Source: Squalus acanthias (Eukaryota). Taken from it: 64,000 bases of DNA. Below, piece by piece: positions 1 through 64,000 of the stretch (its first letter is position 1; each line of letters begins with the position of its first letter). The translations under genes and the position numbers were made by a program. The notes under the pieces are model-generated. The model worked only from the letters and a program-made list of their open reading frames with translations. It searched no databases and was not told the origin of the DNA. Location of the stretch: assembly GCA_030390025.1 (NCBI GenBank), contig CM059434.1:43958001-44022000 (forward strand), given 5' to 3'.

Positions 1-680
1 CCACTTGAGCCTCGCTGCTTTTATTTATCTCTATGACATTAATAATGCAATTGAGACTGAAGCACGTGAAGTCAGATCATCAATTTCACCCACACTAGTG
101 GAAGACGAACATGTAAATTATGCAACTAGATAGGAATACATTTCCTGAATGAGTTATACATTTACATCTTGGTTTGCGGGCTAAAGGGGGAACTTGCTTC
201 TGTAAATTTCAGATTTTGAAACTTGTTTTGTGTTTCTTTGCTCATGAACGTTAGGGATGTTCGCACTTGAAATGGAATGTTTTCTGTTTTTGAGCATCCT
301 GGGTCAGCATCATTCCCAACTCAGGAAAAGCTCCTTCTGCACAGCCCAATGATGTGCCCTCGCCTTAATCGTAGAAAAACACCCATCTCAAAACCGTGGA
401 GCTCCTTACTTCGCTCCACCTACAATCTACAGGCTTTTCAATCTCAAGCTTGGTGTCATCTAACCTCTATTCCTTGATTTCACTTGGCATCGCCTCCAAC
501 GTTCAAACTCAGCAATGACCTGGACTATAGGCTGCGGCCCTACACTTGGGGTTCCTTATTCGAAAAAATTAACACCATGAAGCAAAATAAAAATGGCACT
601 CACCCATTCCCACTGCACAGAGAGACTAGAAAAATCAAAGCCTGCCAAAAATATATCAGATCCAGTAAAACCTTTACATC

Positions 681-1222
681 TGTAAATTTTGACTGCAGTC
701 TAACAGTACTTAGAGTTCAGACCCGTATTGGAACAGACAACTCGAGACAAAGATTTCAGGGTAACTATTCTGTACTTAAAATCAACAGCGATTACAAGCA
801 AGTACAAGCATACATATATACTACACCAGCGAGTGATCAGTTCGGCAGTGACTGGTAGGTTCTCTTCTCTGTGCGTCTGATCAAGTCGCCCGACTCACTA
901 CAGCAGCCCCTAGTGTCTTTCGACTGCACTTTTTATACCCCAAAACTTAGCAGACCGCCCAATGCATACGTGTCTCAGACCACGTTAACAATGGCCAGTA
1001 GTTGTTTTTCTTTCTCCTCTCTTATCTGTTAGTCAGTGGGCCTCAAGGCCGGTTACGCCATTGTCTGAAGAAGTTCCTGTTAACAGTGGCTCGAAGGTTT
1101 GTTTTACAGAACTCTCAAGGCCCAGTAACACGGCCCTCAGCCTCTCAAGGTATGCCGGTCCATTAAATTTGGTCAACTTTGAGTTTAGTCAAGTTACTTT
1201 ACAGCGATGATGTATTCTTACA
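681..1222 (-). mobile_element. Solo LTR (542 bp)
   Basis: Begins TGTAA and ends TTACA, flanked by 4-bp TSD CATC (677-680, 1223-1226). Minus strand has GGGGTATAAAAAG TATA box (about 937-930), preceded by an inverted CCAAT (959-963). Confidence 0.75.
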
Positions 1223-2142
1223 CATCTTTCATATTACTATTGCACATTAATATATAGGAATTTTATGAATTCAAATAAAAGTTAACATTTATGATTAAAA
1301 GCATCAATACTGAGCTATTTCTCTGTTCATTTCCATACATAAAATCTAACTGGCACCAACTTACATACATCAAAGCCATGCTGAGGCACAATGTCTTGTG
1401 CTGAGCATGTTTATGGAAGTTCAGATTCGTTCAGGATCTTCTCTGTCTCTCCCCCACCCTCTAGAATGCTAGTTGAATTAAATTAAATTAAAGGAGACAA
1501 GGTTATTCTTGAAGCAGTCATCCTGTTTTCAGATGTTTGCCGAAAATAAAATAATACTTAGTAGAATTTAAATAGGAAATTTCAATGATCTACACTGGAG
1601 CTTGTTACTCAGGCTGGGATACATCAAGAGGCAATATCCCTTTGACATGTATGCTCAACTGATAGTGGTGTCGCAAGATGCCTCTCCTCTCCACAAATCA
1701 AAGCTTTAATAATATAAAATTCAGCAGGGCTTACCATAATAAATCAATCCTTAAAAAATGATTCTGTATCAGAGATATTGCTGTCAAAAGTCGGCCAAAC
1801 TGACTAGATTCAATGCAGAAAAGATCTTTGACAATCGTAAAAAGGTCAATTTTGCAAACTTTTTTAAAAGCTGTTAATGGAGTGCTGTTCTCAGTAGAAT
1901 TGCTAATACTGCAATCCTCGCACCAACAGTCTGTCCATTAAAAACAAGACGTGGGCCAGATCTCTTGCTGCCCACTGGGTGCCACTTACCTGCAGCCTGA
2001 CCCATCTCGCAGGCCGCAGTTGTCATAGTGACAGACACGTTAGGTTCACCGTCGGGGAAAGTTTCCCGATTGTTATTTTTAGTGAAATTGTGAATGCATT
2101 CTTTCAGAATTCATTCGCAATTTCACAAGAAAAAGCAAATAT

Positions 2143-2470
2143 GGGCAACACGGTGGCATAGTGGTTAGCACTGTTACCTCACAGCGCCAGGGACCCGGGT
2201 TTGAATCCGGCCTCGGGTGACTGTCTGTGTGGAGTTTGCACATTCTCCCCGTGTCTGCGTGGGTTTCATCCGGGTGCTCCGGTTTCCTCCCACAGTCCAA
2301 AGATGTGCAGGTTAGGTTGATTTGGCTATGATAAATTGACCCTTAGTGTTAGGGGGGATTAAATACGTGGGGTTACGGGGATAGGGTGGGATATGTGTCG
2401 GTGCAGGCTCGATGGGCCGAAATGGCCTCTATCTGCACTGTGGGGATTCTGTGATTCTGTGATTCTGTGA
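2143..2470 (+). mobile_element. HE1-type V-SINE (tRNA-derived shark SINE)
   Basis: tRNA-like head (TGGCATAGTGG A box, GGTTTGAATCC B box). V-domain tgtgtggagtttgcacattctccccgtgtctgcgtgggttt...ccggtttcctcccacagtccaaagatgtgc. CR1-type tail gggccgaaatggcct ending in (GATTCTGT)3. Confidence 0.9.
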
Positions 2471-2659
2471 AATCTTCTTGCAAAGTTTACAGTGTTGCTA
2501 ACACATGGTGACCAGAGGAATTCTTAGCTCAGACTGTCTACCGCACTTGCTGATCTGGAAGGGGGAGCAAGGTACTGGCTAGGTTTCAAGGTGCAACTAG
2601 AATGAAATTAAATTTGCAACCAACAGAATTTGGGGAGGGAGGGAGATTTTCAAGCAACT

Positions 2660-2900
2660 TGATGGCTCAGTTGGTAGGAGCCATACCCCGTGAGTAGCTG
2701 AGCCATCCGGTAAGGAAAATCCCAGGTTTCATCCCCCAGTCCGTGCTGAGTTAGCTGACCTCAAGCAGGTCAACAGAAGGATACTGCAATTGGCCTCAGC
2801 TCCCCAGGCAGGGGAGTGACCCCTGCTGGAAAGTGTGAGTGGCAGGTGAGGACAGGAGTAACTTCAGCTGTGATGCCCCGACAGTCATGGACAGGAGGAA
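2660..2900 (+). mobile_element. Unnamed tRNA-headed SINE-like family ('family X'), copy
   Basis: TGGCTCAGTTGG A box, GGTTTCATCCC B-box-like. Body gtgctgagttagctgacctcag...caattggcctcagc is shared with many other copies in the window. Confidence 0.65.
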
Positions 2901-5009
2901 AGGAATTAGGGGAAGAAGGCAAAGTTTTTTTTTAAATGTAACATAACAGATTTTTCAAAATCCTTCCTTAAAGTAAAATACTTTCCAGAGAAACGAGGAT
3001 ACAATGCATCATTTTATAAAATCAATCCTTTATCAGCTGGGCAGTAAAAGAGAATAATTATGTGGTCGAAGGGTAAATTCGGTAGAGCTTGTTATAGCCC
3101 TATCCCCAACTCATTCTCTCATCTAGCAAAGCTGTGCTCCAGGCGAGGGTCTGTCGATCAGCCCTGTCTCCACTTGAATTCATGTCTAGCGAGACTGGGT
3201 TCTGGGAGGAGGAGCAAGGCTTCACTGTTTTAGCCATATTTCAGACTCTCACTCCCGTCTAGTAAGGCTGAATATGCCCTGTAATTTTCAGGTTTAAGTC
3301 ACTATTGATAGTCCGGTTTCATTTACATCTATTCAAACTTCATACTGACTGTCATTGTATTCAGCTCCTATTTGAAAATCTCTCCTCACAAATGTGTTGG
3401 TGAATGGCATAGAAAACAATTATTTGTTAGAATTGGTGTATAGTGGGTAACAATACTAAATAAGATACCAGATAGAATAAAATGCCCAGGAGGGTAGGCT
3501 GGCGGGGATGTCACTGAGATATAGTTTCTTGAATCCTGCAGGAAGGCTCACACAACATGCAAGCTGCTGTTTAATGTGCTTTCTTAACTGCTGGCGATGT
3601 GATATCTGGAGCAGTTTGCTCCCAGCAGCAATGTCACCTATAATGTGACCAAGCTGGGTAGGTGTGACAATAATGAAACTATGCAATAAAGCCAAAAGAA
3701 ACTGCTGCTGACAATGGGCCTTTGAATCACAATTGTAGCAATATTGGGGCAGTGTATTGGCAGCTCTGCTCTACGTCCAATTGATGGAACAAAGTGTAGA
3801 GGAAGCTTTTCATTTCACTTAGCCAAAGCAATGTCTCACTTGGGAATGCTCAATTGCATAAAGAGATTTTGCACTGCATTTAATCTGTGCCGTGCCTATA
3901 AGTATATAATGGAGCAGCATAGGAGTCTTGCCCTGCATCTGGCTGACACTATAGTCAACCTGGGAGTACTTGATGCGGTAGAGTAGAGAGAGTTTTTTCC
4001 TCCATCTAACCATGCTATAACTGGTAACCTTGGAATGCTCAATATTAACATTGGTGATAAAAATGTTCTATTCCTCAACATTGAAATCCTCCCCAGAATG
4101 AGCATAAAGCTCTCCCAAAATATATCCGAAATAAAAAAATATTATAATTGTGCTAATCAGTGGGACTCACAATGAACAACGTCCTCAATTTAATCCTTTT
4201 CTAGTTAGAATATAATGAAATAGGCAGAATGCAATTCCCCAAACGTGCTTATAGGTAACCTCAAAACTCCTGTATCATTTTTATATGAAGAATTTGTTCC
4301 CTAATTGCGCGGCAATGTCAACTGGGCATGATTCTAAACTGCTACCTGCTATTTAGACCTGCGGTTAGGAGAACTTATAACCATCAAATCATCTCCCATA
4401 GCATTGCCCTTGGCTAAAAGTTAAAACCAAATGTCTCTTTTCCCCTGACTCTGTGGCTGGCTGTCACTCACACTAATTCAGTCTCTCTCACTCTGCTTTT
4501 GTCTTCCACTTTTTCTGTCTCATTCTTTTTCTCTATCTCAGTATGGCTTACACACACTTTCCCCCATTCTCATCTCTGAAGAGTGAAGCTGCTGGCTGAA
4601 TTTCCACTCCTCAGCGCAGAGATGCGGAGGCCAATCTTAGTGGCCTTTAATAAAATAAATGGAAAAGGCAGAGGGAAAAAAAACCCTGGTGCTGATGTGC
4701 TGTAATAGAGTGAAGTTGTTCTTGTTTCTGGAGTTGCTGATCTGTGTCAAATTTATTCAGCACTTTCTGATCGACATCAACCTATATTTTTGATTTGATG
4801 TTTTATTTCTCACCAACACTGATTGCCTGCAGCAGAATAGCACATCCAATCATCCCCATGGATCTGAATATCACTTTCTTTTTGACCACAGCCGTTTTGG
4901 CAGGTGGGCTCTCTCAGCTTGGTTAATTCGAGGTAGGCCCGAGCACAGGCCTAGGCAGTGGAGTTGTGGCAGACAGGACCAGTGTCATAGCAAGAATAAC
5001 TGGCATTTA

Positions 5010-5100
5010 TTAACTTGCATTTTATATAATGCCTTTAATGTAGTAAAACATCCCAGGGTGCTTCACAGGAGCGTTATCAAATAAAATTTGACACACCGTG
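5010..5100 (-). mobile_element. L2 LINE 3' tail fragment
   Basis: Matches the tail of the L2 copy at 18525 (aacttgcat...gtagtaaaacatcccagggtgcttcacaggagcgttatc...atttgacac). Confidence 0.75.
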
Positions 5101-6374
5101 ATGAGAAAGGGAAGGGAGTAAGAAAGAGAGAGAGCAGTCAGAGCTAGTACTGGAGGGTGTGCAGGAACATAATAATGAGTACATGTATGCTTTTGATCTA
5201 CGACGCATGCGTTATTCAAATTGGCATTAGAAGGTATGGCTGGAGTAAGATGGTGTGGTCTGCTGTGGTACTTGCAGGGCGTTGTGTATTATTGTTTTTT
5301 CAGGGACGACATAGTCTCAAGGTAGGATGGGATGTTTATGGCTAAATTTGTAATGCTTTTCTGAATAATTGAACTCCTTCTGTGTTAATTATATTGCGAA
5401 GCTTATTTTTAGGGGCGTGCAGTAGGGTGAGCGAGGAAGTGTCATGACGCCTATATAACACTGAAACTTTTTCAATAATATGTTTTTGTGAGTGAACCAG
5501 TCAGAAATGACACCAGAGAGATGGTTCTGAAATTTCATTGGTTCCTGGTGACATGGTTAGGCGCTCTGATTGGTTCCAGGCATCTGATTTGTTAAACTGG
5601 CAGGTTGAAGCAGGCAGTGATTTCTGGGGTCCGATTGGTTAATGTTCTGATATGTGATTGGTGAAAGGAAAAGGACTCTGGAACACTCCGACACTGCAAT
5701 GCTACATTTACAGATACAACATACATTTTATTGTATTTTAGGAAAGAGAATTGTACTAAGCTCACTGTATATTCAGAGCCAGAGAAGCAGTCTTGCTAAA
5801 TCACTAGGTGGGGAAAGAGTAATTTATGAGTTAAGTAATAAAATACATAAAACTAACTGCGCTACTCATTTTATAATGATTTCTGCTCACTGTAGTATTA
5901 AGGAGGCAGTCAATAAATATCTGAGAATCTAGGGTTTGGCTTCTTCTAAAGTGTAGGGTTACACACTTTAAACTTTGGTAATTTAATATAACATAGGTAT
6001 GTCTAATGTTTATGGAAAGCTATCATTTACTTTATAAAACAACTTTTGAATAACTGTCTAAAGCATAAACTGTCACACTCAGTCTTAATGCTTTTTTGAT
6101 ATGCAAATAAGTCACACCAACGTGGTCAAACTTAATCATCAAGGTGCTATGTGTTTCGAGCTGTGCAAAGAGCTCTGTATGGATAAAGTGAATGTGAAGT
6201 ATAACGGGAAAATCCTTTTCAGTGCCTTATCCCTCATTCCCTGCCTTGATTCAGCCATTAAAGGCTATCGAGGCCCCAGAAGAAAATATACTGACGGGGG
6301 AGGTGGGGGAGAAGAAATGGGATATCCATCGTCTGTCAGGCTAGTAACTGGGAAGCATTGTGTTCCCTAGAATA

Positions 6375-6630
6375 TTCCTGGGGGGAGAAATTCGGTATCG
6401 CCCCGTTTGGGGCGCAATTATCGGCCGGGCGCAAAGTTTAGCGCCTGGCGCTAATTATCGCCTCCGACTGCAAACTTGGCTTCCATCACCCCTGGAGGTG
6501 ATTGGAGCGCTAAATCAGGTGCTACACACCTCTCTTAAGGTGCTAACGCCGAGGAGCGAGGCGCTACCTCAGAGCGCTGGCGAAGCTCATGTGATGTCAG
6601 TCTGTGTTCCATTGCTGACTTGGTACATCA
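6375..6630. mobile_element. CpG-rich interspersed element fragment (MITE/DNA-transposon-like)
   Basis: Abrupt GC/CpG-rich segment starting ggggagaaattcggtatcgcccc, with internal short inverted motifs (tagcgcctggcgcta), in an AT-rich background. Confidence 0.4.
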
Positions 6631-6789
6631 TCTGAAAAAAGGTAGGGGTCCTTCATCAGATCATACTGAAAATTTCATATCAGTTCCATTTTTTATTCCT
6701 CATTTATTTGGCAGTTTATGAATAAAATGTATCTTTAATCGTGTACATACACACTTCAAAAATTAAACATTTTTCCAGGTTTCCGTATG

Positions 6790-7680
6790 GTCCAGGGGGT
6801 AAATCCTAGTGTGATACAGATGGATACAAACCAAGGCGACCACAGATTCAATCCCTGCTCTCTGCTGAGGCAGCAGTAGGAACACAGCAATTGATCTCAA
6901 CATCCATGGACTAAGGTTGGGAAACCAATATCCAGGATTCCCTTGTTGATCACTATCCCGTGATCTCTGCTGGAATATGTGTGTGCGTGTGTGTGGATAT
7001 TGAACGAGGACAAGATTGGTTTCATGTTTCCCTACGGTCAAAACTCCTGCCAGGCTCAGATGTGAAGAATGGCCACTTGGGTGAGGTATCCCCAGGTTGC
7101 TGGCACCCTTTGAACCTGTACCCGAGAACAGGCCAGTGTGTTCAGGAGGGCACCCTTTGAACCTGTACCCGAGAACAGGCCAGTGTGTTCAGGAGGGCAC
7201 CCTTTGAACCTGTACCCGAGAACAGGCCAGCGTGTTCAGGAGGGCACCCTTTGAACCTGTACCCGAGAACAGGCCAGTGTGTTCAGGAGGGCACCCTTTG
7301 AACCTGTACCCGAGAACAGGTCAGTGTGTTCAGGAGGGCACCCTTTGAACCTGTACCCGAGAACAGGCCAGCGTGTTCAGGAGGGCACCCTTTGAACCTG
7401 TACCCGAGAACAGGCCAGCGTGTTCAGGAGGGCACCCTTTGAACCTGTACCCGAGAACAGGCCAGTGTGTTCAGGAGGGCACCCTTTGAACCTGTACCCG
7501 AGAACAGGCCAGCGTGTTCAGGAGGGCACCCTTTGAACCTGTACCCGAGAACAGGCCAGCGTGTTCAGGAGGGCACCCTTTGAACCTGTACCTGAGAACA
7601 GGTCAGTGTGTTCAGGAGGGCACCCTTTGAACCTGTACCTGAGAACAGGCCAGCGTGTTCAGAAGAGGAGGGGAGAAAAT
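6790..7680 (+). mobile_element. Family X SINE copy containing the 47-bp minisatellite
   Basis: B-box-like gattcaatccc (about 6846) and family body to gaagaatggccacttgggtgagg (about 7085). The family 3' end gttcagaagaggagggagaaaa resumes after the array. Confidence 0.7.
7102..7665 (+). repeat. Minisatellite, 12 x 47 bp
   Basis: Unit GGCACCCTTTGAACCTGTACCYGAGAACAGGYCAGYGTGTTCAGGAG. CACCCTTTG recurs at 7104, 7151, 7198 ... 7621 with exact period 47. Only C/T variants. Confidence 0.97.
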
Positions 7681-7730
7681 TGTGGGGAAACTTCTTATAG
7701 GCGTCAGAGAATCCGTTTTGACAACACAGA

Positions 7731-7901
7731 GGGATGAATTTTGTCTTTTAGCACGGGCGGAAAACAAGTGGTAGTGGATTGGTGGTATGTTTAACCACAC
7801 TGCCCAATTTTTGTTTCCATTGCAGTTAATTAATATGAAAATCGGGCGGGGTGTAAAGCAAGTGGACGATCCACTAGTGGTAAAAGTGTAAATTCACCCC
7901 G
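7731..7901. mobile_element. Degenerate foldback (hairpin MITE-like) element
   Basis: Ends ggatgaattt / aaattcaccc. Inner arms tagtggat / atccacta and gcccaatttt / aaaatcgggc. Confidence 0.5.
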
Positions 7902-8069
7902 GAGTGAGTTGTTCCACGCACACGGTCCAATATCCATTTAGCTGACAGGCTACATGATCAAACCTACAGTACGACTAGTTGGAATGTCAAAGCCTGGGAA
8001 ACACAAAGATTTAATCTTAGTAAATCAAAGAGACTCTTAAATTGAGGGCAGGTTGGGCCGTGTACTTAC

Positions 8070-8312
8070 CGCTCTGTGCTGGGTGGCAGCCATGTTTTCC
8101 CAATCACTGTCTGGTTGGAGGCTGCTGACAACAGGTGGTAGCTCCTCAGAGTGAGGTTTGTTGATTACTAGTGTGTGCAGGGGCAGGTGTGAGGCTGCGT
8201 GCTGGTCATTGAGCTCCTCCCTTTCCCTCTCCCGCACCAATCGTTCCTGGACCATTGCTTCCTCTCCATCAGCAGAAGAAGCATACGGAGAGGCGGCTTG
8301 CTTGGAAGACAT
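8070..8312 (-). CDS. SOX6: SOX6 (SoxD transcription factor) canonical first coding exon, 81 codons
   Basis: Translation [81 protein letters not shown] closely resembles the vertebrate SOX6 N-terminus ([22 protein letters not shown]...[22 protein letters not shown]...DADWD). Minus-strand acceptor ttcttcttctttacgttcaacag|CAGA ATG (exon start 8316). Phase-0 donor GCG|GTAAGT at 8069. Confidence 0.95.
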
Positions 8313-8694
8313 TCTGCTGTTGAACGTAAAGAAGAAGAACACAGATTCAATGATAATAATAAGAGTGTATTAATGCTTTGAGCAAATAATTCCTCTTTGA
8401 AGCTTTCAAAATGCATGCATTTACTAATATACATAACACTTTGAATACAGAGTTACTATTTCTAAGGTAGGAAGTATGATCATCCCTGGGGTTCCCACAC
8501 AACTGGGAATGGGGGTGGGGTGGGGGGGGGGGTGGGGGCATGATTTTGAAGCCTCCCACCTGGCAGAAGCAGAATGGTAGCACCCCGAAAATGTTGGGGA
8601 TCGCTCACTGCCTCGTTCCCACTGACGTTGTGGCCATCTCTATCTTCCCTACGGCCTACCATTGGGTGGCTGGAGCCTGAGTCAGGCAGTAAGT

Positions 8695-9107
8695 TTTATT
8701 CATTCAAGGGATGTGGCGTCGCTTGCAAGGCCAGCATTTATTGCCCATCCTTAATTGCCCTTGAGAAGGTGGTGATGAACCAATGCAGTTTTTCCTAGAA
8801 GCTTGGGTACAACTGAGTGGCTTGCTAGGCCATTTCAGAAGGCAGTTAAGAGTCAACCGCATTGCTGTGGGTCTGGAGTCACATAGGCCAGACTGCCTTA
8901 AGGCGGCAGATTTCCTTCCCTAAAGGACATTAGTGAACAAGATGGGTTTTTACGACAATCCAATAGTTTCATGGTCACCATTACTGATACTAGCTTTTTA
9001 TTCCAGATTTATTTAATTAACTGAATTTAAATTCCCCAGCTGCCGTAGTGGGATTTGAACTCATGTCTCCGGATCACTAGTCCAGTAACATAACCACTGT
9101 GCTACCG
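8695..9107 (-). mobile_element. tRNA-derived SINE with LINE-type poly(A)-signal tail
   Basis: Minus strand reads ggtagcacagtggttatgttactggactagt...gagttcaaatcccac (A/B boxes), then the body, then tail gggcaattaaggatgggcaataaatgctggccttgc...gaatgaataaaa. Confidence 0.8.
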
Positions 9108-11469
9108 GTTCTTTTGATTGTCCTACGACGTACATTACTGCCATATTGGGCAATACTGGGTGGTGCGTGTGATAGCCTGCCTCAATATTCGATAAACACC
9201 TCACACCCATTGTGTTGGCAAGTCCCTGGTCCCAGACGCAATGTCCCAGCATCAGCTACCAGTCGAAGAGGAGCCCAGCTAGTAAGTTTTAATTTATTTG
9301 TTGTGGGGCCGGAGAGAGCAGGTATGCTTCTTCGGGCTCAACAAAAACAACCTGGGCCACTGCCACACCGAGTCCTCCCCTCCCCCCACCCCTTCCTGAG
9401 AATGGAAACCCCACAGCCACCCCCCTCCACCCCACAATCTACCTTCTTCCAGCCGGAAGCCGGCAGGCTTCCCTGTGAGGCTCGTTTTCAGCCCGCAGCC
9501 TGCTGGCCCTATGTCAGTGAAGCCAGACCCTCAAAATAAACCAGGCCTCCCATCGGGATTGTCGGCCGTCTGGCAGGCAGGCTCTGCCGGGCTGGCCAGC
9601 CGAATGCCGCTCGAGGGTTGTGGGGGGGATTCACTGCAACATGTTTCTCTGACACTGGATGGGATGTTTAGAGGGGTGAATGCCAAGCAGAAAGCACTGG
9701 CCAAGTATCCCTGAGTCACTTTTACACATCTGCTAGTGTCTGTCTCAACATCAAGATTGACCATGACCTGAAAACAAGGCTACCTGCCAGAGACTGGGGA
9801 GGCAAGAGTGAAAATAAAATGTCGGAAACTGCAACTTTTTATAAATGGAATATGGAGATTTTTTTTTTTTAATTGGCAGTAATCCTTACTTCTTTCCCCC
9901 ATGGTTTCTCCAAGAAACACATCAACCACAGTTGAAAAGCCAGGTTGGTGATCTACTTCCAGACATTTGCCAGTATCTTTTAGACCCAGGCCTTAGGAGT
10001 TGCATCAAAGCAATTCGGAGGCCAGGTCTCCAGCTCATTTTCCCCTCCCTGTTGGAAAGACTTGCCCTCCAGCCCCTCCCTTACAGCAGCATTCCTCAAA
10101 CCAGGAGTAGAGCCGGGCGGAGGGTTGCAAGTGCCACCCAGCACTCCGTGACTGTCTCATTCATTTTCTAGCATATTTGCGACAGTGATTGTGGATAAAG
10201 GTGAAGAAAAATAAAACTCAACATACGAGACAATTCTTAACATGCCACCGGCTCAGTACAGAAGTAAGAATAGCAATTGAAATTTTGATCTCAGTGCAGA
10301 AACCCCAATGCAGTCCCCGTAGGACTTTAGAGAACCACCTCTCTTTTAAAAGCAAAGATAGGACCGCTTTAAAACGCCTCTGAATCCCACTTACACAGCA
10401 CTGCCTTGTGTGGGTTTAAAGAGCAAGATATTTCAAGCAAATGTGGGCCAAAATAATCCTTGTTTATAACCAGCCTACTACAAAACAGCATCACCAAATT
10501 AGTATTATGTCAACTCATCTTTCAATTCAATTAAGACTTTTCTAAAACAGTTTCCTTGAAGCTCCTTCCATTCAAATGTATGGCATAGTTACGCATCTCT
10601 CACATTTTAGCCATTACAATCCCAAATATCAAAAGTATAGAAATAAAGAGAAAACATAGCAGTTATCTCATGCTAGCTTCTTCTGACTTGGAGCCTGGAA
10701 TTTGCAAGCACCTCCCAATCTGCAAATTTTGCTTACCAATAGCAATTAATCTCTAACTGACCTCAGAATTTACAGCAATTAAACTTTGTAGGTCCTAAAT
10801 GCAATTCCACTTTACGCAGTAGAATACAATGTACATTACAAGGTATAATTCTCTGGCTGTTATGAAACAGTTTATCATCCAACTTACTGTAAGCAACACC
10901 ATTGGAAATCTGCTAGTACTATCTAATTATCAATCAGGCAAAGATTCAAAATCCGTTTCAGTATCAGGTAAATGTGTCATTGAAGGAGCAACAGGTAAAT
11001 GACTTTTACAAACTGGGTAACATAGCACTGGAGTGGATCGATTTGAACTTGGAGCATCCCCCATGCAAAAAAAGTTTAAGACTTATAAGTAATAAAGAAA
11101 GGCATAAGGACCATTTTAGACTTACTGTACCTAGAAAAACAAGCCTCGTTTCTCCAAAGGGAGGGGCACTACAATTTCATTTATTTAGCCATTTTTCACA
11201 AGTTGGTTCCAGGACTAATAATTATTCTTATGACTCATATATGTATTGTTCCCCAAACCTCCATAAATGTTATAATAAGCATGAACATTTTTTTCAATTT
11301 TAGATCTATTGTCACATTTTTACTGTTCTCCCATCGCTGTGCTATTTCTCAATATGATAAAATGGGCTGCTCCCCAACAGATTTTCAGAGGTGGGGTACT
11401 GGGAGGGATTCTAGTCAGTGGAATTCTTAATGTGAATCCACACTTTCAGTATAGTTCAAAAACCACACA

Positions 11470-11795
11470 AACCAGAAGATCTCATATTTGCTGATCTTAA
11501 ATGGGGCAGCAGCTGGAGCACTACAATGGGCCTGAGGAACCCTGGCTAGTGAGGAGAATGAAAAATCAGCTAAGCTTCCTGTTCCTTATTATTATTGTGA
11601 CCCTTAATGGAAAGTGTGTCTGTGTGTGGACATCGGGTGAGAAAAGGATTGAACCTATCCACAATGGCCTTACAGTAGAATAGCTTGCTGGACCAGCCCA
11701 CATATGAAGATTGGCCATTTGGGCGCGGTGCTTGAGTGCTTTTGATCCCTGTGAAACCCAGCATGAGTCAATGCCTTGAGAAGAGAAAATTGAAG
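11470..11795 (+). mobile_element. Family X SINE copy
   Basis: ctgatctta...gcactacaatgggcctgag...ggacatcgggtgag...gaagattggccatttggg...agcatgagtcaatgccttgagaagagaaaa. Confidence 0.65.
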
Positions 11796-12332
11796 CGAAA
11801 AAAAAAAACTATAGTTACAAAATGAACATTAGGAGTATGCGAGCCAACATAATCTGTCACTCATCGGGGTGAGGGTTAATTCACTACTGGAGAATGGAAC
11901 TTATTACGCTTTCCATCTGGCAACACTTTGATTCTGGCAGCAATGCTAGTCATCCCTAAATTAGTGAAGAACTTATAAAGAGAGTTGAAAATTGAGGATC
12001 CCACAGAATTTGCCAGCTCCGCAGGGAAAGCCACTCCAAAGAGCTTGGGTGTGCGCAGCATGTGCACATTTCACAAGGGATCGAAGTGCCCTCACACAGC
12101 ATTACAGTCAAATGTTGACAAGCTGATCAAAAATCCATCCTGCATCCAACATACCATTTTCCAGCTGTGAGGGTGGGCAGACAAAGTGCTTCTCTACATC
12201 TATCAATGTCCATGTTAGCCAAGCACTAGGACATGTACTGACTGGCTTAAGGTGATTCACCCTTCAAATTCCTTTCCACCCTCTCTGTGAAGAAGGACCT
12301 AGACTCTGCTCATGGGCTAACGTATAGATCAT

Positions 12333-12605
12333 CTGGCTCATCAGTTGGTAAATGCACCATCTGGGCCCATCCCCACCCAAACCATCCCAAATAGATTCTC
12401 TATAGACCGGAGTGGTCCCAGGCTCAATCAGTGAGTCAGCTCATCTCAGCCTAGGCAACAGCAGGAATTGACCGCAATGAACCCTTATTAGGGAAGGGAG
12501 AAAAAAGCTGTCAGATTTCCCACCCCTGATCACTTTCCAGTGACTCCTTTTGGATAGTGTAAGCACCTGTGAAACTTTAGTCAGCATAAGTCAAGACAGG
12601 ACGGG
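12333..12605 (+). mobile_element. Family X SINE copy (5' part)
   Basis: ctggctcatcagttggtaaatgcacc head; ggtcccaggctcaatc; tgagtcagctcatctcagc; cctgatcactttccagtgactcc. Confidence 0.6.
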
Positions 12606-13336
12606 AAGAAATTGGGGGTGGGGGAAAAACTCACTATGTGAGGCACTGTACGTTGTCCCACTCAATAATATAACACATTAGAGTGCCATTGCATCACGTC
12701 ACCAATGGAGCTCATTTCCTCATAATATAATTGCATCCTCAAAGGAATGTTGGAAACAGAACGTCACTGAGTGAAGTTAACCCAAAAGAAAAAAATGGGA
12801 AAGTCCTGTTGACAAAAGATACATCAGCACTTGCTCTTCAATAATCTTTGGAGTCAGTCTCTACAAACTAGTGGATCTGCTGTGTGTGACTCAGTTCATT
12901 CCCTACTGTTGTGCACAGGGCAAATACAGGCCTGTGATGGAAAGTTATATTCCAGAGGGCTGTTTGATGTTAGTGATATAATCACCAGGGATTATATGAC
13001 TCCCTCAAAATGGTAGGAAACAGCAGGGTGCACCAGCAAAGTGAAAACCAGAGACTCAATCACTTAAAGTTCTAATGGGGAAAGGCTGGATTTGATTACC
13101 AGTTATAATACACACACTGTTACACAGTCCTCTAGTTACTGAAAAATATAACCTTGTACATTCTGACATGCGAGCATACAATGCATAAAATTTACCCTAT
13201 ATTTGTTCACCCTTACATAGTTCTGGAATTGTAGTCAATTTACAGACTCAATTGACAGGAAGTTTACTGACGCAAGGAGGCTTTTAAGGGTCTGTATTAA
13301 CCTACAATAGACAACTAGAGAATGAATTACTATAGC

Positions 13337-13488
13337 NNNNNNNNNNNNNNNNNNNNNNNNNNNNNNNNNNNNNNNNNNNNNNNNNNNNNNNNNNNNNNNN
13401 NNNNNNNNNNNNNNNNNNNNNNNNNNNNNNNNNNNNNNNNNNNNNNNNNNNNNNNNNNNNNNNNNNNNNNNNNNNNNNNNNNNNNNNN
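13337..13488. other. Assembly gap (152 N)
   Basis: Run of N. Confidence 1.
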
Positions 13489-14739
13489 CTGAACCACACA
13501 TACCTCTACAAATCACTCTTGAGCCCCAATATTATATATAGTCCCAGCACTGGATGCAGGAGAGGCATCTTCAATAATATAACCTGAGTTCCTGAAATAT
13601 GTCTTTATCTCTCAATGCTACTGATATTGGCCAGCAATCAGTGTGCCACAAATTGCAAAAAAATCTATTCATCTAAATGGGAAATTGGGTAACTTATTTA
13701 AGTAACTATACCCATTCCATCATTCATTCCTCTGGGTCTTGAAATTGACCCAAAAAGTTTCAAATGCCGAAATTGAAATGTTCAGCTTAAAACAGCTTAG
13801 TTTCTACATAAATGAGAGGAAGCACAACATTTAAAGTTATATACAGGACTTAATTAAATCTGGGATTGGGGAATGATAACTCTATTTTCTGGCTCCCAAA
13901 CCTAATATTTGGTTTCACATTTTTCTGCCCTCTTCTCCTGAATGAGCTGACTCTTGCTGCGGTACAGTCCTCATAGGTTGGGTTCAATTATCTCGCCCAT
14001 GTATGACACTTAGTGCTGGCAGGCTATTTGACTATATGGGCATCACTGACAAGCCTGATTCTAATCTTCTCCAATGTCTACACACATGTTTTTGCAGCAC
14101 TGAACTGCAATCCGTAGCAGGATATTTTCTGATGATTTTTTTTACCCTAATAAGTCCATAGGTACTAACACATTACATTTCATTCTGGCAAACTAGCAAA
14201 AGCTGACATGACCTCAAAATATTTAACAACTCAAAACCAGCCTGATGTTAGTCCTGTGACATGTGGTTACATTGAAGGCACAGGCTTACAATAACCTAAT
14301 CTGCCAGTAAGTTAAACGTTCCTCTTCTCCTGAATGTGCTCATATAGAAGAAGATTGTGGTAAAAATTGCAGAGATTTTCCTTCAATTTTTGCACAGAAC
14401 TTGTTGGCTATTTTAACTATGTATTGGTACTCTCTGTTGCTAAATGGATTGTTAACAACCTTAGACAGTTTTCACAATGACATGAAGCCATTCATCTCCC
14501 CCACACCAGTTTATACTGGCACTGTTCAGATTCTGATATTTAGTTAATGCTAGTATTCTCTCTCTCTCTCCTCAGCTCACAATGACATTCTTGTCCCCCT
14601 GTTCCACCCACCAGTTCATGGTGGCACTCTTTCTTCCTTTGCCAATTTCATGTTGGCATTCTTGTTTCTCCTCTCAGAGCACCTATTTACAGCATGTAAT
14701 AGTTTTCAATCCCCAAGAGCACTATCTGAGAGTATTACT

Positions 14740-14940
14740 AAGGGGAAGAGCAAGGGGTGGCACCAAGGGGAGAGCCAGGAACAGTGCTAAGGGGAGGAAT
14801 CAGGAGTGGCAGTAATGGGAGAACTAGGAGCAACACTGAGTAGAAGAACCAACAGTGGCACTAGTGGGGGAACTAGGAACAGTGCTAAGGGGAAGAGCCA
14901 GGAGTGCCACAAATGGGGAAATAGTGTTAAGGGGAGGAGT
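14740..14940 (+). repeat. Degenerate tandem repeat, period about 22-23 bp
   Basis: Recurrent agagccaggaacagtgctaagggg / aactaggaacagtgctaagggg / aatagtgttaagggg. Confidence 0.6.
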
Positions 14941-15639
14941 TGCTTTTGCCCACAAATGCAGACAAGCATACACTGATTGTTCATGACAAACACTGATTGA
15001 TGGCATTTATGTGAGGTCAATTGTCGCATCTGTGCCTGATTTGTGTGGCTCAGTACTACACTGGATAGTGCACTTACCAATTGAACTATCACAGTAGCAG
15101 CAGACTCATGTTTTCTTAACAGTTTAATAATCTTTTCAGAAGGTTTGACATGTTATTTGTCACAACACACAGTGCTGCATTTGTCCAGAATGGGCAGAAA
15201 TTGTGTCCTAAGACCAATTTGATTTGACCTGGATGCAATTAGGATAGTAACAAATTGACCCAAATCTCATCAAGATGAGTTAGAAAACATTTTCAAAAGC
15301 CCTTCCTTGTTTTTTTCACTTCAAGCTTGCCAGGTGCACACTCTCAGTGGGTTTCACTTCAAGTGCTGGGACTGATTGAATCACAATATCCACTGTGCAC
15401 AGGAACTCTGCCAGTTCCCAGTTGGGGTTGTATTACTTTGCTGAAGAGCTGACACCTTGTCTAGTCTACCTGACCTCTTCCATTACACATAATGCTTCTG
15501 AGACAAGCTATTGGCTCAAGCACACAGAGGGTCAACAGTTTATTCTCCCAACTAAAGGATGTTAGGTCGGGTTGAGGTATCAAATGTACTGTGAAAGACT
15601 TTTAAAAAGTTATCACAGCTGATGAAAACATCGGAACGT

Positions 15640-15855
15640 GAAGAAAGAGAAGAATGAGAATGAGAAAGAGAGGAGAATAAAAAAAGAGAAAAGGGATTGA
15701 AAAAGAAGCAGGGGAATGAGAAATGAGAGAGTTATGAGAGAGGAATGAGGAAGAGGGAGAGAGGGAATAAGAAAAATAGAGAAAGAAGGGAATTAGAACG
15801 AAGAAGCGGGAAATGAAGAAAACAGCAAAAGTAACTAAAGAAAATAAGAAGAGAG
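15640..15855 (+). repeat. Purine-rich (GA) low-complexity tract
   Basis: Almost entirely A/G, with gaatgagaa motifs. Confidence 0.8.
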
Positions 15856-16717
15856 GTTCTTCTCTTTGATTGCTTGCTGCACAGAGTAAATTTACTTTAT
15901 ACTGTATTCTGTAAAATGCACAAATCAGTTAACCTTAGATAATCATACCAGCATTTTTCAAATTAGCAAAATCATTAACTTCCTCGTATGGTTTCTTCAA
16001 GCAATACATCCTGATTAAAACGCTCATAAAGCAGTGTATAACTGTTAAAGACAAAATTTACAAATCTGTCACATGTTTTCATGAATATTTCAGTGAATGA
16101 AGTGCTTGAAATATCAGGTGCAAGATAAAATAATTAAGCTAATTCCAATTTAAATAGGAGTTTTATGAAGCAGTCCATGTTTCAAAGAGGATTTAACAGC
16201 TATTGGTACAATTCTCACAATTTATGGAGGTAGTGCAGTGCAGTGATTCTGTCTTCCGGGAAAAAAATTAATATAAGACAGACTAAGAAATGAATATGAG
16301 ATCCAGTAAGCTAATTATGGACTTTATAAAATAAATATAATATTTTGAAAAACACATAAATATTTAAAAATTGCATCTGAGAAATCACTGTGGCAGCAAT
16401 TTGGAGCCAAATAATATAACTATTCTTTATAATGTGGAAATACTTCCTGATCAATTGTCTTTCATATTTAATATAAAAAATTACAGATTTCATGTTTCTA
16501 GATGATGAAGAGTACATGTTGGCGAGTGGATGTTTGGCAGTGAGTTACAGAGTAGTACTTCAATTCAGCAGTTTCAATATGTCATCAATTGCAAGACTGA
16601 AGACCACAAGCATCACACCCCTATGTGACAACCTCACTGGAGTGCCTCTGATTGGATCCATACACTCACATGACCCTCCACTGCAGATCAACTTCACCTT
16701 CTGTATGATAGGTGATT

Positions 16718-16835
16718 GCAGGGCTATGGGGAAAGAGCAGGTGAGTGAGACTAATTGGATAGCCCTTTCAAAGAGCCGGCACAGGCACAATAGGCCAAAT
16801 GGCCTCCTTCTCTGCTATAAGATTCCATGATTGTA
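16718..16835 (+). mobile_element. CR1 3' tail fragment
   Basis: gggctatggggaaagagcagg...ggcacaataggccaaatggcctccttctctgctataagattccatgatt. Confidence 0.7.
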
Positions 16836-18524
16836 TAAGTGCAGCAGCAAGAACTGATGCTGATCAGAAGCACAAAGCTGTGCTTCTCATAATTGTAAAA
16901 ACTTCAGGTTCAGTTGACTTTGGTTTACCAGTGTTCATCTAGACCAAGCTTTTTACCTCCATTAATTCTGTTCCTCTTTAAAATCACTCTTACTCAAATA
17001 ATGAAAATAATGGCATAAAGGGAAGACTGTGTACAGGAAGTACCAGCACTCACAGACACAGTATGCCTACAGTTTGTAGGAAAGATGAAATTTAAAGTGT
17101 CATGGCAACATTGGTGTGCTAAATAAGCCTATTCTGAGTGTTCAAATCACAGAAATAAAAGTTAACAGAAACAGCTTTCATTAATAAAAATGAAGCAAAA
17201 AATGAAAGGCCAACTGACAACTTGGGTTCAGCTCCATTTCAAGGGTCTAAAGGAGACGGAATGTGGCCAGTCTAGCCACAATGTGGCCAAAATCTAGCAG
17301 GCACAGGCCCACAGCACAAACTACTCATACTTTCCCAGCAATTGGTACTAATTGGACAATTTCATTCCGAGAGACTACAGTATTGTGCAGCAGGAAATTG
17401 GAAGATTCTTGTTTTGAGGTACATTGTTTGAAAAGGATATGGAATAGTCTACACTGCACGGAGCTCATCTGGTGTGAACCAAAGAACACTGTCACAGATG
17501 CACAAACCAAAAAGTGTCATTCGTTAAAACAGGCTAAGAAATGGTAATCCTTTACCTTAAAAAATCTATAATTTCAGAAAAGGGATATGTGAGATTTTTA
17601 TGAAATTTCTAATTTTTGCCTAACCTCTATTGTTTAACCTTAGGTATTAAATAATTCTTAAACTAATGAGCAGGTTGATTATATTCAGTATCATAACACT
17701 CAACTCAAAATTCAAACATTGACTTTATCTGCACTTAGTTACCATTCTCTTCTATAGAGGTATAGCTACAATGCTTTCAAAAGTGGATATCATTATTCAA
17801 AACTCAACTTCTTTGCTCAACCATTTTAATTAAGCAATATTGTCCATTTGTCAAGAGTGTAATGGGTTTCTATTTATTTTAAGTGGGTTAACGCCTTCCC
17901 GAAAATAGCAAAAGAAGTTCATTCATGCTGCTACTACAGCATTCATACAACTAAAATAAATTTGAAAATACTTAATCATAAAGGAAAACAGCCGCTTTAT
18001 CTTATATTCACAATGTGGTGGGTCAACATTAATTTTGACTGACAGGCGATATGACCAATTGTTACACAAACAATTGTAAATGGCTATCAGTGATCAAAGA
18101 ATAAGGAGGCTAAAAGCAGTAACCCAACAACTTTTCAGTGCATTGGAAAACTTGAAAGGATATTGTGCTCTACCTTGGGGTCATGTAATACAACTATTGC
18201 ATTATAATGGAGTAATGTGATGATATGAGATGGTCAGGTGCGTGTGCTACAAATGCTGAACTGTTTAGCGATATAAACCACTGATGTGAAACCCCAGGCA
18301 CATTCCTAATGACTGCACAGCTGCAGAAAACAGAAATGTTGCTTACTGGGAAAGGTTACTAGGTAGGTTTGCTGATTTGTGAGCAGGATTCTCTCACACT
18401 GCTACAACTAATCAATTGTTGGATTAGCAAAATGGATGTATTTTAATTATTTGTATACTGTTAAGCAAGTTGTCTCATCCTTCATAACTGTTATTTCATA
18501 AACAGATGAAGTAAAACTAATGTT

Positions 18525-19165
18525 AACAATAACTTGCATATATATAGCGCCTTTAACATAGTAAAACATCCCAAGGCACTTCACAGGAGCGTTATAAAAC
18601 AGAATTTGACACCGAGCCACATAAGGAGATATTAGGGCAGATGACCAAAAGCTTGGTCAAAGAGGTAGATTTTAAGGAGCGTCTTAAAGGAGCAAAGAGA
18701 GGTAGAGAGGTGGAGAGGTTTAGGGAGGAATTCCACAGTTTAGGGCCTTGGCAGGTGAAGGCATAGCCACCAATGGTGGAGCGGTTAAAATCGGGGATGC
18801 TGAAGAGGCCAGAATTAAAGGAGCACAGATAACTCAGAGGGTTGTGGGGCTGGAGGAGATTAAAGAGATAAGATGGGGCGAGTCCATGGAGGGATTTGAA
18901 ACCAAGGATGAGAATTTTAAAATCGAGGCGTTGCTCAACCGGGAGCCAATGTAAGTCAGCGAGCACAGGGGTGAAGGGTGAACGGGACTTGGTGCATGTT
19001 AGGACACGAGCAGCGAGTTTTGGATGACCTCAAGTTTACGGAGGGTAGAACATGGGAGGCCGGCCAGGAGTGCCTTGGAATAGTCAAGTCTAGAGGTAAC
19101 AAAAGCATGGATGAGGGTTTCAGCAGCAGATAAGCTGAGGCAGGGGTGGAGTCGGGCAATGTTCC
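18525..19165 (-). mobile_element. L2 LINE, 5'-truncated 3' portion
   Basis: Minus-strand peptides AETLIHAFVTSRLDYS.ALLAGLP and LADLHWLPVEQRLDFKILIL match the L2 ORF2 C-terminus. Tail ggcgctatatatatgcaagttattgtt. Confidence 0.9.
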
Positions 19166-20454
19166 AGGTACAGAACATTTTATAAAACATCATGCTTTTG
19201 CGGTGCTGGGCAAGTTCTTAGATCAAGATGTTTTACACATTCTGATCGCTATTACAGAATGTTAAGAGATGGAAAATTGACTTCCGTAATATTTTGTGAA
19301 ATTTGCCTAAAATACCAGTTAGATAAAGGCAAATAATTGCCTTCCATTATGATGGTGGTGTTTTGGGTTTTTAAGCACAAGGTTCCTGCTGGACAAGCGA
19401 ATCCCGAATCTCCAGTTTGTTGCTTCACTTGATCAATATTGGCAACAGCCCACCTATTCCCTATATATGGAATTCTTACAATAGGTCATTGCTTTGACCA
19501 CCCAAATCAATTACCTGTAACATGATTCTAATGTATTCATGCGGAAATCTATTTAAGTAAACATAATTTCTTTCTTCTTTTACCGAAATACATTTTTTAA
19601 TATCAAGACTGAATCCAATTTTAAAAGCAGAAAATGCTGGAAGTGCACAAGCGATAAGTCAGCATATGAAAGATGAAGTGATATCAACGTGGGTCTTGTC
19701 TTAAATACCTTGTTGGGTTCAGGGGCGCCAGATGCTCCTTTAAGCAGTCCGACCATCTTTTATGAAAATTGACCCACACTGCTCTATATCTAAATGTATG
19801 ATAGAGTAACAACAGTATCCCTTTGTGATCTGGACTGGATATTCATGTCTTTCACACATGTGCTTCTTCAATCTCTCTGAAGGTGGACTGAGCAGACATT
19901 TGGTAAGGTGAGGCTTGATGCAAACAGTTAAGCTGCTTTATCTCACAGCACATGAACACACACAGCAACAGTTATGATTGGATTCACTTATTTCAAACAG
20001 GTCAACTTATCTTCGTGTAATGCTGCAAAAATAAAGAATATGCCATGGTTCCCCACATCAGTGGATTCTTTTACTTGACTTAAACGATGATTTCTAACTG
20101 CCCACAAGCATTTCCAGTCTCTGTGAAAGCCCCCACAGCTTTTGCTTTAAAAACTTGCCTGCCCATGTCTCTATCATGGTGTTTTATCTCTCACTTTTCA
20201 CAGCCAGAAAGGGATAAAAGATTTTCCTACACAATGGGTATAAGGTGTTTATTGAATACCGAAACAAGTTAATGAATTGCTTATTGTTTACAGTCTTTGG
20301 AGGGGAAAAACTTCATTAGCACATTAACCAGCTTTCTTCGAGGTGCCGTTTTTTAGAAAAAATTGTGAGAATACATTCTTGCTTTGAAAACGCAATGTTA
20401 AAAGTAACTCTTTTTTCTCAAATCCTTTCTGTGGAAAAATGGTCAAAAAGGTGC

Positions 20455-20612
20455 CAGAATGGGACAGGAAACTAGGTTAACATTTCAGGTGTGACCCGAA
20501 TGAAGGGCCAGAATTGAAATGTTAACTGGTTTTTCCCCTTCAGATGCTATTCGATCTGCTGCACATTTCTGCTTTGATTTCAGATTTCCAACATTTGCAT
20601 TTTCTTGCTTTG
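20455..20612. mobile_element. Degenerate Penelope-like foldback relic
   Basis: gttaacatttcagg...tgaaatgttaac inverted pair and tail gatttcagatttccaacatttgca, homologous to the 22333 and 52652 elements. Confidence 0.55.
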
Positions 20613-21174
20613 TATTCTGTCTCCAGTTTCATTGTAGTGATCTATTTACCGACAATGTCATTCTCTAATTATCCTGAACACATGGATGTCGTTAGATGGT
20701 AGATTTCAGGTTCTATGGAATTGACAGGTCGATTATACATATTGTTCCAATTCTACATTATAATATTCGGCATTAGAGATTCACAGACAATTCTTTTTGT
20801 AGGTCTTACAGGAAACATGTGTGTATTTGGAAAGCTGCAAAGGACATTCAGTACTCAAAGGGATAACGCACAGTTCTCTAAAGAATTTCAAGTCCCAGAA
20901 CAACAACAGCTTCTAAAATGCTACATCTGTTTTTGAAATACTGTATCTAAGTCCCATTTAAATATGTAATGTGTCATTTTTCATTCCATTCCACCACAGC
21001 AAAGACTGAATTCACGCGCACCGCGGCACACATGGTTTCCACGGTCTAATCCATGTATTCTGTACAAGAAGCGTTGTCACCAAGTCTTCTCCATCCCAGA
21101 GTTAAAACTTGATGCTCTGAACAGTTCTCCGGCCCACAATAGATTGGAATGGGTAAGAAAAACCATGAATGTGA

Positions 21175-21350
21175 GAAATCTGAAATAAAAAAGAAAATGC
21201 AGCAAATGCACAGCAGGTCAGTCAGAATCTGAAAAAGAAAGATGAGTTATTATTTTAGGTGGGACCGTTCCATCAGGATCACCCCTGAAATAATGCAAAA
21301 CTTTTTTTCCTTTCAGATACTGATCAACCTGCTGTGCATTTCTAGCACAT
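21175..21350. mobile_element. Degenerate Penelope-like foldback relic
   Basis: aaatgcacagcaggtcagtcag...tctgaaa pairs with tttcagatactgatcaacctgctgtgcattt; same family as 22333. Confidence 0.55.
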
Positions 21351-22129
21351 TCTTTCTTAAAGTCTGAATATACTAGAAGCAGCTCTACTGGAACACAAAA
21401 GTTGGAATGGGGGAGTGGGGATGGCGGGGGGTGGCGGCTGGTGGGGGCGATGGGTGCAGGTTTGGATAGAAGGAACCAGATTAGGCCCGGAATTTACTCT
21501 GAATAAGTTTTGACTGTAGGTGGACAGGACTCGCTCCATTTTCACTCCCCAGCCTGTGCACTATTGTTGTTTTATTCTCTCAGCTGTGAATTCCTAGCTG
21601 AATACCACTCATAAAATGAGCAGCACTTTGTGGTGAATTGATTGTTCACTTTACAGGGACTTGACTGGATTTGGTACAGATATTAGTGATGGTAGATTGA
21701 GAAACAAAAACATGGTACTTTCACCTCCCGTAAGTAACTTTCAAATTACCAGTGCAGAGTATATAAAAGAAATATTAAAGTTCTTAACACATGACATGCT
21801 CAAACACAGCTGTGAAAATAGTCTGCTGAAAAACTATAACTTAATTTTTAAAAATTGAGCTGTGAGGTGTTTTCTTTAGGAATAACGTCCCCTCATTTTC
21901 ACTCAGCCAATAAAGTTGTTTCCTGTAATCAAATTAAACTGAAAAGTACTTATATAAAAATTAATTTAAAATAAATCCAAAGACAGGTACTAAAGAGGTT
22001 GCGTTTTTTTTTAAATGTCACACTCAATGTTATTTTTCTTAAGACTTAAACACACATTTTATTCCCAGGCTGAGATAGTTTCTGTGTCATCTTCACTCAG
22101 TGAGCGCCACTCTATAATCTAGGTTGAAA

Positions 22130-22772
22130 CTCGAGGGCAGCATTGTCACATCTGAGTCAATCCCCAACAGACACCAAAGCACATAATCAGTGCACCAATG
22201 AGGGGATGCTGCGTTGTCAAAGGTTCTGTCTTTTGGGTAAGTGATTAAACTGAGATCTTGTCTGCCTGCTGAGGTAGACATAAAAGATCCTGTGGCACTA
22301 TACAAAGAAGAGCAGAGGAGTTCACCAGTGCAAAAGCAAAATACTGCAGATGCTGGAAATCTGAAAAAAAAAACCTCAGAAAATGTTGGAAATACTCAGC
22401 AGGTCAGGCAGCATCTGTGGAGAGAGAAACAGAGCTAATGTTTCAGGTCGGTGTCCTTTCATCAGAACTCGGGCAAAAGGTCACTGACCTGAAACATTAA
22501 CCCTGTTTCTCTCTCCACAAATGCTGCCTGACCTGCTGAGTTCTCCAGTGCACTGACAAACATTCAGCCCTCAACCAACACCAGCAAAAACAGATTAGCT
22601 GGTCATTCACTCATTTGCTATTTATGAGACCTTGCTACGTGTAGATTGGCTGTTGCATTTGCCTACATAACAACAGTGAGTGCACTTCAAAAGTGATCCA
22701 TTGGTTGTAAGGCACTTTGGGATGTTCGGAGGACATCATAAGGAGCTATATCAATGCAATTTCTTTCTTCTT
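22130..22772 (+). mobile_element. DeuSINE (SacSINE1-like) interrupted by a foldback insertion
   Basis: Deu-domain-like gacataaaagatcctgtggcacta...gaagagcagaggagttc...ccctcaaccaacacc...cagattagctggtcatt...ttggctgttgcattt. L2-type tail gctatatcaatgcaatttctttc. Confidence 0.8.
22333..22537. mobile_element. Penelope-like foldback insertion with minimal hammerhead motif
   Basis: Arms ctcagcaggtcaggcagcatctgtggagagagaaacag / ctgtttctctctccacaaatgctgcctgacctgctgag. TSD gagttcWccagtgca (22318-22332, 22538-22552). Minus strand 22470-22432 reads GAGTT-CTGATGA-AAGGACACCGACCT-GAAA-CATT-AGCTC. Confidence 0.75.
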
Positions 22773-22784
22773 TAACACTCTAAT

Positions 22785-23095
22785 GCAGTGCACCCTAATC
22801 TGGTGCTGTGCTTTGGATAAGATGTTAAATCAAGATCTAGTGTGATGTAGATGGACATTAAAGATTCTATTATTTGAAGAAGAGCTTTCATGTGTTCTGG
22901 CCCACATTCTTTCCTCAAAGAAGACCAGAGTAACTGAACATTCATCTTATTGCAATTCGTTCGATCTTGGTGTAGCGGTTTCATTTGCTTACATACAGCA
23001 TTCATTGTGTTTCTAAATAATTCATTGTATGTGAAGTGTTTGACATATTTAAGAGAAATGTGGTGCAGTGTTTTGTAAATGAAGTCTGTCTGACT
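22785..23095 (+). mobile_element. Old degenerate DeuSINE copy
   Basis: ggataagatgttaaa...atggacattaaagattctattatttgaagaagagc...taattcattgtatgtgaagtg. Confidence 0.55.
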
Positions 23096-23167
23096 TACAT
23101 AACACAACTTATGATCAGAATTAGGATTTCATAGAGACATTAGCTCTTTACTGTTTATCTACTCTTT

Positions 23168-23438
23168 TAGGACTGGGATGAGTAGAAATTCCTTCACTCA
23201 GAGGGTGGTGAATCTTTGGAATTTCTACCCCAGAGGGCTGTGGAGGCTCAGTCATTGAGTATATTCAAGACAGAGATCGATAGATTTTTGAATATTAAGG
23301 GAATCAAGGGATATTGGGATAGTGCAGGAAAGTGGAGATGAGGTAGAAGATCAGCCATGATCTTATTGAATGGCGGAGCAGGCTCGAAGGGCCAAATGGC
23401 CTACTCCTGCTCCTATTTCGTATGTTCTTATGTTCTTA
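23168..23438 (+). mobile_element. CR1 LINE 3' end
   Basis: ttcactcagagggtggtgaatctttggaa...gatcagccatgatcttattgaatggcggagcaggctcgaagggccaaatggcctactcctgctcc, with (tatgttct)n tail. Confidence 0.9.
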
Positions 23439-23447
23439 CAGAGACCC

Positions 23448-23780
23448 CAATGGCTCATTTGATAAAACTATTGCCAGTGTGATAATGAGCCATATAGATC
23501 TACTTTCAATTTTCAGTCTATGCTAAATTAGGTGATCTCAGCGAGGTCACTGTAATGGTCCTACCTTTGACTTCAGTGCCCTTCAGAAAAAAAAGTTATC
23601 CATAGTTCCCACTCCTAACTGCTCGCCAATGACTCCTGCTGGGTAGTGTAGACTTCAGGTGAAGACAACATTAGGCTTGGTGTAATGCCCACCATACTCA
23701 CTATCTAGGCTTGCACAAATGAACAATGGCCACTTGAGTGAGGCAGTAGATGGCAGCCATTCAGAAGAGAGGGGAGAACT
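23448..23780 (+). mobile_element. Family X SINE copy
   Basis: atggctcatttgataaa...tgagccata head; gaacaatggccacttgagtgagg...ttcagaagagaggggagaa 3' end. Confidence 0.65.
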
Positions 23781-25514
23781 GAGAGTTTAAAAGCCTGTCA
23801 GAAATCAAATTTTATGGCTCTGTAGATCAGATGCTGATCTCCCACTCAGAAAACTTACATTGAAATCCCAGCTTCGACTGACATTGGAATTTGATGATGT
23901 TCCATGGGTGAGTTTCACTGGTGAACAGCTCAAATTTGGGATGAAACACCCCACACTGATAAAGTCACCAGCATGCAGATGTATCTCATTCTATGCCTCC
24001 TACTGGCTGTGTAAGGGGCTAAAACAAAGGAGACATTTACAACTAAAGTAGATTCATTTTTGAAAAAGAACAAATCGGCACTTCAAACTTTCCAAAACTT
24101 TAAAAAGAAAAACTTGAAATTTATTTATGGCAGAAAAGTAAACAGACCGGCTTAGCTGCCTACCCCCAGCTACTAAGATGCCTATCTGTAGCACCACCAT
24201 AACCGAAGAAGAAGCCAATGTACCACACCCTTTCCTCGAAAAAAATCCCAGGGTGGTTCTGTGTGCAGTTTGGATCCATTGCCAACCGAATAGCTCAGCT
24301 GTCCACCAATCAACCGACACACCACAAAACAGACAGCAAATCTTTTTTGATCTGTCATTCTGTCTAAAACACCCGGAAAATTTCTGATAAAATCTGACAT
24401 ACAGTAAGGACTGTTGCCCTTGATTTTTCCATCAATCTCTGTTAATGTAAACGGGGAGAGAGCAGGCAAGTGGGATTAGCTTCGCATTTCTCTAGCAAAG
24501 AACCGGCCGAGTGGCCTCCTTCAATGCTCTAAATTTTGCTGGTTCTAAATTTTGCTGGTTTTACATGGTGGAGCTGTTTGGAGGGCGTCTGAAACTTCTG
24601 AAGTGTGAGATTGTTATGGTAAATGGGGACTACTGGTAACATTATTAGGGTGAATTGGTTGGGATAAGTTACTGACAGTGTGAGTGAGCTGAATTAAAAT
24701 TCACAGATACTGTCATTACCCCGCAATCTTCTCTTTGCATCTATGTTAGTTCATTCATCACTCTGATACTGTTATGATCCACCCAGTCAGTTTCCGAATA
24801 ACATTCTCAATGATTACTGCTGAAACACAAATATCCTGAAAACGTAGATGAGTCAAAAGAAAACCTTTCCCTTTTAACTTACTAATTTTTAAAAAGTGTG
24901 AAGATGGGAAGACTCACTCGTGAACTGAATTTCTTCTGCTTTATTTAAATGTTCCACTGGGGTTCTCCTCATGTCATTCTTACCAGCTTGATTTCTCCCT
25001 AGCATTTCACGATTTTTTACCTCCCTCCCTCTATCTCTGTCACTCGCATTTCTTTTTTTTTTGTTTGCCCCTGTCTCGGCAGCGTATCCCCATATTTATA
25101 CAAGGGTTACTCATCAATAGGATGGTTCCTAGGCAAAACAGTCGGCCTGTGCACTCATTAAAACAGGCTACAAACAAATCGCTGCTTGATCAAGATATGT
25201 TTCTATATATAAAAAACAGCAGACGATGGAAAGAAATGTTGAAGTTGATGACAACTAGCTGAATGTGCTGGAAGGACTACAGTCTAGCTATGAAGTCTGG
25301 AAAGGTCATTTTATCGTACAGCCAGCAAACATGGTAATTTTTTAATGACGTGCACTTAAACTTGCGTGATTCTGTCACTGCGTTTCAGCAGCCGAAGACT
25401 ACTTTATGCCTACAGCTCAGATGTGATGGAATGTTTTGACTTGCGAATTGTCCCTGCAGATAGCATTACATTCAACAACTACTTGTGTATAATTAGTTAG
25501 CATTATGGTCTTAC

Positions 25515-25561
25515 TGCTGTCTGCCTTTACAGTTCAGTAACAGCGCCAAGTGTCTCTCCAT
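25515..25561 (-). CDS. SOX6: Candidate alternative upstream coding exon of SOX6 (MERHLALLLNCKGRQ-H-R-MSSKQ)
   Basis: ATG at 25561 in strong context (GAT ATG G), with an in-frame TAG six codons upstream. 15 codons + 2 nt, then donor CA|GTAAGA at 25514. Phase 2 joins C-AGA-ATG of the 8316 exon in frame. Lies in a repeat-free block. No transcript evidence available. Confidence 0.55.
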
Positions 25562-28339
25562 ATCAAAACGGATATCCTATTTCTTCCGAGTTTAAGTTGT
25601 GGTTTTTCTGCTCCGTCTTGTAAGTCACAGACCTTCCTTGATGATAACAGCAGCATATCATTTCTCTCGCACTGTGACAGCACTCTGTGATGCTGCTGGC
25701 CACTGAACACACACACGATCCCTAGCCTGGCTGCAACGACTGTGTGTGTGTCTTTTTCACAAATTAACTTTTATTTAATGTACAGAAAAGAAAGTTAACC
25801 AGATGAAGAGAGAGCACCTTTTGTCTTCCTTTGTTTTAGAGGTGGGAGGCAGGAGGGCCTGCAAAGGGTATTGGAGTATTTGTACCCCACTTTGCGATGG
25901 TTTGTGATGTTGGGTCAGATGTCAGGAACAGTATTTTTTTTATTTTAATTACAAAATGATTCCAAATATGTCAAAAAGATCACAATGAAAAATGAACTTT
26001 ACTTCTTAAATGTAAAATAACTTTAATTTTCTTTTCAGTATTCAACAAATACTCCCCCAAAAGCACGGGTGTCAATGAAATACAGGCAAATGGGTGAGAG
26101 CTGGCACATAGAACTGCACTCGACCGATTGGAACAAAAAGCACTGCTTGTAAAGCCAAGTTATTTAAATAAGAATACTGTAGCACTGAAAGTCTATTCAA
26201 AACCATTAACAATTTAAACTTTCTTCCAAACAAGATATAGAAGACGCTCTCTAACATTTTAATCTCAATGCTCCATCCTTCCTTTGATTAAAGCAGAAAT
26301 AGGAGAACCTCTAAACTACAATTAAAAATCAGACACAATTTTGTATACATTTGATACAGCAAATTATGAATGCAAAAAGTTCAAGAAGCTTTCAACTCCC
26401 TTCTGTATTATTGTGTTGCGGAGCAGGTAGCCAATGAGACATTTCAACAAATGGCCTCTTTTTGTGCTGTATGATTATGAATCTATGGTAAATGATTTGC
26501 AGTGATTGAAGGGAAATCTCACTCATCTAAACATTAAGCAGCATCAATAAAAAAGTCCTTGCAGTGATACAATGGTCAGGAACTATCCACATCGCCAGAC
26601 TCCTACTCCTAAAGCACTTTTACAGTTCCTATATCCCACTGTTCCAGTACAGCGAGCATGTCCCCTGAGTGCCACTCTCTTCCTTTCACTTTTCAGTCAG
26701 GTACTGGTTATGCTGGATTCTGTTGTGTAATGTGGAGACCCAATTGCATAATAGAGCCTAAATGCAGCAATGGGCTCCTGGTGATTACATTAGTGCAACC
26801 ACCTCCCTTAACCAGACGGCGCATTTATAGATCCACCATGTTGTGGTCTACGATGCTGTCATTTTCTGAGCCATCTACTGTATATAGGCATTTATACGGA
26901 GGGCGACCTGGGAAACTGCACTCCTGTAATGTAAAAGCACTTGTAGAAAATGTGCCAGGGGAGGTAAAATTCCTCCTCACAACTATTGTAGTGAAAAAGC
27001 CATCACAAGTACAAAATGGGTAACGTCATTCTGCAATTGCTTTCCCAAAATTAACAGGAGAAATTTTATCCTAGGTTTCTCGAATATATCTTGATATCCT
27101 TAAAAAATAAGTGCTTATTCAAAGTATCACAAACTTCATTTACACTGTCTGATTTTTTAACATCACATTGTTTTAGGTTTTGGTGCTTCTCAAGATGAGG
27201 ATGTCAGTGCTGGAAAATGGAAAGTTTTCCATTTTTTTTACCTCTAATGTCAGCCTCTAGAACTCCCCGGGCATGATTCAGATTTGAATAAACCTCTCAC
27301 CACCCCAGCTCATTAATGTAAGTTAACCCTCAAACTCCAGCCAGACAACCAATACTCATTTCAAATAGGACGTATACACCCAGCAGAGAGGAGACTTTCA
27401 TTCGAACAATCCAAACCAGTTCCCAGAAGGTAAAAGGGTACTGCACTATCCATTGAACCACCCAAAGCCTCTTTTTGAAAGGCCTTAATGGAATAGTACT
27501 CAAACAAATCAAATAATTTTATCCAGAAACATTACTAAAGCAGTGTTAGATTCCCTGCATGTTTCATGCAGCTTTTTTGACATTTTAAACTCTCAGCACC
27601 ACTTATACCAATTGTAATGTTAAGCAGATGCTGTTCCTTTCCCAGATAATGTGAAAATTCTGTACTTTGATAAAACATTAATTTACTTCTCAAATACAAT
27701 TTAATTTGTGCCAAAACTCTAAATGCATGGAAGTAGTTACACGGAGTTAATTTGAATTTTAATTGTTTTGAAATTCAGGCTACGTAGCACAATGACACGA
27801 AAAAAGGATAAGCTTTTATCACCACACAGTGATTGATTAATACATACATACTGTAAAAGCTTATAATCCTACTTGGGCCATTCATTATACAACAATTAGT
27901 CATGTCACAGGAATTGAGAGGCTCTTACCTCCCAGCTCTATTAGTAGCTGCTGAGAAGTCACATTCCTGCAGGGAGATTGGAACTGCAGGCTATCTTAGG
28001 GGAGGGAGTGCCCTGATGTATATCAATATAACAAGTCTTTTTTTTAAGTAAAGAATTATTTGTAGCTTATGGTAGAAATGCAATTGCATACTTCTGTCTA
28101 AAGCATTTACCCAGTAAAATTGACACAATCTGACATTTTAACACATATCTAGGTAACTGCTGTTAACATGAGGTTGAGTGTCCTGTCTCCCTGTGGCAAC
28201 ATTCAGCTTCAAATTGGTTGCGAGCTGGTTAGAGCCAGGAGATGTTCCTTTACTGTAGCCAGTGATATGACTCATTTACAATTGGTGCCATAACATCGCT
28301 AAGTTGGTGCAGTATCCACACCCCCCCCCACCCCACTCC

Positions 28340-28718
28340 ACCCTTCTACTCCTAAAGGCAGGCAGGTATAGTGCCACAGGCACCACCAGTCTGTCACCCA
28401 AGTAGTCATCCGTCATGCCTAAGAATAGCGAGTGAGATTTGACTGGCTATTTGACCACAGGGGCCATCCCAGTCAAGCCCTCACCTGACATCCAGAGGCA
28501 CTTACTTTCCAGCAGTCGTGACCGGATAATGATTAGGAGTGGGAATCCCGGCTAATTTTCTTTTCCTCTGCCTGGCCCAAAGACACTGAATCCAATTGCT
28601 GGGTTTATACTCCACCCTGGCTGTGATCAGCGAGGCTAGGGATCAAATCTGGGACCTCCTTGATTTGTGCGGCTCAACTCCGCCCTGAGCAGTAGATTTA
28701 CTAACTGAGCCATCAGGA
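28340..28718 (-). mobile_element. Family X SINE copy
   Basis: Minus-strand head cctgatggctcagttagtaaatc, ggtcccagatttgatccc B-box-like, body in reverse. Confidence 0.65.
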
Positions 28719-28779
28719 CAGCCAGTATAAAAGCTTTTAATAAAACAATGTGAAAGTAGCAGGAAGGAGTTTTACATCG

Positions 28780-28965
28780 AATTACACAGTAATTTACAGC
28801 ACAGAAACAGTCCATTTGGTCCTACAGTTCTGTGCCGTGCTTATGCTCAACATGAGCCTCCTCCCCCCTTTACTTCATCTCACCCTATCAACATATGCTT
28901 CTATTCCTTTCTCCCTTATGTACTTCTCTAGCTTGCCCTTAAATGCATCGATGCTATTTGCCTCA
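28780..28965 (-). mobile_element. CR1 3' tail fragment
   Basis: acagcacagaaacagtccatttggtcctacag...ttcatctcaccctatcaacatatgcttctattcctttctccc...tctagcttgcccttaaatgcatc is the reverse of a CR1 3' UTR. Confidence 0.65.
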
Positions 28966-29927
28966 ATGTTTGTTTGGCATTCTCTTTATCATCTGTACAT
29001 CATTGTTCAACAGCATCTAAAATGGAAAGTCTCCATTCAGCAGCCACTGTCAGGGGCACCACTGGCTCAAGCCAAAAGTTACATTTTCTTTGCCAGGATC
29101 CTGGAGATTGAGGAGCCACAGCATTACTGTGCTGTTTTTGTAATACTCTCTTCCTTGCATAAAAATCAAATAATTTCACACTGAATCGCTGCCACCTGTT
29201 TTGTATAGTAAAAAGTAAAACATTTTTCTGGCAGCCTACCCAGCCAGGCTTTAGAGTATTTACTTGGTAGCTTCATTCACCCAGTGGAAAGACTGTCCAC
29301 ACATTGTCAATCATACTTTATTAGTCAACTGTAACACTCCAAATGCCATGCTGACACATTTTATGTGGATGAGCTCTTTTCAGAGATAGAAAAATGAATG
29401 TACCCAACAATAAGAAGCAAGCACCATGTCAAATTTTCGTGGAAACCATATACATGGCCATTATTTCAGCTGCATGACTCAAGTTAAGCAGCAGTTCCCA
29501 TAACAAGAAACCATTTTCAGCTAAAAAGGGGTCTTCTCCGCAATCTGCTTGAATGATTGTTGCCGCTTGTCATTGTTACTCAATACTGATACATCAGTAC
29601 CAAGAACTGTTTACAGTATCTGCTCAGACAATTTTTGTACAATGTTGTCAAATCAACAATGTGATTGTAAAGGAGACCAACAAATGGGTTATGACTGAGA
29701 AGTGAGCGACAGTATAAAATATACAGTAAGCAAAAAATAGACTTACACCATGGGGGAGTAGGGCTGCTGCCACAATGGTTGTTAAGATGATCACATATTT
29801 AGGAGGTTTGTGCTGTTGATTTAGGTTCATTATGGATACATGCAATAGAGTTTTCAGTATTATCTACAATAGTACAGTACAAAAAGAAATATAAAATATA
29901 TCTCCAGATGAGTCTCAGTGTTGTGTG

Positions 29928-30085
29928 CATTACCTATATGCATACAGGTCTAGGAATGTTACATGCAGTACCTATACACTGTAGGTCTAGCAGTGTTACA
30001 TGCATTATCTATACCTCTACAGGTCTAGCAGTGTTACATGCCTTATCTCTATGCATATGGGTCTAGCAATGCTATAAGTATTATA
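29928..30085 (+). repeat. Degenerate tandem repeat, about 4 x 37-38 bp
   Basis: ggtctag at 29947, 29984, 30022 and 30060, each followed by cagtgttacatgca-like sequence. Confidence 0.75.
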
Positions 30086-30132
30086 CCCAATTAGGTCTTA
30101 TGAATTATCATTTGTCCCCATTTTTGTTTGAA

Positions 30133-30542
30133 GTGTCAGCTTGGTCCAATGGTAGCATTTCCTCCTCTGAACCAGAAGATTATGGGCTCAAGCCCAACTC
30201 CAAGACTTGAGTACATAATCTAGGCTGACACTTCAGTACAGTACTGAAGGAGTGCTGCAATGTCAGAGGTGCCGTCTTTCAAATGAGATTTTAAACTGCC
30301 CCATGTTTCGCATTCACGTGGACGTAAAAGATCCCATGGCACTACTGAAAGAACCAGCACCACCATTAACTGTCATTCAGCTCACTTCATGGTTTATAGG
30401 ACCTCGTTGTATGTAAATTAGCTGCCATCTCTCTGCCTACATAACAACAATGACAACACTTCAAAAGTAATTCATTGGCTGCGATGCTCTTTGGGACATT
30501 GAGGCCATAAAAGATGCTTACATGAAAAAAGGTTTTTCTTTC
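30133..30542 (+). mobile_element. DeuSINE (SacSINE1-like), near full length
   Basis: tRNA-like head, ggtgccgtctttc, gtggacgtaaaagatcccatggcacta, cttcaaaagtaattcattggctg tail. Confidence 0.8.
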
Positions 30543-31501
30543 TATACCCACTAGCAAATTTCTCAGGGGACAAGTTTTCAGGTGCAGGATTTGAAGGCGG
30601 GGCTAATTGGACCAGGGTGCACAGATATAATTCAGTCTCCATTTTGAAGTCATACTTTCTGTCCTTATATTGAAAGAATACTTTGATTTTATGTTATTGT
30701 TTACTGTAAAGTAGCAAAACGTCGGTCAATTTGGGAAGCAGAGAAGTAGAGTTGGCGGAGGAAAAAAGTTTCTCTGCAGTATAGACCGAGGAGCTGGGAG
30801 ATGCAAAACTGAGGCGCTACAGCGCTGGCACTGGCAGGAGGGTGTAATTACACTGTAACAAGTTTATGTTGGCAGTTTCCATTATAAATGTGAACGTAGG
30901 AACTCATAATGGAAAGAGCTGACACAAGGTGTGACGAAGATTTGACAACAGGAAGTAAGGTTTTGTAGACAGGTATTGTGCTCAGATGTAAGATTTTGAA
31001 TGTGTATTACTAGTTGATCTCCTGTGACATTGCACAGAGGGAATCAAATCCTTGTGTAGTTTTCGGGCAAAGCGAGGTTAGAGGCCAGAGGATAACTGAA
31101 CCAGGGCATACAGACATAATTCAGTCTCCACTTTAAAGTCATACACTGCCCTTATTTTTGTATGTTACCATTGAGGGTGCTGCAATACTTCCACTGGTGG
31201 AAGGGTGTCATTACAGTGTGACAATTTACATAGGTAGTTTCCATTATAAACCTAAACATAGGAATTTTATCAACAGTTGACAAGAAGTGTGCACAGATGT
31301 AAAATTTTTCATTCTAGATAAATATTGATGAGGCAGCATTATATATATACATATTTATAATACTCCTAGAAGTTTAGCAGAGCTATATCCTATACTCATA
31401 CAGACCTAGTAGTGTTCCAGTATTATCTACACCCCAACAAGTTTAGTAGCACAAGATGTATTATCTATTCAAGTCCAATAGATTTATTATTAGCATATTC
31501 A

Positions 31502-31603
31502 AAAGAAAGAACTTGCATTTATGTAGCATCTTTCACAATTTCAGGTGGTCCCAAAGGACTTTACAGCCAATTAAGAAATAAAGAAAGAAAGAATTGCATT
31601 TAT
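31502..31603 (-). mobile_element. Two adjacent DeuSINE/L2-type tail fragments
   Basis: aaagaaagaacttgcatttatgtagc...tttacagccaat, followed by a second aaagaaagaaagaattgcatttata that abuts the CR1 5' junction. Confidence 0.65.
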
Positions 31604-33431
31604 ACTTCACCTGAACCGTGCTGGGACCAGTGTTCTGGCGAGTCGTATAACTAGGGCGGTAGAGAGGGCTTTAAACTAAATAGTGGGGACAAGGGGTCAA
31701 ATTTGGGAAGATGTGGTAAATCAAAGAGTAGAGACAAGGCAAGAGAGAAAGGTATTAATATGGGAAATGATAAACAGACCGTGACAGGAAGGGATAGAGA
31801 GTACAAATCTAAGAGTAAATCAACAGATAAGGCTAGAGGTTACAAAAATAATAAAAGGACAAAACTAAAGGCTCTGCATCTGAATGCACGTAGCATTCGA
31901 AACAAAACAGATGAACTGATAGCACAAATAGAAATAAATAAGTACGATCTGATAGCCATTACAGAAACATGGCTGCAGGATGACATAGATTAGGACCTGA
32001 ATATTGAAGGGTACATGACATTTAGGAAGGACAGGAAGCTAGGAAAAGGTGGAGGGGTGGCTCTGTTAATTAATGATGATATTAGCACAATAGAGAGGGA
32101 TGACCTAAGTTCAGGAAACTAGGATGTAGAAGCGGGTTGGGTAGAGATGAGAAATGATAAAGGCAAGAAGTCACTTGTGGGAGTGGTGTACAGGCCCCCT
32201 AACAGTAACCACATGGTAGGATGGAGTATAAAGGAAGAAATAATGGGAACTTGTCAGAAAGGTACGGCAATAATCATGGGGGATTTCAATCTACATATAG
32301 ACTGGAAAAATCAGATGGGCAAAGGTAGCCTAGATGAGGAGTTCATAGAATGTTTTCAGGATAGTTTCTTAGAACTGCACGGTCTGGAGCCAACCAGAGA
32401 GCAGGCTATAGTAGACCTGGTATTGTGCAACGAGGTAGGATTAATTAATGACCTCATAGTGAAGGCGCCCCTAGGTAGCAGCGATCATAATATGATTGAA
32501 TTTTACATTCAGTTTGAGGAGAGAAGAGTGGGTCCAAGACTAGTATTTTGAACTTAAATAAGGGCAATTATGAGGGCATGAAAGCAGAGCTAGCTAAAGT
32601 GAACTGGCAAATTAGGTTAAGGGATAGGTCAATAGAGTTGCAGTGGCAGACATTTAAGGAGATATTTCAGAATACACAGAATATATACATTCCAACGAGA
32701 AAGAAAAATTCCAAGGGGAGGACCCACCATCCGTGGTTAACTAAAAAAGTTAAAGATAGTATCAAACTTAAAGAAAAAGCATATAATTGCGCAAAGATGG
32801 GTGGCAGGTCAGAAGATTGGACAGAATATAAAAAACAGCAAAGAATGACTAAAAGATTAATAAGGAGAGAAAAGTTAGAGTACGAGAGAAAGCTAGCTAG
32901 AAATATAAAAACAGATAGTAAGAGTTTCTATCGATATTTAAAAAAGAAAAGAGTTAACAAAGTGAGCATTGGTCCTATAGAAAGTGAGTCTGGGGAGTTA
33001 ATAATGGAAAATAAGGAGATGGCAGTTGAATTGAACAGGTATTTTGCATCGGTCTTCACTATAGAGGATACAAGTAACATCCCAGAAATAGCTGTAAATC
33101 AGGAAATGGAAGGGAGGGAGGAACTCAAGAAAATTACAATCACCAGGGAAGTGGTACGGAGCAAATTGTTGGAGCTGCGGGCTGACAGGTCCCCGGGTCC
33201 TGATGGACTTCATCCTAGGGTCTTAAAAGTAGTGGCTAGTGAGATAGTTGATGCGTTGGTTTTAATTTTCCAAAATTCCCTAGATTCGGGGAAGGTTCCA
33301 TTAGATTGGAAAATAGCAAATGCAACTCCTTTATTCAAAAAGGGAGGGAGACAGAAAGCAGGAAACTACAGGCCAGTTAGCTTAACATCTATCATAGGGA
33401 AGATGATAGAAGCTATTATTAAAGACATTAT

Positions 33432-33651
33432 GATGCGGAGATGCCGGTGTTGGACTGGGGTGGACAAAAGTGAGAAGTCGCACAACACCAGGTTATAGTC
33501 CAACAGCTTTATTTGAAATCACAAGCTTTCGGAGCGCTGCTCCTTCGTCAGGTGAATTCTTCACTTCACCTGACGAAGGAGCAGCGCTCCAAAAACCTGT
33601 GATTTCAAATAAAGCTGTTGGACTATAACCTGGTGTTGTGCGACTTCTCAC
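33432..33651. mobile_element. 220-bp Penelope-like foldback insertion inside the CR1 RT
   Basis: Perfect 12-bp TSD TAAAGACATTAT (33420-33431, 33652-33663). 87-bp inverted arms 33470-33556 / 33565-33651 with 3 mismatches. Confidence 0.85.
33519..33555 (-). ncRNA. Minimal (type I, PLE-style) hammerhead ribozyme motif
   Basis: Minus strand reads TCAC-CTGACGA-A-GGAGC-AGC-GCTCC-GAAA-GCTT-GTGA. Stem I TCAC/GTGA, core CUGANGA and GAAA, 5-bp stem II, palindromic AAGCTT in place of stem III, putative CUU cleavage triplet. Confidence 0.65.
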
Positions 33652-34893
33652 TAAAGACATTATAGCAGGGCACTTAGAAAAGTTCAAGGTAATCAGGCAG
33701 AGTCAACATGGTTTTGTGAAAGGGAAATCATGTTTAACCAATTTATTGGAGTTCTTTGAGGAAGTAACATGTGCTGTGGATAAAGGGGAACCGGTGGATG
33801 TACTGTACTTAGATTTCCAGAAGGCATTTGATAAGGTGTCATATCAAAGGTTATTGCAAAAAATAAAAGCTCATGGTGTAGGGGGTAACATATTGGCATG
33901 GATAGAAGATTGGCTAGCTAACAGGAAACAGAGAGTAGGCATAAATGGGTCATTTTCTGGTTAGCAAGATGTAACGAGTGGTGTGCCACAGGGATCAGTG
34001 CCGGGGCCTCAACTTTTTACAATTTATATAAATGACTTGGATGAAGGGACCGAAGGTATGGTTGCTAAATTTTCAGATGACACAAAGATAGGTAGGAAAG
34101 TAAATTGTGAAAAGGACATAAGGAGGCTACAAAGGGATATATATAGGTTAAGTGAGTGGGCAAAGATCTGGCAAATGGAGTATAATGTGGGAAAATGTGA
34201 AATTGTCCATTTTGGCAGGAAGAATAAAAAAGAAGCATATTATCTAAATGGCGAGAGATTGCAGAGCTCTGAGATGCAGAGGGATCTGGGTGTCCTAGTG
34301 CATGAATTGCAAAAAGTTAGTATGCAGGTACAGCAAGTAATTAGGAAAGCTAATAGAATTTTATCGTTTATTGCGAGGAGAATTGAATATAAAAGTAGGG
34401 AGATTATGCTTTAGTTATACAGGGCATTGGTGAGACCACATCTGGAGTACTATGTACAGTTTTGGTCTCCTTATTTAAGGATGTAAATGCGTTGGAAGCA
34501 GTTCAGAGAAGGTTTACTAGACTAATACCTGGAATGGGCGGGTTGTCTTATGAGGAAAGATTGGACAGGCTAGGCTTGTATCCACTGGAGTTTAGAAGAA
34601 TAAGAGGTGACTTGATTGAAACATATAAGATCCTGAGGGGTCTGAACAGGGTGGATGTGGAGAGGATGTTTCCTCTTGTGGGAGAATCTAGAACTAGGGG
34701 TCACTGTTTAAAAATAAGGGGTCGCCCATTTAAGACAGAGATGAGGAGAAATTTTTTCTCAGAGAGTCGTGAGTCTTTGGAACTCTCTTCCTCAGAGGGC
34801 GGTGGAAGCAGAGTCTTTGAATATTTTTAAGGCAGAGGTAGATAGATTCTTGATAAGTAAGGGGGTGAAAGGTTATCAGGGGTAGGCGGGAAT

Positions 34894-35225
34894 GTGGCAG
34901 CCAATTTGCAGACAGCAAGCTCCCACAAACAGCAATGTGATAATGACCAGAAAATCTGTTTTTTAGTTATGTCGGTTGAGGGATAAATATTAGCCAGGCC
35001 ACCAGGGAGAACTCCCCTGCATTTCTCCTAAATAGTGCCATGGGATCTTTTACGTTCACCTAAGAGGGCTTCAGTTTAACATCTCATCTGAAAGATGCCA
35101 CCTCCGATAGTGTAGCGCTCCCTGAAGTGTCAGCCTAGACTTTGTGCTCAAGTCTCTGGAGTGGGACCTGAGTGCACAACCTCCTGGCTCAGAGGCGAGA
35201 GTGTTCCCACTGAGTCAAGGCCAAC
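34894..35225 (-). mobile_element. DeuSINE (SacSINE1-like), head and body
   Basis: gtggcagccaatttgc...cagcaatgtgataatgaccag...aatagtgccatgggatctttta...ctcaagtctctggagtggga...cccactgagtcaagg. Confidence 0.85.
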
Positions 35226-37169
35226 ACTTAATTCTGCATGTCTTATAATATCATTAAATATCTTAGTAGCTCCAAAATGTCGAGCTCTGCTTTTTATCAA
35301 ACTTAGAGGATGGTGTTGGTACACTGCTGCAGACAACATGTAATTAGTGTGTCTAATAAAGAGACACATTTTGGATATGTAAATTACAATTCAAAATGAG
35401 ATATTCCTGCAGAAATTAGAAACTGTAGGTCTTAACTTTACAACAGCTGAGAACATATAACTGTGGCTTTAGAATATCATATTGATGAACTATGCTAGTT
35501 CGTCCCAATTTATTTATACAAATTTAATGGTGAACTATACTTTCCCCATAACTGGAGACTTGCAAGTCATATCTTTATGAAGATCTAGATACAGTAACCA
35601 CTGCAGTAGGTTTAGTCAGTGGTATAGTGTAGCTTAATCTAAAAAAGTCCTTCAGCCCTTTACAAACCACAGTTTATTAAATGCTACTTTTTTCTGCACA
35701 TTACTATTTCACACTGCCAGAATCTTGCTTAAATTCTTATATTAATAAACGCATATCATTTTTTCATAAAATATTGTATGTGAGCAATATTATTTTATTT
35801 TAATAGTATATGAAGGAAGCTTCATTTTCAGGGGTGGGGGGTTGTTAAAGCTTCTCGGACTATTTTACTTAAATAAGTTAAACCCAAGTGAAAATCTTGG
35901 AGGAGGAAGAGAATGAATGTTGACCCTTCCTAATTAAAATCAATGTTATAGTGTTACAAACATGCATTTAATTTTTTTCAACTTTACATTTTTTTTTTGC
36001 TGACTAATTTTCGCAGTAATTCCTGGCTTTATACTCACAGCATTAATTTTGATATTCCAAATCAGTTTCCATTTTTATTGGTGCACTGAACAAGAGAGGA
36101 AAGAAAAGACCAGACCAAGCGTTGTCTTCACAGCTGAAGGAGACGATCAGAATCAAATCCCATCAGATGAACAAAGCTCACCAGGTTTGGAGAAATGATG
36201 TGGCTTGGCAAACTAATTGGTTAAAAATTAATTAAGCATCATTTTACAATCTAGGGATTTATCAGTTAAAAACTGAAACTGAAGAACCTTAACCTTGCTC
36301 CAAGCTGACTTAATGATGTCACTCTGGGATGATTAATTATTTTTAAATAGTTCCTGCCTTTCACACTGGGTTTGACGAGCATGATGTTAAATATTCCATC
36401 ACACCTGCCTTGTATCTCAAAGTGGCTGCCATCAATAACCACAGCAGCCTCCTTGATCATTGTTAAGTACTTTAAGAAGTTTAGCATTTAGAGGGTGCCA
36501 ACCATTGCGAAAATAACTTCCACCCTCCCTGGGCAGTAGCATGGCAGGAAGAGTTACAAGCAGTGGAAACTACAAGTACTACACTGGCATTACTCTGCCC
36601 CATTACAGAACTTATCCTCCCTCCTTTTGCTTAGAATCAAATTGTCAAAGACTTTTGCAAACGTATTTTAAAGAGTATGTACTTTACATGAGTAATAGTA
36701 TAGTTACTACACTTTTCCTTCATTCCAACAATGCTGTCGAATTCTATACTTCACTCTGGCTGCAGCGGGATTGCATTTGGCTTTGTGTGTTCTTTCCTCA
36801 TTAATTGCTTTTGACACATTCAAACTAACTTAAAAAAGTAGGTAGGAACCTATAGAATCATTTTGTCTGACTTTACGACATTTCATTTGTGCCTGTGCTA
36901 TTAACTATTTCCCAGCTCAACTGAGCTGGAAAGATTCCAAAATGTTGGTTAAAAAAAAAGATTTTCTGTTATACAGATTTTACATATACTTCTGTATAAT
37001 TTGTTGAAGCCACAATGGCCTATTCGGGCCACGCTCCGAACCTGACGAATGGACAATTTGACTTGTTGATCATTCCCATCAGATCCTCAGGACTGCTCAT
37101 CGCTGATCCCAAAAAGAAAAACAATTCCTTCCTTGTCTCCTGGAGATGGTAGCTCCTGCTGCAGCATGT

Positions 37170-38047
37170 ACCACAAACTACTTGTCTGACATCCAGAGCT
37201 GGATGAGCAGAAATTTCCTCCAACTAAATATTGGGAAGACCAAAGCCATTGTCTTCAGTCCCCGCCACAAACTCCGTTCCCAAGACACCGACTCCATCCC
37301 TCTCCCTGGCAACTGTCTGAGGCTGAACCAGACTGTTCGCAACCTTGGTGCCGTATTTGACCCAGAGGTAAGCTTCTGACCATATATCCGCACCATCACC
37401 ATCACTCCCTACTTCCACCTCCGTAACATTGCTCAACTCCACCCCTGCCTCAGCTCATCTGCTGCTGAAACTCTCATCCATGCCTTTGTTACTGCTAAAC
37501 TTGATTATTCCAACACACTCCTGTTTGGCCTCCCATTTTCCGCCCTTCATAAAATTAAACTCATCCAAAACTCAGCTGCCTGTATCCTAACTCGCACAAA
37601 GTCCTGTTCACCCATCACCCCTGTGCTCTCTGACCTATATTGGCTCTCAGTTGAGCAACACCTCGATCTTAAAATTCTCATCCTTGAGTTCAAATCCCTC
37701 CATGCCCTCAGCCCTCCCTATGTAACCTCCTCCAGCGTTACAACCCTCTAAGATATCTGCGCACCTCCAATTCTGGCCTCTTGAGCTTCCCCGATTTCAA
37801 TCGCTCTACAATTGATGGCCATGCCTTCAGCTGCCAAGAATCTATGCTCTGGAATTCCGTCCCTAAATCTCTCTGCCTCTCTCTCTATTCTCCTTTAAGA
37901 CCCTACTTAAAACTTACCTCTTATCTGCCCTAATATCTCCTTATGTGGCCCAGTGTCAAATTTTGTTTGATAACACTCCTGTGAAGTGCCTTGATACATT
38001 TTACTACGTTAAAGGTGCTATATAAATGCAAGTTGTTGTTGTTTGTT
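37170..38047 (+). mobile_element. L2 LINE, 5'-truncated 3' portion
   Basis: LSDIQSWMSRNFLQLNIGKTK and AETLIHAFVT peptides. Tail aaaggtgctatataaatgcaagt(tgt)n. Confidence 0.9.
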
Positions 38048-38339
38048 GTGGGGTGGGGGTGGGGGGGAGCGGGGAGGGATCACAGCTACATCCAATCCTG
38101 CCCAGACCCATCATCCACACATATGCACTTTTCAACAGATGGCAGCCAGCAGTGAGAACTGAAGTTTCTCTGCACTATCTGAGATCGGTTAACTCAGCAC
38201 ATAGTGGGAATTAAACCTGCAATCTTCCTCGTTACTATGACTCACTGGGGAATGAGTTTATCAACCAAGTGAACATCTCTTCAACCCAGCAGGTTTAAAG
38301 CAAGGAGTTCTATAATCTGCAGACACAACAAGTGAGCAG

Positions 38340-38870
38340 CCCTGCACCCACTGGAAACTCACCCGCTGCTGTGGAAATCAGGCCTGGGCTATTTTAACTC
38401 CCGGGCCTCACTAACATGCCACCGGGCCACTTCGTAATGGGCAGAAAGTGGCTGCCAGCCTCTGGAAAATCAGGCGGCCTATGCAGGCAAGTAGATAGGT
38501 GTGGTGAAGGAGGTTCCAAGAGGGAAGCTTGGCCCTGACCCAACAAAGTAATGTAAAAAACCTAACTTTCAAGGCCTTTTAACATCCCATTCCTCTTCTG
38601 ACTGGCTTCAGCCTGACGGGAAAGCCACAGTGGCTTCCCCACTCAGGCCCGAGTTAAAATTGCAGTCAGGGCCCAATGACGTCATCAGACCCCGATCTGA
38701 AAATTTAACGAAGGCTTCAGTCGGTTGTCTTTGCCGCCTGCACAGAAGAGCAGGTTAAAATCAGGATCCGTGCAAATCAGGTGTGAAATCGACGGATGAA
38801 TCATCCGGGAGATTTTAACTGCCCACCCGCCCGATTTCCGTCAGGCGGGTAGAATTAAAATCCCCCCTTG
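38340..38870. mobile_element. GC-rich interspersed element with repeated ATTTTAAC/GTTAAAAT inverted motifs
   Basis: tattttaactc (38390), gagttaaaatt (38651), ggttaaaatc (38753), gattttaact (38811), attaaaatcccc (38854). Family not identified. Confidence 0.4.
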
Positions 38871-41800
38871 TATCAGACTCACATTACAATATTAACTGCA
38901 ACTCTGAAATTCCCATTTTAGAGCTTATATTTTCATTGAACTACTCTTGCATAGGAACTTAATTCTTTCTAAAAAATAAAAAAAACTGGAACAAAATTGG
39001 AATGAAATGTTGATAACCCATCTCCAAAAAGCGATATCGATGAAATACTTATCTGAAGAGGCACATATTAATTATCCTTTTGAACCGTATTCTATGAAAG
39101 CACAAGAATTGTCAAATCACCTTGTCGGCTCTGCTCTGCGATGCAGCAGCCTTTAGAATCTATCATCAACCTTGTTAATTCATCAGCAATTTCTTTTGGC
39201 AAATGTGGTCAATATATACAACCACCACCACCACAGAACGAAACAACTATATACGCAAGATGTCAAGTTTTCCTACACTCTTTCTCTCAATGAGGTAATG
39301 TTGACTCACTGAGGTTGCACAGGCAGGAAGGAAAAGAGCGAATTAGGTGTCAAACCATGTTGCCAATGGCTCCCCGGTTTGTGATTTACTGCTACCTGAC
39401 AGCTTCGCTGTTGTAATATGACTTGTTTCTGCTATTGAGGGCAATCAAATTGTCACCCACTATAGTGAAAGTGTACAATCTTTGATCAACACTGCAAAAA
39501 AAGATTCTGTAAAATGACAAACCAGGCTTATGCTCAAGAGTAAAGTCATAATTACAGTTATTTAATTAGTACCCAGCAAACAAGGGTCAGGGAAACTCAT
39601 GATTACAGTTATTCGATTAAAGCCAAGAAACTTGAAGAAGAGGCATGAACACAGGGTTTAGAATCGGTAGATCTCTTGAACCGACATTAGCTGTCTTTTT
39701 TATTGTTCTATTTTTAATTACTATTCTCATCTTTTTTAGGTTGGTGCTTCACCTCAATGGACTCTTCCAAGGACATGTTAGTTAGTCCCATAATCCTGCC
39801 AATGGTTTTCTGTAATCACTTTGTGCACCAGTGTGGAATTGCCCCCAAACACTAACAAGAATTTGCCATATTGGCCATGGTGGGCTTGATTCCTACTGCA
39901 CCACGTCACACCGCACTGGTAGCACAAAGTACTACAGCTTGGCTGGTTTGGTTGAGTTTTGTTTGGTTTAACTTTGTTTTCTTGCCAGTCTTTCTCTTAA
40001 ATATTTGTTCACTAACCTCAGGTCAATAGAAACGTTGAAAATGAAATTGAAGAAAATAAAATACTGAAAATCATATTTGCATATTAATTAATGCAAACCA
40101 TTTTGTTCATTGCCTAGCCAACTGATAAGCACTAAGACTTGAATGTTCTTCACTGGATTGCAATGTTATATCTGCTGATGGAGACTAAAGGATGAATATG
40201 AGGCAGAGCATTAATTGGAGGTTGCCATCAAAGAAAATGAAGAGCGACCCTATGAAGCAGTAAAACGGCTGCTCATGTGAAATAAGTAAAAACACTTGTA
40301 GCACTGCCACTGAATTTTAGGTACAAAGGGCCTCTGTAAAACTATTATTTTCTCTTGAAATAACAGCACTACTAAGGGAGACTGTGCCACACAACCAAAT
40401 ACTTCTATTGCCAACTTTTGACCTGCGCAGGATATGAGGTTGCACATCCAATGGAATAATAACATTTAAGACTATTTATAGTATATCTTTTGCACCAAAT
40501 CTCTCCTCTACATCACCCCCCCCCCCCCCTCAGCACTTATCTGTTAATCTGACCTTGGTACATCAAGTGTGTTCGGGAACTCACCACACTTGGGCAACTC
40601 ATTGGTCATTTTCTATTGCTTTTTCAATGATTATTTAAGATGATTTATAACAAATCTATTGAGATTCCAAAGTCAGGGATACACATTTCCAAATTTACCA
40701 GGAAAAACAAAACTAGCTTTATGAATTGCCTATTTTGAACTTTTTTAAAAAAAAGAAAAGATAAAGAGAGTTACTGTTTGTCAGTATATTGCCAAGTAAT
40801 ATAAAATGAGACCGTTAAAACCATCATTATAAAAACAGAAATACAAACAAGTTGAGACAAGCTGAGAATTCATAAGGCCAAGTTAATGTAGGGTCTAAAA
40901 ATATAATCTTGGTTTGAACTTCTTTTCATGCTGTGGAAAAATGTTGGGTACAATAGTGTGCTGTCAGAGGAACAATGTTTACATTGACAGGGGTTGGAGG
41001 GCTGAGCGCAGCGTATGAAAGCACAGGTTGTTCCCTTTCGAGCAAAATTTTCCTGAGTGAAAACCTGTGGCTCGCACACAGTTGAGACACAGTCTTTTTA
41101 CAGGCGGTGTGTAAAAACAGTCACTTGCCATAGTTTAACTTTCCATGATTTACAGCTCGCTTCGATTTTTTTTTCGCCTGTCAAAAGATAAGTTCGAGCC
41201 GTAACCCCGTCCTGGGGCCTGTTACTGATAAGACGAGCTTTACTAATGGTCTATCGGAGAAACTTTTTAAGTGATACAGCAGGGTTGATAATCGTTACAT
41301 AACCCAAAAAAGAGTTAACGTACTCACACAAAATCAAAAACTTAAGAAGAAAACTGAAGCGTTATTTTTATAAATAAAAGTACGACAAGAATTTCTAGAC
41401 AAGTGAAAGCTTATGGGCTAACATCAAAGATGAGAAACAAAAATAGTCTATTTTTATATTAAAATCACAGATAAATCGTTGTTCAAAAGCAGGCAAAAGG
41501 TTTTTTGAATTTTTTGAAATCTGCTACGCCAATTCTTTCGGTCCATTGTAACTATGCAGTGATTCCTAATTAGATATAGTTCGTTATTTAAAAGTCAACT
41601 ATATTTCTTTATTCATTTGAATTTTAAGAATTGTAACCAGTCCTCATTTAAAACATTCCATGCCATACTCTAATAATCCATTCGCCAAAGGGCCCTCTTT
41701 TGAAGTCAGACAGCAAAAGTGGAGTTGACTAATTTTCTGATGTGTTACTTTTTTTTTGTTTTGTTGAAAACCAGACCTCAAAATGACATGGTGATAATTG

Positions 41801-42109
41801 GGAAAGGGATACTATAGCTTTAAACACAGCATAGCAACACGCCTATCACCGAGGCAGCAGTAAATGTTACCGTGATATTAAATTACCTCAGGCTAAGTTC
41901 AGCTCAGAACTGATTGCATTCATGAATGTCAGTCATCTTGGAACCAGTCACATCTTCCCACAACACATCAAAAAACCCTCAGTATATTCTGGAAATATTT
42001 GACAATTTAAACTAAGCAAACAATTTTAAAATTTAGTATTGAAAAGACAAGAATTCACTTGGATTTTTTTTTTAACATTTAACTAGCGACTGACTGATTA
42101 GCCTGACTG

Positions 42110-42134
42110 ACTGACAGACAGACAGACAGACAGC
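42110..42134 (+). repeat. (GACT/GACA)n microsatellite just inside the intron after the 42161 donor
   Basis: ctgactgactgacagacagacagacagacag. Confidence 0.8.
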
Positions 42135-42160
42135 CTACTGAGTAACTAAGGTTCACTCAC

Positions 42161-42237
42161 ATAGAGTCGTCGTTCTTCCACTTTCCTTTTCTACTTTGAC
42201 CTATCGCAGCATCCAGAACTTCAGAACTTGACGGCAT
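42161..42237 (-). CDS. SOX6: Candidate alternative upstream coding exon of SOX6 (MPSSSEVLDAAIGQSRKGKWKNDDS-I-R-MSSKQ)
   Basis: ATG at 42237, with an in-frame TGA three codons upstream. 25 codons + 2 nt, then donor AT|GTGAGT at 42160. Phase 2, in frame with the 8316 exon. Sits in a locally CpG-richer, repeat-free, promoter-like block. Confidence 0.6.
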
Positions 42238-42239
42238 AA

Positions 42240-43200
42240 CACCTCAGGGTCGCCTCGCCTACCTTATGAATCACTGCGAGCCATTGTCACCATTGCCGAA
42301 CTCTGCTTGAATCGCTGATTGAAATGAAAAAAAAACCCAAACCTTTTCTTGTGCTCATCCACAGGAAGGACAAAAAAAAGAGGAAAGTGGATAAAGTTGT
42401 TCAAGGCTCCTTTTATCAATAAAAAGTAGCCCTTTCTCCTCACCGAAAAAAAAGGAAAGATACAATTGATCTAGGGGTGAATAAGTGGCAAGTCTTTCGG
42501 AAGAGTCAGTGCCTAACGTGGCTTCTGCCACTGCTGCCTTAGTTAAGCAAACTTTACAGCCAATCGAGCCATNNNNNNNNNNNNNNNNNNNNNNNNNNNN
42601 NNNNNNNNNNNNNNNNNNNNNNNNNNNNNNNNNNNNNNNNNNNNNNNNNNNNNNNNNNNNNNNNNNNNNNNNNNNNNNNNNNNNNNNNNNNNNNNNNNNN
42701 NNNNNNNNNNNNNNNNNNNNNNNNNNNNNNNNNNNNNNNNNNNNNNNNNNNNNNNNNNNNNNNNNNNNNNNNNNNNNNNNNNNNNNNNNNNNTATAGAGG
42801 GGCCCCTTCTAGGAAAACAGTAAACAAAGCGCCATTCAGGCCAGGTCCATTCTGTCATTTATAAAGATAGTTTCTTCTGTGTGGTGCGAGTTTACAGCAA
42901 AGAGCTCAAATTCAACAAATCAAGTGTAAAATCTCCCACAGTCCACATTAAAATGGCCAGCAAAAAAAGAGAGAGAGAGAGAGAGAGAGCGAGCAGACGA
43001 TGCCAAAAACAGGGGGAAAAAAATCACAAGTTTCTCTGTCTGAGTGAGGGCACAATTAGTAGAGAGGGTGAAAAGGGACTGTGAAAAAAATCTAAAAGAC
43101 GGGCCAAAAAAAAAATGCTAACAATTGCAAATTAAAATGAGCTAATTTAGCCAGCCACCGGAAAGGAGATGGACACAGAAGATCATTGCATGCAGAAATA
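42240..43200 (-). promoter_or_regulatory. Putative SOX6 promoter / 5' UTR region
   Basis: Repeat-free block upstream (minus sense) of the 42161-42237 exon. CCAAT at 42560-42564. TATAAA-like on minus around 42858-42863. Forkhead GTAAACA at about 42820. SOX-type ACAAT motifs at about 42462, 43032 and 43121. (GA)n at about 42968-42988. Interrupted by an N gap. Confidence 0.5.
42573..42792. other. Assembly gap (220 N) within the putative promoter
   Basis: Run of N. Confidence 1.
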
Positions 43201-45271
43201 TGAAAAGGAAGTAAGCATCCGTGGCCATTGTTTGGAGCACTGTGTCTTATTTTGTGGACTGGAGCTCATCGATTAACCATGAAGTCATTGTTGGCAAGAG
43301 AGGGCCAGATACTTGAATTGGTACCACTGCCCTTCAAACATCTGGGATGCTTCCACAGAGTGAGCCAATGTTCCTCCACAAACCTTGCATCCTTTTCTAA
43401 AAAACAAAAAATGGGAGTTTGAACTGGGTTCAGGCACACATGCTGAAGAAGGAAAAAAAAAGAACTCACAGCATGCAGCCCAAAGAAAAGAGGTTCTGTG
43501 CCCTTTTCGTGCACAAATCATAATTAGATTTCTGCTGAGACAAATTGAGGAAATTACCTTGAACACTGCTTCGATTAAACTGCTCTGTGCTCAAGACAGA
43601 ATGGACAATAGTTCATTAGTTACAGCAAGGCCCTCCCCTACTTGCGTTCTTCTGAAAAACGGATCTAATTTGACTAAAAATAACAAGGGATGGAGAATTG
43701 GCCTTACTGCTGTTGTCACTGGAATTAACTATCAACACTTTGCAGTACAGAGAGGACCAGAGGAGAGGGAATTTCACTGCCACAGTCTACTGACACATCA
43801 CTTGTTCAAACCAAATACTGGCTGCTCGACCTCTAACTGGTCAAAGCAGCCTTACCTATAAATTAATCCAAAAACCAAGCAGACCACACCTACTATTCTT
43901 TGTAGACAGAAGTCTTGTAATATACAATTTAAACAATATGAAACAAAATAATAGACATGGACAGCTATTACTGACAGAGGATGATCTATTATGTAGATCT
44001 AACAAAAATAATTAAAGTGAAGAAATCTGATGAAAAATATTTCATATTCCTCCTCTTCGTCACTGATAATGAGCGAAAGGTTTAATTTGGAAAAGGTTTA
44101 ACAAGGGGAATTCTGAAAGCACCCATGTTGAAGTGACTGTTTAACACTGTAGCCTATCGGAAGCCAACTATAGTCAACCATAGGTAGAAGAGCCAGGAAA
44201 CTACTGGCTACTATGAAATATCATAGCCAATGCAAAAAAGGCTGTGGTTTTGAGTTAAACTGCAGTAAATACCGTAAACTTAAGCTGATCAAGATTGTTA
44301 CAGGGAGAGAAGTGAAAAAGTGCTTATCCTTGCAGTGTGGGAAACAAATGCCTATGGATGCACCAGAATAGTTTCCCACAAAACGGGTAATGGAGAGTGG
44401 AAGCGTTAGTGGAGCTTTTGAAGCTTTCTGTAGGTCATGGTTACATTTCCTCATGTTTATGTTGGTTGACTATGAATGTTTAAGAATTTTTATTTGTTTG
44501 AATTATAAAGCATAAAATTATTAGAAAATTACTGGTGAATTATCCGGAGTATTGTCTCTTTATCACCTAGCCAATGTAGTTGTTACGTTTTCAGGTACTT
44601 CACCAGATATATTTCTTGTGCTCAGTGCCAACGACTACTACTGTAAGTGAGCTCTCCCTCCTTATGAACTGGAGCATGACTTCATATGGACAATATCTGG
44701 TAATGCAGCATTAGCGAAGGACCAAACGGAAACCCACATTATTGCAATTAAGTCACTGAATTGATATAAGCCTTCTCATATTCTCTTAATCTTTGAATAG
44801 CAGAAAAACAATCTGTAGGACTGTATGAATTAGGGTATAAACTACAAATCAGTGGTAAGTAAAAAGTAGACAGTAGTGGAAAATCAATACAGCAGATTTC
44901 ACTTGATTATAGAACTTATGACTTCTAGCTCCTTGGGTACAAAAATTTATAAAAGTACACAACATTTCACTAGCTTCTTAGTAAACATCTATAACATAAC
45001 TTATAGATGAGGTTTTGTCTATGAGCATGGAGTGTCCAGCTTCTATCATGATGGACTTAGAGGAACTGATGAACTGGGAGAAGGCCATCACATTTATCCT
45101 CAGAATCAGCAGCTCCTAGCTACAGAGCTGTCTGTCAAGTGGATTTGAAAGAATCTCACTTCAAAAACCTCTGGTTGTTCACCATTTCTTTTACTGTGAA
45201 GATCAGATTGAGACAATGGAGATCAAAAAGGTGTTTTTTACACAAGCAAGTACAGCTGTCCCTCTCTGTAA

Positions 45272-45685
45272 AAAAGAAAGACTTGCATTTATATAGCGCC
45301 TTTCACGACCACCGGACATCTTAAAGCGCTTTACAGCCAGTGAAGTACTTTTGGAGTGTTGTAATGTGGGAAACGCGGCAGCCAATTTGCGCACAGCAAG
45401 GTCCCACAAACAGCAATGTGATAATGACCAGATAATCTGTTTTTGTTATGTTGAGTGAGGGATAAATATTGCCCAGGACACCGGGGATAACTCCCCTGCT
45501 CTTCTTCGAAATAGTGCCATGGCATCTTTTACGTCCACCTGAGAGAGCAGACGGGGTCTCAGTTTAACATCTCATCCAAAAGACGGCACCTCCGACAGTG
45601 CAACACTCCCTCCTGTTGTGGGACTGGAACCCACAACCTTCTGACTCGGAGGCGAGTGTGCTACCCACTGAACCACAACTGACAC
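45272..45685 (-). mobile_element. DeuSINE (SacSINE1-like), well preserved
   Basis: aaagaaagacttgcatttatatagcgcctttcacgacc...gctcttcttcgaaatagtgccatggcatcttttacgtccacctgag...ctgactcggaggcgagtgtgctacccactgaacc. Confidence 0.9.
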
Positions 45686-47754
45686 TGTACAGTTTAGAGT
45701 CATAGGGCTGGACTCACAGAGCCTGTCTCTATCAAACAAGATGATAAATTGATGATCTGACAGATTCGATAGACTAAGATCTACGCAGGAAATGCTTCTA
45801 GTGAGATCAATGCTAATGGCTTTGCAATTAAAAAGTATTAACTTATTAAGGCTGACTAGTTTGATTGAATCCATGGAACATTTTTTCCACAATACAATTT
45901 CGAGTCATACACAAAATGTGTGAATTCTATCCCAGCCCAGAGACGCTATGGTTGCAGTAAAACAAATTTAAAGTGTCCTTCCACATTTCTTAAATAGATA
46001 TTAAAAATGCAAGACTTTTTTCTTATGATTTGAAAAGCACGAATCTCCTTATCCGTCACAGTAATATCATAAGGCAAGCCCTTGGCCAGAACTTAGAATG
46101 CTCAATTATCCACAGTAATGATCTTTGTCGAGCGATATAAAACTGATGCTCCACACTAAAAATTCCTTTGTTGGCTTAGATAGATTAGATATTTAAAGGG
46201 GTTTGTTGTACCACAAGACAAAAACTCCACAGGGCCAAATCAGAGGGTGTCCATCATGATACTCGTCAGAGTCCATAGTAATTTTCATAACATTCAAATC
46301 ATTCAAACATATCACATCTTTTCAAATGTAACTATTTAAAACATAATTATTGGGAAAATTACATTTAGAATATTCAGAATAACTTATTGAAAGCACAGAA
46401 GTCCATTAGGCTCAACAGGTCCAATTTGTTTCACTAATTACAAACTTTGTCATCATATCCTTCAAGCCTTTCTCCCTTTTAAAGCACATCTGCTTGTCGC
46501 TTAAACCTATTTACACCATTTGCTTTAAAGGCCTGCCATCTCAATCCCTAATCCCGTTTACAATTGTGGATAAAAGATCTGCCTTCTTTCTCCTAACTTC
46601 CTCATTTTTAACTTTTGTCCCTCAGCATTTGAACTCTTTGCCACCGTATACTATTTACCTGCATCAATTTTCTTAATTTTTACCATCTTGGATACCCTTG
46701 GTTTACTCCCAATGGCATTTTTAGTATTTTATATTTTGTTTTTCAATGATTAGGTGGCATAAGGACAGTGTGCAGCTGGAGACAACTATAACAGGGGAAG
46801 GTACCTCACAGAATTGACCCCGGTTGTTCGCAACAGAACAGAAAGACTTGGAGAATTCATGCTGGGCAGCCAACAAATCGAAGCCATGCCTCTTAAAGCA
46901 TGCTCCAACAACTCTCCGATACCATAAAAAATCAAAACCATGTGGACTATTCATTGTTGCAATTATACCATTTATGTTGTAACAGTCAAGGCAATTTAAG
47001 CATCAACATAAAGCAATAATGTGGCAGAAATCAATTTCATCTCGATTTATGGCCCCAGTAAAATTACATTGCAATATTTAAACCTTTTTTTGAGTAGAAG
47101 AATGCCCGTGGACATTTGGAGCTTTTCAACAGACCAAAATCCAAACTAGCAACTAACTGGGTCCAAGCATCGGATCAATTTCATACCACAGGTTCCCATA
47201 GTAGACCCATTCAACCCACCAAAAAAGTGTTCTTTCTAGGATTGCTATTTCTCTGGCATTAAACTGGATAGTCTGGATTTTGCATGGCTATCTAGAAATT
47301 TTGAAACATAAACCGAATATAGTCTATTTTTAAATGGAACTCCATTTTCCGCTTACTTTTATGCCTTATGATGTGGCGGTATTACTTATTAAAGTTAATA
47401 AGCGTTTAAATGAGTTACCATCAGCAAACATCTGAACTCAAGCAGTGATCCTGCCTATCTGTCCTGCCTCTATCCTATCCAGTTTTAAACGAGTTCTCTC
47501 CAAGCACTAGACCTGCAAATCGCAGATAAATAAAGTTTGAAAAATGGATGTGCGTTATTGTTCATGTCTCGAGACAAAGAAGCAATATGACAATGAGCGA
47601 ATGCCCTTCATAAATAGCAGATCAGAACAGTACTGGCAGCTACTGAATGCTCAGCATCATATAATGGGCTAGAGTGAAATGTTCAACCACTACATCATAA
47701 GGATCAACATTGGATTTACAGCTAAAGTTGGCCAAAAGAAAAGGAGACAATATC

Positions 47755-48300
47755 CATAAATGTTCACAAACTGTTTACCACTGTAAACACCTTTCATTTA
47801 AACTCTAAACCTGAATACCTGTGATCAGCTGTGATATGAGTTGTGTCAGCAGAGTGCATTATTCCCCCGTCTCTCCCTGCTTCTCTCTTGCTCTCTCTAT
47901 CTGGCTCAAGCATGCTTAAATAACTAGTGTAAACAGTCAAAGGCAAATAGCTTGTGAAGGCCGGGCAAATATTTGGAAAGCAAAAGAGATTCTGTTTCTA
48001 TCTCCTGATCAGCCTCCCCTTTAGCCTTTGCTGTGAAGGTTTTCCAGAACACCATGGCAGATGTGCCTTTCACAGCCTGCGGAATGTGCAACCAATCTAC
48101 AAACAATAGCCGGGGGCTAACAAAGGTCGACTTTTGCAATCCACCAGTTAAGAGGTAACAAAACAGGAGGATGATCATAAAACAATGCAGCAAATCTGAA
48201 CCTCACTCAAGGTTGTATGAAGAACCCAGAGAGGAGATCATTTTTTTCAAATAATGCAAACACATCATAATTAGTCAGCTCAATAATCTCCTAATTGGAA
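47755..48300. promoter_or_regulatory. Putative promoter/enhancer with forkhead motif cluster
   Basis: TGTTTAC (47772), GTAAACA (47783, 47929) and GCAAATA (47943, 47965) lie in a repeat-free block around the third candidate exon. Confidence 0.35.
47819..47859 (-). CDS. SOX6: Candidate alternative upstream coding exon of SOX6 (MHSADTTHITADH-S-R-MSSKQ; frame also open to an ATG at 47913)
   Basis: ATG at 47859 (A at -3). 13 codons + AG, then donor CAG|GTATTC at 47818, phase 2 and in frame. The upstream in-frame ATG at 47913 would add MLEPDRESKREAGRDGGI. TATA-like TATTTAA at 47923-47917. Donor is only moderately strong. Confidence 0.45.
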
Positions 48301-48499
48301 TTGGAAGCAGGTATTTCTAAATAAGTACAAAATGGGCACAGTAGTTTTGCCTTATCAAGTTCGCACTATTTAATTTTTGCATTATAATCCCACACATTAA
48401 AGGAACAAAACTTTTATTAATTTAAAAGGTTCAGCTTAATGCAATAAGTCTTAAAAAAAAATTTAAGTATTGGCTGAGAGTTAATTCCCATGACGGCAT

Positions 48500-48870
48500 A
48501 ACTGTTAATGCACTGCCTGGTGTTGTACTGAGCCATACAGAATGGGAAGGTCCCAAACAATCCCTCAAAATGATCCCAAGTCTGCATTGATTTAACTAAT
48601 CTTAGCTGGGGTGACAGTAGGAATACTACAGTTGGCCTTGGTAACCCTGGGGCGAGGAAGGAGAAAACTGGTCATGTTTCCCATTCCTGATCAATAACCA
48701 GCGATTCCTGCTGATGAATGCAATGGATAGATGTCAGGCGAGAATAGAATTGGGCTTGCGTGTGGTGCCCTCTCTGTCAAATTAACCTGAAGTTGGTCAC
48801 TGCTTAGGCTCATACAAGAACTGGAGGGTGGTGGAATCATAGCCCACTAAGCTTCAGGAGAGGAGAAATT
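48500..48870 (+). mobile_element. Family X SINE copy
   Basis: atgcactgcctggtgttgtactgagccatacagaatgggaaggtccc...cttcaggagaggagaaa. Confidence 0.65.
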
Positions 48871-49464
48871 TTCCTTGCGCACATCCAGGTAAGGAATGTT
48901 AGTGCTAAGGAATGGAACTCTTCCCATTTCAGACACCCACTGTCAGCATCAAGCACTCCCAGGTCTGCAAATAAATTGTAAATAAATCCTTCCATTCAGC
49001 CCCATATAGTTCATTTGCAAAAACCATCTGGTTGTCATAGTTTTATTTTGCAGATGTAAGAAAATGTTTAGAATTGTTTCTGACATTTGGATTATATTTG
49101 ATAAGTTTCAACATGTACCAGTGTGAAGAGAGGTGCTGGAATTTACCTGGCATATCAATACTAAATAAATCCTCATTTGTTACACTTACAGCTGAAAGAA
49201 CAGTTGGTCTAAGTCAACTCTCATTCTATAGTAACATGGTGCCAGGAAAAGTTTGATATGCATTTTCATTACAAATACCTATGTCATCCTATGTGCCTGC
49301 AATTGTAAATTTTCTCACAAAAAATATTACCAGTGTTGATAGCTTAAAGATGAACAGGATTTTCAAATGTCACCCATCAAATGAGAACATTTAACTAGTC
49401 CTTTCCAATGCTTATTGGTTCTTCCTCACTTATAGAATAAACTAATCAAAATGTACCCCATCAT

Positions 49465-49880
49465 AGTTATTCCCTATATGTTCTGCTGTTCCCTATTGGA
49501 TATCCTCTACAGATCCCCTTGTTTCTAGGATAGCCTCTAAATCTCCTGCTGTTCCTTGCCGGGTACCAGCTTATTGGTCCTATTATTCTCCTCAGGTGCT
49601 TTCTAATTGCCCTGCTGTTCCCACAGCTCCCCACTAGGTATCCTGCACATGCCCCGTTGCACCCCATCAAGTATGCTCTATGTTTGCCATTGTTCCCTAT
49701 TAAATATTCTCAATGCTTACTGCTACACCTCTGCATACTCTACTGCTTCCCCAGATATGCACCACATGTCTTACTGTTCTCCATAGAGTATACTCTGTGT
49801 GTCCTACTGCATCCCCCATTGTTCCCCGTCATGTATTCTCTATGTATTTCATTATTCCCAAGTGGATATCATCAGTTTCT
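49465..49880 (+). repeat. Highly degenerate pyrimidine-rich tandem repeat
   Basis: Recurrent ctgctgttccc / ttgttcccc...tatNctcta motifs. Confidence 0.45.
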
Positions 49881-49924
49881 TTCAGAACACTGTAATGCTG
49901 CCAATGGAATAATATGTTTCTATG

Positions 49925-50745
49925 ACTAAGTGAGTGGGCAAAATTATGGCAGATGGAGTTCAATGTGAAGGAAGTGTGAGATCATCTACTTTGAATCTCA
50001 GAAAGACAAATCGGAATATTTTCTTAATGGCGAGAGACTATGAGCTGAGGAGGGTTTTAGATGTCCATGTACACAAATCACTAAAAGCTAGTGCACAAGT
50101 TCAAAAAGTAATCAAAAAAGCGAATAAAATATTGGCCTTTATCTCAAGGCGGTTGGAATTCAAAAGTGGGGAAGTGATGCTTCAGTTGTACAGAGACTTG
50201 GTCAGACCCCATCTGGAGTAGAGCATTCAGTTTTGGGCACCAAACCTCAGGAAAGATATATTGGCCATAAGAGGTACGATGCAGAGTCACCAGAATTATA
50301 CCAGCGTGTAAAGGGTTAAATTATGAGGCCAGGGTGCATAAACTTGGCTTGTATTCCCTTGAGTTTAGAAGGTTTAGGGGTGATGTCATTGTAATTAAAT
50401 GATGAAGGGATTCGATAGGGTAGACAGAGGGGAACTATTTCCTCTGGTGGGGGAATCCAAAGCAAAAAGGCACAATCTTAAAATTAGAGCTAGGCCATAT
50501 AGGAGTGAAATCAGGAAACACAAGGGATAGTATAAATCTGGAACTCGCTCTTCCCAAAAGGCAGTGGATGTTGGGTCAATTGAAATTTTCAAGACTAAAA
50601 TTGATATTTTTGTTGGGTAAGGGTTCCGAGGGATATGGATCAAAGGAGGTGAATGGAGTTGAATTTCAAATCAGCCATGATCTAACTGAATGACAGTACA
50701 GGCTCGAGGGGCTGAATGGCTTACTCCTGTCCCAATGTTCCTATT
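49925..50745 (+). mobile_element. CR1 LINE 3' portion, decayed
   Basis: Peptide SLKASAQVQKVIKKANKILAFISR.LEFKSGEVMLQLYRDLVRPHLE. 3' UTR atcagccatgatcta...ggctcgaggggctgaatggcttactcctgtccc. Confidence 0.9.
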
Positions 50746-51624
50746 CTGTCAGTATCTTCCCAGACATTTTCGGCATTTCTTGGTAATACAATAAAGAAGC
50801 TTAATGACTTCTTCGCAGGCTTCCTCATAATTAAAAGTAATTCTAATATTAGTTTATTTTGTTTAAGGAAAGCCCACTAAAAATAAAGTGATTATGTTTC
50901 TACCCCTATGAGTAAGATCCCTAATGTTTAGTTGCCTCTTTGTTGATAAATTGTGATTCCTTTATTGGAGATCCTGGAGCTGAGTAAATCAAGAGCCTTT
51001 AATCCCCCCACATATCCAACGATGCACCCATAAAATCATTTTTTGTCTCTGTCTCTCCCTTATACACACAAGTAGCATTCCAGTTTGTTCATATTCATAA
51101 CTCAAGCATACCAGAATTTTTTTAAATACTAGTAAATCTCCGTGACCTTGCTCATGGTTAGTTGAAGGAAATGGCATGCTTTTTTAGCTGATTTTGCTGT
51201 AATAGGCCAAAATGGTGGACAGATCTAGACAACTCGTGCCACAGCGCCACCAATCAGAGGAGAACGAAATATCAGGCGTTACAGAGTTACCTATTAAAAG
51301 CCTGGGAAGCCAGCATTACCAGTACACTTTAGGAATTACCTATGTTATAAAACTTACTAAATCATGACAAGGCGAATAGGCATGACAAGCAGAAAGTCTC
51401 AAGAATTGTGTATATAGATATAGACATAGATATATTTAATTAGTTTTGATACCGACTAGTGTCAAAACTATTGGCACAGACTAGTTGGGCCAAATGGCCT
51501 GTTTTTGTCCTGTATATTCTATGTAATTTATATTTCTGTCTTACAAAAATGTTACCAAACACAAATCTAAGTTTTATTTCAAAATGCTGAAAGGATGGCT
51601 TTGTGGGCGAAAACTATTGCGCAA

Positions 51625-51800
51625 ACCCGGTTGATCATAGGTTCAATCCCTGGTTCTTGCTAAGTTGGCTGATCTGAGCTGGATAAGTGGCAAGGGTCTT
51701 ACAACTGACCTCAGTGTTCTGGACTAGGGAGGAAAAAAAGAACCAATGCCTGATGTACCGATGCCAGCATCAATACCTGCTGTTCTGAGTCCCAATGATG
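51625..51800 (+). mobile_element. Family X SINE fragment
   Basis: ggttcaatccctggt...gctaagttggctgatctgagc...tacaactgacctcagtg...ctagggaggaaaaaa. Confidence 0.6.
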
Positions 51801-51931
51801 CCAGGTGACATTAATCATCCATTTGCTACATAGTTCCTTCATTCCCATGTATTTTACATCTAGGACACTTTCCCTGCAGTTGAATGTGCAAGGTGTGAAC
51901 TGCATAGGAATAGGCATTACACTCGGCTCCT

Positions 51932-52450
51932 GGTTTTAAGTAGGTTCACAGACTTCCAGGCTGCCTGCCCTTTTCTGCGGCCTGGAGGAGTCTGTTTTTC
52001 CACGTTTATATGGAGTGTGAGAGGTTGCAGCCCCTCTTCCATTATTTGAAGGGGCTGCTCCTCGATTTTTGGCTGCACTTCAGTCCCACGCTCCTGATCT
52101 TTGGTCACCCGGTGCGGAGGGGAGCAGGCAGATTGGAGGACCTCCTCATAGGACTGCTCCTGGGCATGGCCTAAAGTGGCCATTAACTGGTCCAGGCAGC
52201 AGGCGGTCGAGGGGGTCGTTCGGCCCGATGGCCTGCCTCTCTTCCGCGGCCACGTTCGCGCCCGGGTGGCCCTGGAGATGGAGCACGCGGTGTCCACCGG
52301 CACGCTCGAGGCCTTTCGCGACCGGTGGGTGCCGTGGGGACTGGAGTGCATCAGTACCCCGGCCAACAAAATTTTAATTTAATTTGTTAAGTTTCATTTA
52401 AAGTTTTATTAGTTACAGTTTATTAGTTTTAGTGCACCCAATCAAAAGAG
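51932..52450 (+). mobile_element. Tx1-clade (L1 superfamily) LINE 3' end
   Basis: Frameshift-corrected CPFCGLEESVFHVYMECERLQPLFHYLKGLLLDFWLHFSPTLLIFGHP...FRGHVRARV resembles the Xenopus Tx1 ORF2 C-terminal CCHC region. 14-bp TSD tacactcKgctcct (51918-51931, 52451-52464). Confidence 0.85.
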
Positions 52451-52651
52451 TACACTCTGCTCCTTAATCAATTGACTTTGTAGCAGATGAGTCCAATTCA
52501 GCAGGTAAATGTGCAAGGCAAGAATTGCACAGGGTTTAAAAAACTGCAAGTAATGGAGATTGGAAAATTGGTGTCATATAATACCATTGCAATTCAGGAC
52601 ACCAAGTACTGGTATGTAACAAGAAGAGTCACCAAGTACTGGTATACAAGA

Positions 52652-52866
52652 AATAAAAACAGAAAATGCTGGAAATACTCAGCAGCTCAGGCAGCATCTG
52701 TGGAAAGAGAAACAGGGTTAACGTTTCAGGTCGATGCACTCTGTTCTGATGAAAAGCCATCGACCTGAAACGTTAACTCTGTTTCTCTCTCCACAGATGC
52801 TGCCTGACCTGCTGAGCATTTTCTGTTTTTATTTCAGATTTCCAGCATCTGCAGTACTATGCTTTT
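52652..52866. mobile_element. Penelope-like foldback insertion with minimal hammerhead motif
   Basis: Arms aaataaaaacagaaaatgct...gttaacgtttcaggtcgatg / catcgacctgaaacgttaac...agcattttctgtttttattt. TSD gtaYtggtRtacaaga (52636-52651, 52867-52882). Plus strand 52743-52777 reads GTT-CTGATGA-AAAGCCATCGACCT-GAAA-CGTT-AAC. Confidence 0.75.
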
Positions 52867-54731
52867 GTATTGGTGTACAAGATATTGGTTAATTGCAATT
52901 TAATGATTAGCTGCCACTTAACACCTAGCTGTCTCAGGTAAGTCAGGTAAAACAGCTAGGTGTTAACTAGGAGCCATTAATGTTAACAGCTAAGTAACTG
53001 AATAATCAGTGGCTAATTACAATAAACTGCTTTTAAGTAGCTTAAAATGCAGAGGTTTTCTAAACAGCAACCATCCATTTAATACCGTTTTATACAGTGT
53101 TTAAAAAAAATATTATGTTGAGCTTGAGATGTCTCCAAATCCTGGACAGACATGCATGCCCCTAAATTTAGTTGGAGTTGCTGCAGAATTCTAAGGGTCC
53201 TAGGTAGGGTTGGACTCAGCTGTGAGCCCCCTCCAGTCACAAATTATGATCAGCAACTTCAGTAACTTGGTTGAGATACAACAGTCAATGCCCAAAGCAC
53301 CATACCTCAGCATGATCCAGTGCCTTCAAAGGAGAAGAGGAGAAAAAAGCCACATACGTCACGATAGTCCAAACAATGGCTGACTCTTAAGGCAGATAGA
53401 GTCCCATTATATAATGTGGTGCTGCATGTTAATATTTAGATCATAGAAATGTCATCACCACACAGGAAACAAAAGTTAATAAAGTTATTTAAAGTCCTCA
53501 GCCCTCTCTCCCAGTGAAGGACATTAGTGTAGGGCACTGTCACATGCAGCAGTTGTTTATTATGTTGCCAATGCACAAGTCATTTGGATTTTACAGAGAG
53601 CCATTGTGTTTTCACCAGACACCAGTTTATTCCAGGGCAGCTTGCAGCTGGCTAGGAGAATAAAGAATTGTAGCAACAGTTATGTATGAGCAGCAGACAC
53701 CAGAGTCAGCTATTATAAAAGCAGGAACCATTTCAGCATCTCTGAACTTTCCACAACAAACCAAAGAGTTTTCACTGTGTCTATTTAAAATGAACAAAGT
53801 GAAATTCCTATTTAACGTTTAAAAAAAGCACATCAATGAATTCTAGTCTAGTAAAAATGATGTTCTGTCCGTCAACACATCTTGTACTGCTTTGCCAGCA
53901 CTAGTGTGTAATCATTCATTCATTTTAAAAAGTTATTGTTGTCCACATGTAAGCCTTTTTTCTCCATTGTAGGTTCCTGTTTTTGTTTGTCATTTCTCTA
54001 CTTTTTAGGGTAAAAATTCCTCACTCCTGCTTCAACACTTCCCCACCCCGCCGGCACTCTTTCCCCTCACCACTGGTGTGAACCTGATTTTTGAAATGCT
54101 GTGAATGCCACTTGTGCCCAATGTAAAATAAGGCCCAAATATACAGCTAACATATTGTTAGTTATTACTGGCACATGACAAGTCTACAGGTAGAAGAAGA
54201 CCCTGTTCTAACCAAACCACAGCAAAATCTTGCAGGTTTAGAACCTCGTGTTTATTCTTACTGCTACATAGTAGAAGACTACAAATCATAATCTCGGCCT
54301 GGTATTCAGACTTAACCCAGCCTAGCGGTTAAGGCAATGGATTTTAGTGGGTAGTTCCAGTGAAGCCTAGGACTTGTACAATTACTGTTTTAATTTGCAC
54401 CCTTCAACTCTATTTCTAACTAGCTGACTGACAAAATTACCTCAATATTTTTCAACACTCCAGTTACCCTGTAACCCACTGTGCGCATGATAACATGTTG
54501 AAACTCAGACTCTTAATTGGCATGCCCATCAGTGGAGGGAAGAAAGCACTCTGGTGGCCCATGTCACTTCCCCCACCCACCCACAAGTATGCTGCTCATT
54601 GTTGCATGTAATCCTGCGACACATTTGGAGATTCTTCTGACTGCAATCATAAGCATCATGAACTTTTGTCAGGTGAGTAGGTAGTGACATACCCAGCAAA
54701 GGAAAAATGGTTTCACTCTATCCGTCAATGG

Positions 54732-55178
54732 AGTTTCAGCCGTGGTTCAGTTGGTAGCACCCTCGCCTCCGAGTCAGAAGGTTGTGGGTTCAGCCAATAA
54801 AGTACTTTTGAAGTGCAGTCACTGTTATAATGCAGTCAATTTGCACACAGCAAGCTTCAACAAACAGCAATGTGATAATGACCAGATAATCTGCTTTAGT
54901 GATGTTGACTGAGGGATAAATATTGGCTGCTGGGGATAACGCCCCTGCTCTTCTTTGAAATAGTGCCATGGGATCTTTTATGTCCACCAGAGAGAGCAGA
55001 CGGGGCCTCTGTTTAACATCTCATCCGAAAGACGGCACCTTCAACAATGCAGCACTCCCTCAATACTGCACTGGAGCGTCAGCCTAGATTTTTGTGCTAA
55101 AGTCTCTGGAGTGGGACTTGAACCCACATCCTCCTGCCTCAGAGGCGAGAGTGCTACCAACTGAGCCACGGCTTACAC
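54732..55178 (-). mobile_element. DeuSINE with an extra inverted tRNA-like head replacing its tail
   Basis: 54735-54792 is a plus-oriented head. 54792-55178 is a minus-oriented body plus head. Confidence 0.8.
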
Positions 55179-57649
55179 ATTAAAGGCAAAAGACAGATAG
55201 GCATTTACCCGTGTGCTATATGCAGTGCATGCCGATGTTTCTCCCTACCTTCCAGGCACCCCTGCGGGTTATATTCAGGTATGAGTCACCGACTTTCTTT
55301 TCAATCCGTCTATCCTCCCGCAGAGTCCCATGGCCGTCGGTGCCTCATCACCGTAACTTTGCGGGAGGCGTGGCAAGTTCCATTTACAGCAGTGGCGAGG
55401 TAACCAGCCACAAGCAAATTCTAGCAGGTAAATGGCTGAAGCTGAAGAGCGCCAGAAGGGACAGCCAGGATGGCGCTGGGTGAGAATTGAGAGTACAGGC
55501 CATGGAGGCACACAGATGCAAACTGCGCATACAAAGTACTTTCCTCCTGAGTCGCTAGGAGATCAGGCATTAATTCCAGGAGACTCCCGGCCAATCCGAG
55601 AAGGTTTGGCAACTCTACTCCTATCCTGCCTCCTCAATCTAGTTTTGGACTAAGCAAAGGGTAGCACAACTCCTGCTCTCTGTCACTGAGCAGAGATCCA
55701 AACTGGAATCACAAGGAGTGGAGAAGGTTATGGCTTATTTGCCTTTTTAGCTAGAGAATAAGTTGATGTGAGTGTCTATAGTGGAGTGGTGGGGGAGGGG
55801 GGATAAATAAAATGTCAAGAAAGAGCAAGTTTAAAAAAAAACCTTTAACCTCTTTGAACAGTGAATTGAAAGTCTCTTTGGGTGAGTCCACCTGGTAAAG
55901 CTGAGATATTTGTTTTCTGACAAGCCAGTACCTTTCATTTAGCTGAAAATCACAGAAGACAAAGTATTGTTGTAAGAGGCAGTGACCTTTGGTGTCCTTG
56001 GAGTCTGCTGTGACCTTTCATCTCTGTTATCCCCAGTGGTCTCCTCTAACAGCTCTAAAACTCCATCCTGCTAGGCTGAATTCCAATTCCTCATAAAGCC
56101 CTTTCCTCTCAAAACAAAACCAATTTCTGCACCAAGGTGGGCGAGAAACACAAGTGCATTGTTCTGTGCAGATGGGAAGTGGGAGTTACCACAGCAACTG
56201 GCCTAATCCCCTCTTTTTACCACCTTTTAGCCAGCCAATCAAGTACGCTACCTTTTAAATTATGTGCTTGAATACCGGTGGCCTATCTGGATGCTTTAAT
56301 TGCTGTGATTTTTTTTTGTGTAACACATACAACATGATGGGCTAATCGAAATTTGCAAAATAATGACGTACCTCCACAAAATATTCCTCCTCCCGAGGCC
56401 CAGTCTAAGGAGAGAAAAAAAACAATAATGAGACCATTATTAAGAGAGGGCATTAAAATGCTGGTCTACCATTAAACACAGAACTTAATTGTTCTGGCCT
56501 TGTCCACACAATCAACAACCTATTGTTTAACAGTTGAAAAAATAAACGATTGGAGAATGGGTGCCATAATGATCAGTCTGTGCTGCCATACACGCACCAT
56601 CCAGAACTGTCAACAGGGGCTATTACAGAATCTCTCGACAGACAGTCACTTTTTGTCAGAAAAGGTAATTTAAACAGCAATGTCTGGGAGCTGCTAAAAC
56701 AAGCCTTTGTTTGTTGTTTTATAATTGTTCAGAAACAGCTAATAGAGAAGAAGAGCGAAGAAAAACAGGGGGAAAGGGAGACAGAGAAAGAGAGAGAGGG
56801 GGCAAGACATTTTTGCATCGTGGTGTTATCAATGGGATATGCTGCATATTCCCACCGTTGATGACAATCTTTAATATAGAGAACTGGAGCCACAGAGAAC
56901 TGACAGCATCTGAGACCCAGATTTCTGTGGCTTTTGTAATCTGTCGTTGGAGCTCCTGATACAACTAAATACATGGGCTAGATTCCCTCTCTTTTAGCTA
57001 TGGGAATTGAAATTTCCATTAGGCCTTGATTGAAGAGAGCAGGAAATAAGTTAAATGGGAGAGAGCAGTGTACAGATGTCACTGATCTCTGTTTGAGGAC
57101 CATGCCCCAGTCCCACTAATTACCATATAAAATGCCACGGAAGAGGCAGAAGTAAAGGGGTACAGTGAGGGAGCGAGGGATAAAGAGGCAGAAAGTATTA
57201 AGTGGACCTCCCTTGTTGTCATGAGTCCACAACGTGCTTCATTTATCTTCATCTAGTTAAGCTAAATTAATTAAGAATCTGACTGTTACACACTTTCCCT
57301 TTTTATTACATCAAATAATGTCAGATATCTTGCGGGGGGGGGGGGGGGGCGGAATGAGAGAAGTAGAAAACCTCTTGCTGCCGAGATTTATTCAGCATCT
57401 ACCTGAAAAACAGATATCCTGTCTTAAGTATTTTTACACCATATCTGAAGATATGACAGCTATGACAAGGTTTGAATTTTTCCTTATTAATAAAAAGTGT
57501 ATCCTCAAATTAATTGCCATTCTCCTCTATATTTAGTTATAATTATTAAGTGGTGGAAATGAGGATTTTGCATTTTGAAAATCACTCAAATGCTTACAAG
57601 GAGCACAATGCTCAGTTTTAAAAAGACCCCCCCCCCACTCCCCTTACCC

Positions 57650-57960
57650 TTCCTCTTCTGAAGGTCAGCGGCGAGGGACAGTTCTATGGGCCGCGTGACC
57701 CTCTAGTAATTCCCTCATATGGTCGTTCTTTACGATGCATGCCTACAAAATGAGTGGAGGGCTATTCAACTGTGAAAAGCATCGCAGCCAAACTCAATCC
57801 TGTCCACGAACAGCATCTGCATGCGTTTCCAGTAAAGGTCAATGGTTAGCAATCAGAAGTGGGAACGGTGGCCAATTTTTTTCTTTCCGTCATCTGGTGA
57901 CACAAAGAATTGTTCCAGCAGCCCCACTGCTCCTCCAGCTGAGGCCCTCGTACTTACAGC
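57650..57960 (-). mobile_element. Family X SINE copy
   Basis: cttcctcttctgaagg...catatggtcgttctt...catcgcagccaaactcaatcctgtcc...tttccagta...atcagaagtgggaac in reverse orientation. Confidence 0.55.
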
Positions 57961-58786
57961 TCTATTACGGGGATAGTCAAATCTAGAGTTACCAGAAAAA
58001 ACAAAATGTCGTGTGCATTTATTGACATAGTCACCTATGTTAAAGGATATTCCACACACCCTCAGTGCGTATTTGGCAAATAAGGAGTGACTGATGGTGA
58101 TAAATAGCTCGACCAAACTGCTGAATTTATCAATCCTATTTTCCTGACTCCAATGTGAATGCGCATTTGAAAAATATGTAAAAGCCTCAAAGAGACAACA
58201 TTCCCTTCTTTGCTCGCCAGTTGAAGACGCTGCACAGATCAAAACTACACAACCTGCTTTATCGACGGAATTTTTGTTTAAAAAGTTACTTCAGCTTTCT
58301 GGAAATGACAGAGGCGATATATTGGGATACTTCGACATGCAGCGGAGCAGGCTAACAAAAGGGAGACTGTCCCTTTCCTATAATTACATTGTCTTGTGAG
58401 ATGCTTCTCCCCTCAACGCACACGCACACAATTCTTTTTAAAGCATTTCCTTATTTGTAGCACTTCCTCTATTAAATAAACACAAAGGTCCTGAAATTCC
58501 AGCCCAGATCAAGGATGGAGAGCCTGCAAGCCAGAATTTGGGGCAGAACCTGGTTCTGCTGGGATTCCACCCTGTTTTTTTTTTAATTGCAGGCATTTCT
58601 GGCAGGCGGGCCATGGATGGATCTTCTGCCGGCCTCTCCTACATCAAAGGGGGTATGCGAGGCAGCATTCTCAGGCTTTCCCGCAAATCTTATGCCCTCA
58701 TTGGGCATCAGCGAAGCTCACAGCAGCCAAGAGCTTGTGTGAGTCCTGCTAACGTTTGTAAAAAGGCCCCAAAACTTGACTGAGGA

Positions 58787-59050
58787 AAGCACTTTACAGC
58801 CAATAAAGTATTTTTGAATTGTTGTCACTGTTGTAATGTAGGAACCGTGACACCTAATTTGCACACAGCAAGGTCTCATAAACAGTAATGAGATAATGAC
58901 CACATAATCTGTTTTAGTGATGTTGGTTAAACGATAAATGTTGGCCAGGGTGAACTCCCCTGCTCTTCTTCGAAATAGTACCATGGGATCTTTCACGTCC
59001 ACCTAAGAGGGCAGATGGGGCCTCGGTTTAACAGCTCATCCGAAAGACGG
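58787..59050 (-). mobile_element. DeuSINE body fragment nested in a GC-rich element (about 58490-59290)
   Basis: agcactttacagccaataaagta...gctcttcttcgaaatagtaccatgggatctttcacgtccacc...tcatccgaaagacgg. Confidence 0.8.
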
Positions 59051-59544
59051 AATGAAATGTTAAACTGAGGGCCGCAGAAGGAAAGCTTAGGAGTCCTTCA
59101 AGAGATGGCCCCTGCAGCCTATCCCGCCACCTACCTGGTGTCAGCTGGTGGCTTCCGGGCCATGTGATTTTCTGCTGCTGCTTCCCGCCAAATTCCCACC
59201 TGATTAAATGAGGCCTGGGAATTAAAATACCCTGGCTTCATTCTGGAGCACGGAGCAGTTTTTAAACTCACACCACTGCCCACCGCCCAAAACATATTTC
59301 AAGAATTAGGGCAGTGGTCCCTGGGGCCAATGTTTCAAGGGGATCCCCACAGCAAGCCATTATTTGCAGAGTCACCAGGAGTAGGGGTATAAGGAAGACC
59401 TCTTGGGGGCGGACAATTTTTAGTTTATTTTACATAATTTAATTAAGAAGCAAATGAAATAGGAAAGGGGAGGGGACAAAGCTAGCTCAGAAAAGGGGGA
59501 ACTCTTCCAAGACCTGGGGGATGGGAGGGCCCTCCTGCCATAGA

Positions 59545-59920
59545 AGGTGTCAATATTTCAACAGGATCCTTGGAAGTGTGCTAATATTCTCAGCAGTTCC
59601 CTGAGAGCTTGTCAGTTTTTTCAGGGTGTCCTGATGAGTGTATCAATATTCATAGGGGGTCCCTGGGAGTACGTCAGGATTTTCAAGGTTTGCTGCGAAA
59701 ATGGTAATATTTAGAGAGGGTCCCCGGGATTGGTACCGATATTTTCAGAAGGCCCTCAGGAGCATATCGATAGTAGCAGGGGGGGGGGGGGGAGGGGTCG
59801 CAGAAGTTTGCCGATGCTTTCAGGGCCTCTCTGGGAATCAATCAATATTTACAAGAGGTTCTTAGCAGTATGGCGATATTAACAGGGGTTATCCACAGAG
59901 AAAGGTTTGAAAAACACTGC
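59545..59920. repeat. Degenerate array of about 31 bp ending in a hAT-like terminus
   Basis: aatatt/gatatt at 59552, 59583, 59645, 59706, 59738, 59844 and 59875. The right end reverse-complements to CAGTGTTTTTCAAACCTTT. Confidence 0.55.
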
Positions 59921-60999
59921 TTTAAGGATTCAAACCACTGAAGTATCATCATTGTTAAAGATGTTCAGACTCTATTCATTTGTGGACTTTCTCTTTAAAT
60001 TAAATATATAGGGGACAGTCAATGTCCTGGTAAAACATCATGGATTCCTTTTCAATAAAACCACCTTTTCCAGTTGTCCACAAGGACCACATGTATTTTA
60101 TTACAAACATTGCAGCTGTGTGTCAGGCTGTAGCCTGTTTCAGAGATACTGGTCTTCAGGCAGTGACCACAGTTCATGACATAACCTGAAACTTTTGATT
60201 GTGTTGCACTCTCAACACACTCCCACCCAGTTTTATTTATCACACATATGCAAGGGAAAAAGCAACAAAAAATAAGTGAAATAGCCATTCTTTAAGCACA
60301 GTTTAAGGAGCTAGAACCCAAGAGCCTTTTACGTGCTAAATTAACAGCCAAGCGAAAAGATGCAAAAAAAAACAATTAAGTGAAATCTCGGTTTAATCTA
60401 GGTCTGATCATCCAGTCTTTCCCACTCCAATCATAGCCTTGTGTGTGAGATCTTTCTGCCGGCATTTCTCATTTAATTAAAGCAGCCATTGACAGAAGGA
60501 CATGGATTAGGCCTGTAATGATGCATTTACTTAGATTAAATGGAGTCTCCTTTTGGAGTAATAGCTCAAACAAAGAACAAAAGGAAATTGTTATGAAACA
60601 GCCTTTTATCCCAGGCAAAGGTCACATTGTAAGGTTTTTAATTTTGTCAGCCTCTGTTAATCTGGTCTACACTGATGGAACACGAGAAGCGCATTTCAAA
60701 GCCAGTTATCATAATACAGCCATTAAACCTGCAAATTAAAATGTCTGATTTTACACAGGTTGCTTAGTTTCAAAACCTCTAATTAGCATGTGGCGCGGAT
60801 TTTTTTTGTGAGGAGCGAGGGGCTGAGGGAAATGCTAATGACTTGCTGCCAGGTGACCATTACACTCTGTGTGTTAAAAAGGGAAACCTCTGAACCAAGC
60901 AGCACACTTTAAAAGCTATCACTTTTTCCACACGTTTCTGCCCTTTTATACTCCCGCCCTAATCATACTAACCAACATTTAAGAGCCCCAAAAAAACAG

Positions 61000-61430
61000 A
61001 TGGCGGAGGGGAGAAGAGACCAGGCGGAATCAAGGTAGGGGTGAAGGGTCATGTTCATGGAGAGGGATGGGTGAGAGGCCAAGCCGTTTTAGAGGATGGG
61101 TACATTAAAGGGAGGAGGGAAAGGATCAGATTAGTGGGAAGAAAAGAGGAAGCCCAGGGAGAGTCTGGATGGAGGACAGGCCTGGGGTGGGGGGGGGGGG
61201 GTGGTGCAGGGGGAGTTGTGTTAGGGGACAGGGGAGCAGTGCTGGCTGAAGGGAAAGAGAGGTGTTTGGGCATGGTTAAAATAAGGGGGAGGATGGAGAA
61301 AGGGGAAACAGGAGAACAAGTAGGGTCAAGGTGGGGGAGCAAGCAAGGTTGCAATGGGGAGACAGAAAGGAGAGAGAGCAGGCAAGGTAGGGTTGGGGAA
61401 AAGGGCTGGGTAGAATCACAATGAAAGAAC
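61000..61430 (+). repeat. G/A-rich low-complexity tract
   Basis: Strong purine skew with multiple G runs. Confidence 0.7.
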
Positions 61431-61671
61431 ACAGAGAACAGCAATTGGCTCAGTAATGCTGGCAAGATATTTATGATAGGCTGTAACTGAATTTTTTATA
61501 TTGAATTTCTTTTTCTAAAAGTTCAAACACATCAGAGTGAAAACTGCAACTGCTGAAATACATTGTGGCAGCTGGCTGCTGTCTTTGTTTCCACTACTTG
61601 TGGCAAAGAAACTGCACACGTCTACAATTCAATCCGAACACCATTCCACAGGTCCCCGATGCCTTGGGACG

Positions 61672-61960
61672 TGCACCACCCAGTGTGGTACTGAGCCATA
61701 CGGAGCAGGTTCGTTGCCTGGTCTGTGCTGAGTCAGTCGATCTCAGTCCGGCCACTTGTGCAAGTGCTACAATTGGCTTTGGCGCCCCCCTCCTAAGGCA
61801 GCATAAGTCAGCCATGATTCACACTGTCGGCCATTGTCCACTACCATAAAGTGCATAAGTGTGGACACCAGGTGGCAACAGGATCAGACTCACCCGCGAT
61901 AGCCCTCAATGGTTGACTAACCTGCCGACAGTCAATCTCTGGGCTCATTCAGAAAAAGGA
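61672..61960 (+). mobile_element. Family X SINE copy
   Basis: gtgtggtactgagccatacggagcaggttcg...ggtctgtgctgagtcagtcgatctcag...ctacaattggc...aacctgccgaca. Confidence 0.65.
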
Positions 61961-62059
61961 AAAATTTAGGAAAAATACTTCCAGCCAGCCAGCACCCATG
62001 AAATTGTATACCAGCATGAGTCAGCACCTCCATGAGAGGATTTAAGAGTATAGAAGTGA

Positions 62060-62990
62060 GTGAGCACACATAAAAAAATGTATCTGGATTGGTTTTATAT
62101 ACTGGTAGATTTCCCATGGTGTTGCACACAGTAAATAAAGTGCTAAACTCTTTTACAAGGGTAGAAGTGTTATACCATGTAATCCACAAGTTATCATTCT
62201 GTCAAGGTGCAACAGAGACCTTTTAAGGCTACAGAGCCTAATTATTGTTAAGTAAACAGAGACACACGTTATTCAGATTTTAATTGGTGTTTGTCCAGGA
62301 AACTTTGCAGATCATAATGTGCTTGTCAGGTTCAGGCTGCATGTGAGAAGTACACATCAGAAGCACCTGGTTTATCAAGATTGTTTTGTGTCTGTAACAA
62401 TGTATGACGTCTGGTGTGTAACATCTGGAGTGTGACGTCCAGAGTGTGAGCTTTGCATACTGTGTTGCCATTTTCAATATATTACTAGCCAGTCTCCCAT
62501 GGTGTTGCTCACAGCTGGGCAGATGAGGTGCTGCGTTATGAGAGCCGCTTTGTGCCATGCAATACTCAACGTAATATTTTGATAAAGTAGAGCCCTTGTC
62601 TCCTTAAGGCAACAAAGTCTGATTGTTGTTAAGTAAACACACGCTCAGGTCACTTAGAGTTCAATTGTTGTTCAGTCAGCAAATTTGCTAATTGTAAAGT
62701 GCCTGTTAGTTTTGGGTCCAGGTCAGGAGCACCCAGCATTCAGTAACTGGCGTTTTGTCTCTTCTTTTCAGATTGGCTGTTTTGTATATGTAACAGAGTG
62801 TGACACTTGGTACACACTGCTGTACTGTTTCTAATATATTACTAGTGGATCTCCTGTGGTATTGGTCATGGTAAATTAGATGATACGCTGTTTAAACTGA
62901 CATTACTATTATACCATGTCACACACAATGTATTCTGCTGTGTTTTAAGCTGGTTTGTCCCTTTAAGGGTTACACTTACAGTTATTGCTT
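62060..62990 (+). repeat. Old tandem triplication, period about 360-380 bp
   Basis: tcccatggtgttgc-like at about 62112, 62494 and 62851. taaggc.aca...ttgttaagtaaaca at 62224 and 62605, partially at 62964. Confidence 0.7.
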
Positions 62991-63508
62991 TGGCTTCCTT
63001 CCCTTCTGACCAATGTCACAAGTCATCCTCCTGACTAAGAGTGCAGGCAGTAACCAAGTTTGAGGCCACTGGGAATGTCACTCTTCATTCAACACAAACA
63101 CTTCCTCACCACCCGACAAACCACCTGAGATCAGGAACTCACTTGTGAGAAATGATGACTGCCGATCCACATCTTATCAGTCACTGAACTGACATAACCA
63201 TTGGATTTCGGGTTTTTTTTTTAAGTGAAAATGAGCATGCGTACGTTGAAGTAACAGTTAGAAAGCTGAATCTATGAAACTGACTTGAAATTGACATATA
63301 CAAAATCGACACATGCTCAGAAAAGTAACAGTGCAGCTTAAAGCAAATTAAGTTCTGTGTCAATATATGCACAGGGGACACCAAGCAGCCCACATCCTCC
63401 TCCACCACCGCCCGCCCCCTCCCCCCCCTAACCCCCACTGCCACCATTCTATTTCATCTTCTATCGCCAGTAATAAATGTAAATAAAAGAAATTGGCCAG
63501 TGCTCTAC

Positions 63509-63566
63509 GGTAAAGGTTAATTACACATTGGTAAAGGTTAATTACACAACGGTAAAGGTTAATTAC
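63509..63566 (+). repeat. 3 x 21 bp tandem repeat
   Basis: GGTAAAGGTTAATTAC at 63509, 63530 and 63551. Confidence 0.9.
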
Positions 63567-64000
63567 GGTGCTTTTATTTTACGAGTGTGAAACACCCGTA
63601 ACTGACAGGTGATGAAATCATGCACAATGTCTTTCTGAGTGATCTAACCCCAGCAATCAGCTCCTAATGATGTCAGTTTGAGTTTGCCGTGTGTCACTTT
63701 GTGACTCTCTGCTGTTTGAAACATGGCACCATGCTGGTTTGAAATGAACAAGCCATTACTTGGCCCTGGATACAATGCAGCTAAGGCATTGCTTTGTGTG
63801 CATGGCACATCATTTTTGAGTTACACTGTGGTGAATCTTATATGGTGAAAATATCACCCTGGGCCAGAGGATATAGTCACGTCTTAAGAAACTAATCACT
63901 TTGATCAAGAATGCATTCCCAAACTGGTGAGGGGTTGGATTTTAAGTGTTGTAGGAGCCTTGTTGTGTGGTAAATTATCTTGCAAGTTTAAAGTGGAGTG

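Follow-up and report, generated by a model that had tools for sequence, protein, structure and literature searches.

The 220-bp insert at positions 33432-33651 of the window, i.e., the whole 64,000-nt stretch of Squalus acanthias DNA analysed here, consists of two head-to-head pseudo-LTR (pLTR) ends of an abundant Penelope-like element (PLE). It was likely formed in one event by two separate cDNA syntheses, and within the SOX6 transcript its hammerhead ribozyme is predicted not to be active; the probability of this reading is put at roughly 70%. The insert is real and young; it is an ordinary piece of PLE debris within a SOX6 intron and is most likely inert. The locus itself is of little importance, being one among well over ten thousand copies and predicted to be inert. 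The features of the insert and its surroundings are as follows.

33420..33431, plus strand: left target-site duplication, 12 bp, in CR1 RT sequence
33432..33469, minus strand: 38-bp PLE tail, on one arm only; in tandem copies, the tail abuts the ORF ATG directly
33470..33556, minus strand: tailed pLTR arm, covering -5 to +81 relative to hammerhead C3 and matching the parent pLTR exactly
33519..33555, minus strand: core-intact minimal type I hammerhead, predicted cut 33523/33522
33557..33651, plus strand: tail-less pLTR arm, -13 to +81
33566..33602, plus strand: second hammerhead, mutated at G12, G15.2, and U16.1 (33591, 33595, 33597), predicted dead
33652..33663, plus strand: right target-site duplication
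31700..35200 (limits approximate), plus strand: host CR1-type LINE, APE endonuclease and RT pieces with stops
8070..8312, minus strand: SOX6 exon that begins MSSKQ and lies downstream of the insert, 99% to Heptranchias perlo SOX6
42160..42237, minus strand: upstream SOX6 coding exon (MPSSSEV...) with splice signals, which puts the insert inside an intron and matches annotated shark isoforms
about 56374..56403, minus strand: further-upstream SOX6 exon (LGLGRRNILW) with AG acceptor and GT donor, found in annotated shark isoforms

The insert is bounded by identical 12-mers, TAAAGACATTAT (12/12 identical at 33420-33431 and 33652-33663; about 3e-7 by chance per given pair of places). The inverted repeat 33469-33556/33565-33652 spans 88 nt including one base of the target-site duplication (TSD), which leaves 87 nt within the insert. 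Size, perfect TSD, and 87-bp arms with three mismatches are exactly as an earlier note on this DNA had described them. Positions 33557-33564 hold upstream pLTR sequence that is absent from the tailed arm and includes an initiator-like TCACTT with its A at 33563. The mismatches (33524/33597, 33526/33595, 33530/33591) fall on U16.1, G15.2, and G12 of the plus-strand hammerhead, confirming that all of them lie in the core of the other copy. Three mismatches are about what the background arm divergence of the PLE family gives (per site, 1.6% outside CpG and 6.2% at CpG). On the SOX6 strand, each of the three forms a G.U pair, which leaves the hairpin unbroken there.

The host LINE carries endonuclease (PF14529) and RT (PF00078) domains on the plus strand, and its RT frame is open across the site once the insert and one TSD are removed. 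SOX6 exons on the minus strand flank the insert on both sides; the insert is therefore intronic and the intact motif lies on the pre-mRNA strand, where the earlier note had placed it. The window also contains two older, decayed head-to-head foldbacks (22370-22550 and 52660-52860) of a different hammerhead-bearing repeat with a CTGATGA...GAAAC core; in the one near 22.4 kb, the core lies on the SOX6 sense strand. 3' fragments of another LINE-type RT ORF are located at about 18590-19030 (minus strand) and 37100-37750 (plus strand).

Across the 3.7-Gb genome, the intact core of 33 nt is matched exactly 7235 + 6984 = 14,219 times; the reversed control has no match. About 0.25 exact cores per 64 kb, or 1.9 per 500 kb, are thus expected by chance. 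The core in SOX6 needs no special cause, because of these genome-wide copies and because two older foldbacks of another hammerhead-bearing family share the window. Its occurrence is at chance level, and the link to SOX6 carries no weight.

A longer copy of the family led to a Penelope-type parent with RT and a GIY-YIG motif, which bears out the Penelope origin claimed earlier. In the parent (loci L053 and L061), the ORF carries RT motifs, the linker CX4CxxC, and the motif VVYLIRC..C..WYIGET; a 3' UTR of about 360 nt comes next, and then the pLTR, which matches the intact arm and tail at 100% identity over 125 nt. The partial parent ORF (P0001) matches PF00078 with an E value of 7.4e-6 and 26.2 bits, which is under the cut-off of 29.6, and it shows 63% to an 881-aa RT protein. 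A direct Pfam match to the GIY-YIG nuclease was not obtained for the parent ORF at E ≤ 1, and a PDB search with it gave nothing under E 0.1. The VVYLIRC..C..WYIGET motif and the R, H, E, and N of the parent do align with P0007, itself a PF01541 protein at 4.4e-7, and full-length relatives of the parent carry PF01541 and align through the motif. Two cysteines lie between the GIY-YIG motifs, as expected for an EN+ PLE. The linker CHGDLCKTC fits the CX2-5CxxC linker (RT to EN) of Neptune/Nematis, which defines these clades according to the available text of PMC8557442. By its linker, the parent is classed as a Neptune/Nematis-type PLE.

The hammerhead-bearing pLTR is located after an ORF and before the next ORF start in L061, L092, and L093; an ORF start follows in two (L092 and L093) of the 20 loci whose tail runs on into ATG. 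Upstream of the hammerhead, long copies contain a TATA-like box that precedes TCACTT by about 30 nt, and Adineta pLTRs likewise have a TATA box and a TCACT initiator, as given in the accessible part of PMC3846280. The spacer of L015, considered as upstream context, turned out to be inverted 3' UTR and was discarded. Just past the ORF stop, the 3' UTR of L061 holds a relic with 84% identity over 45 nt to the older foldback family, beside a degenerate hammerhead-like stretch, hinting that the element may have gained a new pLTR behind an old one.

The complete minus-strand hammerhead claimed earlier reads UCAC CUGACGA A GGAGC AGC GCUCC GAAA GCUU GUGA, with C3 at 33551. It comprises a 4-bp stem I, an extra A between A9 and G10.1, a 5-bp stem II with a 3-nt loop, a palindromic AGCU stem III, and a CUU triplet, with the predicted cut between 33523 and 33522. 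The search with hammerhead models that the earlier note had proposed gave no support: the Rfam scan of the sequence returned no hammerhead family at E ≤ 10, and its nine hits were all hairpin-driven (miRNA-type, below gathering scores) or noise. A closed stem III is what the Rfam hammerhead models look for. Cleavage is slower at NUU triplets. PMC11875169 offers no information on the efficiency of CUU. The core positions C3-A9, G12-A14, U16.1, and H17, the extra base 9/10.1, the G10.1-C11.1 pair, and the palindromic stem III are all present, and comparison with the minimal type I hammerheads in the available text of PMC4209133 supports the minimal, dimer-type anatomy. Near the intact hammerhead there is no dimer partner on the same strand; the second motif lies on the opposite strand and lacks G12.

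As a genomic proxy for cleavage, arms starting at the predicted cut (+29) were counted: 341 were found, compared with 114 at +28 and 277 at +30. Within the first 100 rows at +29, about 39 are explained by stem I microhomology and eight are full-length variants; among the first 100 rows each, full-length variants account for about 15 at +28 and more than half at +30. The excess at +29 is weak at most.

The anatomy of the family was assessed on loci that were required to contain one exact core each. A set of 76 loci, fetched in order from the first 100 core matches (one pair skipped, the last seven matches left out, L076 and L077 being duplicates), contains 60 head-to-head pairs vs 21 unpaired arms, some of which may have a partner beyond the fetched stretch. 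Exactly one arm is tailed in 59 of the 60 pairs. Among 220 loci, 127 of 135 unique pairs are one-tailed, seven are tail-free, and one is two-tailed. The foldback is the commonest insertion form of this PLE family. From 250 loci, 126 one-tailed pairs with a TSD of at least 9 bp were obtained; the TSD, 71% AT, measures 12-13 bp in 96 of them. Tail-less arm ends peak at +82/83 (51/126), and tailed ends peak at +118 to +122.

CR1 as a preferred target was not upheld (27/126 sites vs 43/298 control points, p 0.09), and the site of the SOX6 insert occurs once. In 57 loci with a 12-bp TSD, the base just before the TSD is C in 64% and the base just after it is G in 70%, repeated targets being uncorrected; such a symmetric C-N12-G preference is what a dimeric nuclease would give. 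The same target 12-mers were reused by independent insertions in two groups, L014, L112, L125, and L138, whose targets are apparently CR1 3' ends, and L069, L072, and L078. Among 135 foldbacks, insertions of a single base (A, C, or T) occur at one point of hammerhead loop II, +15, with the arms of one insert disagreeing in 28 of 111 pairs; these insertions may reflect subfamily variation or RT slippage.

The arm junctions contain a preferred stop. With the same end filter, 4080 matches leave the majority template after -7 and 556 after -8. The next base in the first 100 of the -7 matches is C in 60, T in 9, and A in 31; 26 of these 100 simply continue along a subfamily variant, and for 20 of the 60 with C, a one-base T microhomology to the partner arm would explain the base equally. 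In the -8 control, too, the next base is most often C (42 of the first 100). The extra C at -7 is present in 3121 arms across the genome. When the partner starts at -6, the two arms are separated by a C in 31 loci (AGT-C-CTT, untemplated by either arm) and by an A in six (AGT-A-CTT). Where both arms stop at -7 with two bases between them (47 loci), these are CG in 5, CA/TG in 7, CC/GG in 15, CT/AG in 2, templated in 16, and other in 2. In 96 loci not picked by junction, -7 is the largest stop class, with 20 arms, 13 of which have a sense-strand G. Neither arm of the SOX6 insert stops at -7 or has an extra base. The initiator-like A at -7 is predicted, from motifs alone, to be the transcription start site. 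An untemplated, cap-derived G is known for L1 and SVA from the portion of PMC4859970 available, and the additional C at -7 suggests that the template was a sense RNA copied up to its capped 5' end.

A functional role at this locus would require cleavage of SOX6 pre-mRNA by the intact hammerhead, either as a trans dimer or aided by a protein, with an effect on SOX6 expression, and selection for loss of the other core. The core is indeed intact, intronic, and on the SOX6 sense strand, the clustering of the three mismatches within 7 nt in the other core has a chance of only about 0.012, and the Anolis hammerhead cleaves on addition of the PLE protein (PMC11167929). The predicted folding argues against it. 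The isolated arm folds near the hammerhead form (predicted -10.8 vs -11.6 kcal/mol), whereas the full hairpin in SOX6 RNA, with G.U at every mismatch, reaches a predicted -171 kcal/mol and leaves stem II a probability of about 1e-19, in agreement with the earlier suggestion that the long hairpin may mask the ribozyme. In SOX6 pre-mRNA, the complementary arm would be transcribed first and would zip an 88-bp duplex over the ribozyme; the intron would then be spliced out, the insert being neutral. Lone minimal PLE hammerheads did not cleave and dimers did so weakly in the work available from PMC4209133, and the chance density of exact cores also speaks against a role. Four DNA runs from other species cover CR1 only, with zero depth at 33439-33627, and are uninformative on the insert itself (the best sequencing runs contain 0.69 of the words); the search brought up no informative RNA run and no run from the same species. 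Such a role is regarded as extremely unlikely; the ribozyme is predicted to be fully sequestered in SOX6 pre-mRNA and the insert most likely inert. That the foldback is a non-autonomous (retrozyme- or MITE-like) element, itself transcribed and copied as a unit, is hardly more credible. It would be in line with the narrow size class near 200-225 bp, with junctions that recur in some copies, and with the derivation of animal retrozymes from PLE pLTRs given in the available part of bioRxiv 10.64898/2026.07.22.740005. However, arm 5' ends range from below -38 to +70, which argues that the hairpin is not copied as a unit; the 3' ends vary with the target, and copies with like junctions (L001, L011, and L017) carry differing subfamily alleles. 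The two hammerheads lie on opposite strands rather than in the tandem, same-strand units of a retrozyme, and the fixed ends and shared interior of a MITE are replaced by variable junctions and ends and a one-sided tail. The earlier description as a young non-autonomous PLE derivative therefore stands for the PLE origin and the youth, but not for a non-autonomous family copied as a unit, as junctions and ends differ from copy to copy. Each foldback was most likely assembled at insertion, judging from these sequences.

A more serious, though still unlikely, alternative is a self-priming foldback, already proposed for Adineta Penelope in the accessible part of PMC3846280, in which a single cDNA on an antisense template folds at a palindrome and copies itself head-to-head. 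Short palindromic junctions are common, and the arms agree at the polymorphism +44 in 107 of 123 pairs; 16 are discordant, which exceeds the 1.6% background but falls far short of the 62 expected for random pairing. The two arms mostly have one source and sometimes two. Concordance would equally be seen if one cDNA were copied, if one RNA served twice, or if gene conversion came later. Thirteen of the 123 pairs are clean A/G discordances, in conflict with self-priming given a background of 1.6% (p 1.6e-7). Self-priming further requires the tailed arm to be longer at its 5' end. After omission of five long pairs, one duplicate, and the tail-free pair, this holds for 16 of 53 resolved pairs, whereas the tail-less arm extends at least 3 nt further 5' in 26 and the ends are within 2 nt in 11. 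In those 26 pairs and in the SOX6 insert (-13 vs -5), each arm holds unique sequence, so that copying of one arm from the other is excluded. The extra C at -7, with its indication of a capped sense-RNA 5' end, also counts against an antisense template. Taken as genomic sequence, the family data favour a pair of independent cDNAs, both made on capped sense RNA, and speak less for the antisense self-priming that has been published.

For the two-cDNA reading, the steps from priming to joining are deduced from genomic junctions. The observed layout runs from a TATA-like box about 30 nt before the initiator-like A (-7 from C3) through the hammerhead and the tail to the ORF ATG. The GIY-YIG nuclease would cut the two strands 12-13 nt apart, and each 3' end would prime reverse transcription in the 5' leader of the RNA: the first at +118 to +122, where the tail ends, and the second some 38 nt further upstream, at +82/83. 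An mRNA initiated in the pLTR would leave only 90-130 nt 5' of the priming sites, so that both cDNAs would be short. The cDNAs would often reach the cap, gain an extra C, and become joined end to end. The SOX6 copy is a blunt join of arms ending at -5 and -13, so that the RNA of at least the -13 arm would have begun upstream of -7. We lean towards the view that the stubs genome-wide are a record of such double priming by PLEs, with a staggered 12-13 nt cut, two fixed leader sites, a capped mRNA, and cDNAs that run to the cap and are joined. If true, double priming would account in one model for pLTR inversion, for a tail on one side only, and for why tandem copies are needed, and would replace antisense self-priming. 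The formation of inverted pLTRs and tails by PLEs is called unresolved in the available texts of PMC8557442 and PMC3846280. The architecture and the hammerhead motif are already in print; a two-cDNA model or a cap signature for PLEs was not found in the literature searched, which covers few subscription journals. Thousands of young junctions, with their strict tail asymmetry, initiator stop with an extra base, and 12-13 bp TSD, yield direct predictions for the in vitro Poseidon assay.

In L1 twin priming, each of the two cDNAs represents a different stretch of the RNA. On the two-cDNA reading, the shark family resembles this system, as presented in the part of PMC4859970 available, in that the second-strand end primes a second cDNA, which results in an inversion, and in the extra G at full-length 5' ends; it differs in that the shark cDNAs overlap almost fully, resulting in a palindrome. 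EN+ PLE insertions are described in the accessible text of PMC8557442 as an inverted, 5'-truncated pLTR, a one-sided 30-40 bp tail, and a TSD, all of which are found in the insert. Within what is available of PMC8557442 and, for Adineta Pen2a, PMC3846280, the likeness comprises head-to-head pLTRs, a one-sided 38-bp tail, a TSD, a pLTR with TATA and TCACT initiator, and an ORF start at the tail. The shark family differs by its commonest product, a stub of 130-230 bp without any ORF, and by a TSD of 12-13 bp compared with the known 8-10.

The minimal metazoan PLE type I hammerheads in the available text of PMC4209133 share the short helix I, the extra nucleotide 9/10.1, G10.1-C11.1, and the palindromic 15.2-16.2, and Schistosoma pairs likewise lie 100-700 bp apart on opposite strands. 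The 5-bp helix II of the shark motif differs, and that text gives no shark example. The Poseidon element of Anolis carolinensis (PMC11167929) belongs to the Poseidon clade and its ORF begins inside the hammerhead, whereas the shark ATG follows the tail and the linker is of Neptune/Nematis type; the inverted repeats are left unexplained in that paper. Both systems have an AT-rich target (71% AT in the shark TSD). In vitro, the Anolis element cuts and extends both strands, and two RT start sites flank the tail (PMC11167929); the junctions of the shark family fit one RT start site per strand.
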